From an uncultured virus (IMG/VR IMGVR_UViG_3300035034_004488) (taxonomy: Duplodnaviria > Heunggongvirae > Uroviricota > Caudoviricetes), in the IMG/VR virus record IMGVR_UViG_3300035034_004488: 64,000 nt of DNA. One strand, given 5' to 3'. The notes beneath the pieces are model-generated. The model was not told the DNA's origin, did no database searches, and saw only the letters and a program-made list of their open reading frames with translations. Below are positions 1-64,000 of the stretch, one piece after another. Positions within the stretch are counted from its first letter, which is position 1. Every line of letters begins with the position of its first letter. The position numbers were made by a program, and so were the translations under genes.

Positions 1-1656
1 AACCCACATGCGACCGATCTGGGGAATCTCGGAACTGGAACGCTCGCGGAACTCAATGCGCTCGTCACAAATGCCACCCTCGATGCAGTGGGAAGCACGC
101 GACCGCCCAGTGGGCATGCAGCTCGGCACTACACCGCAGGGGACGACCCACTCATCGCACAGAGCTTGAGCAGCGCGTCGGCACCTAGCGGCAGGCTACT
201 CCAGACAGACGGGTCCGGAGGCTTCGGTCTGATCCCTACTCCAGCCGTGATCACAGATCATGGGGCGCTGGGAGGCCTTGGAGACGATGACCATTCGCAG
301 TATCTACGAACCGATGGCGCGCGCGCTCTTACCGGGAACCTCAACGCAGGGGCGAACGACATCATCAACGTAGGAACCGTTGACGGCGTGGACATCTCCG
401 CACTGGCTAGCACCGCGAACGCGCACATCGGAAACACGGCGAACCCCCACGGCACGGACCTGGGGAATCTCGGAACTGGAACGCTCGCGGAACTCAATGC
501 GCTCGTCACAAATGCCACTTTGGACAGCAGCAGCTCACCACGTACGCCTACACCTCATGCTGCGTCACACGGGGCGGAGGGCTCTGATGAGCTGCTCGCT
601 CAAGACCTTGGGTCAGGCGGCGCGCCCGCTGGGCAAGTGCTGCTGACCGACGGTATCGGAGGCTTCTCCTTGAGCGCGCTGGCGGGCGTGGAGCAGTTCC
701 CAGTCTTCTCGGGCTACAACACAGTCAACAGCGCGACCCTGCCTTCCAGCTTCGCTGTGATCCCCTTGGGAGGAGAGAACACCAAAGACACGGCGCGGTT
801 TACGCACGCGGTTAACAGCGCTGAGGTGACCGTCCTCGTAACAGGTCTGTACTACGTTGAGGGCTTCGCGACCCTGAACATGCTAGGTAACTCGCGTAAT
901 CAAAGCGAATTCCGGGTCACGCGTAGCACGGGAGGCGTGTTCAATCTGGTACCAGGAATGAGCGGATTGGTCTACCACCGTCAATCTGCTGCCAGTGCCA
1001 CACAGGTGAGTGTATCACAGGTCCTGACGCTCCAGGCAGGCGACCGTATCAGGACAGAAGGCCGTACCGACAACGCCAACCAGAACGTGGTCGCACGTGC
1101 GAACTCTTGTGGCTTGGTGATCATCTCCTTGGACGGGATTCGAGGACCTCAAGGACCTCCGGGCACCGGCGCGTCCCTTCTCATACAAGAAGACAACGCA
1201 GCCCCTAGCGGCAACCTCAGCTACACCACGCTGGACTTCGACGGAGACAACTTCAGCGTAAGTGACGAAGGCTCGGGGAGGGCCCGTGTAGAACGCCGAC
1301 CTCTCTCAGACGTACTCGTCCGCACCGAAACCATAGTAAATACGACCTCGACCTCCTACATCGTACTTCAAACTGCGACAGTACCCAAGGATGGGACCTA
1401 CGCCATTCAGTGGTCAGGCACTGTCACGGCTGACGAGCAAACCACCCTACGCGTTCAAATCTGGATCAATGGGGTGGTCCAATCAGGGACGCAACGGCAG
1501 TTCACGCAAACGCAATTCGTCTCTTCCGTACAGACCCTGGCCACGCAACATTGGGCGCCCGGTCTGTCTGCGGGTGACGTCGTTGACGTTCGCTGGAACG
1601 TGAACACGGGTACAGGCCAAGCGGCGGACCGAAACCTTCTTCTCCTGGAGCGATGA
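1..1656 (+). CDS. Tail fibre / virion appendage-like repeat protein, 5' truncated by the window edge
   Basis: Frame is open from base 1 (NPHATDLGNLGTGTLAELNAL...). Contains the DHGALGGLGDDDHSQYLRTDG motif typical of phage fibre proteins, internal repeats, a short collagen-like GPQGPPG and beta-rich C-terminal domains. Confidence 0.7.
   Translation, partial: NPHATDLGNLGTGTLAELNALVTNATLDAVGSTRPPSGHAARHYTAGDDPLIAQSLSSASAPSGRLLQTDGSGGFGLIPTPAVITDHGALGGLGDDDHSQYLRTDGARALTGNLNAGANDIINVGTVDGVDISALASTANAHIGNTANPHGTDLGNLGTGTLAELNALVTNATLDSSSSPRTPTPHAASHGAEGSDELLAQDLGSGGAPAGQVLLTDGIGGFSLSALAGVEQFPVFSGYNTVNSATLPSSFAVIPLGGENTKDTARFTHAVNSAEVTVLVTGLYYVEGFATLNMLGNSRNQSEFRVTRSTGGVFNLVPGMSGLVYHRQSAASATQVSVSQVLTLQAGDRIRTEGRTDNANQNVVARANSCGLVIISLDGIRGPQGPPGTGASLLIQEDNAAPSGNLSYTTLDFDGDNFSVSDEGSGRARVERRPLSDVLVRTETIVNTTSTSYIVLQTATVPKDGTYAIQWSGTVTADEQTTLRVQIWINGVVQSGTQRQFTQTQFVSSVQTLATQHWAPGLSAGDVVDVRWNVNTGTGQAADRNLLLLER
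19..518 (+). repeat. Perfect 59-bp direct repeat (19-77 and 460-518) inside the fibre gene
   Basis: ctggggaatctcggaactggaacgctcgcggaactcaatgcgctcgtcacaaatgccac occurs twice, 441 bp (147 codons) apart and in frame. Confidence 0.95.
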
Positions 1657-1657
1657 T

Positions 1658-2833
1658 ATGTCCAACCACACCATGACCTACAGCCTCGCAGCAGACTTTG
1701 GGGGAGCCATCAACGCCAGCGTCCTGGACGCGTCTATTCGAGCCTCGGAGATCACGATTGCGCTGCGAGGAATTCAGACCAGTGGAGACTCTGTAGAGAT
1801 CATCTTCAAGTCCAACCTCCCTACCGCAGAACAAACACTACTTCAGGGTCTGATCGCGAGCCATGATAGTACACCCTCGACGCCATCTCCCTTCCCCGTA
1901 CAGCTTGAGGGCCTCAAGAATGCGTCGGGACGTCTGGAGGTGTCTTCATACCCCTCAGCAGCCTCGCGCATCAATTTCATCACGCACCGCTGGAACGACG
2001 CCACGACATGGTACTCCGAGTCCCAGAAGATCGTGGATGAACATCCCGCACCGCTCAATGGGAAGAACCAACCCTTCGTCGAAGGAGTCGATGAATGGAA
2101 CGGTAACCGCTACCAGCTCAGCAACGTGAACATCATCGACATGTCACATGGCAAGATCTTCATGGAGGATTTTGAGGTGGCCCCTGATGGAGGAGACTAC
2201 CAAGTCAAGGTCAAGGTCAACGGCGTGGAGCGCATAGAGAAAGACCCCGACTCGGAGCAGGGTCAGTGGAGCTTGGACTACAGCACGGGCCTCCTCCGGA
2301 TGGACCCGAACCTGAACCATGAGGACCTCCTGGAGGTAACATACTACCACGCCACCTCTTCCAAGTACACCATGCGACCCGCAGCAGGCAAGACGCTGGA
2401 GCTTCGTAACGTCGAGGTCCAGTTCACCACAGACATCTCGATCACAGACACCATGCAGTTCGAGGTTCACGGATACGTCGCAGTCTTTGCGCCCCAGCTC
2501 ATTGGCACACCTTCTGGGCCTGCCTCCGTCTTCGGACCCCACGACCGCATCCCCATCAAGACGGCTGTTCGGTACAAGACCCTGTTTGACTACGCCAACG
2601 AGTCCAACGGCGTGTACCCCCTCATCCCAGGCACAACTCGAAAGCCTCTGTGGAGGGACTCAGCCAACGACATCATCACGTTCCCCTGGAACTATCAGTC
2701 CTCGATCCCCCTGTATGGCGACTACGGAATGGAGGTCGTGATCAACCTCCTGAATGATAACCCATTTGAAGGGGAGTTCTGCACCGCGACCTTCTACTGC
2801 TACTCCGTGGAGGGTGGAGTGCCCACGGGATAA
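1658..2833 (+). CDS. Hypothetical protein, probable virion structural protein
   Basis: 391-aa beta-rich ORF starting 1 nt after the fibre gene stop, with consistent codon usage. Confidence 0.6.
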   Translation: MSNHTMTYSLAADFGGAINASVLDASIRASEITIALRGIQTSGDSVEIIFKSNLPTAEQTLLQGLIASHDSTPSTPSPFPVQLEGLKNASGRLEVSSYPSAASRINFITHRWNDATTWYSESQKIVDEHPAPLNGKNQPFVEGVDEWNGNRYQLSNVNIIDMSHGKIFMEDFEVAPDGGDYQVKVKVNGVERIEKDPDSEQGQWSLDYSTGLLRMDPNLNHEDLLEVTYYHATSSKYTMRPAAGKTLELRNVEVQFTTDISITDTMQFEVHGYVAVFAPQLIGTPSGPASVFGPHDRIPIKTAVRYKTLFDYANESNGVYPLIPGTTRKPLWRDSANDIITFPWNYQSSIPLYGDYGMEVVINLLNDNPFEGEFCTATFYCYSVEGGVPTG

Positions 2834-2896
2834 TGCGTTTGTTTGACGCTCTGTTAGAGCTTACGGCACCTCAACGACTCCGAGGGGGTATTACGT

Positions 2897-3355
2897 ATGT
2901 ATAACAGGAAGAAACCCGCCCCCCCATGTCAGATCCTCATCCCCGCGCCGTGGCAACGCAAGCGGCGACAGAAGGCTCAGCAGCGTGCCCAAGTGGCGCA
3001 CACACATGTGGACATGAACCCGGAGTCCCGCACGAAGGGGTTCGTGCGCGCTGACGATGTGACACGGTTCGTCGAGGGGAGCCTCCAGGAGTCCACCGAG
3101 ATGTGGCAGAACCGAGACGTGAAGGACACCATCCAGGCGGGCCCCTCTGTGCACAAGGTGTGGGACACCGACACGCGTTCGACGCGTGAGATGCCCTCCT
3201 TGGCCGAGATGGCCCGGATGATGCGCGAGAGCTATGTAGAAGCCAACCCGGCAGAAATGGAGGTACCTTCTGGACGTCTACCGCGTCCGCCCCACAAGCC
3301 GGGAGACACTCTTGATGAGCCCGGCTTTTTGCTCGTCCCGAGCGAAGAGGAGTGA
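2897..3355 (+). CDS. Hypothetical protein
   Basis: 152-aa ORF with a GAGGGGG RBS-like stretch; stop abuts the patatin start. Confidence 0.65.
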   Translation: MYNRKKPAPPCQILIPAPWQRKRRQKAQQRAQVAHTHVDMNPESRTKGFVRADDVTRFVEGSLQESTEMWQNRDVKDTIQAGPSVHKVWDTDTRSTREMPSLAEMARMMRESYVEANPAEMEVPSGRLPRPPHKPGDTLDEPGFLLVPSEEE

Positions 3356-3359
3356 CCCC

Positions 3360-4154
3360 ATGAAGATCAAAGTCGTACTATCTGGCGCTGGCCTACTCTA
3401 CCCCCTCCATGCCGGTGCCCTCTGGTACCTCTCGGAACACGGGTACGAGATCGAACACATCACCGGCATCTCTGGCGGTGCCATCGTCGCCGCCTGTGTG
3501 GCGTCCGGACACGCACCGGGAGAGGAGCTAAACAACCTCTTGCTCGACATGCTCCCCGGACCCAACGATCTGATTGACTGGTCCTGGAAGCCCTGGTGCG
3601 ACTGGGGACTCATCAAGGGAGACAAGATTCTACGCAGGATGCGTACGATCTTTGCCCCTACCCTGGGAGATGCCACGATCCCGTGCAACATCGGGACGGT
3701 CAATCTCGAAGGCCTCAACCAGGAGGGTCGACACGTGATCTACTCCACCGAGGAGACTCCTACCGTCGGTATGGCGGAGGCCGTTCGTGCTTCGATCTCG
3801 ATCCCCTTCGTGTTTCGTCCTGCACGCCTCAACGACGAACGCCACATCGACGGCGGCGTGGCGTCGAACTTCCCCCTGGACATCTACGGGACCGGTGAGG
3901 GTGTGTTCGGTTTCCAAATCCGGCCCGTCGCGACCCCAACGCCTCCCAAGACGCTCAAGGAGTACGCCTTCACCGTGCTAGACATCATGATGGATGCCAT
4001 CTCCCGTGAGCACATCGAGGATGCGATGTTCGCGCGCATGGTCAACCTCCGCGCAGAAGGCTCTCTCGACTTCAACATGACACGAGAGACGGCCAACGAG
4101 CTGATCCTCAAGGGCTACCACCAAGCCCGCGTCGCGCTTACCAAAGAGGCTTGA
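3360..4154 (+). CDS. Patatin-like phospholipase
   Basis: LSGAG Gly loop, GISGG nucleophile motif, ASISIP and catalytic DGG. ATG 3360 (MKIKVVL) is preferred over the track start at 3312. Confidence 0.9.
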   Translation: MKIKVVLSGAGLLYPLHAGALWYLSEHGYEIEHITGISGGAIVAACVASGHAPGEELNNLLLDMLPGPNDLIDWSWKPWCDWGLIKGDKILRRMRTIFAPTLGDATIPCNIGTVNLEGLNQEGRHVIYSTEETPTVGMAEAVRASISIPFVFRPARLNDERHIDGGVASNFPLDIYGTGEGVFGFQIRPVATPTPPKTLKEYAFTVLDIMMDAISREHIEDAMFARMVNLRAEGSLDFNMTRETANELILKGYHQARVALTKEA

Positions 4155-4198
4155 CAGGTTTCAAGAGGTCAAGGTAGGGTAGACAGAAGGGAGTCGAC

Positions 4199-4315
4199 AT
4201 GGAACACCACAACACGTCGACTCCTTTCGTTTGCCTCCTTGGTGGGGGCTTCATGCTTCTGTGCGGGTTCCTCGTATGGGGTATCTTCCATACCCTGTCC
4301 GTGTACCACCCCTGA
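4199..4315 (+). CDS. 38-aa putative single-pass membrane peptide (not in the ORF track)
   Basis: MEHHNTSTPFVCLLGGGFMLLCGFLVWGIFHTLSVYHP. GAAGGGAG RBS just upstream; TTGACA at 4151 with TAGGGT at 4175. Confidence 0.55.
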   Translation: MEHHNTSTPFVCLLGGGFMLLCGFLVWGIFHTLSVYHP

Positions 4316-4356
4316 AGCGCCACAAGATCGTTGGAGTACGCCCCACCTCCTCAGGC

Positions 4357-5172
4357 TCATTTGACGAGGCGTTCGAGCACTTCTTGCTGCTCCACCTCAG
4401 TCAGCCCTCGGTCAAGTACCCAGCCGGGGCTTGAGCCGTCCTCATATACGAAGCTGGGACCCAAACGAGCCTCAAGGACGTCATGCGGAAGGCCCACGAG
4501 CGCAGACTTGAGGCGCACCTCGGTCCTCTTGGGACCAAACCACACGCCCCACACAGCGCCGCTTGACCATGCCACGTCCCACGCCCACTGAGGCGAGGTG
4601 AAAGCAAGGAAGCCTTCACCTGTCGCGAGGGCTTCCAGGACAGGCGGAATCTCGGGCTCCACGTTCAAGGTGCCCTCGACCACCCATGCGATGATGTCCC
4701 GAGCACAGGACACCACGAGCGCGAGCGCCTCCTCCTGCTCCGTTGCGCGCGTAGAACGTCCTGCGGTCCTATGCCTCAACAGCCTCAGCAGCTCCTTGTG
4801 CTCCCACGCGATGTGAGGGAGGGCGAGAGACCCTAGACGCTCCACGAGGTCAAAGGAACTCACAAGAGAGGTGGTAGCCGGGTGCAACAGGAGAGCCGGC
4901 TCGATGAAGAGCGCCGCTGCCAGGAGCTGGTCAATACGCCACCACCTCGTCAAGAGGAGCAGGGGAGGCATCGCTTGGCCCAGCATGAGCCTCTCGTGAA
5001 AGAGCCGAAGAGCAGACGGAGAGAAGAGGCTGTGGTGATCCTGTCCGTGATGCTCGAAGACGAAGGCACCCAGATCACGTACCTCTGACGCAGACGCACC
5101 GGTCTCAAAGCAGATGGCGTCCTCACGCGTGCCTTGCATGCCGGTGACGATGCGAATGTGGCGGTCGGTCAT
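4357..5172 (-). CDS. Hypothetical protein
   Basis: 271-aa ORF filling the gap. Has FEHHG and DQLLAA motifs; function unclear. Confidence 0.7.
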   Translation of the reverse strand: MTDRHIRIVTGMQGTREDAICFETGASASEVRDLGAFVFEHHGQDHHSLFSPSALRLFHERLMLGQAMPPLLLLTRWWRIDQLLAAALFIEPALLLHPATTSLVSSFDLVERLGSLALPHIAWEHKELLRLLRHRTAGRSTRATEQEEALALVVSCARDIIAWVVEGTLNVEPEIPPVLEALATGEGFLAFTSPQWAWDVAWSSGAVWGVWFGPKRTEVRLKSALVGLPHDVLEARLGPSFVYEDGSSPGWVLDRGLTEVEQQEVLERLVK

Positions 5173-5238
5173 GGGGGTAGCCTATGTGCCTGGATTAGAT
5201 TATGCTTTTGTAACTCCTGACAATGAGTAGAGTGGGTC

Positions 5239-6303
5239 ATGTCAGGTCTTCCGCCTAGTGTACCGCACTCAACACGCACCGCAACGGTAGAGTGGTACCC
5301 CTACACAGGTATGATGAACATGAGCACGAACAAGAAGTGGACAGCCGACCGCATCACGGAGGCTCTTGACGCTCTCCTGCACACCTCCACCTACGAAGTA
5401 GCGTTGGACCAGCTCAAAGAGAGCCCCAACGCTCTCGCGGCAGCCTTCACGCGAAACGGCCTCGACGCTCCCACGAGCTATCTCGCAGCGAGCGAAGAAG
5501 AAGCTCTGCGTCGCCGCCTGGGAGGTGCTCCCGATGGATGGAAGACCATCGTGGTCGTCAATGACGTCCACATCCCCTTCCACAACAAACAGGGCGTCAA
5601 GGGTTGGCTGGAGCTGTGCCGCGACCTTCAGCCCGAGATCATCGTCATCAACGGAGACTTTCTCGACTGCTACGGCATCTCGACCTTCCCCAAGTCCCGA
5701 GGCTTCCCCTCACTCCAGGAGGAGATTGATCAAGGGGTAGAGGTCCTGGACGCACTTCGGCGCTCTTGCCCCACGGCCGTGATGCACTTCACGGAGGGTA
5801 ACCACGAGGAGCGCTTGAGGCGTCTCATCAAGAGGGAGCACGGTCTGTATGGGCTGCGCTCCTTTTCTTTGGAGAGCCTCATGGAGTTCGACCGCCTCGG
5901 CATTCACTACTACGAGTACGGCGCGATGCTCTCGATCGGCAAGCTCGACGTGTACCACGGAGAGGTCACTCGTGGTCAGTCGGCATACTCCGCCCGTTTC
6001 GAGCTGGCCAAGTCGGGCTCCGACTACCTGATCACGGGCCACACGCACCGCATGGGCTGGTACCACCACAAGGACCGTCGCCGCAACAAGCAGGCGCTTG
6101 AGAACGGCGGCCTGTATGATCTTGAGCAGTGCGACTACATGTTCAACCCGAACTGGCAAAACGGCTTCTGTGTGGCGTACCAGCGACCCGCCGAGGTCAA
6201 CACGGAGGGCGTGACTATTCGCGAAGAGGTCGTGCAGCTCAACCCCATTCACGTGCAGTACGACGGAACCTTCTGCTTCGGGTCCAAGTATTACGGCCCC
6301 TGA
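5239..6303 (+). CDS. Calcineurin-like metallophosphoesterase
   Basis: DVHIP, GDFLD, GNHE, HG and GHTH motifs in order. True start may be 5311-5320. Confidence 0.9.
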   Translation: MSGLPPSVPHSTRTATVEWYPYTGMMNMSTNKKWTADRITEALDALLHTSTYEVALDQLKESPNALAAAFTRNGLDAPTSYLAASEEEALRRRLGGAPDGWKTIVVVNDVHIPFHNKQGVKGWLELCRDLQPEIIVINGDFLDCYGISTFPKSRGFPSLQEEIDQGVEVLDALRRSCPTAVMHFTEGNHEERLRRLIKREHGLYGLRSFSLESLMEFDRLGIHYYEYGAMLSIGKLDVYHGEVTRGQSAYSARFELAKSGSDYLITGHTHRMGWYHHKDRRRNKQALENGGLYDLEQCDYMFNPNWQNGFCVAYQRPAEVNTEGVTIREEVVQLNPIHVQYDGTFCFGSKYYGP

Positions 6304-6366
6304 GTTTGACAGGATGTGAGTATTTGTGCCACGATCACACCTTCTTAACCCTCAAAGAGGTGCTGT

Positions 6367-7056
6367 ATGAGGATGCTGGTGATCGAAGGTATGGACGGGA
6401 CCGGGAAGACTTCCGTGGTCGACGAGTTGGAGTACCAGTCGTCTGAGTGGCAACACGCAGCTCGGACGCACAACTTCCCCACGAACCTCCCCACGAAAGA
6501 AGACAAGCAAGACCAGCTCGCGCGGTCGCTCTTCCACCTCCAAGACTTCCGTACGCATGTGCACAACATGAGAGGCCACAAGGGCCCGCTGGTCTTTGAC
6601 CGCGCCTTCATGTCGACGCTCGTGTACCAGGGCTTCACGGAGGGCGTGCTCAAGGACCCCATCCGCTATGAGAGCCTCTTTGCTCTGGGAGCTGAGGCGT
6701 TCCTGGGAGACTCTCGACTGGGTAAGGTCGTCGGAGGACCCCGAATCGAGGCCGTCTTCGCCTTGCTGTACTGTCCCGTGAGCGTGGCGAACACGCGGAT
6801 CACGCAACGTCAGGAAGGACGACCGGATGAAGTCGAGATGATGGGGAAGGAGGAGAGACTCGGACATCTGAGCCTGCTCAAGAAGCGTTACGAGATCGTC
6901 ATGGCCGATGTCGAATCTCGCCTCCCGGTGCTGTATCCTCAGGTGAAGTTCAGCTTCAAGCGCATCAACACCATGAGCCTTGCGCCCGAAGAAGTCGCGG
7001 GAGGTCTGCTGCCGGATCTGGAGACCTTGAGAGGGTCCCAGATGGAGCTGCTCTAG
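6367..7056 (+). CDS. Thymidylate / deoxynucleoside monophosphate kinase-like P-loop kinase
   Basis: IEGMDGTGKT Walker A and the VFDRAFMSTLVYQ motif of Tmk-type kinases; GAGG RBS. Confidence 0.8.
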   Translation: MRMLVIEGMDGTGKTSVVDELEYQSSEWQHAARTHNFPTNLPTKEDKQDQLARSLFHLQDFRTHVHNMRGHKGPLVFDRAFMSTLVYQGFTEGVLKDPIRYESLFALGAEAFLGDSRLGKVVGGPRIEAVFALLYCPVSVANTRITQRQEGRPDEVEMMGKEERLGHLSLLKKRYEIVMADVESRLPVLYPQVKFSFKRINTMSLAPEEVAGGLLPDLETLRGSQMELL

Positions 7057-7268
7057 ACCATCGAGAAGGTCTCAACGCCACGGTCGGCAGAGTCCTTGTC
7101 TACTTGATCCCGTCCGTGCCCGCCTGTAGCGGGTGGCGCATACGGCGCCGGAGGGCCAAGAGGTAGTTCAAGTCGTGGACGCGGCGCCTCTCGGCGGAGC
7201 TTCTCTCGCTCAAGCCACTCCTCGATAATGTGATTGGGTGGCAGGTTGTCTGGGTCAAGCTGGTGCAT
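7053..7268 (-). CDS. Small hypothetical protein
   Basis: 71 aa with AGGAGG RBS and a promoter-family copy at 7301-7329. Confidence 0.7.
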   Translation of the reverse strand: MHQLDPDNLPPNHIIEEWLEREKLRREAPRPRLELPLGPPAPYAPPATGGHGRDQVDKDSADRGVETFSMV

Positions 7269-7338
7269 GGCGCCTCCTGGGACCTTGGACTCTCCCTTCT
7301 GCTATACCACAACTCCCACAACCCATAAAGAATACGTC

Positions 7339-7578
7339 TCAAAATGTGGGCCGTTTTCGCAGGCTGGCAACGAGCAGGCGAGAATGCACCCGATGTTGGA
7401 GCAGGTTTTCGAGTGTCATGAGGAGTATAGGGTCAAAGTCCTCATGACGCCAGACGAAGACGCTCATGAGCCCGTGATCGAAGGACTCGAAGTCCACCAG
7501 ATCACTGTCGGTCTCGGGGCTGATCCCATCAAGCCACTCCACGAATACGTCCTCGATCTTATCGTTGAGGCTCATCAC
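7339..7578 (-). CDS. Small acidic hypothetical protein
   Basis: 79 aa; start overlaps the upstream stop. Confidence 0.6.
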   Translation of the reverse strand: MMSLNDKIEDVFVEWLDGISPETDSDLVDFESFDHGLMSVFVWRHEDFDPILLMTLENLLQHRVHSRLLVASLRKRPTF

Positions 7579-7919
7579 CCCTCCCAGTCGTTAGAGTCGT
7601 CATGGTCGTCGTCCGGGTCTTCTACCCAGGGAGAGGTCCACGTCGCGTCAGCGTCGAGTACCCCCGGCCAAACCAAGTCCTCGGAGCCGTCCACAAGCGC
7701 GGCGAGGAGGCGAGGGTCTGTGATCACCCTCAGGAGATCCCTGTTGGTGTCTTCACTCTCACAGGCCGGGCATGAGGCCTCAAATTCCGAATCGCTGGAC
7801 GGTGCGCGCCATTCATGGCCACACTCATCACACTCGAACTCGAAGTGGTAATACTCAAGGTCCTGTTCCGAGTCCATCGGGCGCTCTCCTCGCGAGGGTC
7901 CAATAACCCAGGGCACCAA
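7575..7919 (-). CDS. Zinc-ribbon protein
   Basis: FECDECGHEW...CPACES (two CxxC pairs) and an acidic tail. Confidence 0.7.
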   Translation of the reverse strand: MVPWVIGPSRGERPMDSEQDLEYYHFEFECDECGHEWRAPSSDSEFEASCPACESEDTNRDLLRVITDPRLLAALVDGSEDLVWPGVLDADATWTSPWVEDPDDDHDDSNDWEG

Positions 7920-7923
7920 GACT

Positions 7924-8418
7924 TTATTGGGGAGGAGCGATCACACCAAGGTCCGTAAGGTCCTCAGGGTCCACCTCCACTACATAGATGCGCCCACAAA
8001 AGGAGTAACAGACCTCAGGCTCCAGGGAGAAGAGGTAGGGCCTCTTGACGCGGCAAGATTTGATCGCATGCTCTCGCGTGGAGTAGACCTCAGTGTAGCC
8101 CTCATGTTCCGGCAGTCCATACTCAAGCGCCAAGGCGTGCTGGCTCTTCGTCCTGGCGATGTAAAGCGTAGCCCGGACTTCCACCTCGTCGTAGGCCACA
8201 GCGTCGCGTGTGTGGCCCGAAACAGCCCGTACGCGCGCGCTCTCTTGCTCAAACAGGCCTCCCGAGAGGTACGACTCAACGTCCTGAGTAGATACCTCGT
8301 CAGCCCGGTACTGATTGAGCGCCTCCACCAAGTCGTCAATCAAGGCGTAGCCCTCCGCGTCCAGGTCGACATCCTCGCCGGTTCGGAGCATCAGGGTCAG
8401 ATCCTTCCTCCAGCTCAT
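7924..8418 (-). CDS. Degenerate RNA 2'-phosphotransferase (Tpt1/KptA-like) protein
   Basis: LTLMLRT...LDAEGYALIDDL...VRAVSGHT matches the KptA pattern LS.xLRH...LD.EGW...IRA.QGHS, with key residues altered. Confidence 0.6.
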   Translation of the reverse strand: MSWRKDLTLMLRTGEDVDLDAEGYALIDDLVEALNQYRADEVSTQDVESYLSGGLFEQESARVRAVSGHTRDAVAYDEVEVRATLYIARTKSQHALALEYGLPEHEGYTEVYSTREHAIKSCRVKRPYLFSLEPEVCYSFCGRIYVVEVDPEDLTDLGVIAPPQ

Positions 8419-8702
8419 GAGACCTCCTCGGGGTCAAGAGCAACCAGGATCGGGCCGTGGTCTTCCACCTCCACAATGGTTCCCCCCTCTCCCGTGATCC
8501 CGTTCGGGTTGGGGCGCGGCCATGTCGGCGGCAGGCTCCCTCCAAGGATCTCGAAGCGCACCCACTTTGGCCCTGAGCGTCCCTCTTTGAGGTCGGCGTG
8601 CGGGAGGAAGAGACGCACAGCCTCCAGAGGACTGCGCGCGGCCACGAAGAGGCCATCTTTGAGTGGCAATGAGAGTCGGTAGCGGGTCAGGGTGAGTTTC
8701 AC
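8415..8702 (-). CDS. Hypothetical protein
   Basis: 3' part of track ORF 8415..8948. Probable GTG start (VKLTLTRY) after an AGGAG RBS. Confidence 0.5.
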   Translation of the reverse strand: MKLTLTRYRLSLPLKDGLFVAARSPLEAVRLFLPHADLKEGRSGPKWVRFEILGGSLPPTWPRPNPNGITGEGGTIVEVEDHGPILVALDPEEVS

Positions 8703-8712
8703 GGAGCAGCTC

Positions 8713-9153
8713 CTACATGACGGGGATGAGCGTGGCGAGCGGATAGGCTCCCTTGGTATGCGCGTAATAGTACAGGCGAAGGGCGCCCGTAAGGCTCCGG
8801 TCTCGACCCAGGAGAATACAGACCCCTGGAGGAATGGAAGGGTGACATAGTGCCGGGAGTCCAAAGACCGTCCCACAATAGCCTTGAGAGATGTCGTCGA
8901 CCTCGAAAGAGATGCCCGAGTTGGACGACGCCCACGCCTCCAGCCCAAGGTCTACGGACACGATCACGAGAGGTCGTCCCTGGAGGGCCTTTCCTGCCAG
9001 CGTAAGGGCAAGCTTGAGCATGGCCAGCGCGTGGGTAACCCGAACGCCTTCAAGCCTCGTAGGCGGCGAGGAGAGGCCCGCACAGACTGCCAGGAGGTCC
9101 CGGTAAGTCTTGACGTCTTCGAGCGGCAGGCTATCCAGAGCAGTGATCAGCAT
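8713..9153 (-). CDS. Hypothetical protein
   Basis: 146-aa ORF tiling the minus-strand operon. Confidence 0.6.
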   Translation of the reverse strand: MLITALDSLPLEDVKTYRDLLAVCAGLSSPPTRLEGVRVTHALAMLKLALTLAGKALQGRPLVIVSVDLGLEAWASSNSGISFEVDDISQGYCGTVFGLPALCHPSIPPGVCILLGRDRSLTGALRLYYYAHTKGAYPLATLIPVM

Positions 9154-9206
9154 GGGGAGGTCCGAACATCAGGAAGGTACAAGAGTCCAAGGAGCCCGCG
9201 CTCGGC

Positions 9207-9548
9207 CTAGACCGCAAGACTCTTGGGTAGCGTGAAGATGTACGAAGACATCCCACGGTACCGGTCAAGGCTACTCCCACAAGTCTGAGCGAGCATGCGG
9301 CCCTCGTCCTGGTCCAACTCCGACCAGTTCTCCACCAGCATGACATGCCACTCGTTGCGCCGGTACGCCTCCAGAAGCACCTGCATCAGCTCGCCTCGCC
9401 AGGAAGCCTGAATCGGGACGTTGCACGAGGCGTGCTTCTTCCAGTCGTGAGACTTGAGGTGGGCATCAATGGTGCCCTCGACGATCTTGTAGGTGTCGTG
9501 AGCTACTTCATGCGGTGCAATCATTTCAGGGCTCCGGAGGTGAGTCAT
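9207..9548 (-). CDS. Hypothetical protein
   Basis: 113 aa; ATGA overlap with the upstream gene. Confidence 0.65.
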   Translation of the reverse strand: MTHLRSPEMIAPHEVAHDTYKIVEGTIDAHLKSHDWKKHASCNVPIQASWRGELMQVLLEAYRRNEWHVMLVENWSELDQDEGRMLAQTCGSSLDRYRGMSSYIFTLPKSLAV

Positions 9549-10432
9549 CCGTGGACGTAGTGTTCAAGACCTAGTGCGTATCGAGCGGCGGCGTCGAACT
9601 GAGCCACACCATACCCACGCTGGAGGACGCCAAGAGCAGTGCCGGACTCCCGGCAGGCGTCTCTAAAAGCGTAGTGCTGGTTGTGACGGCAGAACCGTAG
9701 CAGCACGAAAACGATATCATACTTGCCGTTCTTCACTTGTTCAAGCGTGCCCGAGTTCGCCCTCAAGTTTAGCTTCTCAAACGTCTCCCACCACACGACC
9801 TCCTCAATCCCAAGCTCCTCCGAGACCCGTTGGGCCACATGGTCTCGGACGTCGCCGCCGATGATGAGCGCCCTCTTGAGGCCCTTGAACGGATTGTCTG
9901 TGGCCACCTGGACAACAGGGGCGCGCTCCTCATACATCGGGACGAGGTGGACGTTATCGAAGAGGCTGAGCAGCTCTCGGGTCGAAGCCACGGGGAGGTT
10001 GCCAAAGAGCGGGTCACTCATGAGACCCTTGACCGCCTGCTGAGACAGGTGAAAGGCCTCACCGCGCTCCTGCTCCAGCATACGAATGAACCCACGATCT
10101 CCTCGGAGGGTGTCAATGTCATCCTCCAGCTCTCGGACCGTCTCGAAGATGGAGCGAGCCTGCTTGAGGTGTGAGAGGTGGACAAACCACGCCTTCGGGA
10201 CCTCGATTTGCGTCTGACCCACATCCGCGTTGTAGGTGCCGATCCGTAGAGCACACCACTCCCAGTCCTGCGACTCGTGTATTCGATGGCCGGGCCTCAC
10301 CGGCTCGCGTTGAATGAGCCAACCTCTCCAGAGCTTCTTTGTCTGCGCCAAGCGACTCATCGAGCCCCTCGGGACTCCAAGACGCGCGATGAATTTGTTG
10401 GCGGGCTCAAGCGGAGTGTGTTCGATGTGCAT
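9545..10432 (-). CDS. Protein with C-terminal DUF2325-like domain
   Basis: ALIIGGD...YDIVFVLLRFCRHN...ACRESG...RGYG resembles DUF2325. Start moved to 10432 because the track start lies within the promoter at 10466-10496. Confidence 0.6.
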   Translation of the reverse strand: MHIEHTPLEPANKFIARLGVPRGSMSRLAQTKKLWRGWLIQREPVRPGHRIHESQDWEWCALRIGTYNADVGQTQIEVPKAWFVHLSHLKQARSIFETVRELEDDIDTLRGDRGFIRMLEQERGEAFHLSQQAVKGLMSDPLFGNLPVASTRELLSLFDNVHLVPMYEERAPVVQVATDNPFKGLKRALIIGGDVRDHVAQRVSEELGIEEVVWWETFEKLNLRANSGTLEQVKNGKYDIVFVLLRFCRHNQHYAFRDACRESGTALGVLQRGYGVAQFDAAARYALGLEHYVHG

Positions 10433-10503
10433 GGGTGCCTCCAGGGCTTTGTGGTGTGTGAGGTCAATGTACCACAAGCCCCGGAAGACGTAAAAACCAA
10501 AAC

Positions 10504-13500
10504 TCAGACCTCAATGACGGGAGGGTGCCAGACGGTGAGGTGGCCACGCTTGAGGAGGGTGAACCCCTTGCCGCCTCGACGCTGGGAGTCGTAGGTCTGA
10601 TGTGTAATCATCCTCTCCGCGCCCCGGTTGGTCTCAACGGTGAGGTTGTGGGGATGGTCGGGCCCCAGGAGCATGAACGCCAGGGCCTCATCTCCCTTTG
10701 CAAGGCGCATGGATCGGATGCCCTTGCCGGCTCCCGAAAAGATGCGACACTCTCCCGGACGAAAGCTGATCCCCTTTCCGTCACGGGTAACCACGACGAT
10801 GCGTTCCTCCTCATGACCGCTGACCTTGCAGACGTTGAGCACCGAATGGTCTGCCGAGACGCGCTGGAAGAGACGACCCGTGACCTTGGAGGGCTCGTGG
10901 TACCCCTCAAGGCTGAATCGGACGACGTTACCATCGGTGGTCAGGCTCACCATGTGTACGTCTGTGGGGACCTCCTCGAAGGGGCAGATGATGGCAGATA
11001 CCACGACCTCTCCGTCCCCAAAGCTGAGCATCGTGGACACCGGGTTACCGTAGCCCTTGGTGACCTCCAGCTCGTCGACCCGGACGCTGTAGGCTCTCCC
11101 GGTCGAGGTGAACAACACCAGCACGTCACGCGTGTTGGCCGAGATAGACCACCCGATCTCATCGCCCTCACGACACCTGAGGGTGCTCATGTCCGAGTAG
11201 GACTTCTGCGCACGCACCCAGCCATCACGGCTCAGAATGACGTGGACGTTCTGGGAGTTGATGTAGGCCTCCTCGCTGTACTCAAAGGCCTTGGAGCGCT
11301 CTTGCTCGATGTGTGTCCTGCGGTCGTCATGGTAGGCCCGACGCGCATCGGTCAGCTCCGTCTTGACCAGCACTCGAACCCGAGAAGGATCGTCGAGCAG
11401 TCCTCTCAAGCGAGCCGCCTCTTGCCTCTTGTTGTCCAGCTCGGTGAGGATCTCGGAGACCTCCGTGCTCGCCAGCCGATGCAGCGCCATCGCGACGACG
11501 GCCTCTGCCTGAATCTCATCAAGACCAAAGGCCTCTCCTACCCTGGTCCTGGCGTCTGCCTTGGAGGTCGCGCTACGTACGAGCACTACCAGTCGGTCCA
11601 CGTCCGCGAACGCAGCCTCGAAGCCCTCCAGGATGTGGATACGTGCTTCGAGCTTACGGAGGCCGTGCGCCAGCCGTCGCGTTACGGTACGGAGGCGATG
11701 GTCCAGGAAGGCGTTGAGGAAGGTCTTGAGGTCAGCCTGCTTGGGGACGCTGACAAGATCACAGTCGGGGTCACTCGCCAGCCGTGTCTCCCCGTGGACC
11801 GGCTGAGAGAAGAGCGCCGTAAAGTTGGCGTGGAACCGTGACTGAAGGCTTGTGTGCTTGAGCAGGTAGGCCAGCGCCTCTTCCGGCTCGGTCCCACGCT
11901 TGATGTCGAAGACGAGTCGGATGTCATCGGTAGACTCGTCTCGGACCTCCTTTATCTGGGGGATCTCGTCATTGACTACCGCGTTCGCGCACGTCTCGAA
12001 GAGCTTGGCCTTGTTGACCTGATAGGGCAGCTCCGTGACCACGATGCGCTTGCAGCCGTGCCCCGCGTCTTCGATGTTCCACACGGCTCGCATCGTGAAC
12101 GTGCCCGAGCCCGTCTCATAGACCTCTCGGATCGCGTCTGCGCCCTCCACGACCGACCCTCCCGAGGGGAAGTCCGGACCGCTCACGTGCCGCTCTACCA
12201 GGGTCGCCACTGAGAGGTTGGGGTGGTCGCACAGGTCGATGAGGGCACCCAGAAGCTCATCCAGATGGTGGGGAGGGATGTTCGTGGCCATACCCACTGC
12301 GATACCTTGCGCCCCATTCATGAGGAGGTTTGGGACCTCGGCAGGCATCACCACGGGCTCTTGCATCGTGGAATCGTAGTTGTCCTGCATCTCCACGGTA
12401 TCGTAGACCAGCTCATCCAGGAGACGCTCGGCCATCGGTGCCAGACGTGCTTCCGTGTTATGGTTGACAAAGCCATTGGCCAGAAACGCGTGGTCTTCAG
12501 TATCAACCCGAAGAGAGTATACCCTCGAAGTACCCGCAGGCTCTATAAGCTCAACCGCATCGTAATAGATATGAGCATCCAGGTGAGGTTCGATTTGACG
12601 CCACGTACCCTCCGACACCGCCTGCTTGAGGCGTCCTCGGTAGATCATATCTGTCCGACGGGTAACGCACTGGAAATTTGAACCCTTGACCCACGGTCGA
12701 GTGCCCTCTTGTTCCCGCACCCAGGCTACCAAGGACTCGGGCAGTCCGTCCCGGCTTGGCCCTCCCCGAGAGGTTCGTGTAGCTTCTTGCGCGCACGCGC
12801 GCTGCTGCTTCGTTCGCCAAAAGCCTACACGCTCCAGGAACCTCAGAACCTCACGACGGGCCGCAATGTTGAGCTTATGTTCACCATTATCGTACTCGTA
12901 AGCCTTTGAGACGATTTGGAACTCCAACAGGAGGGTCTGCACCTGCTGGATCAGCTCTTGACTACGAGAGGATAACGAGATGGTAGAACTCGCGCCCCGA
13001 GGCATCGAATAGGACCCATCACCCTCATACAAGGCCGCCAAGAAGGCTCGTCGGGTTTGCGTACCTTGCCCCCACACCCATGACGGTATGCGCTGGGTGT
13101 ACGAGTTGAGGCCTAACATGTCAGACAACGCACTGGAAGCGAACGCAGTCACGTTGGGGACATCCAGCTCATAGAGAGTCTTACCGGAGGGCAGCTCCCG
13201 TTGTGAAATGTAACGTTGTCCTCCAATATGACGGTCCCACTGTACTACTACTTCATCAAAGTACACTTTGTCGGTGTTGTTGAACGTGACGCGTCCGGCC
13301 CCAAACGAGCCCTCTGCCACCAGGGCGCCTGCCAGAAAACCCAAGCCGGGCTCTTCAGCGAGTGCCTCCGCGCGGTGGAGAGGTCCCCGATAGATGAGCG
13401 CGGTGTCCCCGACACGGATCTCCTCCAGCGTCTTCCAGACCTTACGGGGCCCACCCTCTCCAACCTCCAAGCACTGCACGGGATGATTCAACGAACCTGT

Positions 13501-14034
13501 CAAAGTGTATCCCGAAGCAGTACGCAGACGCAAAACGGGATGCTCACCACAGTCGAAATACCTGCTCGTCTCCACACGCTCTCCGTCCCCGTCAAACACC
13601 TGCTCGCGGTGAGGAACGTCTGCACCTTGCGCCAGTTCACCGATAGGTAGCGTACCTCGCCCGCAAGGTACCCGAGCATCCCCCGTCAGACAGTAGCGCA
13701 TGCTCGCCGCGTTGTCCCCGTCAATGCTACCAAAGTTGCCTTGCCCGTCCACGAGCATGTAGCGCATTGAGAAGTCCTGAGCCATGCGAACCATCGCATC
13801 ATAGACCGACTGGTCACCGTGCGGATGATAGGCTCCCAGGACGCGGCCCACGATGGCGGCGGACTTGCGGTGCTTGCTCCCCGGCTTGAGCTTGAGGTCC
13901 CGAGACATCGCGTAGAGGATGCGTCGCTGTACAGGCTTGAGCCCATCTCTCGCGTCGGGAAGGGCGCGACCCGTGACCACTGCGACCGCGTAGTCGAGGT
14001 AGAGTGCGCTGATTTGCTGGGACATGTCGGCCAT
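10504..14034 (-). CDS. Type IIA DNA topoisomerase subunit A (GyrA/ParC family), intein-containing
   Basis: [37 protein letters not shown]|intein|[23 protein letters not shown] and C-terminal pinwheel repeats. Predicted mature length 764 aa. Confidence 0.97.
12457..13692 (-). mobile_element. 412-aa intein with LAGLIDADG homing endonuclease
   Basis: Starts CLTGDARV, has block [18 protein letters not shown] and [10 protein letters not shown] endonuclease motifs, and ends [10 protein letters not shown] before Thr+1. Inserted directly after the catalytic Tyr. Confidence 0.95.
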
Positions 14035-14103
14035 AGCCTACCTCAAGTGACGGATAATGAGCTTGTATCTGGACTAGTAGAAACCCCAAAGAGGCCTCAC
14101 ATC

Positions 14104-14538
14104 ATGGCACAAAACTTCGAGTCTGTCAAGCTGAGATGCCTCGTGGACAGCGAACGCGCCAAGCGTGACGACTGCCCACCCCTCGATCACGAGATCTCCA
14201 CCAGAAAGGAGCGCATAGCCATGCCCTTGAACCGCCAAGAGACCGAACGCATCAAGAGACTCGTTATGGAGCGTTATGCCCCCAAGGGCGGCTTCACCAT
14301 GCAGGACGTCTACGACGACCGCTCAGACCCCCTCGACCTGAACATGTACGAGGCGCTCGATGAGCTGGTTGACGAGCGAAAGCTCCGAGGACCCAAGACC
14401 AAGGACGACGGCTTCTCCAGCCACTCCGACATGCGTTACCGTAAGGCGACTCAGAAGCTGCGTGAGGACGTGATCCGACTGGCATACGCCAAGCCGGAGC
14501 TGCGTCCGCACCTGCTGCCCCTGATTGACTCCGAGTGA
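14104..14538 (+). CDS. Hypothetical protein with C-terminal IRLA..KPELRPHLLPL tag
   Basis: Start is 14104 or 14221 (AAAGGAG RBS before 14221). Preceded by motif 2 at 14053. Confidence 0.7.
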   Translation: MAQNFESVKLRCLVDSERAKRDDCPPLDHEISTRKERIAMPLNRQETERIKRLVMERYAPKGGFTMQDVYDDRSDPLDLNMYEALDELVDERKLRGPKTKDDGFSSHSDMRYRKATQKLREDVIRLAYAKPELRPHLLPLIDSE

Positions 14539-14550
14539 CCCCCTGAGCGA

Positions 14551-14733
14551 TCACGCGCGTCGGTCACGTTCCTTGACCCACCACAAGACGCCCTCGAAGT
14601 CCTTCACCCACCAAGGTAGAGGACTCTCACCTCCGTTGCGGCGTACTTCATCCAAACCACGAGCCTCAGTCTCTTGAGCGTCCAGGCGATCACGCTTGGA
14701 TCGCTTGTTGTCTCTGCGCTTGGACTTCGGCAT
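14551..14733 (-). CDS. Small basic hypothetical protein
   Basis: MPKSKRRDNKRSKR... after an AGGAGAG RBS. Confidence 0.5.
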   Translation of the reverse strand: MPKSKRRDNKRSKRDRLDAQETEARGLDEVRRNGGESPLPWWVKDFEGVLWWVKERDRRA

Positions 14734-14744
14734 GACGGTCTCTC

Positions 14745-14975
14745 CTAGTAGCGGCGGCGAAGGTCTGAACCGTCGAGGATCAGGTTCTTGCCCTTGGTGG
14801 TCAGGCATACGACACCTGCTCTATCATGTACGAAGCAGTTGGTGATGAGATCCTCCAGGACCCGTAGCCCGTGGAGGGCTAGGCGGATTCGACAGGTCTC
14901 CAGGTCTACCTTCCAACGGCTCACGGCCATGCAGATCTGGTAACGCTCGCTTTTGGTTTTCTCTTGCGGTGTCAT
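14745..14975 (-). CDS. Small hypothetical protein
   Basis: 76 aa with AAAGGAG RBS and a promoter copy at 15008-15037. Confidence 0.65.
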   Translation of the reverse strand: MTPQEKTKSERYQICMAVSRWKVDLETCRIRLALHGLRVLEDLITNCFVHDRAGVVCLTTKGKNLILDGSDLRRRY

Positions 14976-15038
14976 GGGTCTCTCCTTTGGTGTTGGGGAC
15001 CCACCCCATGTACCACAATAGAGCGTGACCGTAAAAAT

Positions 15039-15637
15039 CTACCCTGCAATAATCTCGGCGTTCGGGTACAGGCCCTGAACTCCAGGCCCCGGAGGGTAGC
15101 CTTCGACGAAGGAGAGCGTCGGGTCGTAGGCGGGGTGAGCCTCGGGCAATAACTCTTCAGTAATTTCCCAGATCCGTTGTTGGCGACAGTACACACCCAC
15201 ATTTCGCCAGACTTCACCGTAGATCAGACCCTGAGCACCCACCAACTTACCCTGGTTGAGCTGGTCCCAAGTCGTATTGGAACACAGCACATGCACGCGC
15301 GCCATCGGAAACATGCAGTCGAGAAGGGAGAGGTCTGAGACCCTCTCCTGATCGGGCCACGCCGACAGGGGGTGAGGTCCTTGAGGGTCTCGTACCATGA
15401 CATCGACGCAATCCAGTCATGCTCGCCTGGAGTCGTAACCAGATTCGCACCTTGCAAGGCGACCTCTCGGTGCAGCTCACTGAAGAACGGGAGGACACTG
15501 TAGCGACCTACCACGGTATCGCCCGCCTGGATCTCAGTGCGATGGCGAACGACCGCATCGGCACCCAGGACGTCGATGGCCGTCTGAAACTCCTCTTCAG
15601 TGTCCCGATCGACCCGGAACAGGATACGAAGTGCCAT
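15039..15637 (-). CDS. Hypothetical protein (N-terminus resembles phage ATP-grasp-associated proteins), frameshifted
   Basis: Track ORFs 15224..15637 and 15039..15398 join (LKDLTP-LSAWPDQE) if the G5 run at 15368-15372 were G6. Confidence 0.5.
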
Positions 15638-16242
15638 CAGAAGGCCCTCTTGGGCGCGTAGTGCTCGATGAACTCGTAATAAGTCTCGAAGTCCTGTTCA
15701 CCGGCTCGGCGGCGTCTCGCGTTGATATAGACGTGCGAGAGGCCATTGACGTCGTGGACCTCCTCACTATCAAGCACGACGAGGTTGTCGTTGCGCTTGG
15801 TTGGGTACGAGGCAACGTCTACGCCCCCAGCATCAGGGAGTATCCGACGAGGGACGTAGGTGAAGAAGAACTCTTCGGTCTGGTCGTGCGTGATGCGGTA
15901 GATGTCGCCGCCCCCGATCACATACACGTTCTCGGCGTTGGCGAGGACGGGAGACGCGAGAGCCTCGTCCAGCGTGTTGTGGATCTCGAAGACCTCCTTG
16001 GACTTCCCCACGCTGTACGTCTGGCGCGTCTTCGGGAGGTCCTGGCGCGTCAGCATGACGTGCGCGCGACCGGGAAGCATCCCCGGAAGAGAGTCGAAGG
16101 TCTTTCGGCCCATGAGCATCGGGGACCCGGCCGTAATCTTTTTGAAGCGGCCGAGGTCTCCCTTGAGGCGCCAGGGGATCTTACCGTCGAGGCCGATGAT
16201 GTGGTCTGCGGAGAAGGCGACGACGTGGATGAGTTTGGGCAT
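15637..16242 (-). CDS. folA: Dihydrofolate reductase
   Basis: IGLDGKIPWRLKGDL, MGRKTFDSL, LPGR and VIGGGDIY; adjacent to thyA. Confidence 0.95.
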   Translation of the reverse strand: MPKLIHVVAFSADHIIGLDGKIPWRLKGDLGRFKKITAGSPMLMGRKTFDSLPGMLPGRAHVMLTRQDLPKTRQTYSVGKSKEVFEIHNTLDEALASPVLANAENVYVIGGGDIYRITHDQTEEFFFTYVPRRILPDAGGVDVASYPTKRNDNLVVLDSEEVHDVNGLSHVYINARRRRAGEQDFETYYEFIEHYAPKRAF

Positions 16243-16332
16243 GAGGCGTCTCTTTGCGAGAAGGTCTGAGGAAGAAAGTAGAGCCGCTACCTTCCCCCAT
16301 ATCGCCCTTCGACGTCAAGAGAGAGCTTCTCC

Positions 16333-17307
16333 TTAGACCGCAACCTTCATCCGAAGGCGAGGGTGGGGGTTGTACCCCTGCAAGTCGAAGTCCTCGAAGG
16401 CGAGTCCGTCCACGAAGGCCAGCGCGGCCTCAAGCGTTCGAGCTTCGGGCGCTCCCTTGAGGTTCAACGTGGGGCTCGGGCGCGGGTCACGTGTGATCTG
16501 CTCCTGCAAGGCCGGCACATGTGAGTAGGGGTCCTCGTCCGAGTCTCCGCAGTAGATGTGTGCGTCGACGATGGTATGGGAGAAGGTCCCAGGCGCGTGC
16601 CCGGTCGCGCGTGCGAGGATGTAGGTGAGCGTGGAGTAGCCCGCGAGGTTGAACGGGATGCCAAGCCCGATGTCCCCCGACCTTTGAGTCAGGTGGCAGT
16701 TGAGTCGGCCGAGTCCCGTGTCCGGGTCGAGATGGCTGACGTTGAACACGACGAAGGCGTGACAGGGAGGCAGCAAGGAGACGGCGGCGTTGGCGGGGTG
16801 CCACGCAGTCATGACCATGCGCCGGGAGTTGGGCTGGTGTATGAGCAGATCACACAGGTAGGCGATCTGGTCGAAGTTGAGCGCGTACCTGCCGGGTGAG
16901 CGCTCCTCTTCCCGGACGTACTTGCTCATGGCCTCCATATCCGGCCACGCCTCCCCCGGCAAGCGGTCGTGCGTGTCGGGAAAAGGGAACCTGCGCCAGA
17001 AGCGGCCATAGGCAGTCTCCAGGTTTCGATCCTCGTCGGCCCAGCTCGACCATATCTTGGAGTGCTTCTCGAAATCGCGGATGTGGTGGTCACCCGAGAG
17101 GTACCACAGCATCTCGTAGATAAGGGACTTCCAGACGCCCCCCGACATGTCCTTGGTCGTCAGGAGAGGCAAGCTCTCGGAGATGTCGACCTTGTAGTGC
17201 TGCGCAAACGTCGAGAGGGTGTCAATCCCGGTCCGGTTGACCTTGCGGTCGCCGTGAGCGAGGACGTGGCGTACGAGGTCCAGATAGGACGTCATGATCT
17301 GTGGCAT
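16333..17307 (-). CDS. thyA: Thymidylate synthase
   Basis: NRTGIDT, PLLTTK, SRR, LPPCH, QRSGDIGLGIPFN and DAHIY. Confidence 0.97.
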   Translation of the reverse strand: MPQIMTSYLDLVRHVLAHGDRKVNRTGIDTLSTFAQHYKVDISESLPLLTTKDMSGGVWKSLIYEMLWYLSGDHHIRDFEKHSKIWSSWADEDRNLETAYGRFWRRFPFPDTHDRLPGEAWPDMEAMSKYVREEERSPGRYALNFDQIAYLCDLLIHQPNSRRMVMTAWHPANAAVSLLPPCHAFVVFNVSHLDPDTGLGRLNCHLTQRSGDIGLGIPFNLAGYSTLTYILARATGHAPGTFSHTIVDAHIYCGDSDEDPYSHVPALQEQITRDPRPSPTLNLKGAPEARTLEAALAFVDGLAFEDFDLQGYNPHPRLRMKVAV

Positions 17308-17319
17308 TGGAAGGTCCTA

Positions 17320-17598
17320 TCAAAGGATAGAGTCCAGGGCCTTCATGACCTCGGACGGGTTAAGAGGGTCAACGCCCTCCAGAAGGTTGGCGTTCGTCCC
17401 CAGCCTCAGCTCAAGCTCGTCAAGGACAGTAATCGGGCTGTTACGTCCCGTGGTCCACTTGAGCTTGAGGTAGGCCTGGAGCTGCGACGGATCACGCCAC
17501 AGCAAACACCACAGGTTGAAGAAGTAGCGGCGATTCTGCTCGGACGTCAAGGGAGCCTCTTCGAGGACGTCCAGGTGTTCCAGGGGTGTGGGGCTCAT
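17320..17598 (-). CDS. Hypothetical protein
   Basis: Probable start MSPTPLEHL overlapping the upstream stop. Confidence 0.55.
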   Translation of the reverse strand: MSPTPLEHLDVLEEAPLTSEQNRRYFFNLWCLLWRDPSQLQAYLKLKWTTGRNSPITVLDELELRLGTNANLLEGVDPLNPSEVMKALDSIL

Positions 17599-18164
17599 GA
17601 AAAGGTCCTTTTGGTAGAGATGCGAAAGCCGTTCTGAGGAAACACCACATAGGACATACTCTCCCCGCTTGTCAAGTAACGGGGGACCCATCGCCCATCG
17701 GGAAGAGGCTGCCAGTAGAGAGGGTCCGGGCTACTTGTCACAGCACTCGACGGAGAGCACCCCAAGGCGGCCTCACGCAGCATCGCCAGATAGACGTACT
17801 GGTAGGCCTGCTTCGCATCGTACACGCGACGGCCTGCGGGAGACGGCTCCAGCAGACAGGCTCTCGCCGCCTCAAGCATACGATCCCTGGTCCGGAAGTC
17901 AAAGAAGAGGGGCCACGCACGAGAGGCCATGTGCAGGGCCTCTGTGACCGCTCTTCCGACCTCTCCCAGGGCGGCAACGCTCCGAAAGGCCATACCAAGG
18001 GTGCGCAGCAGGCTCGTCTCCCCGGCCACGCCGGACACATGCAGGATCACGTCCGCGTGCGCGTGGTGCATCTGGAGGACGTTATGCGACACGGGGACCA
18101 TCCGGGTCCAGTGCGGTTCAAGGCCTCGCGCTCGGGAGAAACGCTTCAGGTTGTTGGTCAGCAT
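17595..18164 (-). CDS. Hypothetical protein
   Basis: 189-aa ORF in the minus-strand run. Confidence 0.55.
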   Translation of the reverse strand: MLTNNLKRFSRARGLEPHWTRMVPVSHNVLQMHHAHADVILHVSGVAGETSLLRTLGMAFRSVAALGEVGRAVTEALHMASRAWPLFFDFRTRDRMLEAARACLLEPSPAGRRVYDAKQAYQYVYLAMLREAALGCSPSSAVTSSPDPLYWQPLPDGRWVPRYLTSGESMSYVVFPQNGFRISTKRTFS

Positions 18165-18192
18165 GGGCCCTCGCGAAGGTGACAGGTGACGC

Positions 18193-18441
18193 TCAGCCGT
18201 GGTGGAACCGCTGGTCTCCAGGACGGGGGGGTCGGACGTGCAGGAGCACCTTCCCCCGCCTCACCGGCCGGTTATCGGGAGTCAACACATCCCAGCGTAC
18301 GCTGTACCGATACTCCAACGGGTCCCCCTTTGTATCACACATGGGCTTGCCTTCGTAGGAGATGCGAAACGCGTGGTCAGGGTTACGTTTCTGCATGTAC
18401 CTCAAGGCAATGCAACACTTGGTGAGACCGTTGAGTAACAT
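18193..18441 (-). CDS. Hypothetical protein
   Basis: 82 aa; start overlaps the upstream stop. Confidence 0.5.
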   Translation of the reverse strand: MLLNGLTKCCIALRYMQKRNPDHAFRISYEGKPMCDTKGDPLEYRYSVRWDVLTPDNRPVRRGKVLLHVRPPRPGDQRFHHG

Positions 18442-18749
18442 CAGGAGACCCTTGAGCTGAAGAGATTGTCACGGCATTCCTGCCACTTGGACATGATGTG
18501 AGGCGCTAGAGAGGAGTAATAAGCCTGCGAATCCAAAGGGAACGGAGTGAATTTCGAGTGTCCAATAGTCGCGCCCAAAAAAACCACACCCAATGCAGTC
18601 GGATCAAAGGTCGAGTACACGACCACCACGTGAAGCGTCACACCAATCAGCAAAAACTCGGCCCGCTCAAAGCTCCAGGGGATTTCTCGAAGCGTCTGAC
18701 GAAGAGAGAACGGGAGCGAAGGGATATAACGCAGTTGATTCACGAGCAT
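18441..18749 (-). CDS. Hypothetical protein
   Basis: 102 aa with GGAGG RBS. Confidence 0.55.
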   Translation of the reverse strand: MLVNQLRYIPSLPFSLRQTLREIPWSFERAEFLLIGVTLHVVVVYSTFDPTALGVVFLGATIGHSKFTPFPLDSQAYYSSLAPHIMSKWQECRDNLFSSRVS

Positions 18750-18764
18750 GACAGCCTCCGGGCC

Positions 18765-19391
18765 TCATTTGGTATCCAGGACCACCGGCGTGTCGTAGTA
18801 CGCGTAGTACAAGAGCTGAGAGAGGAGTACGTAACCCGTGATCTGCGACACGTGGACTGGAGAGGGGGTCGATTCCAGGGGAGGTATGCTGTCGAGGGGC
18901 TCCGAGAACTCCACGTACCAGGACCTCTTGACGCGCGCGAGTGTGGCATACACGGGTGGGTTACGTATCGGGAACCATTTGAACTGGATCTGGAGGTTGC
19001 GAGGGCACAAGTAGATCCGAGCAGGGGTCGGCAGCGTGAGCAATAAAGGGCAGATGCGCTTGAGGAAGTGGTACAGGACATCACGCTCGGAGATGTCCCG
19101 GTGTAGGACTTCTATACGTCGCCCCACGGTCCCCTGAAAGTGGGGCCCCTCCCACACCTCCTCAAGCTCCTCACAGTCTTCCGGGACGAACCACCAGTAC
19201 ACGACCCCAGAGGGACCGGTAGGCTCGTCATACTGAGGACTCAAGCGCGGAACCTCCACGCGCGCCACCCCGAAGCGGGGGTCCACATGGGGCGGCGTCT
19301 TCTTGCCCGTATTCTGAAAGCGAGGGTAGTAGTTTATCAACATGAGAGTCTGTCTTGGTCTGAAGTTTATACCTTCCAGAGGATATGCCAT
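18765..19391 (-). CDS. Hypothetical protein
   Basis: 208 aa with GGAGG RBS. Confidence 0.65.
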   Translation of the reverse strand: MAYPLEGINFRPRQTLMLINYYPRFQNTGKKTPPHVDPRFGVARVEVPRLSPQYDEPTGPSGVVYWWFVPEDCEELEEVWEGPHFQGTVGRRIEVLHRDISERDVLYHFLKRICPLLLTLPTPARIYLCPRNLQIQFKWFPIRNPPVYATLARVKRSWYVEFSEPLDSIPPLESTPSPVHVSQITGYVLLSQLLYYAYYDTPVVLDTK

Positions 19392-19448
19392 AAGGACCCT
19401 CCAAACAAGGCCTCTCCAGGGCTATCGCTCAGGATTGCGTACTCCTTT

Positions 19449-20246
19449 TTAGAGAACTCGCACCCGTTCAAACGCGTGACGAAGATCCTCAGCGCTTTGT
19501 GCGATCCGGGCGGGTGCAGACAGGATAACCGGGAACCCAGAGGCCCGGTTCACGGTGACGGCCAAGGCGAATCTTGAGTGACGCAGCAGGAAGGTCGTCC
19601 GGATAAGGTCTTCAAGCGACGTTCCGCCTCCTTCCCACCCCGCTCGAAGCTCTGTGAACGCCCCCGAGAAGCGCACATTACGCAAAGACCACACCACTCC
19701 CTCCTGGGAGGGGCCCCTCTCCGGAATCGCTTCAAGCGTAACGCCACCGGGAACGCGAGCCTCAAAGCCGTCCTCGCGGTCTGGGGGAAGCTCTCTCCAC
19801 AATACATCCCCCGTTGGATGAACGTCACACTCCGAGAGCGAGACAAACCCACGGGAGTACCCCAGCTCAACCTGTCCCAGTTGCCGGAAGATAGACTCTG
19901 CCTGACCCGAAGACACGTTGGAGGAGTTGCGCAAGCGACTCAAGGTCAAGTGTCGGGTGATGACCCGAATCGAGGTTTGCCACTCTTGCGCGTCGACTCG
20001 GGGCCCAAGGGGGTCAAACGAGAAGGTATCCCAATCCACAGGGCGTGATACCTCGTTAACGCGATTCACGCTCAATATGAGGCTCTTGGTGTGAAAGGGG
20101 GCACCTCGCACAGTCTCCATGAGCATCGCCCCGTAAGAAGCGTCGACCAGGAGATGTGCCGCGAAGTTATTCACCACGCCGCGATAGAGAGCGGCAGGTA
20201 TCCCAAGGGTATCCGAGTTATAGAAGTAGTTGATCAAGGGAGGCAT
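19449..20246 (-). CDS. Hypothetical protein
   Basis: 265-aa ORF. Confidence 0.65.
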   Translation of the reverse strand: MPPLINYFYNSDTLGIPAALYRGVVNNFAAHLLVDASYGAMLMETVRGAPFHTKSLILSVNRVNEVSRPVDWDTFSFDPLGPRVDAQEWQTSIRVITRHLTLSRLRNSSNVSSGQAESIFRQLGQVELGYSRGFVSLSECDVHPTGDVLWRELPPDREDGFEARVPGGVTLEAIPERGPSQEGVVWSLRNVRFSGAFTELRAGWEGGGTSLEDLIRTTFLLRHSRFALAVTVNRASGFPVILSAPARIAQSAEDLRHAFERVRVL

Positions 20247-20310
20247 AGGCTCATATCTCTCGTGTGATGGCTTGGAGGGTCTCTCGAAGGCCCCAGGGAG
20301 TCCGACACGT

Positions 20311-20850
20311 TCAGGACCGCGTAGCGAGCAATCCGGAGGCCTTGGACAGGCTGTAGATCTTTGACCGGTCCAGCCCGCCCCGCTCTTCGAGGAGGATGTC
20401 CCGGTCTACGTCTCGACGAGAACCATACACGATCAAACTCTCAAGGCCCACGCGTGATGCCTTGAGGACCTCACGCGTGCTCAACACCTGCCAGAAGGCG
20501 CGAGAGCCGCACACCGTACCTTCGAGGTTCTGCCCACGGTACACCACGACCTGATCCTCGCGAGGCGCGACCATGTACGCAAGACCAAGGGGCCTCATGA
20601 TCGGGTAGGAGATGAAGAGTACGTCGTAACGCGGCGCAAGGTAGAGATGCTCTTCAAAGTATCCCCGCTGCCATGAAAGCCGAGGGTCTCGACCCAGGGC
20701 GTCGCGGTCGGAGTCAGGCACCGGGCTCTTGTCCAGGCAATGCACCGAGCGCGCCCCCAGCTCCAGGAGAGCCCTGGCATCTCGGAGATTGCCCGCGCCC
20801 AGCTCCAGAACCGTCCGCCCCTCGACATACTCTCGCAGTATCTCTTCCAT
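20311..20850 (-). CDS. Class I SAM-dependent methyltransferase-like protein
   Basis: VLELGAG motif I, then VHCLDK and YDVLFISYP. GGAGG RBS before ATG 20850. Confidence 0.7.
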   Translation of the reverse strand: MEEILREYVEGRTVLELGAGNLRDARALLELGARSVHCLDKSPVPDSDRDALGRDPRLSWQRGYFEEHLYLAPRYDVLFISYPIMRPLGLAYMVAPREDQVVVYRGQNLEGTVCGSRAFWQVLSTREVLKASRVGLESLIVYGSRRDVDRDILLEERGGLDRSKIYSLSKASGLLATRS

Positions 20851-20910
20851 GCGTACCTCCAATAGGAGGAGAGCGTAGCACACTGGAACGGAAGACGTCA
20901 AGAACCCTCT

Positions 20911-21624
20911 TTAAACGCCGGGAGACTCCACACACTCCATGGTCGTGTAGGACTTCCAGTGCCAATTGCTCCTCACAGGTTGGAAGTTCCACGCACCAAA
21001 CGCATCCACGATGTATGCGCCGTTGTCACACTCGCATAGGTACATCGACTTCACCCAGTCTTCGATGGTGTACGCGTCTTGCTCCGGGAAGGCACCCCAA
21101 GCACGAAGACGTTGGTGCAAGACCTCTCGAACCTCGCGACTGCGTAAATAGGAACGGAGCACCTCCAGGTAGTGCTCCAACACGCACCGATAAAGCGGAG
21201 ACGAGGCCGCGTCGACGGCCTTTTTAGCTGTCCGAGCGTAGATGTCCTGGACATGCTCGAACAGGTTCGCCTTCCCCTTGACCTTGTAGCCCGACACCCC
21301 CACCCCAAACAGCACCGGTTCACCCTCCAAGGACGCCGGGGCCTTCAAGTCCAGCAGGATCGCGCCGCTAAAGGTTCCCCTCTTGCCTTTCTTACGGTCG
21401 AATTCGCAGAAGAGGGTCATACCCCCGTACACCCCCTTCAGGCTAAAAGAGATCAAGCGGTTCGCAGCCTCAAGGCTGCACTTGAGGGGCAAGGTTGAGA
21501 CCTCACGCGCGCGTCGCAGGCGCGACTGACACCAATCCAACTCTTCAGACAACACCAGGGGCATAACGGGTCTCCTCGTCCAGAACGAGATACGACCATA
21601 CCCCAGCGAACTAAGCCATGTCAA
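20911..21624 (-). CDS. Hypothetical protein
   Basis: 237-aa ORF; likely start 21564 (MPLVLSEE) after an AGGAG RBS. Confidence 0.6.
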   Translation of the reverse strand: MTWLSSLGYGRISFWTRRPVMPLVLSEELDWCQSRLRRAREVSTLPLKCSLEAANRLISFSLKGVYGGMTLFCEFDRKKGKRGTFSGAILLDLKAPASLEGEPVLFGVGVSGYKVKGKANLFEHVQDIYARTAKKAVDAASSPLYRCVLEHYLEVLRSYLRSREVREVLHQRLRAWGAFPEQDAYTIEDWVKSMYLCECDNGAYIVDAFGAWNFQPVRSNWHWKSYTTMECVESPGV

Positions 21625-21645
21625 GCGACGCCAGCACGGTAGAGA

Positions 21646-22317
21646 TCACACTCGGTCAAGGAAGCCCGGTGTCTTGATGGTACGTTGGACTGTGTTGAAG
21701 AGGCTGGCATCGCGACGCAACCTCGTCATGTACGCCTCCACCTCTTCGTGCGTGCGCGCCGACAGGGGCGCGTTCGTGAGCCGCACGGCATTGCGAGGGT
21801 CGTCTACGAGCTTGTGCACTCTCAGGACGCTCGACCCCAGCTCATAGAGACACTCATCCGAACGCTCCTCAGTCAACACCAACCCCATATCCTCCTCCAG
21901 GAGGCGCTTGAGTGTGGGGTGCATCTCCTGCGCCGCGAAGCTCTTGAACAGGTAGGGAGTCTCCTGGAACCTGTAGCCGATGTATGCGTTTTCAAAGCTC
22001 TCCGCCAAGCGATACAAGGGACTGTCACGGGTGTAGGAGGCCGCTACCTCTGCCGGAGACTCAAACACCACCGACGCGTTATGCGTCATCAACATCATGG
22101 AGAGGTAGCGCCCCCCTTCTACCCCCACGTAGTCGGACGCGGTGAAGACGATACGTATACGACTGCCGATGTCGGCATACTGGTCGTATCCAATGTGAAG
22201 CGTAACATCAGGACCCGAGACTGTTATGTTGAAGGCGTAAAAGCCCCCCTCAACCACCTGCCGGGAGACGTTCACGGCGAAGTCGTTTGGGTCCTCGAAC
22301 ATCATGTACTTGGACAT
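21646..22317 (-). CDS. Hypothetical protein, distant member of paralog family C
   Basis: C-terminal RLRRDASLFNTVQRTI helix, GGAGG RBS, promoter at 22340-22368. Confidence 0.65.
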   Translation of the reverse strand: MSKYMMFEDPNDFAVNVSRQVVEGGFYAFNITVSGPDVTLHIGYDQYADIGSRIRIVFTASDYVGVEGGRYLSMMLMTHNASVVFESPAEVAASYTRDSPLYRLAESFENAYIGYRFQETPYLFKSFAAQEMHPTLKRLLEEDMGLVLTEERSDECLYELGSSVLRVHKLVDDPRNAVRLTNAPLSARTHEEVEAYMTRLRRDASLFNTVQRTIKTPGFLDRV

Positions 22318-22398
22318 TGTACCTCCGTTATGAACACCACCCTACCACAAAGGGGTTAGACGTGTCAAAGGAAATACGCAAGGGATCTACCTTACCCT

Positions 22399-23157
22399 TC
22401 ACGACCCTCCAGATGCGTAAGGGCTGAGGATACGACGCAGCGTCTCAAACGTCGCGAGGTCCGATCGAAGGTCTTCCACCTGACGACGCATCACCTGTGG
22501 GTCGTGCGTAGATAGAAGATTAGTCGGACCGCACAGAGGGTCGAGATAGCGCTCCGGGAACATGGTGAGGCTGGTACCTCGGGGCAACGTCCACAGGTGA
22601 CCCATCCCATCGTAGGTATCTTCCAAATCCGTACAGCCGAGGTCCGTCAAGATCCGCGACGCCTCTTCGTCCAGCGGAGGCAGACCCTCAAAGCCTCTCC
22701 ACATGTACCTGTTGGGCGCATCATCCTTCGCATCCCCTTCCACCGCAGGAATCGCCCAGATAGACGGGATCTCCAGGGCGTCAAAACGCTCCAGGACCCC
22801 ACAATGCTGCTGGAACCTTCCATCCCTCTCACCCTCGCTTACATCACGATACACCACGTCAGCCAGGACGTTCTCCATCTCGTCACGTGTGTAGACTGCG
22901 CTCCCGTTACACATGTGATACCGAGGACGCACCAGGGTGACCATGCGGCGTAACTCTTGGTGGTACGTGTAGTACCCCACGCGATAGCAGGTGACATCTA
23001 CCGCCCAGATATCCTCTTCCCACTCGTCTGCGAGTCGAGGAGGTCTTATAGTGAGGCATCGTTTCCCCAACGCAACGCCCACCCTCTCGCCAGAAGTGAA
23101 GGCCTCGTCAAACGCGTCCTGAAACGCCGTTACGAGCGCCTCCATGCTGCTTATCAT
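22399..23157 (-). CDS. Hypothetical protein, paralog family C
   Basis: LTDLG...LWTLP...DLATFETLRRIL; promoter at 23185-23213. Confidence 0.65.
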   Translation of the reverse strand: MISSMEALVTAFQDAFDEAFTSGERVGVALGKRCLTIRPPRLADEWEEDIWAVDVTCYRVGYYTYHQELRRMVTLVRPRYHMCNGSAVYTRDEMENVLADVVYRDVSEGERDGRFQQHCGVLERFDALEIPSIWAIPAVEGDAKDDAPNRYMWRGFEGLPPLDEEASRILTDLGCTDLEDTYDGMGHLWTLPRGTSLTMFPERYLDPLCGPTNLLSTHDPQVMRRQVEDLRSDLATFETLRRILSPYASGGS

Positions 23158-23228
23158 GCGTACCTCTCGTGTAGTCTCCCGGACATGTACCACAACACCA
23201 CACAGACGGTCAAGTAAAGTTCAGACTG

Positions 23229-23264
23229 GCGTTTGGAACAGCGTTTGGAACAGCGTTTGGAACA
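23229..23264. repeat. 12-bp tandem repeat x3 (gcgtttggaaca), intergenic
   Basis: Three exact adjacent units. Confidence 0.95.
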
Positions 23265-23294
23265 GGGTCAGGTGCGCGGTGAAGGGTGTAGACA

Positions 23295-23843
23295 TCACTC
23301 ACCCCCCCAGAACGTACGCTGGAACGTGTCGAACATCTCGGAGGTCCACCGCATCAGGTCGAGCTTCTTTCGCAGCTCATCCCCGGAGAAGCAGACGTGT
23401 TTTTGCGCTTCGACAATCAGCTTGGGCAGCAGATCTGGATCATGGTAGACCACGACCTTACCCGGCAAACCTTGGGGAAGCCTCCACGCCTCCACCTCGG
23501 TGCAGTAGGTCCTCTCATTGGGAGGCCTGAACCGTGTCCGGCGATAGCCTTGCTCCAGGAGGAAGCGTTCAACCGCATCCTCCAAGGGGCGGGTGCGTAC
23601 CGTCTCCCTCCAGTAGAGATTCTGCCTCTTGAAGTGGATATGCCCGCAGTTACGGAGCACCTTAGCCTGTGGAAACCCCCACCAAGGACCAAGAGGGCTG
23701 TACTCATTCCGGCACTTGAAGTCCAATAGCTCCACGCGCCCGTACGCACGATGGTCCACCTCGCCCCAGGAGTTCACGAACTCCGTCTCCAGACCCGCAT
23801 CTTTCAGGGCTTGATGAGTCTTCAGCAGGCATTCGACGATCAT
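23295..23843 (-). CDS. Hypothetical protein, paralog family C
   Basis: HRAYGRV...DPDLLPKL...MFDTFQRTFW; promoter and leader at 23862-23910. Confidence 0.7.
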   Translation of the reverse strand: MIVECLLKTHQALKDAGLETEFVNSWGEVDHRAYGRVELLDFKCRNEYSPLGPWWGFPQAKVLRNCGHIHFKRQNLYWRETVRTRPLEDAVERFLLEQGYRRTRFRPPNERTYCTEVEAWRLPQGLPGKVVVYHDPDLLPKLIVEAQKHVCFSGDELRKKLDLMRWTSEMFDTFQRTFWGGE

Positions 23844-23960
23844 AGCAGGCTCCGAGGGTCTTTGTGTTATCTTACACCTACTATATACCACAAGGAGAGC
23901 GGTGTGTAAAGACTTTCTACAGGGAACCTCCGCCCCAGAACGTGTCTTCAAGGGCTCCCA

Positions 23961-24719
23961 TCACTCCTCTCCTGCCCTGCGAAGGGAGACATAGAGGCGC
24001 TTGAAGTCGTCCCACTGACGCTCCATGCTCTCCAGGAAGTTTGCCAGCGTGCGTTGCGTGTCCAGAGTTGCGCGGAGGCGTGAGGACCCTGTGATGTGCA
24101 CGGGCTCCGACGCAAAATAGGGCACACGATTGGTGTACATGAGCTGGGGTAAGACCACGGCACAGAAGCCAGTACCGTACGCTACCGACGACGTGGTGAG
24201 GTAAGGCCCCCAATCCGGCAGGACGCGAACAACCTGTGGAAGCTGAGGGACAACGTAGCCCTCAAGGATCTGCTTGAAGTACGGGTCCCCTCCAAAGCCG
24301 TACCAACACAACTCGCCCTCCGCCACATCCCCCAGCTCGCCTTCAGGTTCCCACCGCTCCCCGTCTTCAACACTGCCACGAGTCACGACCCGCACGTCGC
24401 CAAAGATCCCCATGAAATCCGTGAAGTCAGCCACCACGATGTCCCGATGCGCCACGTCTTCATACTCCTCCCTTCCGTAGTTCTGATACAACTTCAGGTT
24501 CTCCAAGGAGTACACGTAGGTATCGGGGCAAACGTCCCAGGAGAACAGGCTCCCTACGCCATCTTCAAAGGTGAAACAGTAATTCAGACCGGAAGCCCCC
24601 GCCCAATGCATTTGGGTCGAGTCCACCCTTCGGACCGCCCAATCGGGTCGCATCTTTTCCAAATACTCCGCCATCGCTTGCACCGCGTCGTCCCCGTTCT
24701 CGTACTCGACCTTGAACAT
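23961..24719 (-). CDS. Hypothetical protein, possible distant family C member
   Basis: About 252 aa; promoter at 24751-24778; C-terminal LRATLDTQRTLANFL helix. Confidence 0.65.
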   Translation of the reverse strand: MFKVEYENGDDAVQAMAEYLEKMRPDWAVRRVDSTQMHWAGASGLNYCFTFEDGVGSLFSWDVCPDTYVYSLENLKLYQNYGREEYEDVAHRDIVVADFTDFMGIFGDVRVVTRGSVEDGERWEPEGELGDVAEGELCWYGFGGDPYFKQILEGYVVPQLPQVVRVLPDWGPYLTTSSVAYGTGFCAVVLPQLMYTNRVPYFASEPVHITGSSRLRATLDTQRTLANFLESMERQWDDFKRLYVSLRRAGEE

Positions 24720-24784
24720 CTCATGCCTCCGTGTCCACGTTATACCTCCCATATACCACAAAAGACGGGTAACGTAAAGAATCT

Positions 24785-25375
24785 CTACGACCAGAACGTG
24801 CGCAGCAGGAGGTCGTAGAGGTCGTAGGTCTTACGGCGCGCATCCAACAAGGCTCGCGCGTCTTGCGTGGTGGTCGCGATCTCAAAAGACCTCCGAGCCT
24901 TACAGATCAAGAACGGGAAGAGATCACGGTCCGACGACACGCCCAAAGAGCAAGCACCCGGTAGCGTCCAGAGCCACGTCCCTCCGTGCCCAAGGTACTT
25001 CGGTGCGGGGTACCTCAGGTCCTCCAGGAAGCGTACGAGGTCCTCGGGAGCCTCCCAGCTCTCCTGGAACTTGAAGTACAGGGAGTCACCCTCGACCGAC
25101 GTGATCAGCGCCGACTCTCCAACTACATCCACCGCCATCGGGAACCTCTCCGCATAGACTTGGCGGAAGCGGGCGACACCTTGAGCCGTGTATGCCAGCG
25201 TCGGCACGAGTGGCATCGTTGGCTCGTGCACCCGAACGTCCAGCTCATACACCTCGCCGTACTCGCGATGATGCCTGCACCTCGGCAAAGGCCGCACTGA
25301 AATACCTCCACCCAGATCATACCTACGCCGTCTGGACAGCTCCAGATCACGTAGCAGCTCCAGTACGGTGGTCAT
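24785..25375 (-). CDS. Hypothetical protein, paralog family C
   Basis: HREYGEV...DRDLFPFL...YDLYDLLLRTFW. Confidence 0.75.
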   Translation of the reverse strand: MTTVLELLRDLELSRRRRYDLGGGISVRPLPRCRHHREYGEVYELDVRVHEPTMPLVPTLAYTAQGVARFRQVYAERFPMAVDVVGESALITSVEGDSLYFKFQESWEAPEDLVRFLEDLRYPAPKYLGHGGTWLWTLPGACSLGVSSDRDLFPFLICKARRSFEIATTTQDARALLDARRKTYDLYDLLLRTFWS

Positions 25376-25400
25376 CTCAGGTCCTTGGTATTCGGGGTCG

Positions 25401-25994
25401 TCACGCGCCCCAGAGTGTTCTCAAGATCAAGTCAAAGGAGTCCACCGCGCGCCGGTCCGCGTCCAAACACTTCCTGAGTGGTGCCGTGCTGCCTTCGTCC
25501 GTAGTCCGGGTCCACGCCCTCTCCAGGGTCATGCAAGGGAACAACTCACGGTCCGCGTACACGAGAAGGCTGCCTGAACCTTTCACCCACTTCGAGGCCC
25601 TACAAGAGCCATGCCTCGCCTGCCACGCGTAGCCCTGTGCGGTGAGGAAGCGTTTTACGTCTGTTGGAATCGACCGGCCACCATAGCTCGCATAGAGGGC
25701 ATACGACCCGCCATGTGGGGGAGCATGAAGAACCGAATCCCCAGGCGAATCGGCCCATCCCTCCAATGAGGGGCGATCTTCGATGAACTCGCAACTGTAC
25801 ACGTAGCCATGCGACCAGGAAATCAAGTCAGCAGAGACCGACTCCGGTAACACCTGCACATCAGCCACCAAGACCAGACCATGCTCGCGATGATACCCCA
25901 TGGAATGACTCTCTCGGGTTCGCACTACGTACCCCGTAGTCCCAATGGGCACCAACCTCCCCTCACCCTCCAGCGCCATCTTGAGCAACATCAA
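25401..25994 (-). CDS. Hypothetical protein, paralog family C
   Basis: HREHGLV...DRELFPCM...VDSFDLILRTLW. Confidence 0.75.
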   Translation of the reverse strand: MMLLKMALEGEGRLVPIGTTGYVVRTRESHSMGYHREHGLVLVADVQVLPESVSADLISWSHGYVYSCEFIEDRPSLEGWADSPGDSVLHAPPHGGSYALYASYGGRSIPTDVKRFLTAQGYAWQARHGSCRASKWVKGSGSLLVYADRELFPCMTLERAWTRTTDEGSTAPLRKCLDADRRAVDSFDLILRTLWGA

Positions 25995-26061
25995 CCTACC
26001 TCGAATGAGTCAGTGTGCTGGGTTGTACCACGCTGAAGCAACCCCTGTAAAGCGAAACCGC

Positions 26062-26688
26062 TCAAGCCCAACAGCTTCGCAGGAGCGTGTCGTAGACGTC
26101 GAGAGCCTTGCGTCGACTCAAGAGCCACTCACGCTCCCCGTCCGTGCTCTCAAACGTATGGGGAGGTTGGCCCCCCAAGACAGGATAGAGGTCGGGGTCC
26201 GCCGATACCGAGAGAGGGTGCCCATGCACCATCCAAACGGTGTAGGGCTCGGAATCATACTCCTCCATCTCCCAACCCATGTCCCCCAAGAGGCGAGCCA
26301 CGTGTTCGGGTGGATCACGGGTTTCGAGGTACTTGAAGTAGTCCGGGCTGACGGCGCTCCGGTTGGAGCTTACTACCCCCAGGTACTCCTCTCCCACGAG
26401 ATCCAAATAGACCTCTGGCAGGTACGACGTCGCTTCCATCTGGTCCTGACAATACGGGACCGCATCCCCGATGGCGACCATCCCCTCTTCGACATTGTAC
26501 ATATCAATCACGTGGTGCTCCGTATGGATGGGAGCAATGCGAATATCCATTTCGAGCACAGGTCCATGCGTTCGATGGTACCTCTGGACACTTTGTGTCG
26601 AATGCAAACAGAGACCTATGTCTCCTATGAGACATATAATGCCCTGGTGTTGTGTGTGAATGCCGGGAAGCATCTGCAACAACGTCAT
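26062..26688 (-). CDS. Hypothetical protein, paralog family C
   Basis: HRTHGPV...DPDLYPVL...RRKALDVYDTLLRSCW. Confidence 0.75.
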   Translation of the reverse strand: MTLLQMLPGIHTQHQGIICLIGDIGLCLHSTQSVQRYHRTHGPVLEMDIRIAPIHTEHHVIDMYNVEEGMVAIGDAVPYCQDQMEATSYLPEVYLDLVGEEYLGVVSSNRSAVSPDYFKYLETRDPPEHVARLLGDMGWEMEEYDSEPYTVWMVHGHPLSVSADPDLYPVLGGQPPHTFESTDGEREWLLSRRKALDVYDTLLRSCWA

Positions 26689-26898
26689 ACGTCCCCCAAG
26701 AGTGGTGCTCGTCCGCTGCGCTGTAGTGTCTTGAGATCTCGCATCACGGGCTCCTCGTCTACTGGGGGACCTACCTATACCACAACACGGGAGGGGGCGT
26801 CCACCGATGTCATCGTAAAAACGGTCTCACCAACTTCGACCCGTGACCTCGGCCCGCTCCAGTTCTCTCTGATCCTGTCGAACAAGCTCCCCATTCTC

Positions 26899-27534
26899 TC
26901 ACTCCTTTGCGTAGCATGTGCGAAGCAACGTATCGTAGGCGTCGAGCGAACGTCGGTTCTCATCCATCTGCGCGCGGACGTCCTCGCCCTGCCGCGCTTG
27001 GGTTCACACGACCACTCCGGCATGAGGTCGGGATTACACGAAACCCGGACGTAGCCCGACCCCAACTTCCATATGTTTTTCTCCCACCTCTCTACCCACT
27101 CGAACACATCCGAGAGGTCCTTAGCCTTCGAGATACGCACACCTCCCAGCTCCTCGAAGGAGCCGCACCACGGACTCGGGCACCTCCCTACGTGGCAGAA
27201 ACGCGTAGTAGTGAAGGGCTCCGTTGACCTCCCGGACCATGCTCGCACCCGGTTCGTCAATCCACCCCTCGTTGAACCCTGCCAAGTCTTTCGCGTCCCA
27301 TTCCCCAGGACAGTAGGGGAGACAGTAGTTGTGACCCGGCACCCCATAGGGAACCTTCAAGGACAATTCCACCGGCCGCACGAGCCCATACGTACGGTGA
27401 CGCTGCACACTCATTGCGGTGGTGCTCATAACCCCCCAACCCGCATCGAGATTGACGCTGCGACGGTTGACCCAGGCTGGACTGTGCAGCCTCTCCTCTT
27501 CCGCATCCCGTATCTGTTCCAAGATCGTCGTCAT
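26899..27534 (-). pseudogene. Family C paralog with two compensating frameshifts (pseudogene or sequence error)
   Basis: HRTYGLV...ESVVRLL lies in one frame, EELGG...NPDLMPE in a second, and MDENRRSLDAYDTLLRTCYAKE* back in the first. Shifts near 27157 and 27000. Confidence 0.7.
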
Positions 27535-27566
27535 CACGCACCTCCTTTTCCTAACCTCTCCGAGCA

Positions 27567-28232
27567 TTACCACACTCGCGACACGGCCATCACGTCCCCC
27601 CCTGAGTAACACGAACGGATGAGCGTGTCGTAGACATCGAGTGCCTTACGTCGACGGTCCAACCTCAACCGCGCCTCTCTCGTACCCCCAAGCAGTTGGA
27701 AAAACCCACTCTCTTCATAAAGGATTGGGTAGAGGTCGGGGTCTCCCAGGACACGAAGCGTGTACCCTTCGATGTCCCAGAACGTAGGGTTTACTCCTCG
27801 GCAGTACCCCATACCTTCGAGTATCTTGACCACCGAGGCTGGCGTCTCCTCCGTTGCCAGGAGCTTGGTGTAGAAGGGCTCACCCTTTCCAGGGGCATAC
27901 AGGACCTCCGAACCTCTCTCGTCCAACCACTCCGGGGAGAACGTCACCGGGTTTTCCCAAGGCGAGGTCCAGGGGGTCACCCACGGGAAGTCTGTACCTC
28001 GACTGTGACAGTTCCAGGAGCTGTTCTCATAGGTTGCGTCCTTCCATGGGCGGTATCCTCTCCCCTGGAGCGTTGAGTTGATACACCACTCGTATCGGAT
28101 GTGACCCGTACCTACGCCCGTCATGTCTATGCTGGCGTCTATGGGGACACATGGATGCAGCTTCCGCGAAGAGTACAACTGGGAGGTATCTTGAATGTTC
28201 AAGAGGTCACGCAAGCGTTGATGGATGGTCAT
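27567..28232 (-). CDS. Hypothetical protein, paralog family C
   Basis: DPDLYPIL...RRKALDVYDTLIRSCY. Confidence 0.75.
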   Translation of the reverse strand: MTIHQRLRDLLNIQDTSQLYSSRKLHPCVPIDASIDMTGVGTGHIRYEWCINSTLQGRGYRPWKDATYENSSWNCHSRGTDFPWVTPWTSPWENPVTFSPEWLDERGSEVLYAPGKGEPFYTKLLATEETPASVVKILEGMGYCRGVNPTFWDIEGYTLRVLGDPDLYPILYEESGFFQLLGGTREARLRLDRRRKALDVYDTLIRSCYSGGDVMAVSRVW

Positions 28233-29025
28233 GGAGGACTCGGGGCGTAGAGGGTATCAGGAGGTAGATCGCTCGAAATAGGCCCTACAGTCTCTTGGAA
28301 CACTCTCACCCAACTCCTCACCCGTGTTGGGGGATGAATACGGTGAGAGGGGCTATACGGAGCACGTGCCGGTCTCTTGGAGCCCTCCCCACAGGTTCGC
28401 ATGGGGGTCTCGAAGAGTTCCCCGGATATTTCCCACCTCTTGGGAGTAATAGGTAGGGTATTGTTTGAGGGGGTCCAAGCCGTGGTGGGTGGAGTGGGGT
28501 GGAGCCAGGGTATGGGTTGTCATGGGGGTATCTTACGGAGCTTCCACACCTGTACCTCATCTTGGGCTTGCCTGTCAAGTGGCTATAGAAGGTGCTCAAG
28601 GGACCTTTTTCGGGCCTGGGTGGCGGGCTCGTTACGCGTGAAAGGGTCGGCTGATTTCAACAGGGGGAGGCCGAAGGCCGGGGCGCAGCCCCTCCAAGCC
28701 CTTTATCGTCGTGATTTCAAAATCAGCGCAAAAAAGTCTACAAAAAGATAATCGGACCTGGGAGCAGGTTTTCACCTCCCCTATCGTCATACGACCAAAC
28801 GGGATCACAGCGTCCGGGAGCCTGGAGCCCTGTGATCGGGAGCCTGGAGCACCTCAAGAGGAGAGGCGTGATCACGGTCTTATGCGGGTGTGAGTACGGT
28901 TTTCCCCTGGGATTTGCAACGTGGTGGGCGCGCCGGAGGGCTCCGGGTTGGTTCGTTGGCTCTCTGAAGTTTCTATGAGGCGGGAGAGTGGACCATCCAT
29001 AACAATCTACAGCAGGGTACCCCTC

Positions 29026-29431
29026 ATGACGACGCTCAAGACTCAGCTCATCCGTCGGAAACACCAACCCCAGTCTCCGGGAAAACCTCAAGCCCGTGAT
29101 TGCCCACCTGGACGCACGCGCAAGGCAGGCGAGCCCGGATGATGAGGCGCTCAAGGCGGCACTTGAGCGTGATGTGAATAAGAAGATGCGGAGTGATCGG
29201 TCGATCAGCGGGGTTCGTGTCCAGCGCAAGGGCAACAGCCTCAAGGTTGAGTTCCGCATGACGCATCTGGGCTACACACCAGACAAATACTCCGTCCTCA
29301 ACCAGATGAACCAGATCCGCCAGGGCTTCTTGAGCCGCACCATCTTCCCCGAGTACCGTGACATCGTTAAGGGGACGCGTAACGGAAGCTCCTGGGAAAA
29401 CGAGATGGAGATCTACATCGACTTCAAGTGA
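29026..29431 (+). pseudogene. NPELR-tag protein with a frameshift at about 29056
   Basis: MTTLKTQLIR then +1-frame GNTNPSLRENLKPVIAHL aligns with MSDALKTELIRLGNANPELRKHLKPVIASV of 57109..57648. Confidence 0.75.
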
Positions 29432-29523
29432 TCCCCCCTCCGTACGTGTGACTCATACCAGAAGAACCCAGCCTCACCGCGTTCTGCGTACGGAGGCAGG
29501 GTCCTTTCGTCTTGGGGCCCGAC

Positions 29524-29760
29524 TCAGGACCGGGAGACCCTCTTGAGGTAGAGGTACGGCACCTTGCCCGCCTTCTCCCAGTCGCTCAGCGCGTGGTACT
29601 GGCCCCTGTTCTTGACCAGCGCGGGGTCGTGGTCCTCTCCGAGGGGGAGGCGGGAGTACACCAGCAGCTCGGTGGGGGTCAGGCTTCTGAGGCAGGCAGC
29701 GGTGACGCTGCGGTGTTGACGGCGATTCAGGCGAGGAGTGGTGGGAAGAGGCAGGGTCAT
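29524..29760 (-). CDS. Small hypothetical protein
   Basis: MTLPLPTT... after a GGAG RBS, downstream of the promoter at 29781-29830. Confidence 0.6.
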   Translation of the reverse strand: MTLPLPTTPRLNRRQHRSVTAACLRSLTPTELLVYSRLPLGEDHDPALVKNRGQYHALSDWEKAGKVPYLYLKRVSRS

Positions 29761-29780
29761 GGTGTGCTCCGGGTCTATTG

Positions 29781-29830
29781 TGTGTCGTCTCTCACCTACT
29801 CTATACCACAAGGGTAGGGAGGTGTAAAAA
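29781..29830 (-). promoter_or_regulatory. Promoter-leader cassette (leftward)
   Basis: On the minus strand: TTTACA...CTTGTGGTATAGAGTAGGTGAGAGACGACACA. Confidence 0.75.
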
Positions 29831-29851
29831 GAAAGTACGACACCTTTCGAG

Positions 29852-29910
29852 GAGATAGTTTTTACGGACCCACGTGCTTGTGGTATATAGTAGGTGAGAG
29901 ACGACACAGA
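29852..29910 (+). promoter_or_regulatory. Promoter-leader cassette (rightward)
   Basis: GAGATAGTTTTTACG-N17-TATATA with TGTGG extended -10, then TAGGTGAGAGACGACACAGA. Confidence 0.75.
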
Positions 29911-29947
29911 CCGCCCTATGAAGAGGGCACACCAAGAGGAGAACAGC

Positions 29948-30232
29948 ATGGGTGCAGCAGATTTCCAGACCAAAGCACGCAGCGAGAACGCACGAGCGGC
30001 CTTCCAGGCCGCTCGCGAAGAGGCTCAGCACGAGCATGGCCATGGCGGGTACACCGGGTCGATCACAGAGAAGGAGAGCTTCAAGGTCGTCACGCCCGAG
30101 GACGGGGAGACTCCCCAGGAGTGCTTGAAGCGTCATTGGGACCAGGGCACGTTCGACGATAAGTGGGGGCCTGCGGGATGCGTCGAGCTGGAAGAGGGCG
30201 TCTACATCTTCTTCGGTTACGCGAGCTGCTGA
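29948..30232 (+). CDS. Small phage hypothetical protein
   Basis: MGAADF...GHGGYTGSITEK...DKWGPAGC; GAGGAG RBS. Confidence 0.75.
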   Translation: MGAADFQTKARSENARAAFQAAREEAQHEHGHGGYTGSITEKESFKVVTPEDGETPQECLKRHWDQGTFDDKWGPAGCVELEEGVYIFFGYASC

Positions 30233-30286
30233 CGCTCCTGTCCCTGACGCTCCTGTCCCTGACGCTCCTGTCCCTGACGCTCCTGT
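30229..30286 (+). repeat. 15-bp tandem repeat x~3.9 (ctgacgctcctgtcc) starting at a stop codon
   Basis: Exact adjacent units without spacers. Confidence 0.95.
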
Positions 30287-30340
30287 TCGAGAGCACACTC
30301 CGCCCCCCGTATAGGGGGCTACAACCAAGAGGAACGATCC

Positions 30341-30631
30341 ATGAGTTACCCTGAACTGACCCTGAGCGGAGACGAGCTGGCCACCTACTGTGACGATCTG
30401 GCCGCCACAGGCATCCGGGCGCGCGCAGACTACGTGTTCTATGACGACTCTGAGCCTGAGGAGGCCTATGAAGACCTCTCGCCCGAGAGCAAGAGGCGCT
30501 ACGACTACCTCATCCTCCGTGGGGACGCCCTCAAAGCACGTCTTGACGGTCGCATAGCCGAGGCGTCTCGCCTGGAGGACAACGCGGAGCGGCTCGTGGA
30601 CCTGATTCTGGAAGGGGATGGCTTGGACTGA
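30341..30631 (+). CDS. Small acidic hypothetical protein
   Basis: 96 aa with GAGGA RBS. Confidence 0.7.
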   Translation: MSYPELTLSGDELATYCDDLAATGIRARADYVFYDDSEPEEAYEDLSPESKRRYDYLILRGDALKARLDGRIAEASRLEDNAERLVDLILEGDGLD

Positions 30632-30642
30632 GGGGTAGCGTG

Positions 30643-30684
30643 TCGATTTTGCTGCCCCTGTAAAAGCCAAGGCAGCAAAATCGA
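30643..30684. terminator. 14-bp perfect inverted repeat between convergent genes
   Basis: tcgattttgctgcc / ggcagcaaaatcga with a 14-nt loop. Confidence 0.55.
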
Positions 30685-30828
30685 GCCATGCCGTGACTTC
30701 GGAGAACCGCTCCATTAACCCCGCCCGGCCCCGTACCTGGTCAAAAATCGCGTATCTGGTCTGCACGGAAAGTGCGGCTCATTTTCGGGTTTTATTCGGC
30801 GGGAATCCCCTGGAGCCTCCCAAAGCCC

Positions 30829-31335
30829 TCACCACTTCAACCGGAAAGGGGCCTTCGGGTCGATCACAGTGCGCACGCGTTCCCCACCCCTCGCCATACA
30901 CGCCCTGGTGACCACCAACGACGCGTACAGCTCATACAAATCGGAGGGGAGGACCGTGCGTCCCTCCAGGGTCGGACAGATTTGCATGGCACGCCTCACC
31001 AGAGCGTCCACCTCCAGCAGGTACTCATCCGCCCAACCGTAGTACAGCTCATCCACATAGCCCTTGACCGCTACCCAGTCGACCTCATCGGAGCGCATCT
31101 CGCTCACCGCTGCATCGAACACCCCGCGCATCGAGGGCTCTTGCTGAGGCTCTTGCTGAGGCTCTTGCTGAGGCTCTTGCTCCACTACAGGATCACGGGT
31201 CCTGATGATGAGCATGGCGCCCCCCATATGACGTTCGACGCGTGTAGGCGTGTGTTTCCGGGTGATCATGCGCCTATTCAGCTCACGGAGCTTGGCGAGC
31301 GCACGTTCGATCGAGGTAGGCGAGTCTTTGGACAT
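30829..31335 (-). CDS. Hypothetical protein with QEPQ repeats
   Basis: 168 aa with AGGAG RBS; 12-bp tandem repeat at about 31136-31181. Confidence 0.7.
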   Translation of the reverse strand: MSKDSPTSIERALAKLRELNRRMITRKHTPTRVERHMGGAMLIIRTRDPVVEQEPQQEPQQEPQQEPSMRGVFDAAVSEMRSDEVDWVAVKGYVDELYYGWADEYLLEVDALVRRAMQICPTLEGRTVLPSDLYELYASLVVTRACMARGGERVRTVIDPKAPFRLKW

Positions 31336-31792
31336 GGATCACAGCTCCTGGCACGGCAGAATGACTCCCTGAAGGTAGCACGGCAGTGGCATACGTGTAC
31401 AGAAGCGTGGCGATCATGCGCCACCCGACCGCACCCAGGCCGCCAACGCCTTTCCCAACCGAGTCGAGGTGTCCTGTGGAGGTGTCAGATCACACGGAGC
31501 CACATGAAGGGACAGGCCAACGAGGGCGAGGGTGAGTCGGGAGGATTGGATCGTGATCAGACCCACGGAGACCTGCCAGTGGCGCTCTCCGAGGCGGTCA
31601 ATATCGAACACATCGCCGTAGCTGGCGCTGTCGTCGTCGATGTACCACATGCAAGAGCCCTTCGATGTGAGCCAGGAACCGGTGGGCAAGGTTTTTGAAA
31701 CGCTCCCACGCGATTCAGAAATCCGAAATTTGCTCTTGAAAATTTCTACCGGGTATGCAGGCCCGAAAAGGGCCTCACGCTTCCTGGACGGG

Positions 31793-32584
31793 CTAGATGT
31801 TTAACTGGTCGTCATGGAGACTCCGCATGAGAGCCTCGTCGGTCATGTCCATGTATTCGCAGAAACGCGCCCTACCATGCAGCGCTGATCGAACCACAGC
31901 AAAAAAGACATCAGGGTCCCCTCCAAGGCGGTGAAGGCGCCTCACGAACGCCTCCAGAGAGGGGACCTTCAAAGCAGGCAACATTCTCCTGCTCCAAAGA
32001 ACCAGTGCTGCGTACGAACTCGAAAACGTTGTACCCACCTCCCCACGGGGCTCCAGTGTCCAGGCGCCGAAGCGCTCTTCAAAACCATACGAGAGTGGTT
32101 CAAAGCTCACACCCTCTCGACCCACGGTGAAAGGGACCTCACCCCGGAGCACCTGATCCAGGGGAGGCAAGTCAAGTATCTCCTGCATACGGCCATTACC
32201 GTACTCCAAACTCACACGATGAAACTCCCCTGCATCTACCCAGTCCAGTAGGGACATGACCAGCGCCTCCTTCAACGCCTTCCAAGCAGGGCTACCCTCG
32301 GCGGGAGGGTGAGCCGTAACAGCGCCTTGCGCCTGGATATACTGGAAGTTTTGAGGCAAGGGGACGCGCCCGGTGGCCGCGATAGTAATAGTCTCCTTAC
32401 ACACCTCCAGGAGATGCCAGGAGCGCGTGTCTGCGATACGTCGTAGAATCGCAGCACGAGCCTCGTCCGCATGTTCCTCGCTCATCTGATAGGTAGACGC
32501 CCACAGATCGCGCGTAGTACGCCCCCACCAATGCCTGCCAAGAGCGCTCCGCCATTCACCGGACCCGAACTCCATCGTAGACAT
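31793..32584 (-). CDS. Hypothetical protein, paralog family A
   Basis: MEFGSGEWRSALGRHWWG...DEALMRSLHDDQLN. Confidence 0.75.
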   Translation of the reverse strand: MSTMEFGSGEWRSALGRHWWGRTTRDLWASTYQMSEEHADEARAAILRRIADTRSWHLLEVCKETITIAATGRVPLPQNFQYIQAQGAVTAHPPAEGSPAWKALKEALVMSLLDWVDAGEFHRVSLEYGNGRMQEILDLPPLDQVLRGEVPFTVGREGVSFEPLSYGFEERFGAWTLEPRGEVGTTFSSSYAALVLWSRRMLPALKVPSLEAFVRRLHRLGGDPDVFFAVVRSALHGRARFCEYMDMTDEALMRSLHDDQLNI

Positions 32585-32585
32585 C

Positions 32586-32834
32586 TCACAGACCCCCAAG
32601 GAGGGCGATCTGACGTGCCGCCGACTTCCCCGCCTGAGACCGGCTGGGGCAGTGGGTCTTCTGACCCATCAACCCGTTGGTGAGGAGCCAGCCCTCCCCC
32701 GTCTTGTCGCAGGTGAGGAGCACGGCGCGCTCCTCCACCCGGCCGTCCGCACCCTTGAGAGGCATGCGTCGGAACCAGACGTACTCCTCATCGCTCATCT
32801 TGTCGAACTTGACCATGCCCTTCTCCGTGTTCAT
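32586..32834 (-). CDS. Small hypothetical protein
   Basis: MNTEKG... after a GGAG RBS; promoter-leader at 32851-32903. Confidence 0.65.
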   Translation of the reverse strand: MNTEKGMVKFDKMSDEEYVWFRRMPLKGADGRVEERAVLLTCDKTGEGWLLTNGLMGQKTHCPSRSQAGKSAARQIALLGGL

Positions 32835-32974
32835 TGCCGTCTCCGTGCTTGTCTGTGTGGTCTTACACATTCTATATACCACAAGGGTAGGGGGGACGTA
32901 AAACAGTCTCACGTCATTCGATCGGAAACATCCTGGGGACTTGAGAGCCTAAAACCACAACACGGCCTACGGCG

Positions 32975-33844
32975 TCAAGTAGATTGAGGCTCGGTCGCCG
33001 CCTCGCGTAGGGCTGAGAGGAAGGGGTCTCCAGATAGGAGGGTGGGATGGGGTCCGGTATGGTTCCCGGAGATAGGAAGGTAGCGGTTGAGTTCGTCTTC
33101 GTGGATCATACGCATCAGGGCCGTGTCGTCCTCGATAGCGAGCAGCTCCGCGACATCCAGATCATCTGCGCTATCTCCATGGAGCACGAACTGGGGGTCC
33201 ATGCCCAGCCCATGGAGGCAAGTGATAAGGCTCAATTGAGGCTCCCAGGACTCCTCAGCAGGGAGACTGTCCCCGAAGGGGTACGGACGGTTCGCAATGT
33301 AGGACGCCACGCTGGAGCTAGCGAGGCACCACATGTGGTAGCGACGTCGAGAACGCTTGCGAAAGTGAAGCTGAAAGGTCCAGCTCCCGGGGACAGTCTC
33401 CCAGCGGCCTTCAAGGTGTGGCTGGTGACCCGGATCGGGCTCGCCACGAAGGAACCGCCCCGTAGCGACGTGAAGGCGCTCATGCAATACCCCTTGAATA
33501 GACTTGGGCAAGTTCAAGCAGTCAGGCTCCACCCCCAAGTGCTTCAGCAACGCGTCCGAATCAATCACACCAAACAGGCCACGTTGCATCTCCACCCATA
33601 CGAGCGAGCCTTCGACCGGACGAGTAGCCGTAACAGGTTGAGAGCAGTAGCCCGTGGCCGAGTCCTGACACCAGGAGAACAGGTGCCACGCCTTGGCCCG
33701 GTTCAAGGTCTTGAGGATCGCCTCTCGCGCGATCTCCTGGACCTCTTCGGGCATGACAGCCGTGGACGCCCAGAGGTAATGCGTGTTGTGTCCCCACCAG
33801 AAGCGTTCGAGGCGCGCGCGCCAGTCTCCAGATCCGAATTCCAT
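32975..33844 (-). CDS. Hypothetical protein, paralog family A
   Basis: MEFGSGDWRARLERFWWG...LLAIEDDTALMRMIHEDELN. Confidence 0.75.
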   Translation of the reverse strand: MEFGSGDWRARLERFWWGHNTHYLWASTAVMPEEVQEIAREAILKTLNRAKAWHLFSWCQDSATGYCSQPVTATRPVEGSLVWVEMQRGLFGVIDSDALLKHLGVEPDCLNLPKSIQGVLHERLHVATGRFLRGEPDPGHQPHLEGRWETVPGSWTFQLHFRKRSRRRYHMWCLASSSVASYIANRPYPFGDSLPAEESWEPQLSLITCLHGLGMDPQFVLHGDSADDLDVAELLAIEDDTALMRMIHEDELNRYLPISGNHTGPHPTLLSGDPFLSALREAATEPQST

Positions 33845-33860
33845 GGGTCTTACTCAGGGT

Positions 33861-34670
33861 TCAAGGGGTGCTTGTGGAGGGGCCGGGCTTCGAGAACACA
33901 CGCCTCAAAATGTAGAGTGTCCAGGACCGACGCAAGGCCGCATGGGAGGGATGCCCTTCGGTAGGCCTCATGGCGCCGGGAGCGCCCAGACGTACCGCAA
34001 GATCCAGGTCAAGGTTCGACAGCTCGGGGTCCAACTGGGCATACCGCAAGACGATGTTGACGACCCAACAAGAGTACACGCAATCAAAGGCCGTCGTGAG
34101 CGGGGACTTGGCCGCCGCATCCAGTCCCAGGTTATCCAACGCGGGGCCGCCGCCTTGAAGCAGCGTCTCCTCTCCAACCGTAGCGAAATGACGTGGAGGT
34201 AGGCTCCCAGAGGCCAGCGCGTCTCGATACAACACCATGTGGTCATCGAGGTATGCGAGGGTCTCCACAGGGAGCACGTGTTGGTACGACTTGATATGCC
34301 GAGCGGCTGCTTCAACACATGGCAAGGCCCACAGGAAGGGGAGGTAAGCTTGAGCCGTCCTCGCCCACAAGGAGGTATCCAGTATCGAAAGGGACCCCTC
34401 CTCATAGAGGTCGAACTCAGACCTACCCATCTCCCCGTCCCACTCCACCTTGGAGAGAAGCTGCTTCACGTCCCCATGGGTGAAGAACCCGTCCAGGGTC
34501 TCCTCGAAATCGGGGATGCCCCACCCCTTGGCGACATCAAACGCGTACCCACGCTCTTGACGGGTGAGCGTGGGCACGCGCAAGAGGAGTTCCTTGAGGT
34601 ACACCGAGCTATGTGCAGGCTCAAACCCGTGGAGGAAGGAGCGAAGGTCGCCAAAGGTGTCTTGGGTCAT
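33861..34670 (-). CDS. Hypothetical protein, paralog family B
   Basis: MTQDTFGDLRSFLHG...EGSLSIL...RRSWTLYILRR. Confidence 0.75.
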   Translation of the reverse strand: MTQDTFGDLRSFLHGFEPAHSSVYLKELLLRVPTLTRQERGYAFDVAKGWGIPDFEETLDGFFTHGDVKQLLSKVEWDGEMGRSEFDLYEEGSLSILDTSLWARTAQAYLPFLWALPCVEAAARHIKSYQHVLPVETLAYLDDHMVLYRDALASGSLPPRHFATVGEETLLQGGGPALDNLGLDAAAKSPLTTAFDCVYSCWVVNIVLRYAQLDPELSNLDLDLAVRLGAPGAMRPTEGHPSHAALRRSWTLYILRRVFSKPGPSTSTP

Positions 34671-34687
34671 GTCGAGACTCGGGGGGT

Positions 34688-35374
34688 TCAGGGTTCAAGG
34701 GGTGGGAAGGCGCGTCGCAGCAGCTCAAGAAAGTCGATGTCAAGGCGAAAGACGTCCAGTGACCCCCGCAAAAGGTCGGGGTCCTCGCCCACAAGCTCGG
34801 AACCGATCAGGCGGCACACCAGCTCCTTGTGGGGGCCGACCTCCCAGACACGGAGCAGGCTCTCTCCCCGAACGTAGGCATGCTGCCCAAGCCCTTGACG
34901 CGAACGCGTCCAGCCATGAGCCCGGAGGAGCCGTAGCAAGGCCTCGTCAAGGGTCGCCCCTGCCAAGCCGTTGAACAGGTGGAGGTGGTCGCCTTGGTAG
35001 GCGATCTTGAGGTCTCTGAGGAAGAGGTCGATGGTGGACAGGACCTCAGACGGCACCTCCTCTTTGAAATCTTGCGCGAAGGGCACCGCCGAGTACCAGC
35101 GCACCTCACCCGATAAGCATGGCGAAGCGACCCGAAGACCATACCGGTTGAAGTAGAGCAAATGCTCACCCGTATCTGAGCGACATGGAGACCTCCAGGC
35201 GCTTGCGTACGGGATATTCAACTGACTCCAGATCGCCTTCTGAACCCCCTCCCAGGAGTGGACGATCTTGTACTCGCTCAGGTCCACCTCCGCTTTCTTC
35301 ACCTCGACACCTCCATGTAGAGTCACACTCCGAGGAGTGTACCACACCCCGCCTTGAGCGTCAAACAGATTCAC
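34688..35374 (-). CDS. Hypothetical protein, possible distant family C member
   Basis: 3' part of track ORF 34688..35494; start uncertain (GTG overlapping the upstream stop); C-terminal LDVFRLDIDFLELLRRAF. Confidence 0.55.
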   Translation of the reverse strand: MNLFDAQGGVWYTPRSVTLHGGVEVKKAEVDLSEYKIVHSWEGVQKAIWSQLNIPYASAWRSPCRSDTGEHLLYFNRYGLRVASPCLSGEVRWYSAVPFAQDFKEEVPSEVLSTIDLFLRDLKIAYQGDHLHLFNGLAGATLDEALLRLLRAHGWTRSRQGLGQHAYVRGESLLRVWEVGPHKELVCRLIGSELVGEDPDLLRGSLDVFRLDIDFLELLRRAFPPLEP

Positions 35375-36176
35375 GCGTTCGGGGAGGACAACCATCGTCG
35401 AAGCACGAAGGTCTTCCAGGACCGACGGTACGCGTCGTAGGCCTTGGTGTGTGCGTAGTCTGAGAGGTAGGGACCATGACCCGACACTCCGCACTCAAGT
35501 TGCGTTCGATGTTGGAGAACCTGCGACGGATCAGGCACGCAGGTCGCGAGATAGGCGTTGCCGACCTTGTGCCGTCTTAGAGACTCACTGGCATCGTTCG
35601 TATCATACCAACGGTCTACCAACGGTCTACCAACGGGCGCGCGAAGCTCGGACTCCATGCCGAAGATGAGCCGGGGTCCTGGAGAAAGCCACGTAACGAC
35701 CGCAGATGAAACGCGAGGGTATCATACTGCTCATGTGTGAGACTGACCGTACGCTCCCAAAAGGAAACACACTCCTGCCGGTAAGGGAGCGTCCACTCAA
35801 GAGCTGTCTTGAGGTCCTCCTCTTCTGGATGTGACCACAGCTTCGTCCTGACTACGGACAGGCTGCCCTCTCGTAAGGGATCACAGTTCTCCATATACAT
35901 CGCGCCGACGAGGTAGTCGTCCCAGTAGGGGCGGCGGGCGATATTACCCCCGTCACGAGGCTTCGCCCACCACTGAGCATGCTCCAGGAGGTCTTCAACG
36001 TCTCCCGACTCCCAGAACGCCTCCCACTCGACAGGGAAGTGGTCCTCCAATGCCTGACGGGCATACACGCGCTCTTCCTGCGTCAGCGAGGGGTAGCGTA
36101 CGAGGATCTTATCTACCTCCCCACCATGTACGAGGGAGCGGAGGTCACCAAACCGGTCTTTCATGTCTTGGGTCAT
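35371..36176 (-). CDS. Family B paralog interrupted by an 11-bp tandem repeat
   Basis: N-part FGDLRSLVHG...EGSLSVV and C-part RRSWKTFVLRR both match 33861..34670. Deleting one repeat unit fuses them in frame. Confidence 0.75.
35606..35638. repeat. 11-bp tandem repeat x3 (taccaacggtc)
   Basis: taccaacggtc taccaacggtc taccaacgggc. Confidence 0.95.
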
Positions 36177-37039
36177 TAGGGTGGGGGGAGCGGGAGGTGA
36201 CGGTTGAGCTTACGATCGTGGATCTCACGCATCAGCGCGGTGTCGTCTTCGATGGCGAGCAGCTCCTGGAGGGTCTCGGAGTTTTGGGTCTCTTTGTTGA
36301 GCACGAACTGACCGTCCATCCCGAGCCCCTGGACACGCGTGACGAGCGCGAGCCTGTCAGGGTCTTCAGCCGACCTCACGGGAGTGTCCCCCACAAAATC
36401 ACGCAGCATCCCTATGAGCGCGTTTTGAGCAGGCGTAACCTCGGCAGGGCTATCCCTCTCCAACGTCCACTTCATGGTCGTCGTACCAGAGAGCATATGC
36501 GTAGGCATGGAGTGAGTGTCCGTGAAGATGCGGCCTACCCACGCGTTTGCAGACACCCCCCACTCTATACGTCGTCCCGACACGATACAGGGATGGGTTT
36601 CCCCCTCAAGAAAGGCCGAGGCGGCCTCCACAGCGATCTCCTGTGTACGCGCGACCAACTTTGCCATGTCAGCGGGGTTATCCTCCAGGGAGTCCATGTC
36701 CACATCCGCAACGAACGCCGCGTCCTCCAGGACGTAGTGGCCAATAGCCTCGCGAGATATGAAGGGTTCTATAGACGGGTAGAGACTCGTCCACCCAAAG
36801 CACCCCTTCACGGGCTTCGCACTTGTCACCGGCAGCGCCGCATAACCACGGAGGTCATCCTCACACCAGGAGAGCAGATGCCACGCCTCTGCACGTCCCA
36901 CAGCAGCCAGGATCGCCTTCTTGGCCTCCGCCTGCCTCTCTTCAGGCATCCAACAGGCCGCTTGCCACAGGTGAAACGTCGTATGACCCCACCAAAGCCT
37001 CCCCATCGCCGCGCGCCACTCTCCAGATCCAAATTCCAT
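36176..37039 (-). CDS. Hypothetical protein, paralog family A
   Basis: MEFGSGEWRAAMGRLWWG...LLAIEDDTALMREIHDRKLN. Confidence 0.75.
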   Translation of the reverse strand: MEFGSGEWRAAMGRLWWGHTTFHLWQAACWMPEERQAEAKKAILAAVGRAEAWHLLSWCEDDLRGYAALPVTSAKPVKGCFGWTSLYPSIEPFISREAIGHYVLEDAAFVADVDMDSLEDNPADMAKLVARTQEIAVEAASAFLEGETHPCIVSGRRIEWGVSANAWVGRIFTDTHSMPTHMLSGTTTMKWTLERDSPAEVTPAQNALIGMLRDFVGDTPVRSAEDPDRLALVTRVQGLGMDGQFVLNKETQNSETLQELLAIEDDTALMREIHDRKLNRHLPLPPP

Positions 37040-37109
37040 ACCTCAACCTCTCCGCTAAAGGGGATTCAAGCGAGGACAGTATCACACCTTGGGCGGATAT
37101 GTAAAGACT

Positions 37110-38243
37110 TCATGAGCCCTCAAACGCGAGGAGGAACTTCAACAGGAGGGCTTCGAGCTTGGGTTGGAGGCGGAGCATCGTCTGAACCGTATCAGCAAGG
37201 TGGCTGTGATCCCGTCGGTACTGCTCAAGGTAGGCCATGTCAACGATCGCATAGGCGCCGGGGTAATTGAAGTGGTGACTCACCCCATGCACCCCTATGG
37301 GGACCCTGGCATCGTCTCGGATCACCGAAGCGGTCATATGAAGCAGGCGCGATTCGCTGAACAGACCCACCTCGCGTGTGTAGGTGGCACTTAGGAGGAA
37401 GGGCGCGAGGCAGAGGTTGACCTTGGTGTAGACGGAACTGATCTCGACGGCGTGGCAGCCCTGGAACAGCTCCAGACACTGAGCTTCGACCTCGGAACAG
37501 GCATGATAGTAGTCGTACATGGGGTCTCCGAGAGGGCTAGAGAAGACTGAACACCTTATCAGCGTAAAAAATCCGAGGCCTTCGGCCAAGATGTCGTCCG
37601 CAGCGGCTTTACACGCAGGAACGGACCCCTCCGTCATCTGGTAAGCGGCGTCTGCCATGAGGTAGGCGAAGGACTCCCAGTCGCCGCCACTGTCAGACAG
37701 CTCAAGCAAGACACGTGCGGCGTGGCCCTCGGGAGAGTCGCGCGGAGGCTGGTAAATGTTCCACAGGAGCGCCGAACGCCTCCACAGGAGCGCCGAACGC
37801 GTAGCGTTCATAACCTCACCCGTTCGCAGGCGTGCCTCAAGGGGACCAAGCGCCGTTCGAGGTGACGCGGGGTACGGCCTGGACCCGACGTGTCCCTCTT
37901 CCGGGGCCTGTTCAAGCCACGACTCCCAAATGACTACCAACTCTTGCGCCCGCGCAAGAACCCACTCGACGCTCCAGGCCTCAAGGTCATGTGAGACGGA
38001 CGTGGCAACCTCTACATCCCCCACACGCAGGACCCACTCCGCGTCATCAGCACGTCTCTCACATAGGCTCCACACGGAAACCGCTGCCATCGCCTCCAGA
38101 CCCACTCCGAGGTCACGAGCATAGCGAAAGAGGTCCTCCCACTTCGGATCACCGTACCCTTGCATCAGGGCTTGAGCTGCCAATGGGAAGGCGCGGGCGG
38201 CCACATGGGACCGTATCTCGGAAAAATGTCGTAAGGCATTCAT
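37110..38243 (-). CDS. Hypothetical protein with family B-like N-terminus
   Basis: HFSEIRSHV motif; internal 21-bp duplication at 37760-37800 (RSALLW x2). Confidence 0.7.
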   Translation of the reverse strand: MNALRHFSEIRSHVAARAFPLAAQALMQGYGDPKWEDLFRYARDLGVGLEAMAAVSVWSLCERRADDAEWVLRVGDVEVATSVSHDLEAWSVEWVLARAQELVVIWESWLEQAPEEGHVGSRPYPASPRTALGPLEARLRTGEVMNATRSALLWRRSALLWNIYQPPRDSPEGHAARVLLELSDSGGDWESFAYLMADAAYQMTEGSVPACKAAADDILAEGLGFFTLIRCSVFSSPLGDPMYDYYHACSEVEAQCLELFQGCHAVEISSVYTKVNLCLAPFLLSATYTREVGLFSESRLLHMTASVIRDDARVPIGVHGVSHHFNYPGAYAIVDMAYLEQYRRDHSHLADTVQTMLRLQPKLEALLLKFLLAFEGS

Positions 38244-38376
38244 AGTTCTCCCTGGCTGAGCGTCCCGGAACGATACCTTTGGATGCCCATGTCGTCAAGC
38301 TCTCCGGGGAAAAGACTTTACACCTCCCCCCTGACTGTGATACCAGAAAGAAGTGAACTCAAGACACGGAACGACC

Positions 38377-38997
38377 ATGACTGAGCTGCCCAAAGCACTG
38401 GCGCCCTACCTCAACGGCGAAGCCCTGTGTAAGCGACCTGAGATATGGTTGCCCTACGCCCCCGAAAGCATACAACTCCGAACCTTCTGGTCCCTGCCGC
38501 CCGCATGGCATTGCGTGTACGGAGAGGTGCGGCCTCTGCGAATGCAGTATGGACGGTTGGGGGATCGCATCCAGCGAATGAAACAGGACCGACCCGAGCA
38601 TAAGTCGTATCGGGAGAGCCTGGAGGCTCTCGTCGGGGCTGTACACGTCGAGGACCAGGACGGGGTACGTTACTACTGGGAGGGTAGGCTCTCAACAGAG
38701 CTGGAACCGAGCATGACGAGGCGTCTGGAGGATCTGGGACTGGTGTTCTCGCATACCACCGCTGAGATACACTACGACATCCCGGAAAAGCTGCGGCCCG
38801 AGGGCTGTGGATACCAACTCAAGTTCTACTTGGAGCCTGGAATCGTCGCCAGCCTCGTCCCCAAGGCCAACCTCCACATCAAGAGCCCCGAGCACGCCTG
38901 GAAGATCCAGCAAGCGAACCGATACGCCGTCGAGATGTACCAGACCGTCGTGCGAATGTTCTGGGGGAGAGACGCCACCCGAGAGGTGCGAACATGA
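38377..38997 (+). CDS. Hypothetical protein, paralog family C
   Basis: WHCVYGEV...YYWEG...AVEMYQTVVRMFW. Confidence 0.75.
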   Translation: MTELPKALAPYLNGEALCKRPEIWLPYAPESIQLRTFWSLPPAWHCVYGEVRPLRMQYGRLGDRIQRMKQDRPEHKSYRESLEALVGAVHVEDQDGVRYYWEGRLSTELEPSMTRRLEDLGLVFSHTTAEIHYDIPEKLRPEGCGYQLKFYLEPGIVASLVPKANLHIKSPEHAWKIQQANRYAVEMYQTVVRMFWGRDATREVRT

Positions 38998-39584
38998 GCG
39001 CAGACTACCCCACGGGTCTTCAGCCCTACATCACGAACGAGTGGTCCAAGCTCTCCCGCATGCGGTTGGAAGTCAATGCAATCAACATCGACGTGACGTT
39101 CAAACGGCACCATCCAACGTGGTACCATCGAATCTACGGGCACGTCACGCCCTTGGAGATGGAGGTGGGAGGCTACTCCTTCGGTAAAATGATGCGAATC
39201 CTCCAGAGCCAAAGACGCCACGATTTGGACGAGCTTATGGGTGTTGAGCACGTTGTCGAGCGTGACGGGAAACTCTACTACTGGAAGGGCTACGCGACGA
39301 ACACGCCTCCTCTTGATGTCTTGACGGTTGCCGTTGACCTGGGCATGCAAACACACGGCGACCCTACTAGCGTGCCGCTCTACTTCAAGTTTCCGTCAGC
39401 CATCAAGACGCGATGGACGCTCCGCATCTCTCCCAATCGAGACCTGATACCTCAGTTAAACACCAACGGTCTCGGAGCCTGTGCCACGCCACACGAAGCA
39501 CGCGCGCAGCATATCGCCAACGGTCGCGCGATGGACTTCTACCAGACCTTCGTACGCACCTTGTGGGGTGATTCGGGTGCGTGA
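38994..39584 (+). CDS. Hypothetical protein, paralog family C
   Basis: YHRIYGHV...YYWKG...NRDLIPQL...AMDFYQTFVRTLW. Confidence 0.75.
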   Translation: MSADYPTGLQPYITNEWSKLSRMRLEVNAINIDVTFKRHHPTWYHRIYGHVTPLEMEVGGYSFGKMMRILQSQRRHDLDELMGVEHVVERDGKLYYWKGYATNTPPLDVLTVAVDLGMQTHGDPTSVPLYFKFPSAIKTRWTLRISPNRDLIPQLNTNGLGACATPHEARAQHIANGRAMDFYQTFVRTLWGDSGA

Positions 39585-39658
39585 GTTGGTGATTCTTTTT
39601 ACAAGCAGCCCCTCTTGGAGTATAGAGTACCCATCACTACACCACAAGAGGACACGAA

Positions 39659-40111
39659 ATGCAGACCAACATCAACGCCGCCGACATCAACGACACCAAC
39701 ATCTCTCAGACCCTCAAGGACGTGCCGAACTGGACCTTCAAGCACCTCGCGACGACCTCCTGGGAGCTTCGAGAGAAGCCCAAACTCATGGGCGCACTCC
39801 TCTACGCATGGGCCACCCACGGACAGCTCTCGGGAGACGCGGTGGAGAGGATGGCGGGACAGGCCTTCAAGGATGTCATGCAGCGCGCCACCCATGGCGT
39901 TCACCCTGAGAAGCTCATAGAGTTCGTCGGGGGGGAGATCTTCGTGACGACACCCGAGGTGACGAAGAAGCGGGGCTACGGCAACGGCTGGATGGTATGC
40001 TACGAGGCAGGCCCATCCAACTGGGGGGTGGGCGAGACCTGGAACTACAACAACCGGGAGGTCCTGTGTGAGACCTACTGGGGCTTCGACCTCCTCCTCA
40101 CGGCACACTGA
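39659..40111 (+). CDS. Hypothetical protein
   Basis: 150 aa with GAGGA RBS and a promoter-like TTTACA...TGGAGTATAG at 39598-39625. Confidence 0.7.
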   Translation: MQTNINAADINDTNISQTLKDVPNWTFKHLATTSWELREKPKLMGALLYAWATHGQLSGDAVERMAGQAFKDVMQRATHGVHPEKLIEFVGGEIFVTTPEVTKKRGYGNGWMVCYEAGPSNWGVGETWNYNNREVLCETYWGFDLLLTAH

Positions 40112-40130
40112 CACCTCACGGGGGAAAAGG

Positions 40131-40161
40131 TTTTACACCGAACCTCTCCTGTGGTATATAG
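40131..40161 (+). promoter_or_regulatory. Promoter-family copy
   Basis: TTTTACACCGAACCTCTCCTGTGGTATATAG. Confidence 0.7.
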
Positions 40162-40185
40162 ACAGCATGAACCCCCTACCAAAGG

Positions 40186-41301
40186 ATGCACACGATGTTT
40201 GAGACCAACGCCAAAGCGCTAAACGCCACCGTCAAGATCCTCAAGAAGCGCTACGGCACGGCGAAGAACGAAGCCCTGAAGGCGGCCTTCCTCTCTCAGG
40301 AGGTCCCTGGTGAGGTGCTCCTACGGGTGAGCCACCTCGACTCCGAGTGTCACCTCCGGATCGAAGGTGAGGGCACCCTCGACAAGGACGGCGGGGTGGC
40401 GCTGAGCTTCCTCTCGAAGCTCCTCGTCAAGGCAAAGAAAAGCCAGCTTCGATTGAGCGTCCAAACTGAGGTGTCCGAGGAGGACCCCGAGATCTCGACG
40501 ACCACGGTAGGTGTGGGATTCGGGACCTCGGACTTCACGGCGACGTCTATCAAAGAGCCCCTGGACTTCTTCCAGACGAACGCGAAGCCTTCCCAGACCC
40601 GCGCCGTCCCGCAGGAGGTGTTCAACGCCTTGAACCGTGCGAGCGCCTACGCCGCAAAGACCTACGGGCGCTCGCTGGACTACATTCAGCTCAAGTGTGA
40701 GGGGTCTCAGGTGACCGTCGTGGCTTCGGACGGTCACGCCCTCTACCACGAGCGAGTGGACGCAGACCTGAGCGGCATCCTGCCGGAGGATAGCCTCCTG
40801 TTGCATGGCAAGGACGTGACGTTGATGTCCAAGCTGTTCACCACGGGGGCGGAGGTCGCCTATGAGAACGGCTGGAGTAACTTCGAGGGCGGTCACGCGG
40901 TCGTGAAGCTCAAAGAGAACACCGAGCACTACCCAAACATCGCCTTCTTGCTCCGAGGACGCAGCAACGCAGTCACCATCACCGTCGACGTGGCTGAAAT
41001 GCTGGAGAAGGTCGAGCACGTTCTCCTGTGCGACTCCAAGCTCAAGGCGCTGACCCTCCGACACGAGGCGGGCACGCTCACCTTGAGCTGCGAAGGTACC
41101 AAGGCCTTCTCGGGTAGCGTCTCGGCGGAGGGTTCCAACACCACCTTCATGTGCAAGATCTCCCCCGCCCTCCTCAAAAAGGCCCTCCAGGGTCTCGAAG
41201 ACGGGGAGGTTGAGCTGGACTTCCTGGACGGCCTGTCTCCCCTAAACTTCAAACAAGAGAATCGCACGCTCCTGCTCATGCCCCTCTCCATCACGAGCTG
41301 A
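40186..41301 (+). CDS. Divergent DNA polymerase III beta sliding clamp-like protein
   Basis: 371 aa (clamp size). VVASDGHAL (cf. VATDGHRL), YPNIAFLL (cf. YPDY), LSPLNF and terminal LLMPL match DnaN landmarks. Confidence 0.8.
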   Translation: MHTMFETNAKALNATVKILKKRYGTAKNEALKAAFLSQEVPGEVLLRVSHLDSECHLRIEGEGTLDKDGGVALSFLSKLLVKAKKSQLRLSVQTEVSEEDPEISTTTVGVGFGTSDFTATSIKEPLDFFQTNAKPSQTRAVPQEVFNALNRASAYAAKTYGRSLDYIQLKCEGSQVTVVASDGHALYHERVDADLSGILPEDSLLLHGKDVTLMSKLFTTGAEVAYENGWSNFEGGHAVVKLKENTEHYPNIAFLLRGRSNAVTITVDVAEMLEKVEHVLLCDSKLKALTLRHEAGTLTLSCEGTKAFSGSVSAEGSNTTFMCKISPALLKKALQGLEDGEVELDFLDGLSPLNFKQENRTLLLMPLSITS

Positions 41302-41324
41302 GCACCCCTCAAGTGAGACGTGAG

Positions 41325-41687
41325 ATGAACGCACTCCAAAACGCCATTCCGAGTAACCTCACCCTGGAAGACGATACAGCCTGGAGAGGAGGCCTCACGA
41401 TAGCACGCGCGGCGTTCACGTTGTGCATCCCGCGCGCTTCAAGGCGGAAACGAGCCTACCACTATAGAAGCGTCCCAATGTCCCGCAAGCTCTTGCAGCT
41501 TGGCTTTGAGCGCCCCCGGCTAGAACGGAACTATACCACCGATGAGAGGTTCCTGGAGAGTTCGTGGGGGTCCATGCCGTACCAGTATACCGCGCCCGAC
41601 AGGTTCTCCCTGCCGGGCACCCAGGAGCCCTTGCTGGATGAGCAGCTCATGTACGCCCTCCACGAACACAAGGTCAACGCTCCCTGA
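41325..41687 (+). CDS. Hypothetical protein with family A-like C-terminus
   Basis: Ends LLDEQLMYALHEHKVN. Confidence 0.55.
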   Translation: MNALQNAIPSNLTLEDDTAWRGGLTIARAAFTLCIPRASRRKRAYHYRSVPMSRKLLQLGFERPRLERNYTTDERFLESSWGSMPYQYTAPDRFSLPGTQEPLLDEQLMYALHEHKVNAP

Positions 41688-41703
41688 GCTTCTCGTGAGA
41701 ATG

Positions 41704-41760
41704 TTTTTACGACTCAGAACCCTTGTGGTATATGAGAGGCGAGAGACGAAACGACACACC
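41704..41760 (+). promoter_or_regulatory. Promoter-leader cassette
   Basis: TTTTTACG...CTTGTGGTATATG...GAGAGACGAAACGACACACC. Confidence 0.75.
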
Positions 41761-41777
41761 AAAAGAGAGAAGACACC

Positions 41778-42122
41778 ATGACGACGCTTAACCTTACGCA
41801 GCACACCGGAACCAACGAGCAGGGCCTCTCTGAGCCCCTGGACAAGGACGCGGTTCGGGCGCTCCTGAACTTCGTCGACCTCCCCACGGCGGAGGAGGTC
41901 AAGGACCGGGCGGCCAAGCTCGCTGCCATGGCTGTCGGACACGACAAGGCCATGGTGGGGGGCGCGCCCTTCCTCATGGGCCCCCTCGTGGACGCCCTCA
42001 AGGCGGTGGGTGTCCAGCCGGTGTTCGCCTTCTCCAGGAGGGAGTCGAGCGAGGTCGTCCAGGACGACGGATCGGTGCGCAAGGTCGCGGTGTTCCGCCA
42101 CCTCGGCTTCGTGGACGGGTGA
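41778..42122 (+). CDS. Csx20-like small Rossmann-fold protein, candidate cyclic-oligoadenylate ring nuclease
   Basis: NLTQHTGTNEQ...MVGGAP...PVFAFSRRESSEVVQDDGSVRKVAVFRHLGF resembles the Csx20 consensus as I recall it; not searched. Confidence 0.55.
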   Translation: MTTLNLTQHTGTNEQGLSEPLDKDAVRALLNFVDLPTAEEVKDRAAKLAAMAVGHDKAMVGGAPFLMGPLVDALKAVGVQPVFAFSRRESSEVVQDDGSVRKVAVFRHLGFVDG

Positions 42123-42128
42123 GGCCCA

Positions 42129-43109
42129 TCAGCCCTGGATGAGTCCATGGTACGGGCTCTCCGGGTCGAGGCTCTCCAACAGGACGCGCCTCATGTACGT
42201 CCCGTTGCGAACCTGCTGACCTACAAGGACCCTCTCATGGTCCTTGAGGTTGTGGTGTAGGAGCCCCTTCGTAGGAGATGGTCGCTCACCACCCGCCCAG
42301 ATAACAGGTCCGGGGTGCATGATGTGCAGCTCCGGATATTCTTCCAGATCCGCATTCGTGAGCCACGATCTATCCACGTGAGGGCTCCCACGCTCGGTCT
42401 GAGGCCTCAAGGCCATGATCACATCGCACTGGTCGGGCATCTCTGAGCTGGTGATCTGCGTATAGGTCTCCAGAGGCCACGCCAAAAAAGCCTCGTAGCT
42501 CCCCGCGTTGAAGCCGGGCGTGTAGATCTCCATCCCAAATGCCCTCATCAGGTCCCGTACGCTGCGCGCCACGCGCGAGAACTCAACGTCCCCGACGATG
42601 CCCAGCTTCTTACCTCGCAACGCCGCCACGCTGCCATAGAGCCCCACCAGCGTCGCCAGATCTCCCAGGGCCTGCGTCGGATGATGTTGGGTACCGTTCC
42701 CCGCGTTGATGAAGGTGATCTCCGGGTAGGACTCCGAGAGCTTTTGAGTCAGGGTTGGGCGCCAGGGAGGACACGAAGATCGGATCACGACGACCGACGG
42801 CTCCGTGATCAGGATGGCGTTCTGTATCGCATCCTCAAAGCACTCCCCCTTGGTTTGGCTTGAGGAGGCTGGGAAGGAGACCACCGAGTAGCCAAGGTTG
42901 TGAGCGGCATGCTCAAAGCTCAGGTACGTTCGCGTAGACGGCTCCTCGAAGGCGAGCAGCACATGCTCGCCATTGGGCGGACGCAAAAGACCCCGGAGAG
43001 ATGGATCTCCAGGGTAGTCGTCGAGCACGCGAGTGAGGATGTCCAGGTCGAGGTTGGCAGGTGTGCTGAGGTGTGACACGAGGCGTCTCCGAGAGGGTAT
43101 AAAGTCCAC
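42129..43109 (-). CDS. pyrB: Aspartate carbamoyltransferase catalytic subunit
   Basis: FEEPSTRTYLSF, KGE, INAGNG..HPTQALGD, VGD...SRVARS, LRPQTER, MHPGP and QVRNG. Confidence 0.92.
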   Translation of the reverse strand: MDFIPSRRRLVSHLSTPANLDLDILTRVLDDYPGDPSLRGLLRPPNGEHVLLAFEEPSTRTYLSFEHAAHNLGYSVVSFPASSSQTKGECFEDAIQNAILITEPSVVVIRSSCPPWRPTLTQKLSESYPEITFINAGNGTQHHPTQALGDLATLVGLYGSVAALRGKKLGIVGDVEFSRVARSVRDLMRAFGMEIYTPGFNAGSYEAFLAWPLETYTQITSSEMPDQCDVIMALRPQTERGSPHVDRSWLTNADLEEYPELHIMHPGPVIWAGGERPSPTKGLLHHNLKDHERVLVGQQVRNGTYMRRVLLESLDPESPYHGLIQG

Positions 43110-43140
43110 AGACCCTATACCCCACCCATTCGGACGTCAA

Positions 43141-43488
43141 CTAGCCCCTGCGCCATTGGCCCGCTTCCATGAAGGCTTTGCGAACCGTCGAGATGAAGTC
43201 CTCGCACTGGAGGTGACGTCTTTCCGACCGGAGGTCTACCTCAGACGGACTGATAAGAGTGTCTGCCTCCCTGTTGTAGTCTTCCGCCCCCCATTCGTAT
43301 GTGAACCCCTTAGCATCACGCAGAACCACGCGAGGGCGCGGTCTTGCTACGTAGGGCATCGAGAGTGTGGGTATCGAATCCTGGCTGAACCAGACTATCA
43401 CTAGAGGGCTGCGGGACATGACCGATTTCAGGTTGGGAATGCACACGAACGGCCCATCACACCGGATACCAAAGGGGTAGTCGCTCAT
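43141..43488 (-). CDS. Hypothetical protein
   Basis: MSDYPFG... with GGAGGAG RBS. Shares a C-terminal AFxEAGxWRRG with the adjacent gene. Confidence 0.6.
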   Translation of the reverse strand: MSDYPFGIRCDGPFVCIPNLKSVMSRSPLVIVWFSQDSIPTLSMPYVARPRPRVVLRDAKGFTYEWGAEDYNREADTLISPSEVDLRSERRHLQCEDFISTVRKAFMEAGQWRRG

Positions 43489-43676
43489 CCTCTCCTCCAC
43501 AGACCTGCTTCGAGGAACGCGGCGCGCACCTCGGCCGTAAAACGGTCAACCTCTTCCAGGAGATCCTCGATATGCGGGCCATGGAAGAGCCAGCCCCGTG
43601 AAGCCACGTGCGGCACCGCTATGCGCACTTTAACGCTCCAAACCTCGTTATGCTCGCACGCCATACGAGTGATCAC
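43485..43676 (-). CDS. Hypothetical protein, short paralog of the downstream gene's C-terminus
   Basis: Ends VRAAFLEAGLWRRG, versus VRKAFMEAGQWRRG in 43141..43488. Confidence 0.55.
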   Translation of the reverse strand: MITRMACEHNEVWSVKVRIAVPHVASRGWLFHGPHIEDLLEEVDRFTAEVRAAFLEAGLWRRG

Positions 43677-43821
43677 CGGTGGGAGGTTGCCAGGAAGCCA
43701 CCATTCCTACTCTACCATATCCCCGCCGAAGTACGGAGGACCATCCGCCTTCTCGTCCTGCTCAAAGCCTTTCAAGGCTACGTAGAGCCCGTCGTTTCGT
43801 ACTCGATCAGACACGATCACC

Positions 43822-44784
43822 TCACCACGAAATGTCAATATCATAGCCCCGGTCAGCATCTGCCAAGGCGTGGGCATCCATGTCCAGAGCCTCCTGGAGA
43901 GTCGACCGAACGAGTTCGACCAGCTCCGGCTCCAGGGCGCGGTACGCCTGCCAGATGTCCTCTCCCAAAAGCATCCTTGACAGCCATGATGATGTCAAGG
44001 AGGCCAGAAGCGTGTCCAAGCACTCCAGCTCCATCACGAGGTCTTCGAGGTCCGCAGAATCTTCGACCGCGAAGACGCCTTCCGAATCAGATCTCAGAAC
44101 GTTGAGCATGTTCCATCGAGACGCGAGCGACGCCATCGCCTCTTTCATATGCTCTATGGACATGGGGCGGTCGCGCACAAAGCTCCTCCAGATGTGATCT
44201 CCAACGAGCCATTCATCCATTTGAGCGGTGTCCAAGAAGGTCTCAGATAGAGTCTCCCGAGCACGGGGACGATCCACACCAACGATCGTCGCCGCAAGGC
44301 CTACGCCGAACCGAAAATACTGACCGGACGCGTTCCAGAGGGTTGCTACAGGAGGGGTACGCAGATCGCTTGCCATCTGAGGGATCTCCCGCAGGTGGTA
44401 GTGGATCTGATCGAAGATCTGAACACGAGTCAAATTGACGAGTGAACGTGCGTCCTGGAAGTCCACCCCTCCCAGAAACAGAGGGGGCATCAGGGCTTCC
44501 TCTGACCAGTACATCGCCACGGACAACGCCGAGCCAAGGGTGAGGTTGCGGGTTTGGAGCTTATCCCCCATCTCCTCCAGGGTACCCGCGAGCGCGCGAC
44601 CGCGACCACGTACATAGGAGCGCACCGTTTCGTTCGTGGAGTGACGAGCGCACATGAGCAAGTCCCACTGCTGGAGCGTCTCAAAGGTGTTCGTGGGCCG
44701 TTGGCCCATCAGGCTGCGAACCTCTCCGAAGTCGGCGTACCGGGCATTTGCTTCCTGGACGAGTCTCTCTTTTCGCGTAGTCAT
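43822..44784 (-). CDS. Hypothetical protein with family B-like FGEVRSLM motif
   Basis: 320 aa with AGGAG RBS and TTGACC-N17-TAACAC upstream. Confidence 0.7.
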   Translation of the reverse strand: MTTRKERLVQEANARYADFGEVRSLMGQRPTNTFETLQQWDLLMCARHSTNETVRSYVRGRGRALAGTLEEMGDKLQTRNLTLGSALSVAMYWSEEALMPPLFLGGVDFQDARSLVNLTRVQIFDQIHYHLREIPQMASDLRTPPVATLWNASGQYFRFGVGLAATIVGVDRPRARETLSETFLDTAQMDEWLVGDHIWRSFVRDRPMSIEHMKEAMASLASRWNMLNVLRSDSEGVFAVEDSADLEDLVMELECLDTLLASLTSSWLSRMLLGEDIWQAYRALEPELVELVRSTLQEALDMDAHALADADRGYDIDISW

Positions 44785-44921
44785 GGGAGGCGCTCCTTGT
44801 GTGATCTGGTGTTACCCCTCCTTACGCAGAGAGGTCAAAAGCCGTTCGACTCTCACTTGACACATTGGCCATCCCGTAGTATCACGGGACCTTCAACACC
44901 GAGAGCGTCTCGGAGAGGTCC

Positions 44922-45653
44922 TCAGGACTCCGAACACGCGAAGGGCACGCGAGCCATGTAGTTGAGCACGAAACCGGGATTGAACTGCGTGGAGAAAGAG
45001 GCGAACGCTCGGTAGAGACCTCCAAGTGTTCGCAGTGCTACGGCAGGGTCGGAGGTCTTGGCGATCATGCGTGCCTCGTAGGCGTAGGGTGGCGTCTTGG
45101 AGAGAGGGTACAACTCCTCCGGCTTCGTCAATCCGTACGTCCAGATCCATTGGGTCTCCTCACCCAACGAGTAGCACATCAAGAACGCCTTCATACTCCC
45201 TGTGTAGTCTTCAGGGTCGGAGTAGTCCAGGTACCAGCCCGTCTCCCCACAAGAGTAGAGCGGCTCTTCATAGAGGAGCCACTGCGCCGTGGTGTGCATG
45301 GCGTCCAATTTCTTGTAGGGCGCACAAGGAGCCTCCAAGGTTGAAGAGAGTAGACGAGTCCACGCTCCGTGGTAGGCCTCCGGTGAGTCTTGCAACATCT
45401 CCGAGAGCACCTTCGGCCAAGGCGACCAGTGGTCTCCGCTTTGAAAGTCTCGAACGTGGCGCTTCCCCTTGATATCCACGGAGGCGCGTAGGTAGCCCTT
45501 GCCGAGATCACTAAACCAGAAGCCGTTCTCGGGCGTGCCACGGCCTTCGTAAGGCACATCAACATGCCAGACACGTAGGCCTTGCGTCCCGTACTTCATG
45601 TGATAGACAGGAAGGGGTTTCGAGTAGGGTTGCCCGTAGACATTAAGCAGCAT
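44922..45653 (-). CDS. Hypothetical protein
   Basis: 243 aa with AAAGGAG RBS. Confidence 0.7.
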   Translation of the reverse strand: MLLNVYGQPYSKPLPVYHMKYGTQGLRVWHVDVPYEGRGTPENGFWFSDLGKGYLRASVDIKGKRHVRDFQSGDHWSPWPKVLSEMLQDSPEAYHGAWTRLLSSTLEAPCAPYKKLDAMHTTAQWLLYEEPLYSCGETGWYLDYSDPEDYTGSMKAFLMCYSLGEETQWIWTYGLTKPEELYPLSKTPPYAYEARMIAKTSDPAVALRTLGGLYRAFASFSTQFNPGFVLNYMARVPFACSES

Positions 45654-46030
45654 CTAGCTCTCCTTTCCACGTCGATGCGCGTCCACGAAGGCGTCGAGAC
45701 TCTCGAAACACTCCTCAGTATCCAGCAGCTTGTTGGGGGTCGTATCCCAGGCCCATGCTGGCGAGACGTAGGAGCACGTTGCCGTACGTCACGCCCTCGT
45801 TGTGCATCACAGACAGTGACCCAGCACAGAACGCGCTCTGCTCGGTCCGCACGGGACCGTCATCATCCCCCGAAGGGTACGAATAAGTCCAGGGTGTTGT
45901 GACACGTGAAGCTGCTGTCCGACAGGAGATCGTGGACGATCTCCTGTGCTCGATCTCCCGTGAGGAAGCTGCTGGTCTTGCGAAAGGGGCATGAGGCGCA
46001 CGCCCTCTTGAGATTGAATTTGAGACTCAT
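45654..46030 (-). pseudogene. Cys-rich phage protein (CxxCPF...FxCH...CAG) with two +1 frameshifts
   Basis: Removing one base at 45885-45886 and one G from the G5 at 45735-45739 gives a 124-aa ORF ending DAHRRGKES, abutting the next start. Confidence 0.65.
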
Positions 46031-46055
46031 CGGGTTCTCCTTACTGAGAGCGCTT

Positions 46056-46475
46056 TCAAGCGCGGGCGGCGATTCGCTTTCTACGTTCCATCTTCCGAGC
46101 GTCCAGATCCCGTTGATGCCCGATCTCCTGGATGCCGGAGACCATGTTACGGCGAGCCACCGACCTCGCGTTGTGGTAGCCCGTGAGACGCTGTACGCGC
46201 CACTCACGTTCCTCCATGTCCACTGCCCAGCCGTCGCCCCGGTTGATGCACGTGATGAGCGCCATCGGGATGAAGAATCCCGGTCCACCCTCCACGACGG
46301 CGAACACACCCTCCTCACCGTCGAGGGTCCCGATATGTGCCGGGTGGTCGAAGTAACCTCCGATGAGGTCGACCTGGACCCGGCTGTCCTTACGCATCTC
46401 ACCCATGTAGACCTCGGGGCGAACCCGAATGGTCTCATCGAAGTTGTCCATCACGTAGCCTCTCGTCTGCTTCAT
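46056..46475 (-). CDS. Hypothetical protein
   Basis: MKQTRG... after an AAGGAG RBS; promoter at 46505-46535. Confidence 0.65.
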   Translation of the reverse strand: MKQTRGYVMDNFDETIRVRPEVYMGEMRKDSRVQVDLIGGYFDHPAHIGTLDGEEGVFAVVEGGPGFFIPMALITCINRGDGWAVDMEEREWRVQRLTGYHNARSVARRNMVSGIQEIGHQRDLDARKMERRKRIAARA

Positions 46476-46620
46476 CGCTCTCTCCTTGGGTTGCAGTACG
46501 GCACCTATATACCACAAGACTGGGACGAGGTAAAAGAAAGACGAGTGATAATCGCCTTGTATCAGCGTCTAGACGTGAGATCCCAAAAGACGATACCCCA
46601 CCAGATAGAGGACATGAACC

Positions 46621-48249
46621 ATGAGTGACTTGAGAACGGCAACAATCCGTCTGGCATACGAGAACCCGGAGCTACGCGCGCAGCTCTTGCCTCTGTTGGC
46701 AGAAGGTGATCACACGAGCATTCAGCACCGCAAGGCCTACATCGAGCCGTTCACGTGGCTCAAGAACGCCGACAAGGGCGGTAAGGACGTCGCGGAGTTC
46801 CTCAAGGAGAAGGGCGACGAGAGCGTCAGCAACCCGAACCCGGACTCCAGGGAGCGCTACCCCGAGGTCAAGGTCAAGAGCCTCCCGAAGTCCGAGAAGG
46901 GCAAGGGATTCTTCCAGAAACTCTTTGAGAGCTGGAAAGGCGACGAGAAGGGAGACAGCAAGGGCGGTGAGAAGGGCTCCGGCGACGTGGCCAAGCTCCA
47001 GAAGCGCTTCAAGAAGCCTTCGGACTCGGACAAGATGACCTTCTGGAAGGAGGTCAAGCGCGACTCCACGCGAGACGAGCTGATCGACAAGGACAAGGTT
47101 GAGGAGCTGGTAAAGAAGGAGATGGGGAAGGCGATCGAGATGTTCGCCAAGAACCCGCCCAAGAACGCGCCCAAGAAGCCCTCCATGAAGGACATCGCGC
47201 TCAACTACTCGCGCAAGCGCACCGCGCAGCTCAAGAAGGGCCTCATCCGCTTGGCCTTCCACAACCCGGAGCTTCGTCCGCACATCCTGCCGCTGCTCGC
47301 AGGCAAGACCGCACGCCGTGAGGTCGTAGACTGGCAGGAGCTGAGCACCCGGAATCTCGAACAGGCCGTGATCAACGGACTCACGGGACTGCAATCGCTC
47401 AAGATCAAGATGGGCTCGCTCAACACGAAGCCAACCTACGTAAACTTTCAGGACGACCGCGTAACCGTGGGCTTCTCTCAGCCAGACATGTTCGCAAGCA
47501 ACGCGGTGTCGGTGACCTCCAAGAAGCTGTCCGTGCGCGGCAAGGTCACCACTATGGAGCCTGGGGACCGGGAGGCGATGCGCGGCTTCCAGGAGACCTG
47601 CAAGCGACTCGATGGTATGAAGATCTCTTTGCGGGAGAGGGACGACGCCAAGGTCATGGCGGGTATCAAGAGGCAGACGGCGCAGGGACAGGCCGCGATC
47701 AACAAGATCGCCAGTAAAAACGTGCTGTTGGGCATGGTCGGTGAGGCCACGAGGGTGCAATTCGGGACGAGCTTGGTGAATCGGCTAAAGCTGGAGAAGG
47801 TCGACACCTCGCGCGGCCGAGCAACCTTCGGGATGCCGTTGAGCAGCGTGGACGCGTATGCAGTGTACGATCTGGGTCGCAGCAAGGGCATCTACGATGG
47901 CATGAGCCTGAGCGACTACGCCGAAGCGATGACGGATTACTGGGGCATGGACGCAATGACGATGGACGGAAGCAGTCGCATCGGCGCTACTATACTGCGC
48001 CAGCAGCTCGACATGCTCCGCGCCATGTCGCCGGGCGCCCAGCTCCATCACTACCTCCAAAACTTCAACTACGGCCACTCTCTCGACTCGGCAGAGGTAA
48101 AGGCGAACATAAGCGGTGCAAACACACCTCTCTTCGCACCGGGAGAGGCCCCCAACAAGGCCGTCATTGAGAAGCTGCGTGAGGAAGAAGAGGAGCGCCG
48201 TCGCAGTCTCCAGAATGAGCTGGCGTACAGAGACACGCGCGGGTACTGA
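46621..48249 (+). CDS. Lys-rich hypothetical protein with two NPELR tags, possible virion-internal protein
   Basis: IRLAYENPELRAQLLPLL and IRLAFHNPELRPHILPLL; motif 2 at 46547; strong codon bias. Confidence 0.8.
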   Translation: MSDLRTATIRLAYENPELRAQLLPLLAEGDHTSIQHRKAYIEPFTWLKNADKGGKDVAEFLKEKGDESVSNPNPDSRERYPEVKVKSLPKSEKGKGFFQKLFESWKGDEKGDSKGGEKGSGDVAKLQKRFKKPSDSDKMTFWKEVKRDSTRDELIDKDKVEELVKKEMGKAIEMFAKNPPKNAPKKPSMKDIALNYSRKRTAQLKKGLIRLAFHNPELRPHILPLLAGKTARREVVDWQELSTRNLEQAVINGLTGLQSLKIKMGSLNTKPTYVNFQDDRVTVGFSQPDMFASNAVSVTSKKLSVRGKVTTMEPGDREAMRGFQETCKRLDGMKISLRERDDAKVMAGIKRQTAQGQAAINKIASKNVLLGMVGEATRVQFGTSLVNRLKLEKVDTSRGRATFGMPLSSVDAYAVYDLGRSKGIYDGMSLSDYAEAMTDYWGMDAMTMDGSSRIGATILRQQLDMLRAMSPGAQLHHYLQNFNYGHSLDSAEVKANISGANTPLFAPGEAPNKAVIEKLREEEEERRRSLQNELAYRDTRGY

Positions 48250-48629
48250 TCACAGCGTGTCGTGTCTGGCTACGGACTTGGCAAAGCGTGTTGAAGAGAG
48301 CAGGCCCTACGCCCTTGATGTCGAACCTCCCAAGCTTGTACCTCCCCCCAAGCCGAGCGCGCTGGATTCTATACTCGCAGGTTCGACCTCGGTTCAAGGG
48401 TACACCAAGGCGCAGCTCCTGGAGTTCCTGGCGTCGGTCACCGACCAGAAGCCGAGGCGGCTCAAATCGCAGCTCCTGGAGCAAATCCAGGAACTGGCAC
48501 AAGAGCAGTGAGACGTCGCGAAGGTGGAAGCCTGGGACGCCTACGAGAAGGCGCTCACCCTCACACACCGAGTCTCCGTCTGGAAGCACGGAACCGTGTT
48601 CGAGAAGTTCGAGGAGCCGTTGAAAGCCT

Positions 48630-48693
48630 GAGATAGTTTTTACGGTCTGGGTCTCTTGTGGTATATGGTGTGTGTAAGACGACACAGACACCG
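48630..48693 (+). promoter_or_regulatory. Promoter-leader cassette
   Basis: GAGATAGTTTTTACGG...CTTGTGGTATATGGTGTGTGTAAGACGACACAGACACC. Confidence 0.75.
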
Positions 48694-48707
48694 CAGGAGA
48701 CGACGCC

Positions 48708-49208
48708 ATGACTCGCCCGAACGATCGCCAGCTCCGAAACCGCGCCCTGAAATCCACCCACACCTCGGACGCATTGCGTGCCGCGTCGCAGATCCAGCAC
48801 AAGGACACCGCCTGCGTCACGATGGCGACCCTCCTGGAGCGACGAGGGATGGGCGGGTACCTCGAAGCGGCTCGCAACGACGTGGAGATCGTGTACGCCA
48901 TGTATCTTCTGGAGATAGGCGAGGTCTTCAAGCGGGTGTCGCTTTTCCGAGACCTCCCCAGAGACGAGCGAATCGCTCTTCTCGCTACGGTCGCCAGCAT
49001 CCGCAGGCGCCACCCTCTCCTCCGAATCACCGACGCTCTGGACTACGTGGCCCAGCGAGCGACCACCCCCGACCGCCGGAAGCTTGTCCGCGACCTCAGC
49101 GATGAGTACCAGCACGAAGAGCAGCGCTACTACGACGATCTGGAGGCCGAAGAGAGGCGCGACCAGGAGTACGAAGAGCACGCACACTACATCCGCTACG
49201 CCCTCTGA
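48708..49208 (+). CDS. Hypothetical protein
   Basis: 166 aa with AGGAG RBS after the cassette. Confidence 0.7.
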   Translation: MTRPNDRQLRNRALKSTHTSDALRAASQIQHKDTACVTMATLLERRGMGGYLEAARNDVEIVYAMYLLEIGEVFKRVSLFRDLPRDERIALLATVASIRRRHPLLRITDALDYVAQRATTPDRRKLVRDLSDEYQHEEQRYYDDLEAEERRDQEYEEHAHYIRYAL

Positions 49209-49288
49209 GCCCTTGCGCCTCGAAACACAAGCGCGCATGGGACCCCCTCCGGTGCCGAAGACGAATCACTCCCGCAAGGGTACGCCTG

Positions 49289-49624
49289 ATGTTCAAGCTC
49301 AACGCCCCGATCCCTACGCGTGACGCAATACACGCACGACGTGCACAGTCGCTATGCCGTGGTCGCTCCTTTGAGCCGGGAGCCGAAGAGATGCCGGTCA
49401 ACGGACTGCTCTTCGTTTGCTACATCGAAGACGACCGGACACGCACCGCACTTCTGGGAGAACTCGGCCTGAGGGACCCGGACACCGAAACGCTCCTGCG
49501 CATCCTCAAGGAGATCCTCAGCCTGTGTCGAGCCACGAGTTCATATGTCCGAACGACCTACGAACCGCTGCGCAACCTGCTCGAAAAGGAACTCCTCAAA
49601 CGAGGACGGTGCCCTTTTACATGA
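49289..49624 (+). CDS. Hypothetical protein
   Basis: 111-aa ORF. Confidence 0.55.
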   Translation: MFKLNAPIPTRDAIHARRAQSLCRGRSFEPGAEEMPVNGLLFVCYIEDDRTRTALLGELGLRDPDTETLLRILKEILSLCRATSSYVRTTYEPLRNLLEKELLKRGRCPFT

Positions 49625-49681
49625 CGCCCGCCTTGAGTTGCAGAGGGTCCCACCGGCAACGCGCGCGTGATCACGCTCGGG

Positions 49682-50023
49682 TTATTCGGAGGTTGGAGAG
49701 ACGCTCCCAAGAGCCTTCGAGCACGCACTTAGCGCTGCGTTGAACCCTTGAAGCGATCGAACAAGACCGTTGGCAGACTCTTCCCAAGAGTCGACCGCAA
49801 TCTGCGCTGAGATTCGACGTCTCAGCAAAGCGGCGCGGCCGGCTCTTCGCGTGATCTCGTGACGTTTCAAGACCTCCCGAAGAAACTGGACGTGAATCTC
49901 ATCGCCCAAGTCCAGGTTTGGAGGCAAGTGGACGTGGACCGTGCCCCTCAGCTCTGGGTTCGGAGGCAAGTGGGCCGCATCGGCAAGAGGCTTCCATTCA
50001 CAGAACGCGTTGATCAAGGCCAT
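49682..50023 (-). CDS. Hypothetical protein
   Basis: 113 aa with GGAG RBS. Confidence 0.55.
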   Translation of the reverse strand: MALINAFCEWKPLADAAHLPPNPELRGTVHVHLPPNLDLGDEIHVQFLREVLKRHEITRRAGRAALLRRRISAQIAVDSWEESANGLVRSLQGFNAALSACSKALGSVSPTSE

Positions 50024-50637
50024 CTGGATACTCCAGTCAGGGAGCCCGCCTTTTGCGCAGGCGTGAGCGCACCCTCATGCGAAGGCATGAGTAGCTCCAG
50101 GTTACCGCGCAAGGGGTTGCATTGGTAGCACAAGCTCCACCACAGCTCCCAGGTCAATTCCAAGGGACCCACCTTCTGCTTCGAGTCTGGGAGGTTCTCC
50201 TCACGTAACGTGCCCCACATACTATAGCCTACCTCGCGCGAAAACGCGCTGAGAGCCTCCCCGCAGCAGCCACACGGCTTGGGGTACAACTTACGGCTCG
50301 AACGCCTCACAGGGCTGATCTGGAGGTCTGAGGTCTCATACGAGATCAGATCATACAGCACAGCATCGTAGAGCGGATAAACTGCGTTGTTCTGCGTTCG
50401 CGCATGTGCGTGGAACGCCTCTTCCACCTTGCGAAGAGACTGAGCCCCTGAGTAGAGCTGCAACGCATCCCGAGTCTGCCGGATACCCGCATGATGCTCC
50501 AGGTTGACGCACTCGTGAAACGTTGCGCTATCCCACGCACGGTTCTGCGGATGAATCACGGTTCCAGGCCGCCAAAGCGCCCAGATCACTTCTGGGGCGG
50601 TAAACAGCGCGGCAGGTAAGATCGAGGGTCTACTCAT
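50014..50637 (-). CDS. Hypothetical protein with Cys clusters (HNH/zinc-finger-like)
   Basis: CGCCG...LCYQCN. Start MSRPS has an ATGA overlap with the upstream gene. Confidence 0.55.
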   Translation of the reverse strand: MSRPSILPAALFTAPEVIWALWRPGTVIHPQNRAWDSATFHECVNLEHHAGIRQTRDALQLYSGAQSLRKVEEAFHAHARTQNNAVYPLYDAVLYDLISYETSDLQISPVRRSSRKLYPKPCGCCGEALSAFSREVGYSMWGTLREENLPDSKQKVGPLELTWELWWSLCYQCNPLRGNLELLMPSHEGALTPAQKAGSLTGVSRWP

Positions 50638-51087
50638 TTGAACTTCTCGTTGGGGTGAATGATCAAGTCCCCCGCGCGCCACTCCTCCGGGAAGATCCAA
50701 CCCAGCCCCTCAGGCTTGATCCCTCCCGTACAACGGGTTTCCCGGAGGACGGCCTCGAAAGGCTTTGGAGCGCTGAACGCTGAACACTCCCGCCTCAAGT
50801 CGCATGGGGCTGGTATGCGTCGTCGTGGGAAAGGCTCGCGCATGAGGCGCCGTCCCACCGTCTACGTAGAGCCACAGATCACACCAACCTCGACCACGAG
50901 AAGACGCCTCCAGCCACAAGAGCCTAGACACGTCAGCAAAGTCCTCCGCATGCTCCTCTTCGATCTGACGTACGCACCCTTTCGCACGCATGCACGCGTA
51001 GACGTAGAGCATGTCCGCCGTAAGCTCCAGGAAGCTTCCTTCGACATCCAGTAGAGTGAGGCGGTTGAAGTGATTGCATAAGGGCAT
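50634..51087 (-). CDS. Hypothetical protein, probable +1 frameshift at 50758-50760
   Basis: SKAF joins EAVLRETR... if the A3 run were A2; the restored stop overlaps the next ATG. Confidence 0.5.
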
Positions 51088-51158
51088 GACGGGAACCTCC
51101 GGGACTCAAAACTGCCACAAAGACGAACACCCTGTCAAGCGAAGACCTCATACGAGGA

Positions 51159-51188
51159 AAGCCTCCTCACCGTGTGGCGAGGAGGCTT
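51159..51188 (-). terminator. Hairpin downstream of 51213..51629
   Basis: aagcctcctc / gaggaggctt 10-bp stem. Confidence 0.55.
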
Positions 51189-51220
51189 AGGAGAGAGGCT
51201 CAGGAGAGAGGCTCAGGAGA
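51183..51220. repeat. 13-bp tandem repeat x~3 (aggctcaggagag) overlapping a stop codon
   Basis: Adjacent units with one mismatch. Confidence 0.85.
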
Positions 51221-51629
51221 AGTGGGTTCCGAGGACCTCAGGGTTGATGCGGACCCCGTTGGAACCCTTGCCCTTCAGGCTCTCATCGGCTCGGCAGCTC
51301 CGGCACCAGCTCTGGAGGTAAGACTTACCCCGAGCCTTGTAGAACCTCACCCCGAACCCTTCCTTGATCCCCTGGAGACCTTGAGCCTCCAGTCCGCAGC
51401 AAGGGCAAGCGTGGACGATGTTCTCCCAGGGCTTGACTCGCCCCACGAGGCCTCGGTGACCGCCGCGAGACACCTCCGGCCAGCGGCTCACCAGGAGGTC
51501 GTAGAGGCTGCTCACCGCCTCCTCAGCGATCTCAGGGTTGGCGTGGGTCCAGCAGGCGATGAAATCTTTGCGGAGGTTGAGGCTCTTGGCGTTCTTGAGG
51601 CTCTTGGCGGCAGCGTTCTGGACTTTCAT
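51213..51629 (-). CDS. Zinc-finger protein
   Basis: CPCC...FGVRF...QSWCRSCR; cassette at 51646-51727 upstream. Confidence 0.7.
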   Translation of the reverse strand: MKVQNAAAKSLKNAKSLNLRKDFIACWTHANPEIAEEAVSSLYDLLVSRWPEVSRGGHRGLVGRVKPWENIVHACPCCGLEAQGLQGIKEGFGVRFYKARGKSYLQSWCRSCRADESLKGKGSNGVRINPEVLGTHFS

Positions 51630-51645
51630 GACTTCCTCTCTTCTA

Positions 51646-51727
51646 GTGTGCCGTGATCCGGCGCCGTGTGTCTGTCTCGTTTCGTCTTACACACTCTATG
51701 TACCACAAGGGGTAGGGAGCGTAAAAA
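51646..51727 (-). promoter_or_regulatory. Promoter-leader cassette with a GCCGGATCACGGC hairpin
   Basis: On the minus strand: TTTTTACG...CTTGTGGTACATAGAGTGTGTAAGACGAAACGAGACAGACAC. Confidence 0.75.
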
Positions 51728-51794
51728 GAATCGACGATTTAGACATGGAAAGAGGGAAGTGCCTCCTGAAAGCGGCTTTCTATGCGGGTGAACG

Positions 51795-52929
51795 TTAGAT
51801 GAGATAATAGACCAGGAGCCCAACCGTCCAGAGTGTGGCCTGTACCACGGAGCCGATCAGGAACATCCGGACAGCCGATTTCAAGTGGTTCGTGCGGTAA
51901 ATTGCGAGGAGAGCTGCGAGCTGACCCTTGACCTCCTCGCGCCGCTCCAAACACATCTCAGAAGACCCCCCATTGGAGAGGTAGTCCACGTAATGCTCCA
52001 CGAGTTGAAGGGCCTGAGAGGTGATAGGACCTTCCTGGATCTCCTCGAACTGCTGCATGTAGACCTCCGTGAGCCACCAGGACAGCGAATCCGCTCCCGT
52101 AAAGGTTCGGAGCTTGGTCACGGTCTGTACAGACTCGGGCTCGGGGTTGGGGTTGGGGTTGGGCTCGCGGGAGGGCATAGGTTCAGCCTCAAAAAAACGA
52201 CGGTTGTACCAAACTACGGGCTCAGCCGGCACGGTCCAACTGGCGATTCCGGTAGGGATCTCCCCGCAGGGGTTTGAGATCTGCCGACGCGCGTTCCAGA
52301 TGCCAGTACCACCCTTCCAGGGATTCGTAGCGCGTTCATCCCAATGCAGAGCCAAGGAGTCTGAAGGGCTTGTGCGCTGAGTAGCGTTCGCGCGTCGAAG
52401 CGCATTCAGAGCAATAGCCCCAATGAGGTCGCTTCGTACCCGGTCTGCAATTCCCGGCTGGAAGACGTCACGAGCCTCACGTACCTTGATCAACGCCGAG
52501 GTGACTTCCCCGGAGGACGTCAGATCACAGAGGTCATTGACGCGGCATTCCAAAAAAGAGACTCCAAGGAGACCGTCTACGACCTCCAGGCGATAAAACT
52601 CTTCAGCGTACACGTCATAGTGACTCATCCAAATCCAGCGCGAGAGGACGACTAAAGACGCTTCGGGAGTCTCCTGAGACTCACTCAAGAGGAGGGCAAG
52701 GCGACTACTGAGATCCGCACCCAGGGCTTCGTGGAGCGCCAGTAGCTCACCCAGTCCCAGGTCAGAGAGAGGCGTACCTCCCATGAGATCACGCGAGAGG
52801 GTATCAACCGCGCTCAAGAGGTCCTCGCACTCGTCAAGAGGCAAACGCTCCTGGAACAGCGGGAGCGATGCCTCATACATCAAGCGGACCCCTCTTGGAG
52901 TCCGCTGCATGCCATTAAGGAGTGCCATG
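51795..52929 (-). CDS. Hypothetical protein with C-terminal hydrophobic helices
   Basis: 3' part of track ORF 51795..52997; probable start MALLNG; NPNPNP linker. Confidence 0.6.
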
Positions 52930-53154
52930 TCAGTTCCCAGTCCAGGGACGAGCCTCACGAGCCTCCTGCTCCCACTCCTCTCGCTCCGCCTGCTCACGCA
53001 CCAGACGCTCTGCCCTTTCGAAGGCCTTCACGTTGTGACGTGCCACGAGGCGGTGGAAGTTCCTCTGCATCCTGGCAAGGTCTCCCCGGCCTCGCCAGAC
53101 CCACTCGACACCGGCCGGCGTCGTCCCGACTCGCACTTCCACTTGGTTCCTCAT
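52930..53154 (-). CDS. Small hypothetical protein
   Basis: 74 aa with AAAGGAG RBS and a promoter at 53183-53214. Confidence 0.7.
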   Translation of the reverse strand: MRNQVEVRVGTTPAGVEWVWRGRGDLARMQRNFHRLVARHNVKAFERAERLVREQAEREEWEQEAREARPWTGN

Positions 53155-53292
53155 CTCTGTCTCCTTTCGCTAGGTTCAAGCTCTATATACCACAAGGTAG
53201 AGGCCTTGTAAAAAGAAAGACCCTCGGTTAATGTCTTTATATGTCAGTCGATATGTGACAGACATCCATGCTTTTCCCGCGTTGAGGCACCC

Positions 53293-54240
53293 ATGAGCTA
53301 CCTCGTTGAACTTACCTTCTCCTTGCCCACCGTTTCAGCGTCTCCCGACCAGTTCCAGCGGGCGTTGAACGCCGCCATGTCTCGCGCGACCTTGATGTCG
53401 TTGGACATCCGAAAGAAGGGAGACCGCACTCCGCTTCTGATGCGCCGCACGCGCGCCAAGGGCGTTCTGCGTATCGCTCCCGGCAACATGATGGAGTCGC
53501 TGGACACGCTCATCACGGACAGGTTCGAGGTTGACCGCTCTTACCGGGGCCGTCACATGGATGAAGCCGGCGTGGACCTGGACGCGATGCTCGACGGAGC
53601 TGTGGCGACGGTAGCGGGGGAGGTCTACACGGTTGACCTCCAGGTCTCAGAGAGGGACCTGATGGGTGGGCGTTTCAAGGCCAAGCACATGCTGGAGTTT
53701 GAGGTGGACGGCGGCAGCCGTGCCGGCTCCTTCGAGGGTTACCTTATGGGCGAGATGGTCTTTGGTTTTACGCTGGCACCTGAGGACCTCCGGGAGGTTC
53801 GCAAGGCTCAGACTTCGCGGCATGCCTCTCGTAAGGCCTGTCGCTCCACGACCACCTCGGTAACCTACAACGTGGACCTGCACCACAACCACGACCCGTC
53901 GCTGCTCAAGAAGCTGGAGACCCTGTTGCCCCTGTCCGGCGCGATTCCGCACATGCGCTTCATGACGTGGCAGGAGCCGCTGGCGTCGCTGAATCACCAG
54001 CATGCGCCTCACCAGATCGTGATGGTAGGCCACACGCTCGGTCTCCACGGAGAGGCCAACGTGGCCGAGATCCGCTACATGCTCGAAGGCATCTGGTCGG
54101 TGATCCTCCCTAACCACACGCCGCACCCCTCCATCGAAGTCCTCTCGATTGGAGCCGGACTGGAGGAGGAGAACGACATCACCTCCGCGATCTCCGGCCT
54201 CACCTCCGCAATCTCCAGCCTCACGGGTGAGCAGGCGTGA
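53293..54240 (+). CDS. Hypothetical protein
   Basis: 315 aa with GAGG RBS and motif 2 at 53227. Confidence 0.7.
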   Translation: MSYLVELTFSLPTVSASPDQFQRALNAAMSRATLMSLDIRKKGDRTPLLMRRTRAKGVLRIAPGNMMESLDTLITDRFEVDRSYRGRHMDEAGVDLDAMLDGAVATVAGEVYTVDLQVSERDLMGGRFKAKHMLEFEVDGGSRAGSFEGYLMGEMVFGFTLAPEDLREVRKAQTSRHASRKACRSTTTSVTYNVDLHHNHDPSLLKKLETLLPLSGAIPHMRFMTWQEPLASLNHQHAPHQIVMVGHTLGLHGEANVAEIRYMLEGIWSVILPNHTPHPSIEVLSIGAGLEEENDITSAISGLTSAISSLTGEQA

Positions 54241-54566
54241 CCGCAGCCTCGTAGTATCGAAAACCCCGCGTCAGGCTTGTGCCCGGTCGCGGGGGTTTCC
54301 AGTTTCTCAAGAGTGCCTCCGTCCCATCCCAGGTGCACCCCGCGCCACACACGCCCCGTAGACTCACACTCACGTGGATCACGATCTACGAACGTCACTG
54401 GCGCTCTCGCAACGATTTGATCTTCGATCTGAAACCAAATGACATCTCCCACCCCGCACCTCTTGGGACACCGGGAGAGCGTCCACCACGCAACCTCGTA
54501 GCTTGTGATCGGCTCCCAGAAGTGCTCGACTTCGGAACGAGGAACGCGTACCAATATGTCCACCAT
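54221..54566 (-). CDS. ASCH/PUA-like protein, probable frameshift near 54285
   Basis: WWTLSRCPK...GDVIWF...IVARA. The family-type terminal TRGFRYY lies in the +1 frame. Confidence 0.5.
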
Positions 54567-54567
54567 T

Positions 54568-55062
54568 TCAACTCACCTCAAGCACGACGGGATGTAGCGG
54601 CAAGTCCTCGTCCAGAGGCCACGCAGGCTCTTGGAAGCGCACGATGGCGGGTTCCGTCTGAACCGTACCGGAGCGCGCCCAATGCACCCACTGCCGGTTG
54701 TCATGATCCGTCGCCTCCATGCGTAACGTACCCCCGAAGAAGCGACTCAAGGACGCCATCACGGATTTAACCTTGTAGAGCTTGCATTCGTCTTCATTGG
54801 TGAAGCACATATGCTCCTTGTACATGCCCGCATAACATAGCCTGCTGCCATCGTAAAACTCGAACACCTTCTTCTCCGAGTCGTAGCTCCACTGTCCGTC
54901 AGGACACTGTAAAGGTAGCTGACCTTTGAGTACCAAGGTCAACCCCTTGGGGAGCGCGGAAGACAAAACGTCGAACTGATCCGCTTGACGCTGAGAGAGT
55001 AGCCCCTTGGGGTGCAAGTTCGCGGGGAAGTCGCGGGGCATCATAAGCATGAACGTCGACAT
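54568..55062 (-). CDS. Hypothetical protein
   Basis: Probable start MSTFML after a GGAGGA RBS. Confidence 0.6.
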   Translation of the reverse strand: MSTFMLMMPRDFPANLHPKGLLSQRQADQFDVLSSALPKGLTLVLKGQLPLQCPDGQWSYDSEKKVFEFYDGSRLCYAGMYKEHMCFTNEDECKLYKVKSVMASLSRFFGGTLRMEATDHDNRQWVHWARSGTVQTEPAIVRFQEPAWPLDEDLPLHPVVLEVS

Positions 55063-55180
55063 GGTGTCCTCCAAAAGTACGAGAGTACGAGAGTACGTTA
55101 CCGCGCGCACGCGAGACTGCAAGTTAAAATCTGCTTATACCCTCCCAGAAGTGAACCCCCACTCCTACCCCAAGGTTCCC

Positions 55181-56119
55181 ATGCGTACCGCTTCCTCCCT
55201 GTCCCGACTGGCCCGTGAAGTGGCTCAACGCTACCAGATCACGGTCAACTGGCAGGAAGAGATCTCAAACGAGCTGCTCAAGCTCATCCTCAAGTCGGGG
55301 CGCGTGGGTTCCGGGCACGTCAAGAGCACGGGTAAAACGCCCGTGGTACGCTTCGGGGCCATCCACGGCACGCCCGTAACCCACGGCGAGGTCAAGGTCT
55401 CGGGGCTTCCTTTCTCGAACCACGAGCCAGTGATCGACATGAAGGTCGTGGTCGACATCACGATGTTCGCGGGGCGCCAGCTCATACAACCCTTCTTCCA
55501 GAAATACGTACGTGTGATGGGCGCGCCTGCGAACATCGCCCGTCAAGTGTGGGGCATCTGGTCACGCTACCTGGAAGAGGTCGCTCGGCATGACATCAAC
55601 TGGCGACCCGTCGGAGCCAATGTTCGCACCGCCGCCGTTCAAGACGCTTCGGGCATGTGGTGGCCCACCTCGACGAGCATCCTGGAAGGCTTCCCCTTTG
55701 AAGGCGTGATCTCCTCTCTGGAGACCTTTGATCACGGGGCGGGTCTTGGACTCGCGCCGGGCGTTTGGCACAGCCCTTCGGCCAAGGAGCCGACACAGGC
55801 GGATCTCGATGGGGTGCACGGCAAGCGCAAGAGCGTTCAAGGTGTGTGGGGTGGCCGGGAACTGAGGGCCTATTGTGCTGCGAGCCGTGAGCATCCCTTC
55901 TTGCATGTCTCCAGGGTTGAAACCTTCAACCCCTCCAACCGCGAGAAGATCTCCAAGGAAGTCGTGATCCCCTTCAAGGACTTCCTTGTTTGGGCGGACA
56001 CGGCCGAGGATGTAACCCTGTACGTGAGCAACCGATCAAGCCACCGCCTCTCCTTGATGGAGCGACTCCTGCTCACCGCTCAGGCTCTGGGGATCGACCC
56101 AAACGACGGCAAAATCTAA
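55181..56119 (+). CDS. Hypothetical protein
   Basis: Probable start MRTASSLSRLAREVAQRY; motif 2 at 55125. Confidence 0.7.
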   Translation: MRTASSLSRLAREVAQRYQITVNWQEEISNELLKLILKSGRVGSGHVKSTGKTPVVRFGAIHGTPVTHGEVKVSGLPFSNHEPVIDMKVVVDITMFAGRQLIQPFFQKYVRVMGAPANIARQVWGIWSRYLEEVARHDINWRPVGANVRTAAVQDASGMWWPTSTSILEGFPFEGVISSLETFDHGAGLGLAPGVWHSPSAKEPTQADLDGVHGKRKSVQGVWGGRELRAYCAASREHPFLHVSRVETFNPSNREKISKEVVIPFKDFLVWADTAEDVTLYVSNRSSHRLSLMERLLLTAQALGIDPNDGKI

Positions 56120-56122
56120 ACA

Positions 56123-56494
56123 TCACGCACCCAGCTCTCGCTTCAAGAGCTGACACAGGGTCTCGTGCTCTTTGATTTGGTACTGGCTCCAGGCGTTGGC
56201 GTAGCTCACCGCCTCCGCGTGAGTAGCTTCCGTGAAGGCCTCCCACTCGCTCTCAGACGTCAGACACACGCTCTCCCCATTGAGGAGGTCGCCATAGAGG
56301 AGCAAGTTGCGCACCTCGCCCGTCTGCACCTCCAGGTCGAACGTAACGTGGAACAACAGCACAGCGTAGCGCGATCCTCTCGTGCCGCTGACCGGAACCC
56401 CCAGGAGAGACAGGGAGGGGCCGCACCTGTCAAGGTGGCCCGTAATGCCCTCCTCGCCTTCCGACCACTCAACCTCGATCTCCTCTTCCATCAC
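56123..56494 (-). CDS. Hypothetical protein
   Basis: 123 aa with AGGAGG RBS. Confidence 0.65.
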   Translation of the reverse strand: MMEEEIEVEWSEGEEGITGHLDRCGPSLSLLGVPVSGTRGSRYAVLLFHVTFDLEVQTGEVRNLLLYGDLLNGESVCLTSESEWEAFTEATHAEAVSYANAWSQYQIKEHETLCQLLKRELGA

Positions 56495-56578
56495 TGACCT
56501 CCTATTTAAGCCGTGGGGGGGCCATCATGCGCCAACACGGCTAGAGCTGTCAAGCACAGCGTCAAGGCCCTTAGAACG

Positions 56579-56616
56579 CAAAAGGGGCCGCCTGACGGGG
56601 ATGTCAGGCGGCCCTT
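56579..56616 (-). terminator. Rho-independent terminator
   Basis: gggccgcctgac / gtcaggcggccc 12-bp stem, followed by CTTTT on the minus strand, just after the 56637 stop. Confidence 0.75.
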
Positions 56617-56636
56617 GGGGCGGGCTTGAAGCCTTT

Positions 56637-57011
56637 TCAGGCGATCAGTCCCGCGAGGGCCTCGTTGGGAACCACTCGCCAGCCCTTGCCCTTGCGGCCC
56701 TGAACCGCCTTGAAGGAGACCGCGACCTCCCTGCTCAGGTCAGCCAAGCGTTGACACTCCGCGTCCCACGGCTGGTCCGCGTCGAACCTCATCGTGAACT
56801 CGACCTGGACGTCTCGGACGCCCTTGGCGAGGCGATCGAGACCCTCCGCGCCAAGGCGGTTCTTGGGGTCGAAGATGAAGGCTGCCCCCTTCCGGAACAT
56901 GAGGTTGCGGAGATCCACGGAGAGGTCTCCGAATCGGAGGAACCCTCCACGCTCAAGTGCCGCTTCGATGTCGAGGAATCCGTTCTCAAGGGCCTGATCG
57001 AATGCGTTCAT
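56637..57011 (-). CDS. Hypothetical protein
   Basis: 124 aa with AAGGAG RBS; cassette upstream and terminator downstream. Confidence 0.75.
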   Translation of the reverse strand: MNAFDQALENGFLDIEAALERGGFLRFGDLSVDLRNLMFRKGAAFIFDPKNRLGAEGLDRLAKGVRDVQVEFTMRFDADQPWDAECQRLADLSREVAVSFKAVQGRKGKGWRVVPNEALAGLIA

Positions 57012-57029
57012 GGTGTGTTCTCCTTCGCG

Positions 57030-57112
57030 GTGCGCCGTGATCCGGCGTGGTGTGTTGCTCTCTTACACACACTCTATACCATAAGGAGGGTGGCCCGTAA
57101 AAACTATCTCAC
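57030..57112 (-). promoter_or_regulatory. Promoter-leader cassette with a GCCGGATCACGGC hairpin
   Basis: On the minus strand: GAGATAGTTTTTACGG...CTTATGGTATAGAGTGTGTGTAAGAGAGCAACACAC. Confidence 0.75.
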
Positions 57113-57648
57113 CGAAGCGTGTAGCCGTTCGCGCTCGCGACCGTAGCCAGCTTGGCAAAGTACCGCTCGAACTTCTTGAGGACGTTGGCAGGGGAGCCCG
57201 TGCCATTCCGCCAACCCACCTTGACCCGATCACGGCTTGGCGTCCTCACGCTACCTCCCATGCTCAGCTCAACCGTAATGCGATCAGCAAGGCCGGAGTT
57301 GCTGTAGCTGTCGTGCATCCAGATCTGGTGGTAAGAGGGGTCGTTTCGCTGGATTCCATTGGCCCACTCAGACTTGGGCAGCAGCGTAAACCCGATGAAA
57401 ATCGAGTTCGAGCCAAACTTGGTCTCTGCGACGGCGCGAAATTCACCCCGGAAATGACGCGCATACATGCGCTCAATCGCCGCAAGGAAAGCCCTCACGT
57501 CCGGGTGATCCGAAGCCTTGCCCGGCGAGAGGATGTCCTCAGCCCCCGCCTCCTTTACAACGGAAGCAATAACCGGCTTGAGATGCTTGCGCAGCTCCGG
57601 GTTAGCGTTTCCAAGTCGAATCAGTTCGGTTTTCAGCGCGTCACTCAT
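57109..57648 (-). CDS. NPELR-tag hypothetical protein
   Basis: MSDALKTELIRLGNANPELRKHLKPVIASVVKEA. Confidence 0.8.
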   Translation of the reverse strand: MSDALKTELIRLGNANPELRKHLKPVIASVVKEAGAEDILSPGKASDHPDVRAFLAAIERMYARHFRGEFRAVAETKFGSNSIFIGFTLLPKSEWANGIQRNDPSYHQIWMHDSYSNSGLADRITVELSMGGSVRTPSRDRVKVGWRNGTGSPANVLKKFERYFAKLATVASANGYTLR

Positions 57649-57675
57649 AGCTAGAACCTAGGTCTTGAGGTGTAA

Positions 57676-57715
57676 GGTTGCGGTAAACCCTTCTCATAAA
57701 GAGTTTACCGCAACC
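57676..57715. repeat. 13-bp perfect inverted repeat
   Basis: ggttgcggtaaac / gtttaccgcaacc. Confidence 0.85.
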
Positions 57716-57718
57716 CCT

Positions 57719-57791
57719 CTCACTTGACCGGGAAACCGTTGTCGCTCGCGACCGTGGCCAGCTTGGTGAAGTAGCGGTCGAACTTCTTGAA
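57719..57791 (-). pseudogene. Remnant 3' end of a paralog of 57109..57648
   Basis: Translates FKKFDRYFTKLATVASDNGFPVK*, versus LKKFERYFAKLATVASANGYTLR*. Confidence 0.8.
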
Positions 57792-57809
57792 GGGGCCGTA
57801 AAAACTATC

Positions 57810-58166
57810 TCACGTCACGAGGAGGTTCACCTTCAAGTTGAGCCGAGCGACGAGGTGCTGGCATGCAGACAGGTCTTTCGGGTTGCGGAGTTCCAGCTCC
57901 CTCACATGACCCAGGACGTTGGTGTGAAGGCTATAGTGAAGCACCTGAAGAGCCTCCAGCTCCGCAGACATCTCGCGTGGGGTCAAGGTACGGTGAGCGC
58001 TCACCTCGACGGTGTATACGTCTCCCAGGCCCATCCACTCCAGCACGCTTCGGGCTTGTAGACATTGCTCCAGGTCCGACACGCCTAGATGGGTGTATCC
58101 CAACAGGAAGACGCTCGACACGTTCGCCGTATCGAGCGCATGGATAAGGTCTTCGAGGGTGGGCAT
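57810..58166 (-). CDS. Hypothetical protein
   Basis: 118 aa with GGAGG RBS. Confidence 0.65.
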   Translation of the reverse strand: MPTLEDLIHALDTANVSSVFLLGYTHLGVSDLEQCLQARSVLEWMGLGDVYTVEVSAHRTLTPREMSAELEALQVLHYSLHTNVLGHVRELELRNPKDLSACQHLVARLNLKVNLLVT

Positions 58167-58185
58167 GAGAGCCTCCGTGTGTGCT

Positions 58186-58500
58186 TCAGCGGTTGATCTC
58201 GCTGAACTTCTTGGGGGTGAAGTAGACGTCCTGCTCCACGGCGGGGATAACGCCCCCCACCATGGCCGCCTTCAGCTCGTTGAGGTCGATGTATCCCCAC
58301 TCACTGTGGGCGCCCTCGGTGTAGCCGAACGCGCGGTTCGTCTCCGGGTCCAGTTCCACGATGAACCACTTCCAGCCAATGTACGGGCTGAATAGTACCA
58401 TCGTCACGATCTTGTCGGCGGCGGCCACGTCCTCGGTGGCGTATAGGGCGGGGGTGTTCTTGATGTCGCGCTGGCGGGGGTAGCTGAATCCGGCTTTCAT
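58186..58500 (-). CDS. DUF2958-like protein
   Basis: PALYATE...LFSPYIGWKWFIVELDP...AFG...EWGYIDLNEL...VEQDVYFTP. Confidence 0.8.
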   Translation of the reverse strand: MKAGFSYPRQRDIKNTPALYATEDVAAADKIVTMVLFSPYIGWKWFIVELDPETNRAFGYTEGAHSEWGYIDLNELKAAMVGGVIPAVEQDVYFTPKKFSEINR

Positions 58501-58517
58501 TGGGTGCCTCGTGGTGC

Positions 58518-58575
58518 GGTGTGTCGTTTCGTCTTACACACACCATATACCACAAGCAGGAGCGCCCGTAAAAAA
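58518..58575 (-). promoter_or_regulatory. Promoter-leader cassette
   Basis: On the minus strand: TTTTTACGG...CTTGTGGTATATGGTGTGTGTAAGACGAAACGACACACC. Confidence 0.75.
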
Positions 58576-58578
58576 GAT

Positions 58579-58926
58579 TTAATCGTCCTGAGCCTCCCAA
58601 TACGCCTGATACCCATGCACATCGGACTCGAACGCGCGCGGCAGCTTGTGGTAGTCATCCCAGACGGCCCCCTGGAGCAGCGACGACATGTCATCCGCAT
58701 GAGACAGGCCGGTCCGCTCGTGTATGTCCCGGTACAGGTGCCACTTCCTCCACAGGCCCCACGTGTTGCGTATATGACGACCCACGGTGTGGTGGAACAT
58801 ACACAAGAACTCCTGTCGGTCGTCAAAGAACGTGTGAGGACGCGAGAGGTCCTCCAACAGGAGCTTGAGCAACTCCGAGACCCCTTGCTCAAAGGTCTTG
58901 GGTACACATAGAGCATTCAAAAGCAT
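58579..58926 (-). CDS. Hypothetical protein (DUF6794-like motif)
   Basis: HHTVGRHIRNTWGLW...HADDMS; family name is from memory. Confidence 0.55.
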   Translation of the reverse strand: MLLNALCVPKTFEQGVSELLKLLLEDLSRPHTFFDDRQEFLCMFHHTVGRHIRNTWGLWRKWHLYRDIHERTGLSHADDMSSLLQGAVWDDYHKLPRAFESDVHGYQAYWEAQDD

Positions 58927-59705
58927 CAAGGAACCTCGGGGGTTGGGACTTCCGGGATGTCAATGATCTGGAAGTCTGCATCATTGACCAGGGAGACGCA
59001 CCTCGCCTCGCACCCGTCCACAACAGCCGACCACTTCACGTGGTAATGCCCGAACAGCCAGCGATCCGGTCGGACGATCTCGAAGAGGTCATCCAGGAAG
59101 GGTCGATTCGGGTCGGGCCCGAGCTTGACAGCGGTGAACTGACGACCTGCTGCGATCACGGTGGACATGACGTCGAAGCGTGTGGGGCAGTCATGAGCCA
59201 CGACGGTGTGAATGTTCTCGGGCCCGTAGGCTTCCACCTGTGCCAGCACGTGCTCTTTGTCCGCCTCACTGAGGTTCTCTTGTGGGAACCAGTTGTGTCC
59301 GGGCGTGAGCCAAGGCTTGTTGACCGAACGACCGCCGCCTACGAACAGGATACCGTCGGTGATCGTGCCGCGCGGCTGATACTCCCAGGTCTGAAGGAAC
59401 GTCTCCCAGCCGGCCACCCAAGACGTCTCAGGAGGCACCCCAAAGTGCGCCTCCCGTTTCTCCAGGCGATCGAACTGCTCGTGGTTGCCGTCTACCCAAC
59501 GCGCCGGGTGATCAAACGTACGGCGCCAGGGTGGGTTGAGCCCTGGCCAGAACCCCAGGTCCCCCACCTGAATGATCTCATCCCACTCATACGGGCTCGC
59601 CTCCAACTGGTCGAGCAGGTAGTCCGCGTGGGCCCAACTGCCGTGCACGTCTCCCAGAAACAGAATCCGACTCATCAAGCTTTCCGTGGCTGTAGCCTTA
59701 AACAC
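58926..59705 (-). CDS. Calcineurin-like metallophosphoesterase
   Basis: GDVHG, VGDLG, DGNHE, AHDCP and FGHYH. Confidence 0.9.
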   Translation of the reverse strand: MFKATATESLMSRILFLGDVHGSWAHADYLLDQLEASPYEWDEIIQVGDLGFWPGLNPPWRRTFDHPARWVDGNHEQFDRLEKREAHFGVPPETSWVAGWETFLQTWEYQPRGTITDGILFVGGGRSVNKPWLTPGHNWFPQENLSEADKEHVLAQVEAYGPENIHTVVAHDCPTRFDVMSTVIAAGRQFTAVKLGPDPNRPFLDDLFEIVRPDRWLFGHYHVKWSAVVDGCEARCVSLVNDADFQIIDIPEVPTPEVP

Positions 59706-59765
59706 TATGAGGCCCCTCAGGGCCCGTCTGTGCGGTCTGAGGAGCCCCCAGACTACAGCAAGGGG

Positions 59766-60602
59766 TCAAGCCCGTCCAGCCACCTTGAGCGTCCTGTGCG
59801 GGCTGTACTTGACACCCTGGAGGTGGAAGTTGGCGACCAGATCTTCGTAGACCTTCTGGCCCATCTGGGCTCGGAGAACCTCCGCGTAGACTCGACAGAA
59901 GAGCCGACCGTGCCCGGCGTGGGGAGAGGGGATCAGGGCGTGCACCAGCTCGTGGAGCAAGATGCGCTCATTCTGATGCACGGGGAGGATTCGGATGAGC
60001 GCGGCATCTCCCTTTCCCCGGCAGTAGGACTTGCGAAACCCCTGAGTCCTCTCGACCTTCACGGTCAGTGGCCCGAATCGTCGTGTGAACCATTCGCTGG
60101 AGGTGACCTTGTTGAGATAGGCCTGACACTCCGCGACCGTGGCGAAGCTCTCGCCCTTGGAGACCCCATCCTCTGCCTTGTAGAGCTTCTGGCGCCGGGA
60201 GTCGACCTCCGCGCCCCACTTGTTGGTGGAGTGTCCGTCGAGGTAGTACATCGAATCTTTGATGTACTTGGGCGCATCCTTGAGGCTACAGGCCGCGACC
60301 ATCTCCTCTTGGGCCTTGAGAGCCTTCTGGTAGGTGCTCAGCTTCGGGGACCTTGGCGACTTCCGAGCGTGGACCGGGACGGGCTCCTGAAGCCTCGGTG
60401 AGGCCTCAACCGACTCGGAGTCGCTCTGCACCAAAGTCTTGGAGACGTTCCAGACCGTGCCCGCCTTTCGGGCCCGGTTCGTTCCCCTACTCTCGTCGGT
60501 CTTGACCTTGACCGTCTTGCGGTTGACCTTCACGATCACGCCGGCGGTCTTCTCCCCGTTCTGGCGACCGAAAAGGACGCGATCTCCGATACGAAATTCC
60601 AT
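59766..60602 (-). CDS. SH3-like N-terminal domain plus zincin (HExxH) metallopeptidase-like domain
   Basis: FRIGDRVLF...GVIVKVNRKTVKV and LLHELVH...HGRLF; cassette at 60616-60671. Confidence 0.75.
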   Translation of the reverse strand: MEFRIGDRVLFGRQNGEKTAGVIVKVNRKTVKVKTDESRGTNRARKAGTVWNVSKTLVQSDSESVEASPRLQEPVPVHARKSPRSPKLSTYQKALKAQEEMVAACSLKDAPKYIKDSMYYLDGHSTNKWGAEVDSRRQKLYKAEDGVSKGESFATVAECQAYLNKVTSSEWFTRRFGPLTVKVERTQGFRKSYCRGKGDAALIRILPVHQNERILLHELVHALIPSPHAGHGRLFCRVYAEVLRAQMGQKVYEDLVANFHLQGVKYSPHRTLKVAGRA

Positions 60603-60676
60603 TTCTCTCTCCCTCGTGTGGTGTGCTGTCTCTCACCACTCATATACCACAGGGACGGCAGAGCGTAAAAAGAATC

Positions 60677-61096
60677 TCACCCCTCTCCCGAGGTTACCGG
60701 CTCATCGGAGAGAATCTCCTCGGTGGAGATAACGACCTCGCGCGTCTGATGCTCCGTTGAGGTGGCTCGCGAGGCGTAGCTTTGCCCGAGTCCCGTGGAA
60801 GACATGAGACTGCCCTCCACGTAGCTCACGTCAGAGAAGAGGTCTTCAAGAGGGCCCATCACCTCCTGTATACGCGCAAGCAGCGCTGGCGTTTTGTTCT
60901 GAAGAGAGCGGCTGCTCCCCTTGAGGTTGAGGGCCCACAGCTCAAGTTGAAGCTCTCGGATGAGCAGGTGGAGGTCTTTGGCCGAAACCAAAAGCTCCTC
61001 GAAGTCCTGAGCCCGAACCTTGATACGACGATCTCCACCGCCCATCCGAAGACGGACCTCCTCAAGCATGACCTCATACCAATAGACGGGCTTCAT
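60677..61096 (-). CDS. Hypothetical protein
   Basis: 139 aa with GAGG RBS. Confidence 0.6.
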   Translation of the reverse strand: MKPVYWYEVMLEEVRLRMGGGDRRIKVRAQDFEELLVSAKDLHLLIRELQLELWALNLKGSSRSLQNKTPALLARIQEVMGPLEDLFSDVSYVEGSLMSSTGLGQSYASRATSTEHQTREVVISTEEILSDEPVTSGEG

Positions 61097-61111
61097 TGCA
61101 GTAGCCTCGGC

Positions 61112-61396
61112 TTAGCGCCGCAAGGGTATGGAGAGGCAGCCCCGGACGGCTCGCGCGCTCTCCGTGTTCGTGGTCGGATAGACCTCTCGAATGAGGGCGT
61201 GCAAGCCCTCGAACATCTCTTCCGAACCTGCCCTACGCGAATCCACGCGACCGTAGACCTCACCTCCCAGGTCCTCACGAAGGTTGAAGTGGGTCGCCAT
61301 TGTCGCCGGCTCCCACACTGAGTAGAACATGTTCGCGCTGATGCGCTCACACGTAACCACGCGACCTTCGAGCAACCTGCTTTGAACCGTCGTCAT
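61112..61396 (-). CDS. Hypothetical protein
   Basis: 94 aa with GAGG RBS and a promoter at 61463-61491. Confidence 0.6.
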   Translation of the reverse strand: MTTVQSRLLEGRVVTCERISANMFYSVWEPATMATHFNLREDLGGEVYGRVDSRRAGSEEMFEGLHALIREVYPTTNTESARAVRGCLSIPLRR

Positions 61397-61492
61397 CTTG
61401 ACCTCTCATGTCTGCACGTCTTGTAACGTCGGGCGCCTACTCACAGGCACCTGACATAAACACTGTACCACAACGAACTACAACCGTAAAAG

Positions 61493-62368
61493 TTAGTAGT
61501 GGTAGTTTACCAGCACGAGGACATCTTTCGGATCACCCTTGGACACGACCTCTCGGTAAAACCACTCGGACCACTGGCGATCCGACTCCACCCGCGCTTC
61601 CGAAGGGAAATTCGGAGTGGGCATCTCCACCCATCCGGTCTCAGGGCTCAGTACGCTGAACGGGCTGAACAGAAAGAAGTAGTCGTAGTCCGAACTCCGG
61701 GCCAGCAAGGGCGTAGGGTCCGCGAGCCACACAGGCTCAGGCACCGAGTCGCGCCGCTGTCTTGCCTGGACCATCTCCTTGAGGTTCTGCGGAGAGAGGT
61801 TCATGCGCTCAAGCGCGCGAGCGATCTCATACTCGGCGGGACTCTCCGTATTGAGGGCCCGGATAAAGTCGCTCTTCTCGGCCATGGCGGCGCGGTGCAT
61901 CGAGGCCACGTCAACCGTCTCGCGAGTGCAACAGTTCACCGGTGACGACGACAAGGGTATCCCACTGCGTGCCGGAGGGTTTCGACGGTGCAAGAGCTGT
62001 CCTCGAAGGTTCCAGCTATCCCACATGCCCTCTGGGTTGGTCCAGTAGCCCCACTCCCCCTCGTGGTAGGTCATGCCGTCGTGCGCCGCGAGGAAGTCTT
62101 TCGGAGTCGCGTCCTCCACTGCCATGTCTACGCCTGCAAAGCATTTCTTGGCGTAGGCAGAAGGCCCCGCCAGTTCCTTGGCCCCACGCTGAAGGCGCTC
62201 CTCCGAGGTCTCCACATGTTCCGGAATGAACGTCACGTGAGGGTTATCTCTGCTCCAGGACTCCTCGTAGGGCGCCAGAAGGGGCTTCAAGTGTTCCGCC
62301 AGGGTAGACGTCGACAGCTCCGAAGGGGCGTTCGCTGCGGGGATAGTGAGGATGAGATTAGAACGCAT
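61493..62368 (-). CDS. Phage hypothetical protein
   Basis: LAPYEE...WTNPEGMWDSW...VLVNYHY. Confidence 0.7.
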   Translation of the reverse strand: MRSNLILTIPAANAPSELSTSTLAEHLKPLLAPYEESWSRDNPHVTFIPEHVETSEERLQRGAKELAGPSAYAKKCFAGVDMAVEDATPKDFLAAHDGMTYHEGEWGYWTNPEGMWDSWNLRGQLLHRRNPPARSGIPLSSSPVNCCTRETVDVASMHRAAMAEKSDFIRALNTESPAEYEIARALERMNLSPQNLKEMVQARQRRDSVPEPVWLADPTPLLARSSDYDYFFLFSPFSVLSPETGWVEMPTPNFPSEARVESDRQWSEWFYREVVSKGDPKDVLVLVNYHY

Positions 62369-62377
62369 TGGAGGTCC

Positions 62378-62839
62378 TCAGAGAAGGTCGTTTTGGAACG
62401 GGTCTCGCGACGGGCCGGTCACGGCCACGTGAGGGCTGGAGTCGGTTAGATCCGTGGAGATCCGTGGAGGGAGGGCATGTGTGGTCGGCACCACCTCAAG
62501 CTCTTCCAAGGTACCCAGGAAATCTCTTTTGGCGGCTGGCGCTGCCGTCTCCGGGAAGAACTCCGGGTCGAGAGTGCACCCCAACCACCGCTCCAGGAAC
62601 CTCGCCGTCAGTATGACGTACTTTTTGCGGTCCAGGCATACGCTACGGCCTTCCGGAATGCGGATGCGCACGATGCCTTGCTGAGCCATCATGGCAGTCA
62701 CGACCCCGCTCACGATGATGGAACGTCCCGGCACACGGGCCCAAATCGTGTGCCCCAACGACAGGGTGGGGTCAGTGAGGTCGAGTTGGATTGGTCGGGA
62801 CGGGAGGTCTTTGAGGTACGGCGTCAAGTCGAGAGGCAT
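62378..62839 (-). CDS. Hypothetical protein
   Basis: 153 aa with a promoter-like copy at 62869-62897. Confidence 0.6.
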   Translation of the reverse strand: MPLDLTPYLKDLPSRPIQLDLTDPTLSLGHTIWARVPGRSIIVSGVVTAMMAQQGIVRIRIPEGRSVCLDRKKYVILTARFLERWLGCTLDPEFFPETAAPAAKRDFLGTLEELEVVPTTHALPPRISTDLTDSSPHVAVTGPSRDPFQNDLL

Positions 62840-62893
62840 TGGAGGGCTCCATTCGGGTATAGCTTCGACAGTACCACGACAAGCAGGTTGAAG

Positions 62894-63565
62894 TCAAGAG
62901 ACCTCGACGCTACGAATACGTAGGAAGCAGTTTTCGTTGAGGGAAGCCACAATAGACTGAATGTAAGCGAGTGCCTTGAGGTAGGTGTTCCAGTTGGTGC
63001 GTGTGTAGTGCAGGTAGGTCACAGGGCTTCCATCGGACTCCACCCCCATCATCACGGCGTGAACCTTCACGTCTTTGAAGTACGCGCCGAGGTCGGTCGT
63101 GCCCCGTGTCTCATTGCGCTTGAGCGGGCTTTTGTAGGAGTGCACGGCCGTGTGGGAGTCGCTCACCATCGTGGACCCTACAGAAGAGATCCTCAAGACA
63201 TCGCGGCCGCGCTTCGCGCCGATGTAGATGCAGAGCTGCTCGTGTATCTTGCCCAGCTCCTCGACCACAGCGCTCACGTCGACCTGATACCAGTCTTTGC
63301 CTTCCTCATACCCGAAGACCTCAGCCAGGGTTTGACCGACAGTCCTCTCAAGCAAGGCGTCGAGACCGTCGTGGTTGTAATCGCATGTCCAGCGGTTAGA
63401 AGAGACCCCACGGATCGGCACGCCTTCCCCTGAAACCTCCAGGGAGGTGAGGCCTGCCGGAGGGTCTTGAGCGAAGAACGAGTTCTTGGGCGAGGAGGGT
63501 GAGCTAGCTTCGATCTCGCAGGGGTTGGCTCCGCTGGAGATGAACGGTTGAAATATCATGCCCAT
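62894..63565 (-). CDS. Hypothetical protein
   Basis: Probable start MGMIFQP after an AAGGA RBS; promoter copy at 63631-63659. Confidence 0.6.
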   Translation of the reverse strand: MGMIFQPFISSGANPCEIEASSPSSPKNSFFAQDPPAGLTSLEVSGEGVPIRGVSSNRWTCDYNHDGLDALLERTVGQTLAEVFGYEEGKDWYQVDVSAVVEELGKIHEQLCIYIGAKRGRDVLRISSVGSTMVSDSHTAVHSYKSPLKRNETRGTTDLGAYFKDVKVHAVMMGVESDGSPVTYLHYTRTNWNTYLKALAYIQSIVASLNENCFLRIRSVEVS

Positions 63566-63661
63566 GGTCGATTTTCCTTGTGTTAGGATGCTTGAGGGGT
63601 TGACCCTTCCAGTCTGGGAGGGTTGCCCTTCATATACCACAAGCCTCAGGAGCCGTAGAAA

Positions 63662-63964
63662 ATGAATCAGGATCTAGTGGACCCGGTAAGCTACCACCTC
63701 CAGATCGTAGACAGTTTTTTCAATGCCCTCTGCACGCTGTATATCCTCCGAGCCGGCATACTGAACCACGCACGCCCGGAGGTCACCTTGCAGAGCCTCG
63801 ACGAGGTGATGGAACAGGCTCAGAAACAGCTCTCGCACGAGGCCTACCAACGGGTCGTCTACAAGATCGAACGCAACCTCACCCGCATGCTTCTGGGAGA
63901 GAGCAACCCCTTTTTCGAGGCGTTGGCGAACCAATACTTCGAGCGAAAGAACCTCCCGAACTAG
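63662..63964 (+). CDS. Hypothetical protein
   Basis: 100 aa with AGGAG RBS. Confidence 0.6.
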   Translation: MNQDLVDPVSYHLQIVDSFFNALCTLYILRAGILNHARPEVTLQSLDEVMEQAQKQLSHEAYQRVVYKIERNLTRMLLGESNPFFEALANQYFERKNLPN

Positions 63965-64000
63965 GACAAGGAGAGGTAGTTGCGCCACTCCCGGCCGCTC

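Follow-up and report, generated by a model that had tools for sequence, protein, structure and literature searches.

The locus and its features

The window, by which we mean the whole 64-kb stretch of viral DNA that was analysed, carries a short gene directly behind a promoter-like element and leader of a kind that recurs elsewhere in the same DNA (Table 1). The open reading frame encodes 114 amino acids between an ATG start codon and a TGA stop codon. A first-pass annotation of this DNA had described the frame and the promoter-leader cassette in front of it, and both were recovered when the coordinates and elements were re-read in the sequence. The three protein motifs listed in that annotation were likewise found in the translation: an N-terminal H9-T-G-T12-N-E14-Q15, a central hydrophobic-GG motif (A-M-V-G61-G62-A-P-F-L-M), and a C-terminal motif that runs to F111 and reads P81-VFAFSRRESSEVVQDDGSVRKVAVFRHLGF.

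Table 1. Features of the csx20-like gene and its upstream region
Feature	Positions	Strand	Remarks
Putative promoter of the phage's recurrent class	41704..41734	+	-35 TTTACG, 17-nt spacer, extended -10
-35 element, TTTACG	41706-41711	+	sequence reading
Extended -10 element, TG-G-TATATG	41726-41734	+	17-nt spacer after -35
Leader / 5' UTR	41735..41777	+	sequence reading
Recurrent leader stretch, GAGAGACGAAACGACACAC	41741-41759	+	
Weak purine-rich Shine-Dalgarno-like run, AGAGAGAAG	41763-41771	+	
CDS, Csx20/MJ1673-family (PF27247) stand-alone CARF-like protein of a virus-rich subfamily, candidate cA4 ring nuclease	41778..42122	+	

Database searches with the 114-aa protein returned 363 proteins at E ≤ 1e-3, and the motifs quoted above coincide with invariant columns in an alignment of 50 subfamily sequences (T7, Q8, H9, Q15, F32, P36, G61, G62, A63, M67, L70, A84, R88, E89, G98, K102, F106 and H108), so we regard the plus-strand frame as a real gene. 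A longer antisense frame at 41520..42101 (-) was considered and rejected as a gene; it is a by-product of the 59-60% G+C content of the window. Upstream, the preceding gene stops at 41687; downstream, an ATCase-like gene at 42129..43109 (-) lies on the opposite strand and is convergent with the csx20-like frame, which therefore forms a single-gene unit with its own putative promoter.

The putative promoter was recognised by its likeness to sigma-70 promoters, and its first base, position 41704, is also the first base of TTTTTACG. It belongs to a recurrent class: the pattern TTTAC-N10-14-YKGTGGTATA has 12 matches in the window, compared with 0.00 expected from 100 shuffles, and the promoter core GTGGTATA occurs 16 times. 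The same motif lies upstream of the sliding-clamp gene at 40186. A generic sigma-70 scan of positions 41000-43500 called 0 promoters, missing the one in front of the csx20-like gene because its -10 element ends in G. Judged by eye, a similar purine-rich leader of the form G(A/T)(G/A)AGAC..ACACA follows about 8 of the 12 promoters; elsewhere in the class, genes carry GGAG 7-9 nt ahead of their start codons. The sigma-70 likeness of the class suggests that its genes may be transcribed early in infection.

Genomic setting

According to its database record, the 114-aa protein is encoded on a contig of 373,477 bp, of which the window represents 64 kb, and the sequence suggests a piece of a very large, unfamiliar phage. 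Recognisable genes include a fused topoisomerase II, a thymidylate synthase (ThyA), a dTMP kinase, a metallophosphoesterase, a sliding clamp (phrog_947, E 4e-22), an aspartate-carbamoyltransferase-like (ATCase-like) gene and a patatin-like phospholipase. The neighbours of the csx20-like gene belong to nucleotide and DNA metabolism, the sliding clamp and the ATCase-like gene among them. Few other genes could be named: 59 of 60 further window ORFs had no Pfam family at E ≤ 1e-4, the 124-aa ORF upstream matched neither Pfam nor PHROGs, tRNA and Rfam scans of the window gave no matches, and a megablast of positions 40000-44000 against 50,697 phage records found none. No virion gene was found within the 64 kb, so it is the gene content and the repeated promoter that justify calling this DNA a phage.

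The absence of a CRISPR locus nearby, also remarked on in the first-pass annotation, holds across the window, where repeat searches found no CRISPR array and a Pfam scan of 67 ORFs found no Cas family, Cas10 included. No aca-type HTH or RHH regulator adjoins the gene, which is monocistronic.

Family membership

Homology to Csx20 had been proposed from the motifs, and it is now supported by four independent Csx20 profiles and by a profile-profile alignment over the full length of the protein. The NCBIfam model NF040559 (CAS_Csx20) matches the 114-aa protein with an E-value of 8e-8 and 32.7 bits, below the equivalog cut-off of 70 bits, aligning residues 46-111 with positions 56-121 of the 124 in the profile. 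The PADLOC Csx20 models PDLC01384, PDLC01659 and PDLC01038 match at 1.3e-7, 2.6e-5 and 4.9e-4, respectively. All 50 of the aligned subfamily relatives are matched by NF040559, with a best E-value (2.1e-10) far weaker than the best obtained from canonical Csx20 proteins (2.7e-50). The precomputed Pfam assignment PF27247.1 is given to the 114-aa protein and to 120 of 120 relatives among the matches listed, and PF27247 is assigned to relatives of canonical Csx20 as well. This family is named 'MJ1673' in the Atlas, where the aligned part 'meets the bar for a name', and Methanocaldococcus jannaschii was the sole control genome in which NF040559 scored above its cut-off. A local Pfam search, with a model set that does not contain PF27247, assigned no family to the protein at E ≤ 1, and the best PHROG was phrog_10594 at E 0.19. 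As DUF1874 was not matched in that Pfam search, the earlier proposal that the protein is distinct from AcrIII-1/Crn2 is upheld at the family level.

Canonical Csx20 was represented by a 131-aa protein from a Bacteroidota genome, which scores 89.7 bits against NF040559 and is encoded beside BREX genes. With this seed, 344 relatives were found at E ≤ 1e-3 among 1.84 billion representatives, and 60 stand-alone proteins, all 60 of them matched by NF040559, were aligned. No canonical Csx20 was found at E ≤ 1e-5 in 401 cyanobacterial genomes. When one canonical sequence was compared with the subfamily profile, the probability was 77.9% and only the C-terminal 39 columns aligned, so an alignment of canonical sequences was needed. 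With hhalign, the subfamily profile (50 sequences) and the profile of the 60 canonical sequences aligned over 121 columns with a probability of 99.0% and an E-value of 3.6e-18, joining residues 1-114 of the window protein to residues 1-131 of canonical Csx20. The consensus of the 60 canonical sequences (FSHxLTxxQ, LIQGDxGAT and YATTxRxxxExxxxDGxVxKxxxFKHVRF) agrees with the Csx20 motifs given in the first-pass annotation.

By these profile comparisons, the 114-aa protein is a true homologue of Csx20 in the MJ1673 family (PF27247), and its place is in a sister subfamily rather than within canonical Csx20. The two groups fall in the same size class and are homologous over their full length, whereas the window protein lies below the curated cut-off and in a separate clade. 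In a quick tree, one long branch parts the window subfamily from canonical Csx20 (SH-aLRT 100), between two sets that were each chosen by likeness to their own seed, with intermediates absent from the sample.

Conserved residues

In a joint alignment, six columns are at least 90% conserved in both groups with the same residue, namely H9/H7, Q15/Q13, G62/G77, R88/R103, F106/F121 and H108/H123 (window protein/canonical). The D97-G98-x-x-x-K102 element is also kept, and S86 lies opposite canonical T101. Alongside these shared positions, the subfamily has invariants of its own, T7, Q8, G61, A63, M67, F85, E89 and V112, which differ from those of canonical Csx20 (Table 2). Five of them (T7, Q8, G61, A63 and E89) sit beside the shared His/Gln/Arg/His set. 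Because canonical residues have been replaced by other invariants, catalysis or specificity in the subfamily could differ or be lost.

Table 2. Subfamily invariants and the residues opposite them in canonical Csx20
Subfamily residue	Canonical residue	Canonical position and conservation
T7	F	
Q8	S or N	S6 (82% S, otherwise N)
G61	Q	
A63	D or E	D/E78
F85	T	T100
E89	variable	
V112	R	R127 (92%)

Predicted structure

The AlphaFold2 model of the 114-aa protein has a pLDDT of 95.4 and a pTM of 0.83, and its elements follow one another as a strand, two helices, a strand, a helix and a long beta-hairpin. As modelled, the protein is one small Rossmann-type domain of CARF-like character, and its C-terminal part is a long beta-hairpin. 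The model of canonical Csx20 (pLDDT 97.2) shows the same order of elements with an additional helix behind its first strand; the canonical protein's first helix is missing from the window protein.

The first-pass annotation had suggested a check against Csx20 and CARF folds, and the profile comparison gave the 99.0% hhalign match, while in structure CARF and SAVED proteins were recovered at modest Z-scores (up to 5.5) and the Foldseek search was negative at its threshold. That search, against the PDB, gave no match at E ≤ 1e-3, with the ring nuclease Crn1 Sso2081 at rank 4 (E 0.086). A wide structural search placed glutamate racemase first (Z 6.8), a generic Rossmann-like match, with CARF rows at 4.5-5.3. 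When the top 1000 Foldseek matches were re-examined, CARF/SAVED cyclic oligoadenylate receptors or ring nucleases made up 16 of the top 20 rows and covered residues 1-114, including Csm6 (Z 5.5), Cam1 (5.3), Crn1 Sso2081 (5.2), Sis0455 (5.0) and Can2 (5.0). The canonical Csx20 model, used as a control, has the same CARF/SAVED structural neighbours. No AcrIII-1-type structure appeared among the listed fold matches of the 114-aa protein; the AcrIII-1 fold differs from that of the Csx20 family. Matches in BFVD were to viral relatives only. A sequence search of the PDB gave no meaningful match (the best, at E 0.09, was to designed armadillo repeats), and no Csx20 structure was found there.

Distribution of the subfamily

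The subfamily is rich in viral members. IMG/VR contains 177 stretches that encode a relative, and viral sequences make up 50-82% of the nearest Atlas clusters. On viral contigs, replication-module genes recur beside it, with helicases, SNF2, primase-polymerase, AAA_24, DUF669, NinG, ParB and terminase represented. Among cultured phages, Rhodothermus phage RM378 encodes Rm378p002, which shares 42% identity with the 114-aa protein at 99% coverage and has the motifs NLTQH, GGAP and FRH, and the copy in Pasteurella phage Pm86 has MVGGAPF, YAFSQRE and FKH. In Pm86 the gene is followed by a small ORF that resembles a ribbon-helix-helix gene. A recent report on Pasteurella multocida (NAR 2026, PMC13551039) describes acr-like operons in which csx20 homologues are paired with the RHH regulator Aca14, and proposes that these homologues are cas genes co-opted for counter-defence. 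Because Pm86 combines the motifs of this subfamily with a small RHH-like ORF, the published Pasteurella case and the window gene belong together. The Pasteurella csx20-aca14, RM378 and Pm86 copies are of the same virus-type subfamily, and the role proposed for them is the same. In contrast to the csx20-aca14 operon, the window gene stands alone, behind a promoter of a general class and with no adjacent aca gene, and compared with RM378 and Pm86 the window phage has a much larger and unrelated genome.

In cellular genomes the subfamily is rare and patchy, with 71 loci among 185,579 species represented by one genome each. By a count from record titles, 25 of these loci are in Patescibacteria and 4 in archaea. 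At 14 of the Patescibacteria loci a TrmB-like regulator is found nearby together with ClpP, trigger factor and RNase Y. This neighbourhood had suggested a core housekeeping gene of Patescibacteria, an idea rejected on finding the gene in 1 of 301 sampled Patescibacteria genomes, that one being the seed itself.

The relationship of the subfamily to type III CRISPR systems varies among its carriers. Cas10 was found in 0 of 5 Patescibacteria carriers, so the family can exist in a genome that has no type III CRISPR, and Cas10 scored over the cut-off in 2 of 5 carriers from other groups. In a Synergistaceae MAG, a copy 52% identical to the window protein and a Cas10/Csm1 gene (458 bits) are separated by about 13 kb. 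This copy forms the C-terminal part (residues 454-568) of an uninterrupted 580-aa ORF, of which residues 220-424 match WYL-domain regulators. In at least one genome, therefore, the window subfamily is linked to type III signalling, and in others it occurs without type III.

Apart from that ORF, only nine longer forms of the subfamily were found (203-242 aa), none with a second Pfam domain. Canonical Csx20 differs in this respect. All 11 of its long relatives (563-678 aa) consist of a Csx1 CARF-HEPN protein with a C-terminal Csx20 domain by PADLOC, with Pfam assigning Csx1_CARF to 1 of 6 such fusions, whereas no long Csx1 fusion was found in the window subfamily. The layout of Csx1 with a C-terminal Csx20 domain is as expected for a self-limiting nuclease activated by cA4.

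Proposed function and alternatives

What is known of Csx20 activity comes from the canonical group. In Hoikkala et al. (2025, PMC12409355), one canonical Csx20 degrades cA4 fully, and cA3 at a tenfold higher enzyme concentration. In the same source, no other stand-alone ring nuclease was as frequent in type III loci as Csx20 (80 loci), and its Csx20 HMMs match 5 of 28,114 phage genomes. In the portions of the literature on Csx20 and phage ring nucleases available to us, we found no experimental test of a viral Csx20 and no activity data for this subfamily.

The reading we favour, with a probability of roughly 0.6, is that the 114-aa protein is a ring nuclease, dimeric and acting on cA4, through which the phage dampens type III CRISPR signalling in its host as a form of counter-defence. 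The phage would transcribe the gene from one of its recurrent sigma-70-like promoters, and the Csx20-family product would form a homodimer. When host type III CRISPR Cas10 detected phage RNA and made cA4, the homodimer would bind this messenger, and perhaps cA3, and would cleave the cA4 ring to linear products, with the consequence that CARF/SAVED effectors such as Csx1, Csm6 and Can2 would never be switched on. The protein would then be a counter-defence enzyme analogous to AcrIII-1 and unrelated to it in sequence.

Several known systems bear on this proposal. AcrIII-1/Crn2 (DUF1874) offers the closest parallel in its job, that of a small dimeric phage enzyme destroying cA4 (PMC12409355). The CARF-domain ring nucleases of the Crn1 type (Sso2081 and Sis0455) are also among the closest known systems. 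A viral ring nuclease described in a further report (Biochem J 2025, PMC12751052) is likewise reported as a virus-encoded, cA4-degrading enzyme derived from a defence sensor fold, in that case a SAVED domain rather than the Csx20 family considered here. CRISPR-linked Csx20 differs from the window gene in its setting, as the latter is phage-borne and no CRISPR locus adjoins it within the 64 kb.

The residues that distinguish the subfamily bear on two alternatives, both of which keep cyclic nucleotides as the ligand. The protein might bind a cyclic oligoadenylate without turnover, as a sponge that sequesters the signal or as a sensor domain. Around the conserved site, several polar residues of canonical Csx20 have indeed given way to others (S6 to Q8, D/E78 to A63 and R127 to V112), the placement of the domain C-terminal to a WYL-matching region in the 580-aa ORF is how a ligand-sensing domain would serve, and a sponge has been raised for Csx15 by Hoikkala et al. 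(PMC12409355). We nevertheless consider binding without turnover unlikely, because both invariant His residues, the Arg and the Lys are kept in 50 of 50 members, when binding alone usually needs less, because the characterised member of the family is an enzyme, and because a 114-aa protein with one site per dimer would be required in very large amounts to act as a sponge. Slightly less probable still is a ring nuclease with a target other than type III cA4, such as cA3, other CBASS-type cyclic oligonucleotides or a broadened set of substrates. The subfamily's own invariants adjoin the shared residues, it is present in genomes without Cas10 (the Patescibacteria carriers above), and cA3 is a second substrate of canonical Csx20 when more enzyme is supplied (PMC12409355). 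Against such a shift, the sole characterised relative is cA4-specific at low enzyme concentration, and one copy of the subfamily lies near Cas10/Csm1.

A third alternative is a role outside defence altogether, as a small nucleotide-binding protein for phage DNA or nucleotide metabolism or its regulation. The window neighbours are the sliding clamp, the ATCase-like gene, ThyA, dTMP kinase and topoisomerase II, the subfamily sits among replication genes in viral contigs, one relative (P0116) is labelled a 'predicted Rossmann-fold nucleotide-binding protein' by one source, and the top matches in the wide structural search are generic Rossmann-like enzymes. Phage anti-defence genes are themselves commonly found in early or replication regions. 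The full-length profile homology is specifically to Csx20, with the best-conserved residues kept, and the distribution is that of a sporadic accessory gene (1 of 301 Patescibacteria genomes and 71 loci among the genomes of 185,579 species), both of which make a metabolic role improbable. A regulator of a cyclic oligoadenylate system belonging to the phage itself, located elsewhere on the contig of about 373 kb, would be a further explanation. Some very large phages carry CRISPR-Cas systems, and the window is 64 kb out of a reported 373,477 bp; with neither a CRISPR array in the window nor a Cas family among the 67 scanned ORFs, we consider this explanation very improbable. The metabolic role also sits poorly with the csx20 homologues found in acr-like operons of other phages (PMC13551039).

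A further reading, and a doubtful one, is that the virus-rich subfamily is a functionally shifted branch, which its own invariant residues might allow to act on other or additional substrates (cA3, cA6 or CBASS signals, for example), or to work much faster. A shift of this kind would explain the success of the subfamily in phages, its presence in Patescibacteria and DPANN genomes that lack Cas10, and its fusion to a WYL-matching region in a MAG that bears a type III system.

Conclusions

The idea of a phage Csx20 as a counter-defence protein is already in print in two reports (PMC12409355 and PMC13551039), and the novelty claimed for it in the first-pass annotation was overstated. What the present analysis adds is a matter of scale and of subfamily. 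Against the 5 phage genomes given in PMC12409355 stand 177 IMG/VR relatives and 363 database proteins (E ≤ 1e-3), and the virus-rich subfamily to which they belong is a clade distinct from CRISPR-linked Csx20, with invariant residues of its own. These differences at the subfamily level are the only part that might repay further work, and the window copy itself adds little more. If active, the protein would be another instance of a phage taking from its host the off-switch of type III CRISPR signalling, with a family distinct from AcrIII-1 as the source, and the function of any one member would bear on hundreds of phage genes.

Recurrent putative promoters and gene content of the window

A pattern search of the 64-kb window for TTTAC followed, after 10-14 nt, by YKGTGGTATA found 12 sites where 0 were expected. 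The repeated motif corresponds to a -35 and an extended -10 element, and its sequence defines a strongly conserved putative promoter class. A common leader, G(A/T)(G/A)AGAC..ACACA, often lies downstream of these sites, which include two divergent pairs, one at 29802/29861 and the other near 58.5 kb.

Features located by coordinate in the window and in locus L178
Feature	Coordinates	Strand	Basis or source
Promoter-class site	23884-23910	-	pattern match
Promoter-class site	24752-24778	-	pattern match
Promoter-class site	29802-29828	-	pattern match; divergent with 29861
Promoter-class site	29861-29887	+	pattern match; divergent with 29802
Promoter-class site	32875-32902	-	pattern match
Promoter-class site	40132-40158	+	pattern match
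Promoter-class site	41706-41732	+	pattern match
Promoter-class site	46508-46534	-	pattern match
Promoter-class site	48639-48665	+	pattern match
Promoter-class site	53186-53212	-	pattern match
Promoter-class site	58546-58572	-	pattern match
Promoter-class site	60643-60669	-	pattern match
Aspartate-carbamoyltransferase-like gene	42129-43109	-	NF002032 and OTCace_N matches
Uninterrupted 580-aa ORF	L178:15437-17179	+	G004, Synergistaceae MAG

Convergent with the Csx20-like gene is an aspartate-carbamoyltransferase-like gene, whose product scores 158 bits against NF002032 (cut-off 263) and has a clear OTCace_N domain (1.3e-21) and a barely detectable Asp/Orn-binding domain; it is predicted to be a divergent phage PyrB-like enzyme. 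The window genome is very dark: among 60 further ORFs of at least 100 aa, 59 lacked a Pfam match at E<=1e-4, a PHROG match at 1e-5 was missing for 29 of 34 large ORFs, and the 64 kb contained neither virion genes nor tRNAs nor any Rfam element. A phage-borne patatin-like phospholipase is encoded at 3312-4154 (+) (PF01734, E 4e-28).

Genomic context of Csx20 relatives

In 14 Patescibacteria loci (L080-L146; e.g. L096:3664-4032) the Csx20-like gene has a TrmB-family regulator (about 260 aa) in its vicinity, and ClpP, trigger factor and RNase Y surround them. Only one of 301 sampled Patescibacteria genomes has the gene, and Cas10 was found in none of five Patescibacteria genomes known to carry it. 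One possibility is that a conserved chromosomal hot spot carries the gene as an islet, and a putative Aca-like role for TrmB is conceivable.

At the record end of Pasteurella phage Pm86 (L177:309-699) there is an unannotated Csx20-like ORF, of which only the C-terminal 66 aa are readable. Directly after it comes an ORF of 71 aa whose sequence is ribbon-helix-helix-like, an order that agrees with the published csx20-aca14 layout (PMC13551039).

Canonical Csx20 was detected in just one of 401 sampled Bacteroidota genomes (G420, L175:1-9300), 20 others giving sub-threshold matches only. It is located there alongside an NsnB/GajA-like ATPase and the BREX genes PglZ and BrxL, and the genes directly next to it on the same strand had no match in NCBIfam or PADLOC.

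Domain fusions

PADLOC PDLC01843 identifies all 11 long relatives of canonical Csx20 (P0143, P0158, P0167, P0178, P0179, P0197, P0203, P0230, P0234, P0246 and P0266) as Csx1 (CARF-HEPN) proteins that end in a C-terminal Csx20 domain. In the 324-aa relative P0133, a NUDIX domain lies at the N-terminus (Pfam, 7e-7).

A virus-type Csx20 domain forms residues 454-568 of the 580-aa Synergistaceae protein and shares 52% identity with the window protein, and residues 220-424 match WYL-domain regulators (PafBC 6sj9, E 1.4e-10). The contig also carries, at a distance of about 13 kb, a Cas10/Csm1 gene (458 bits). This protein is possibly a cOA-sensing or self-resetting transcription regulator.
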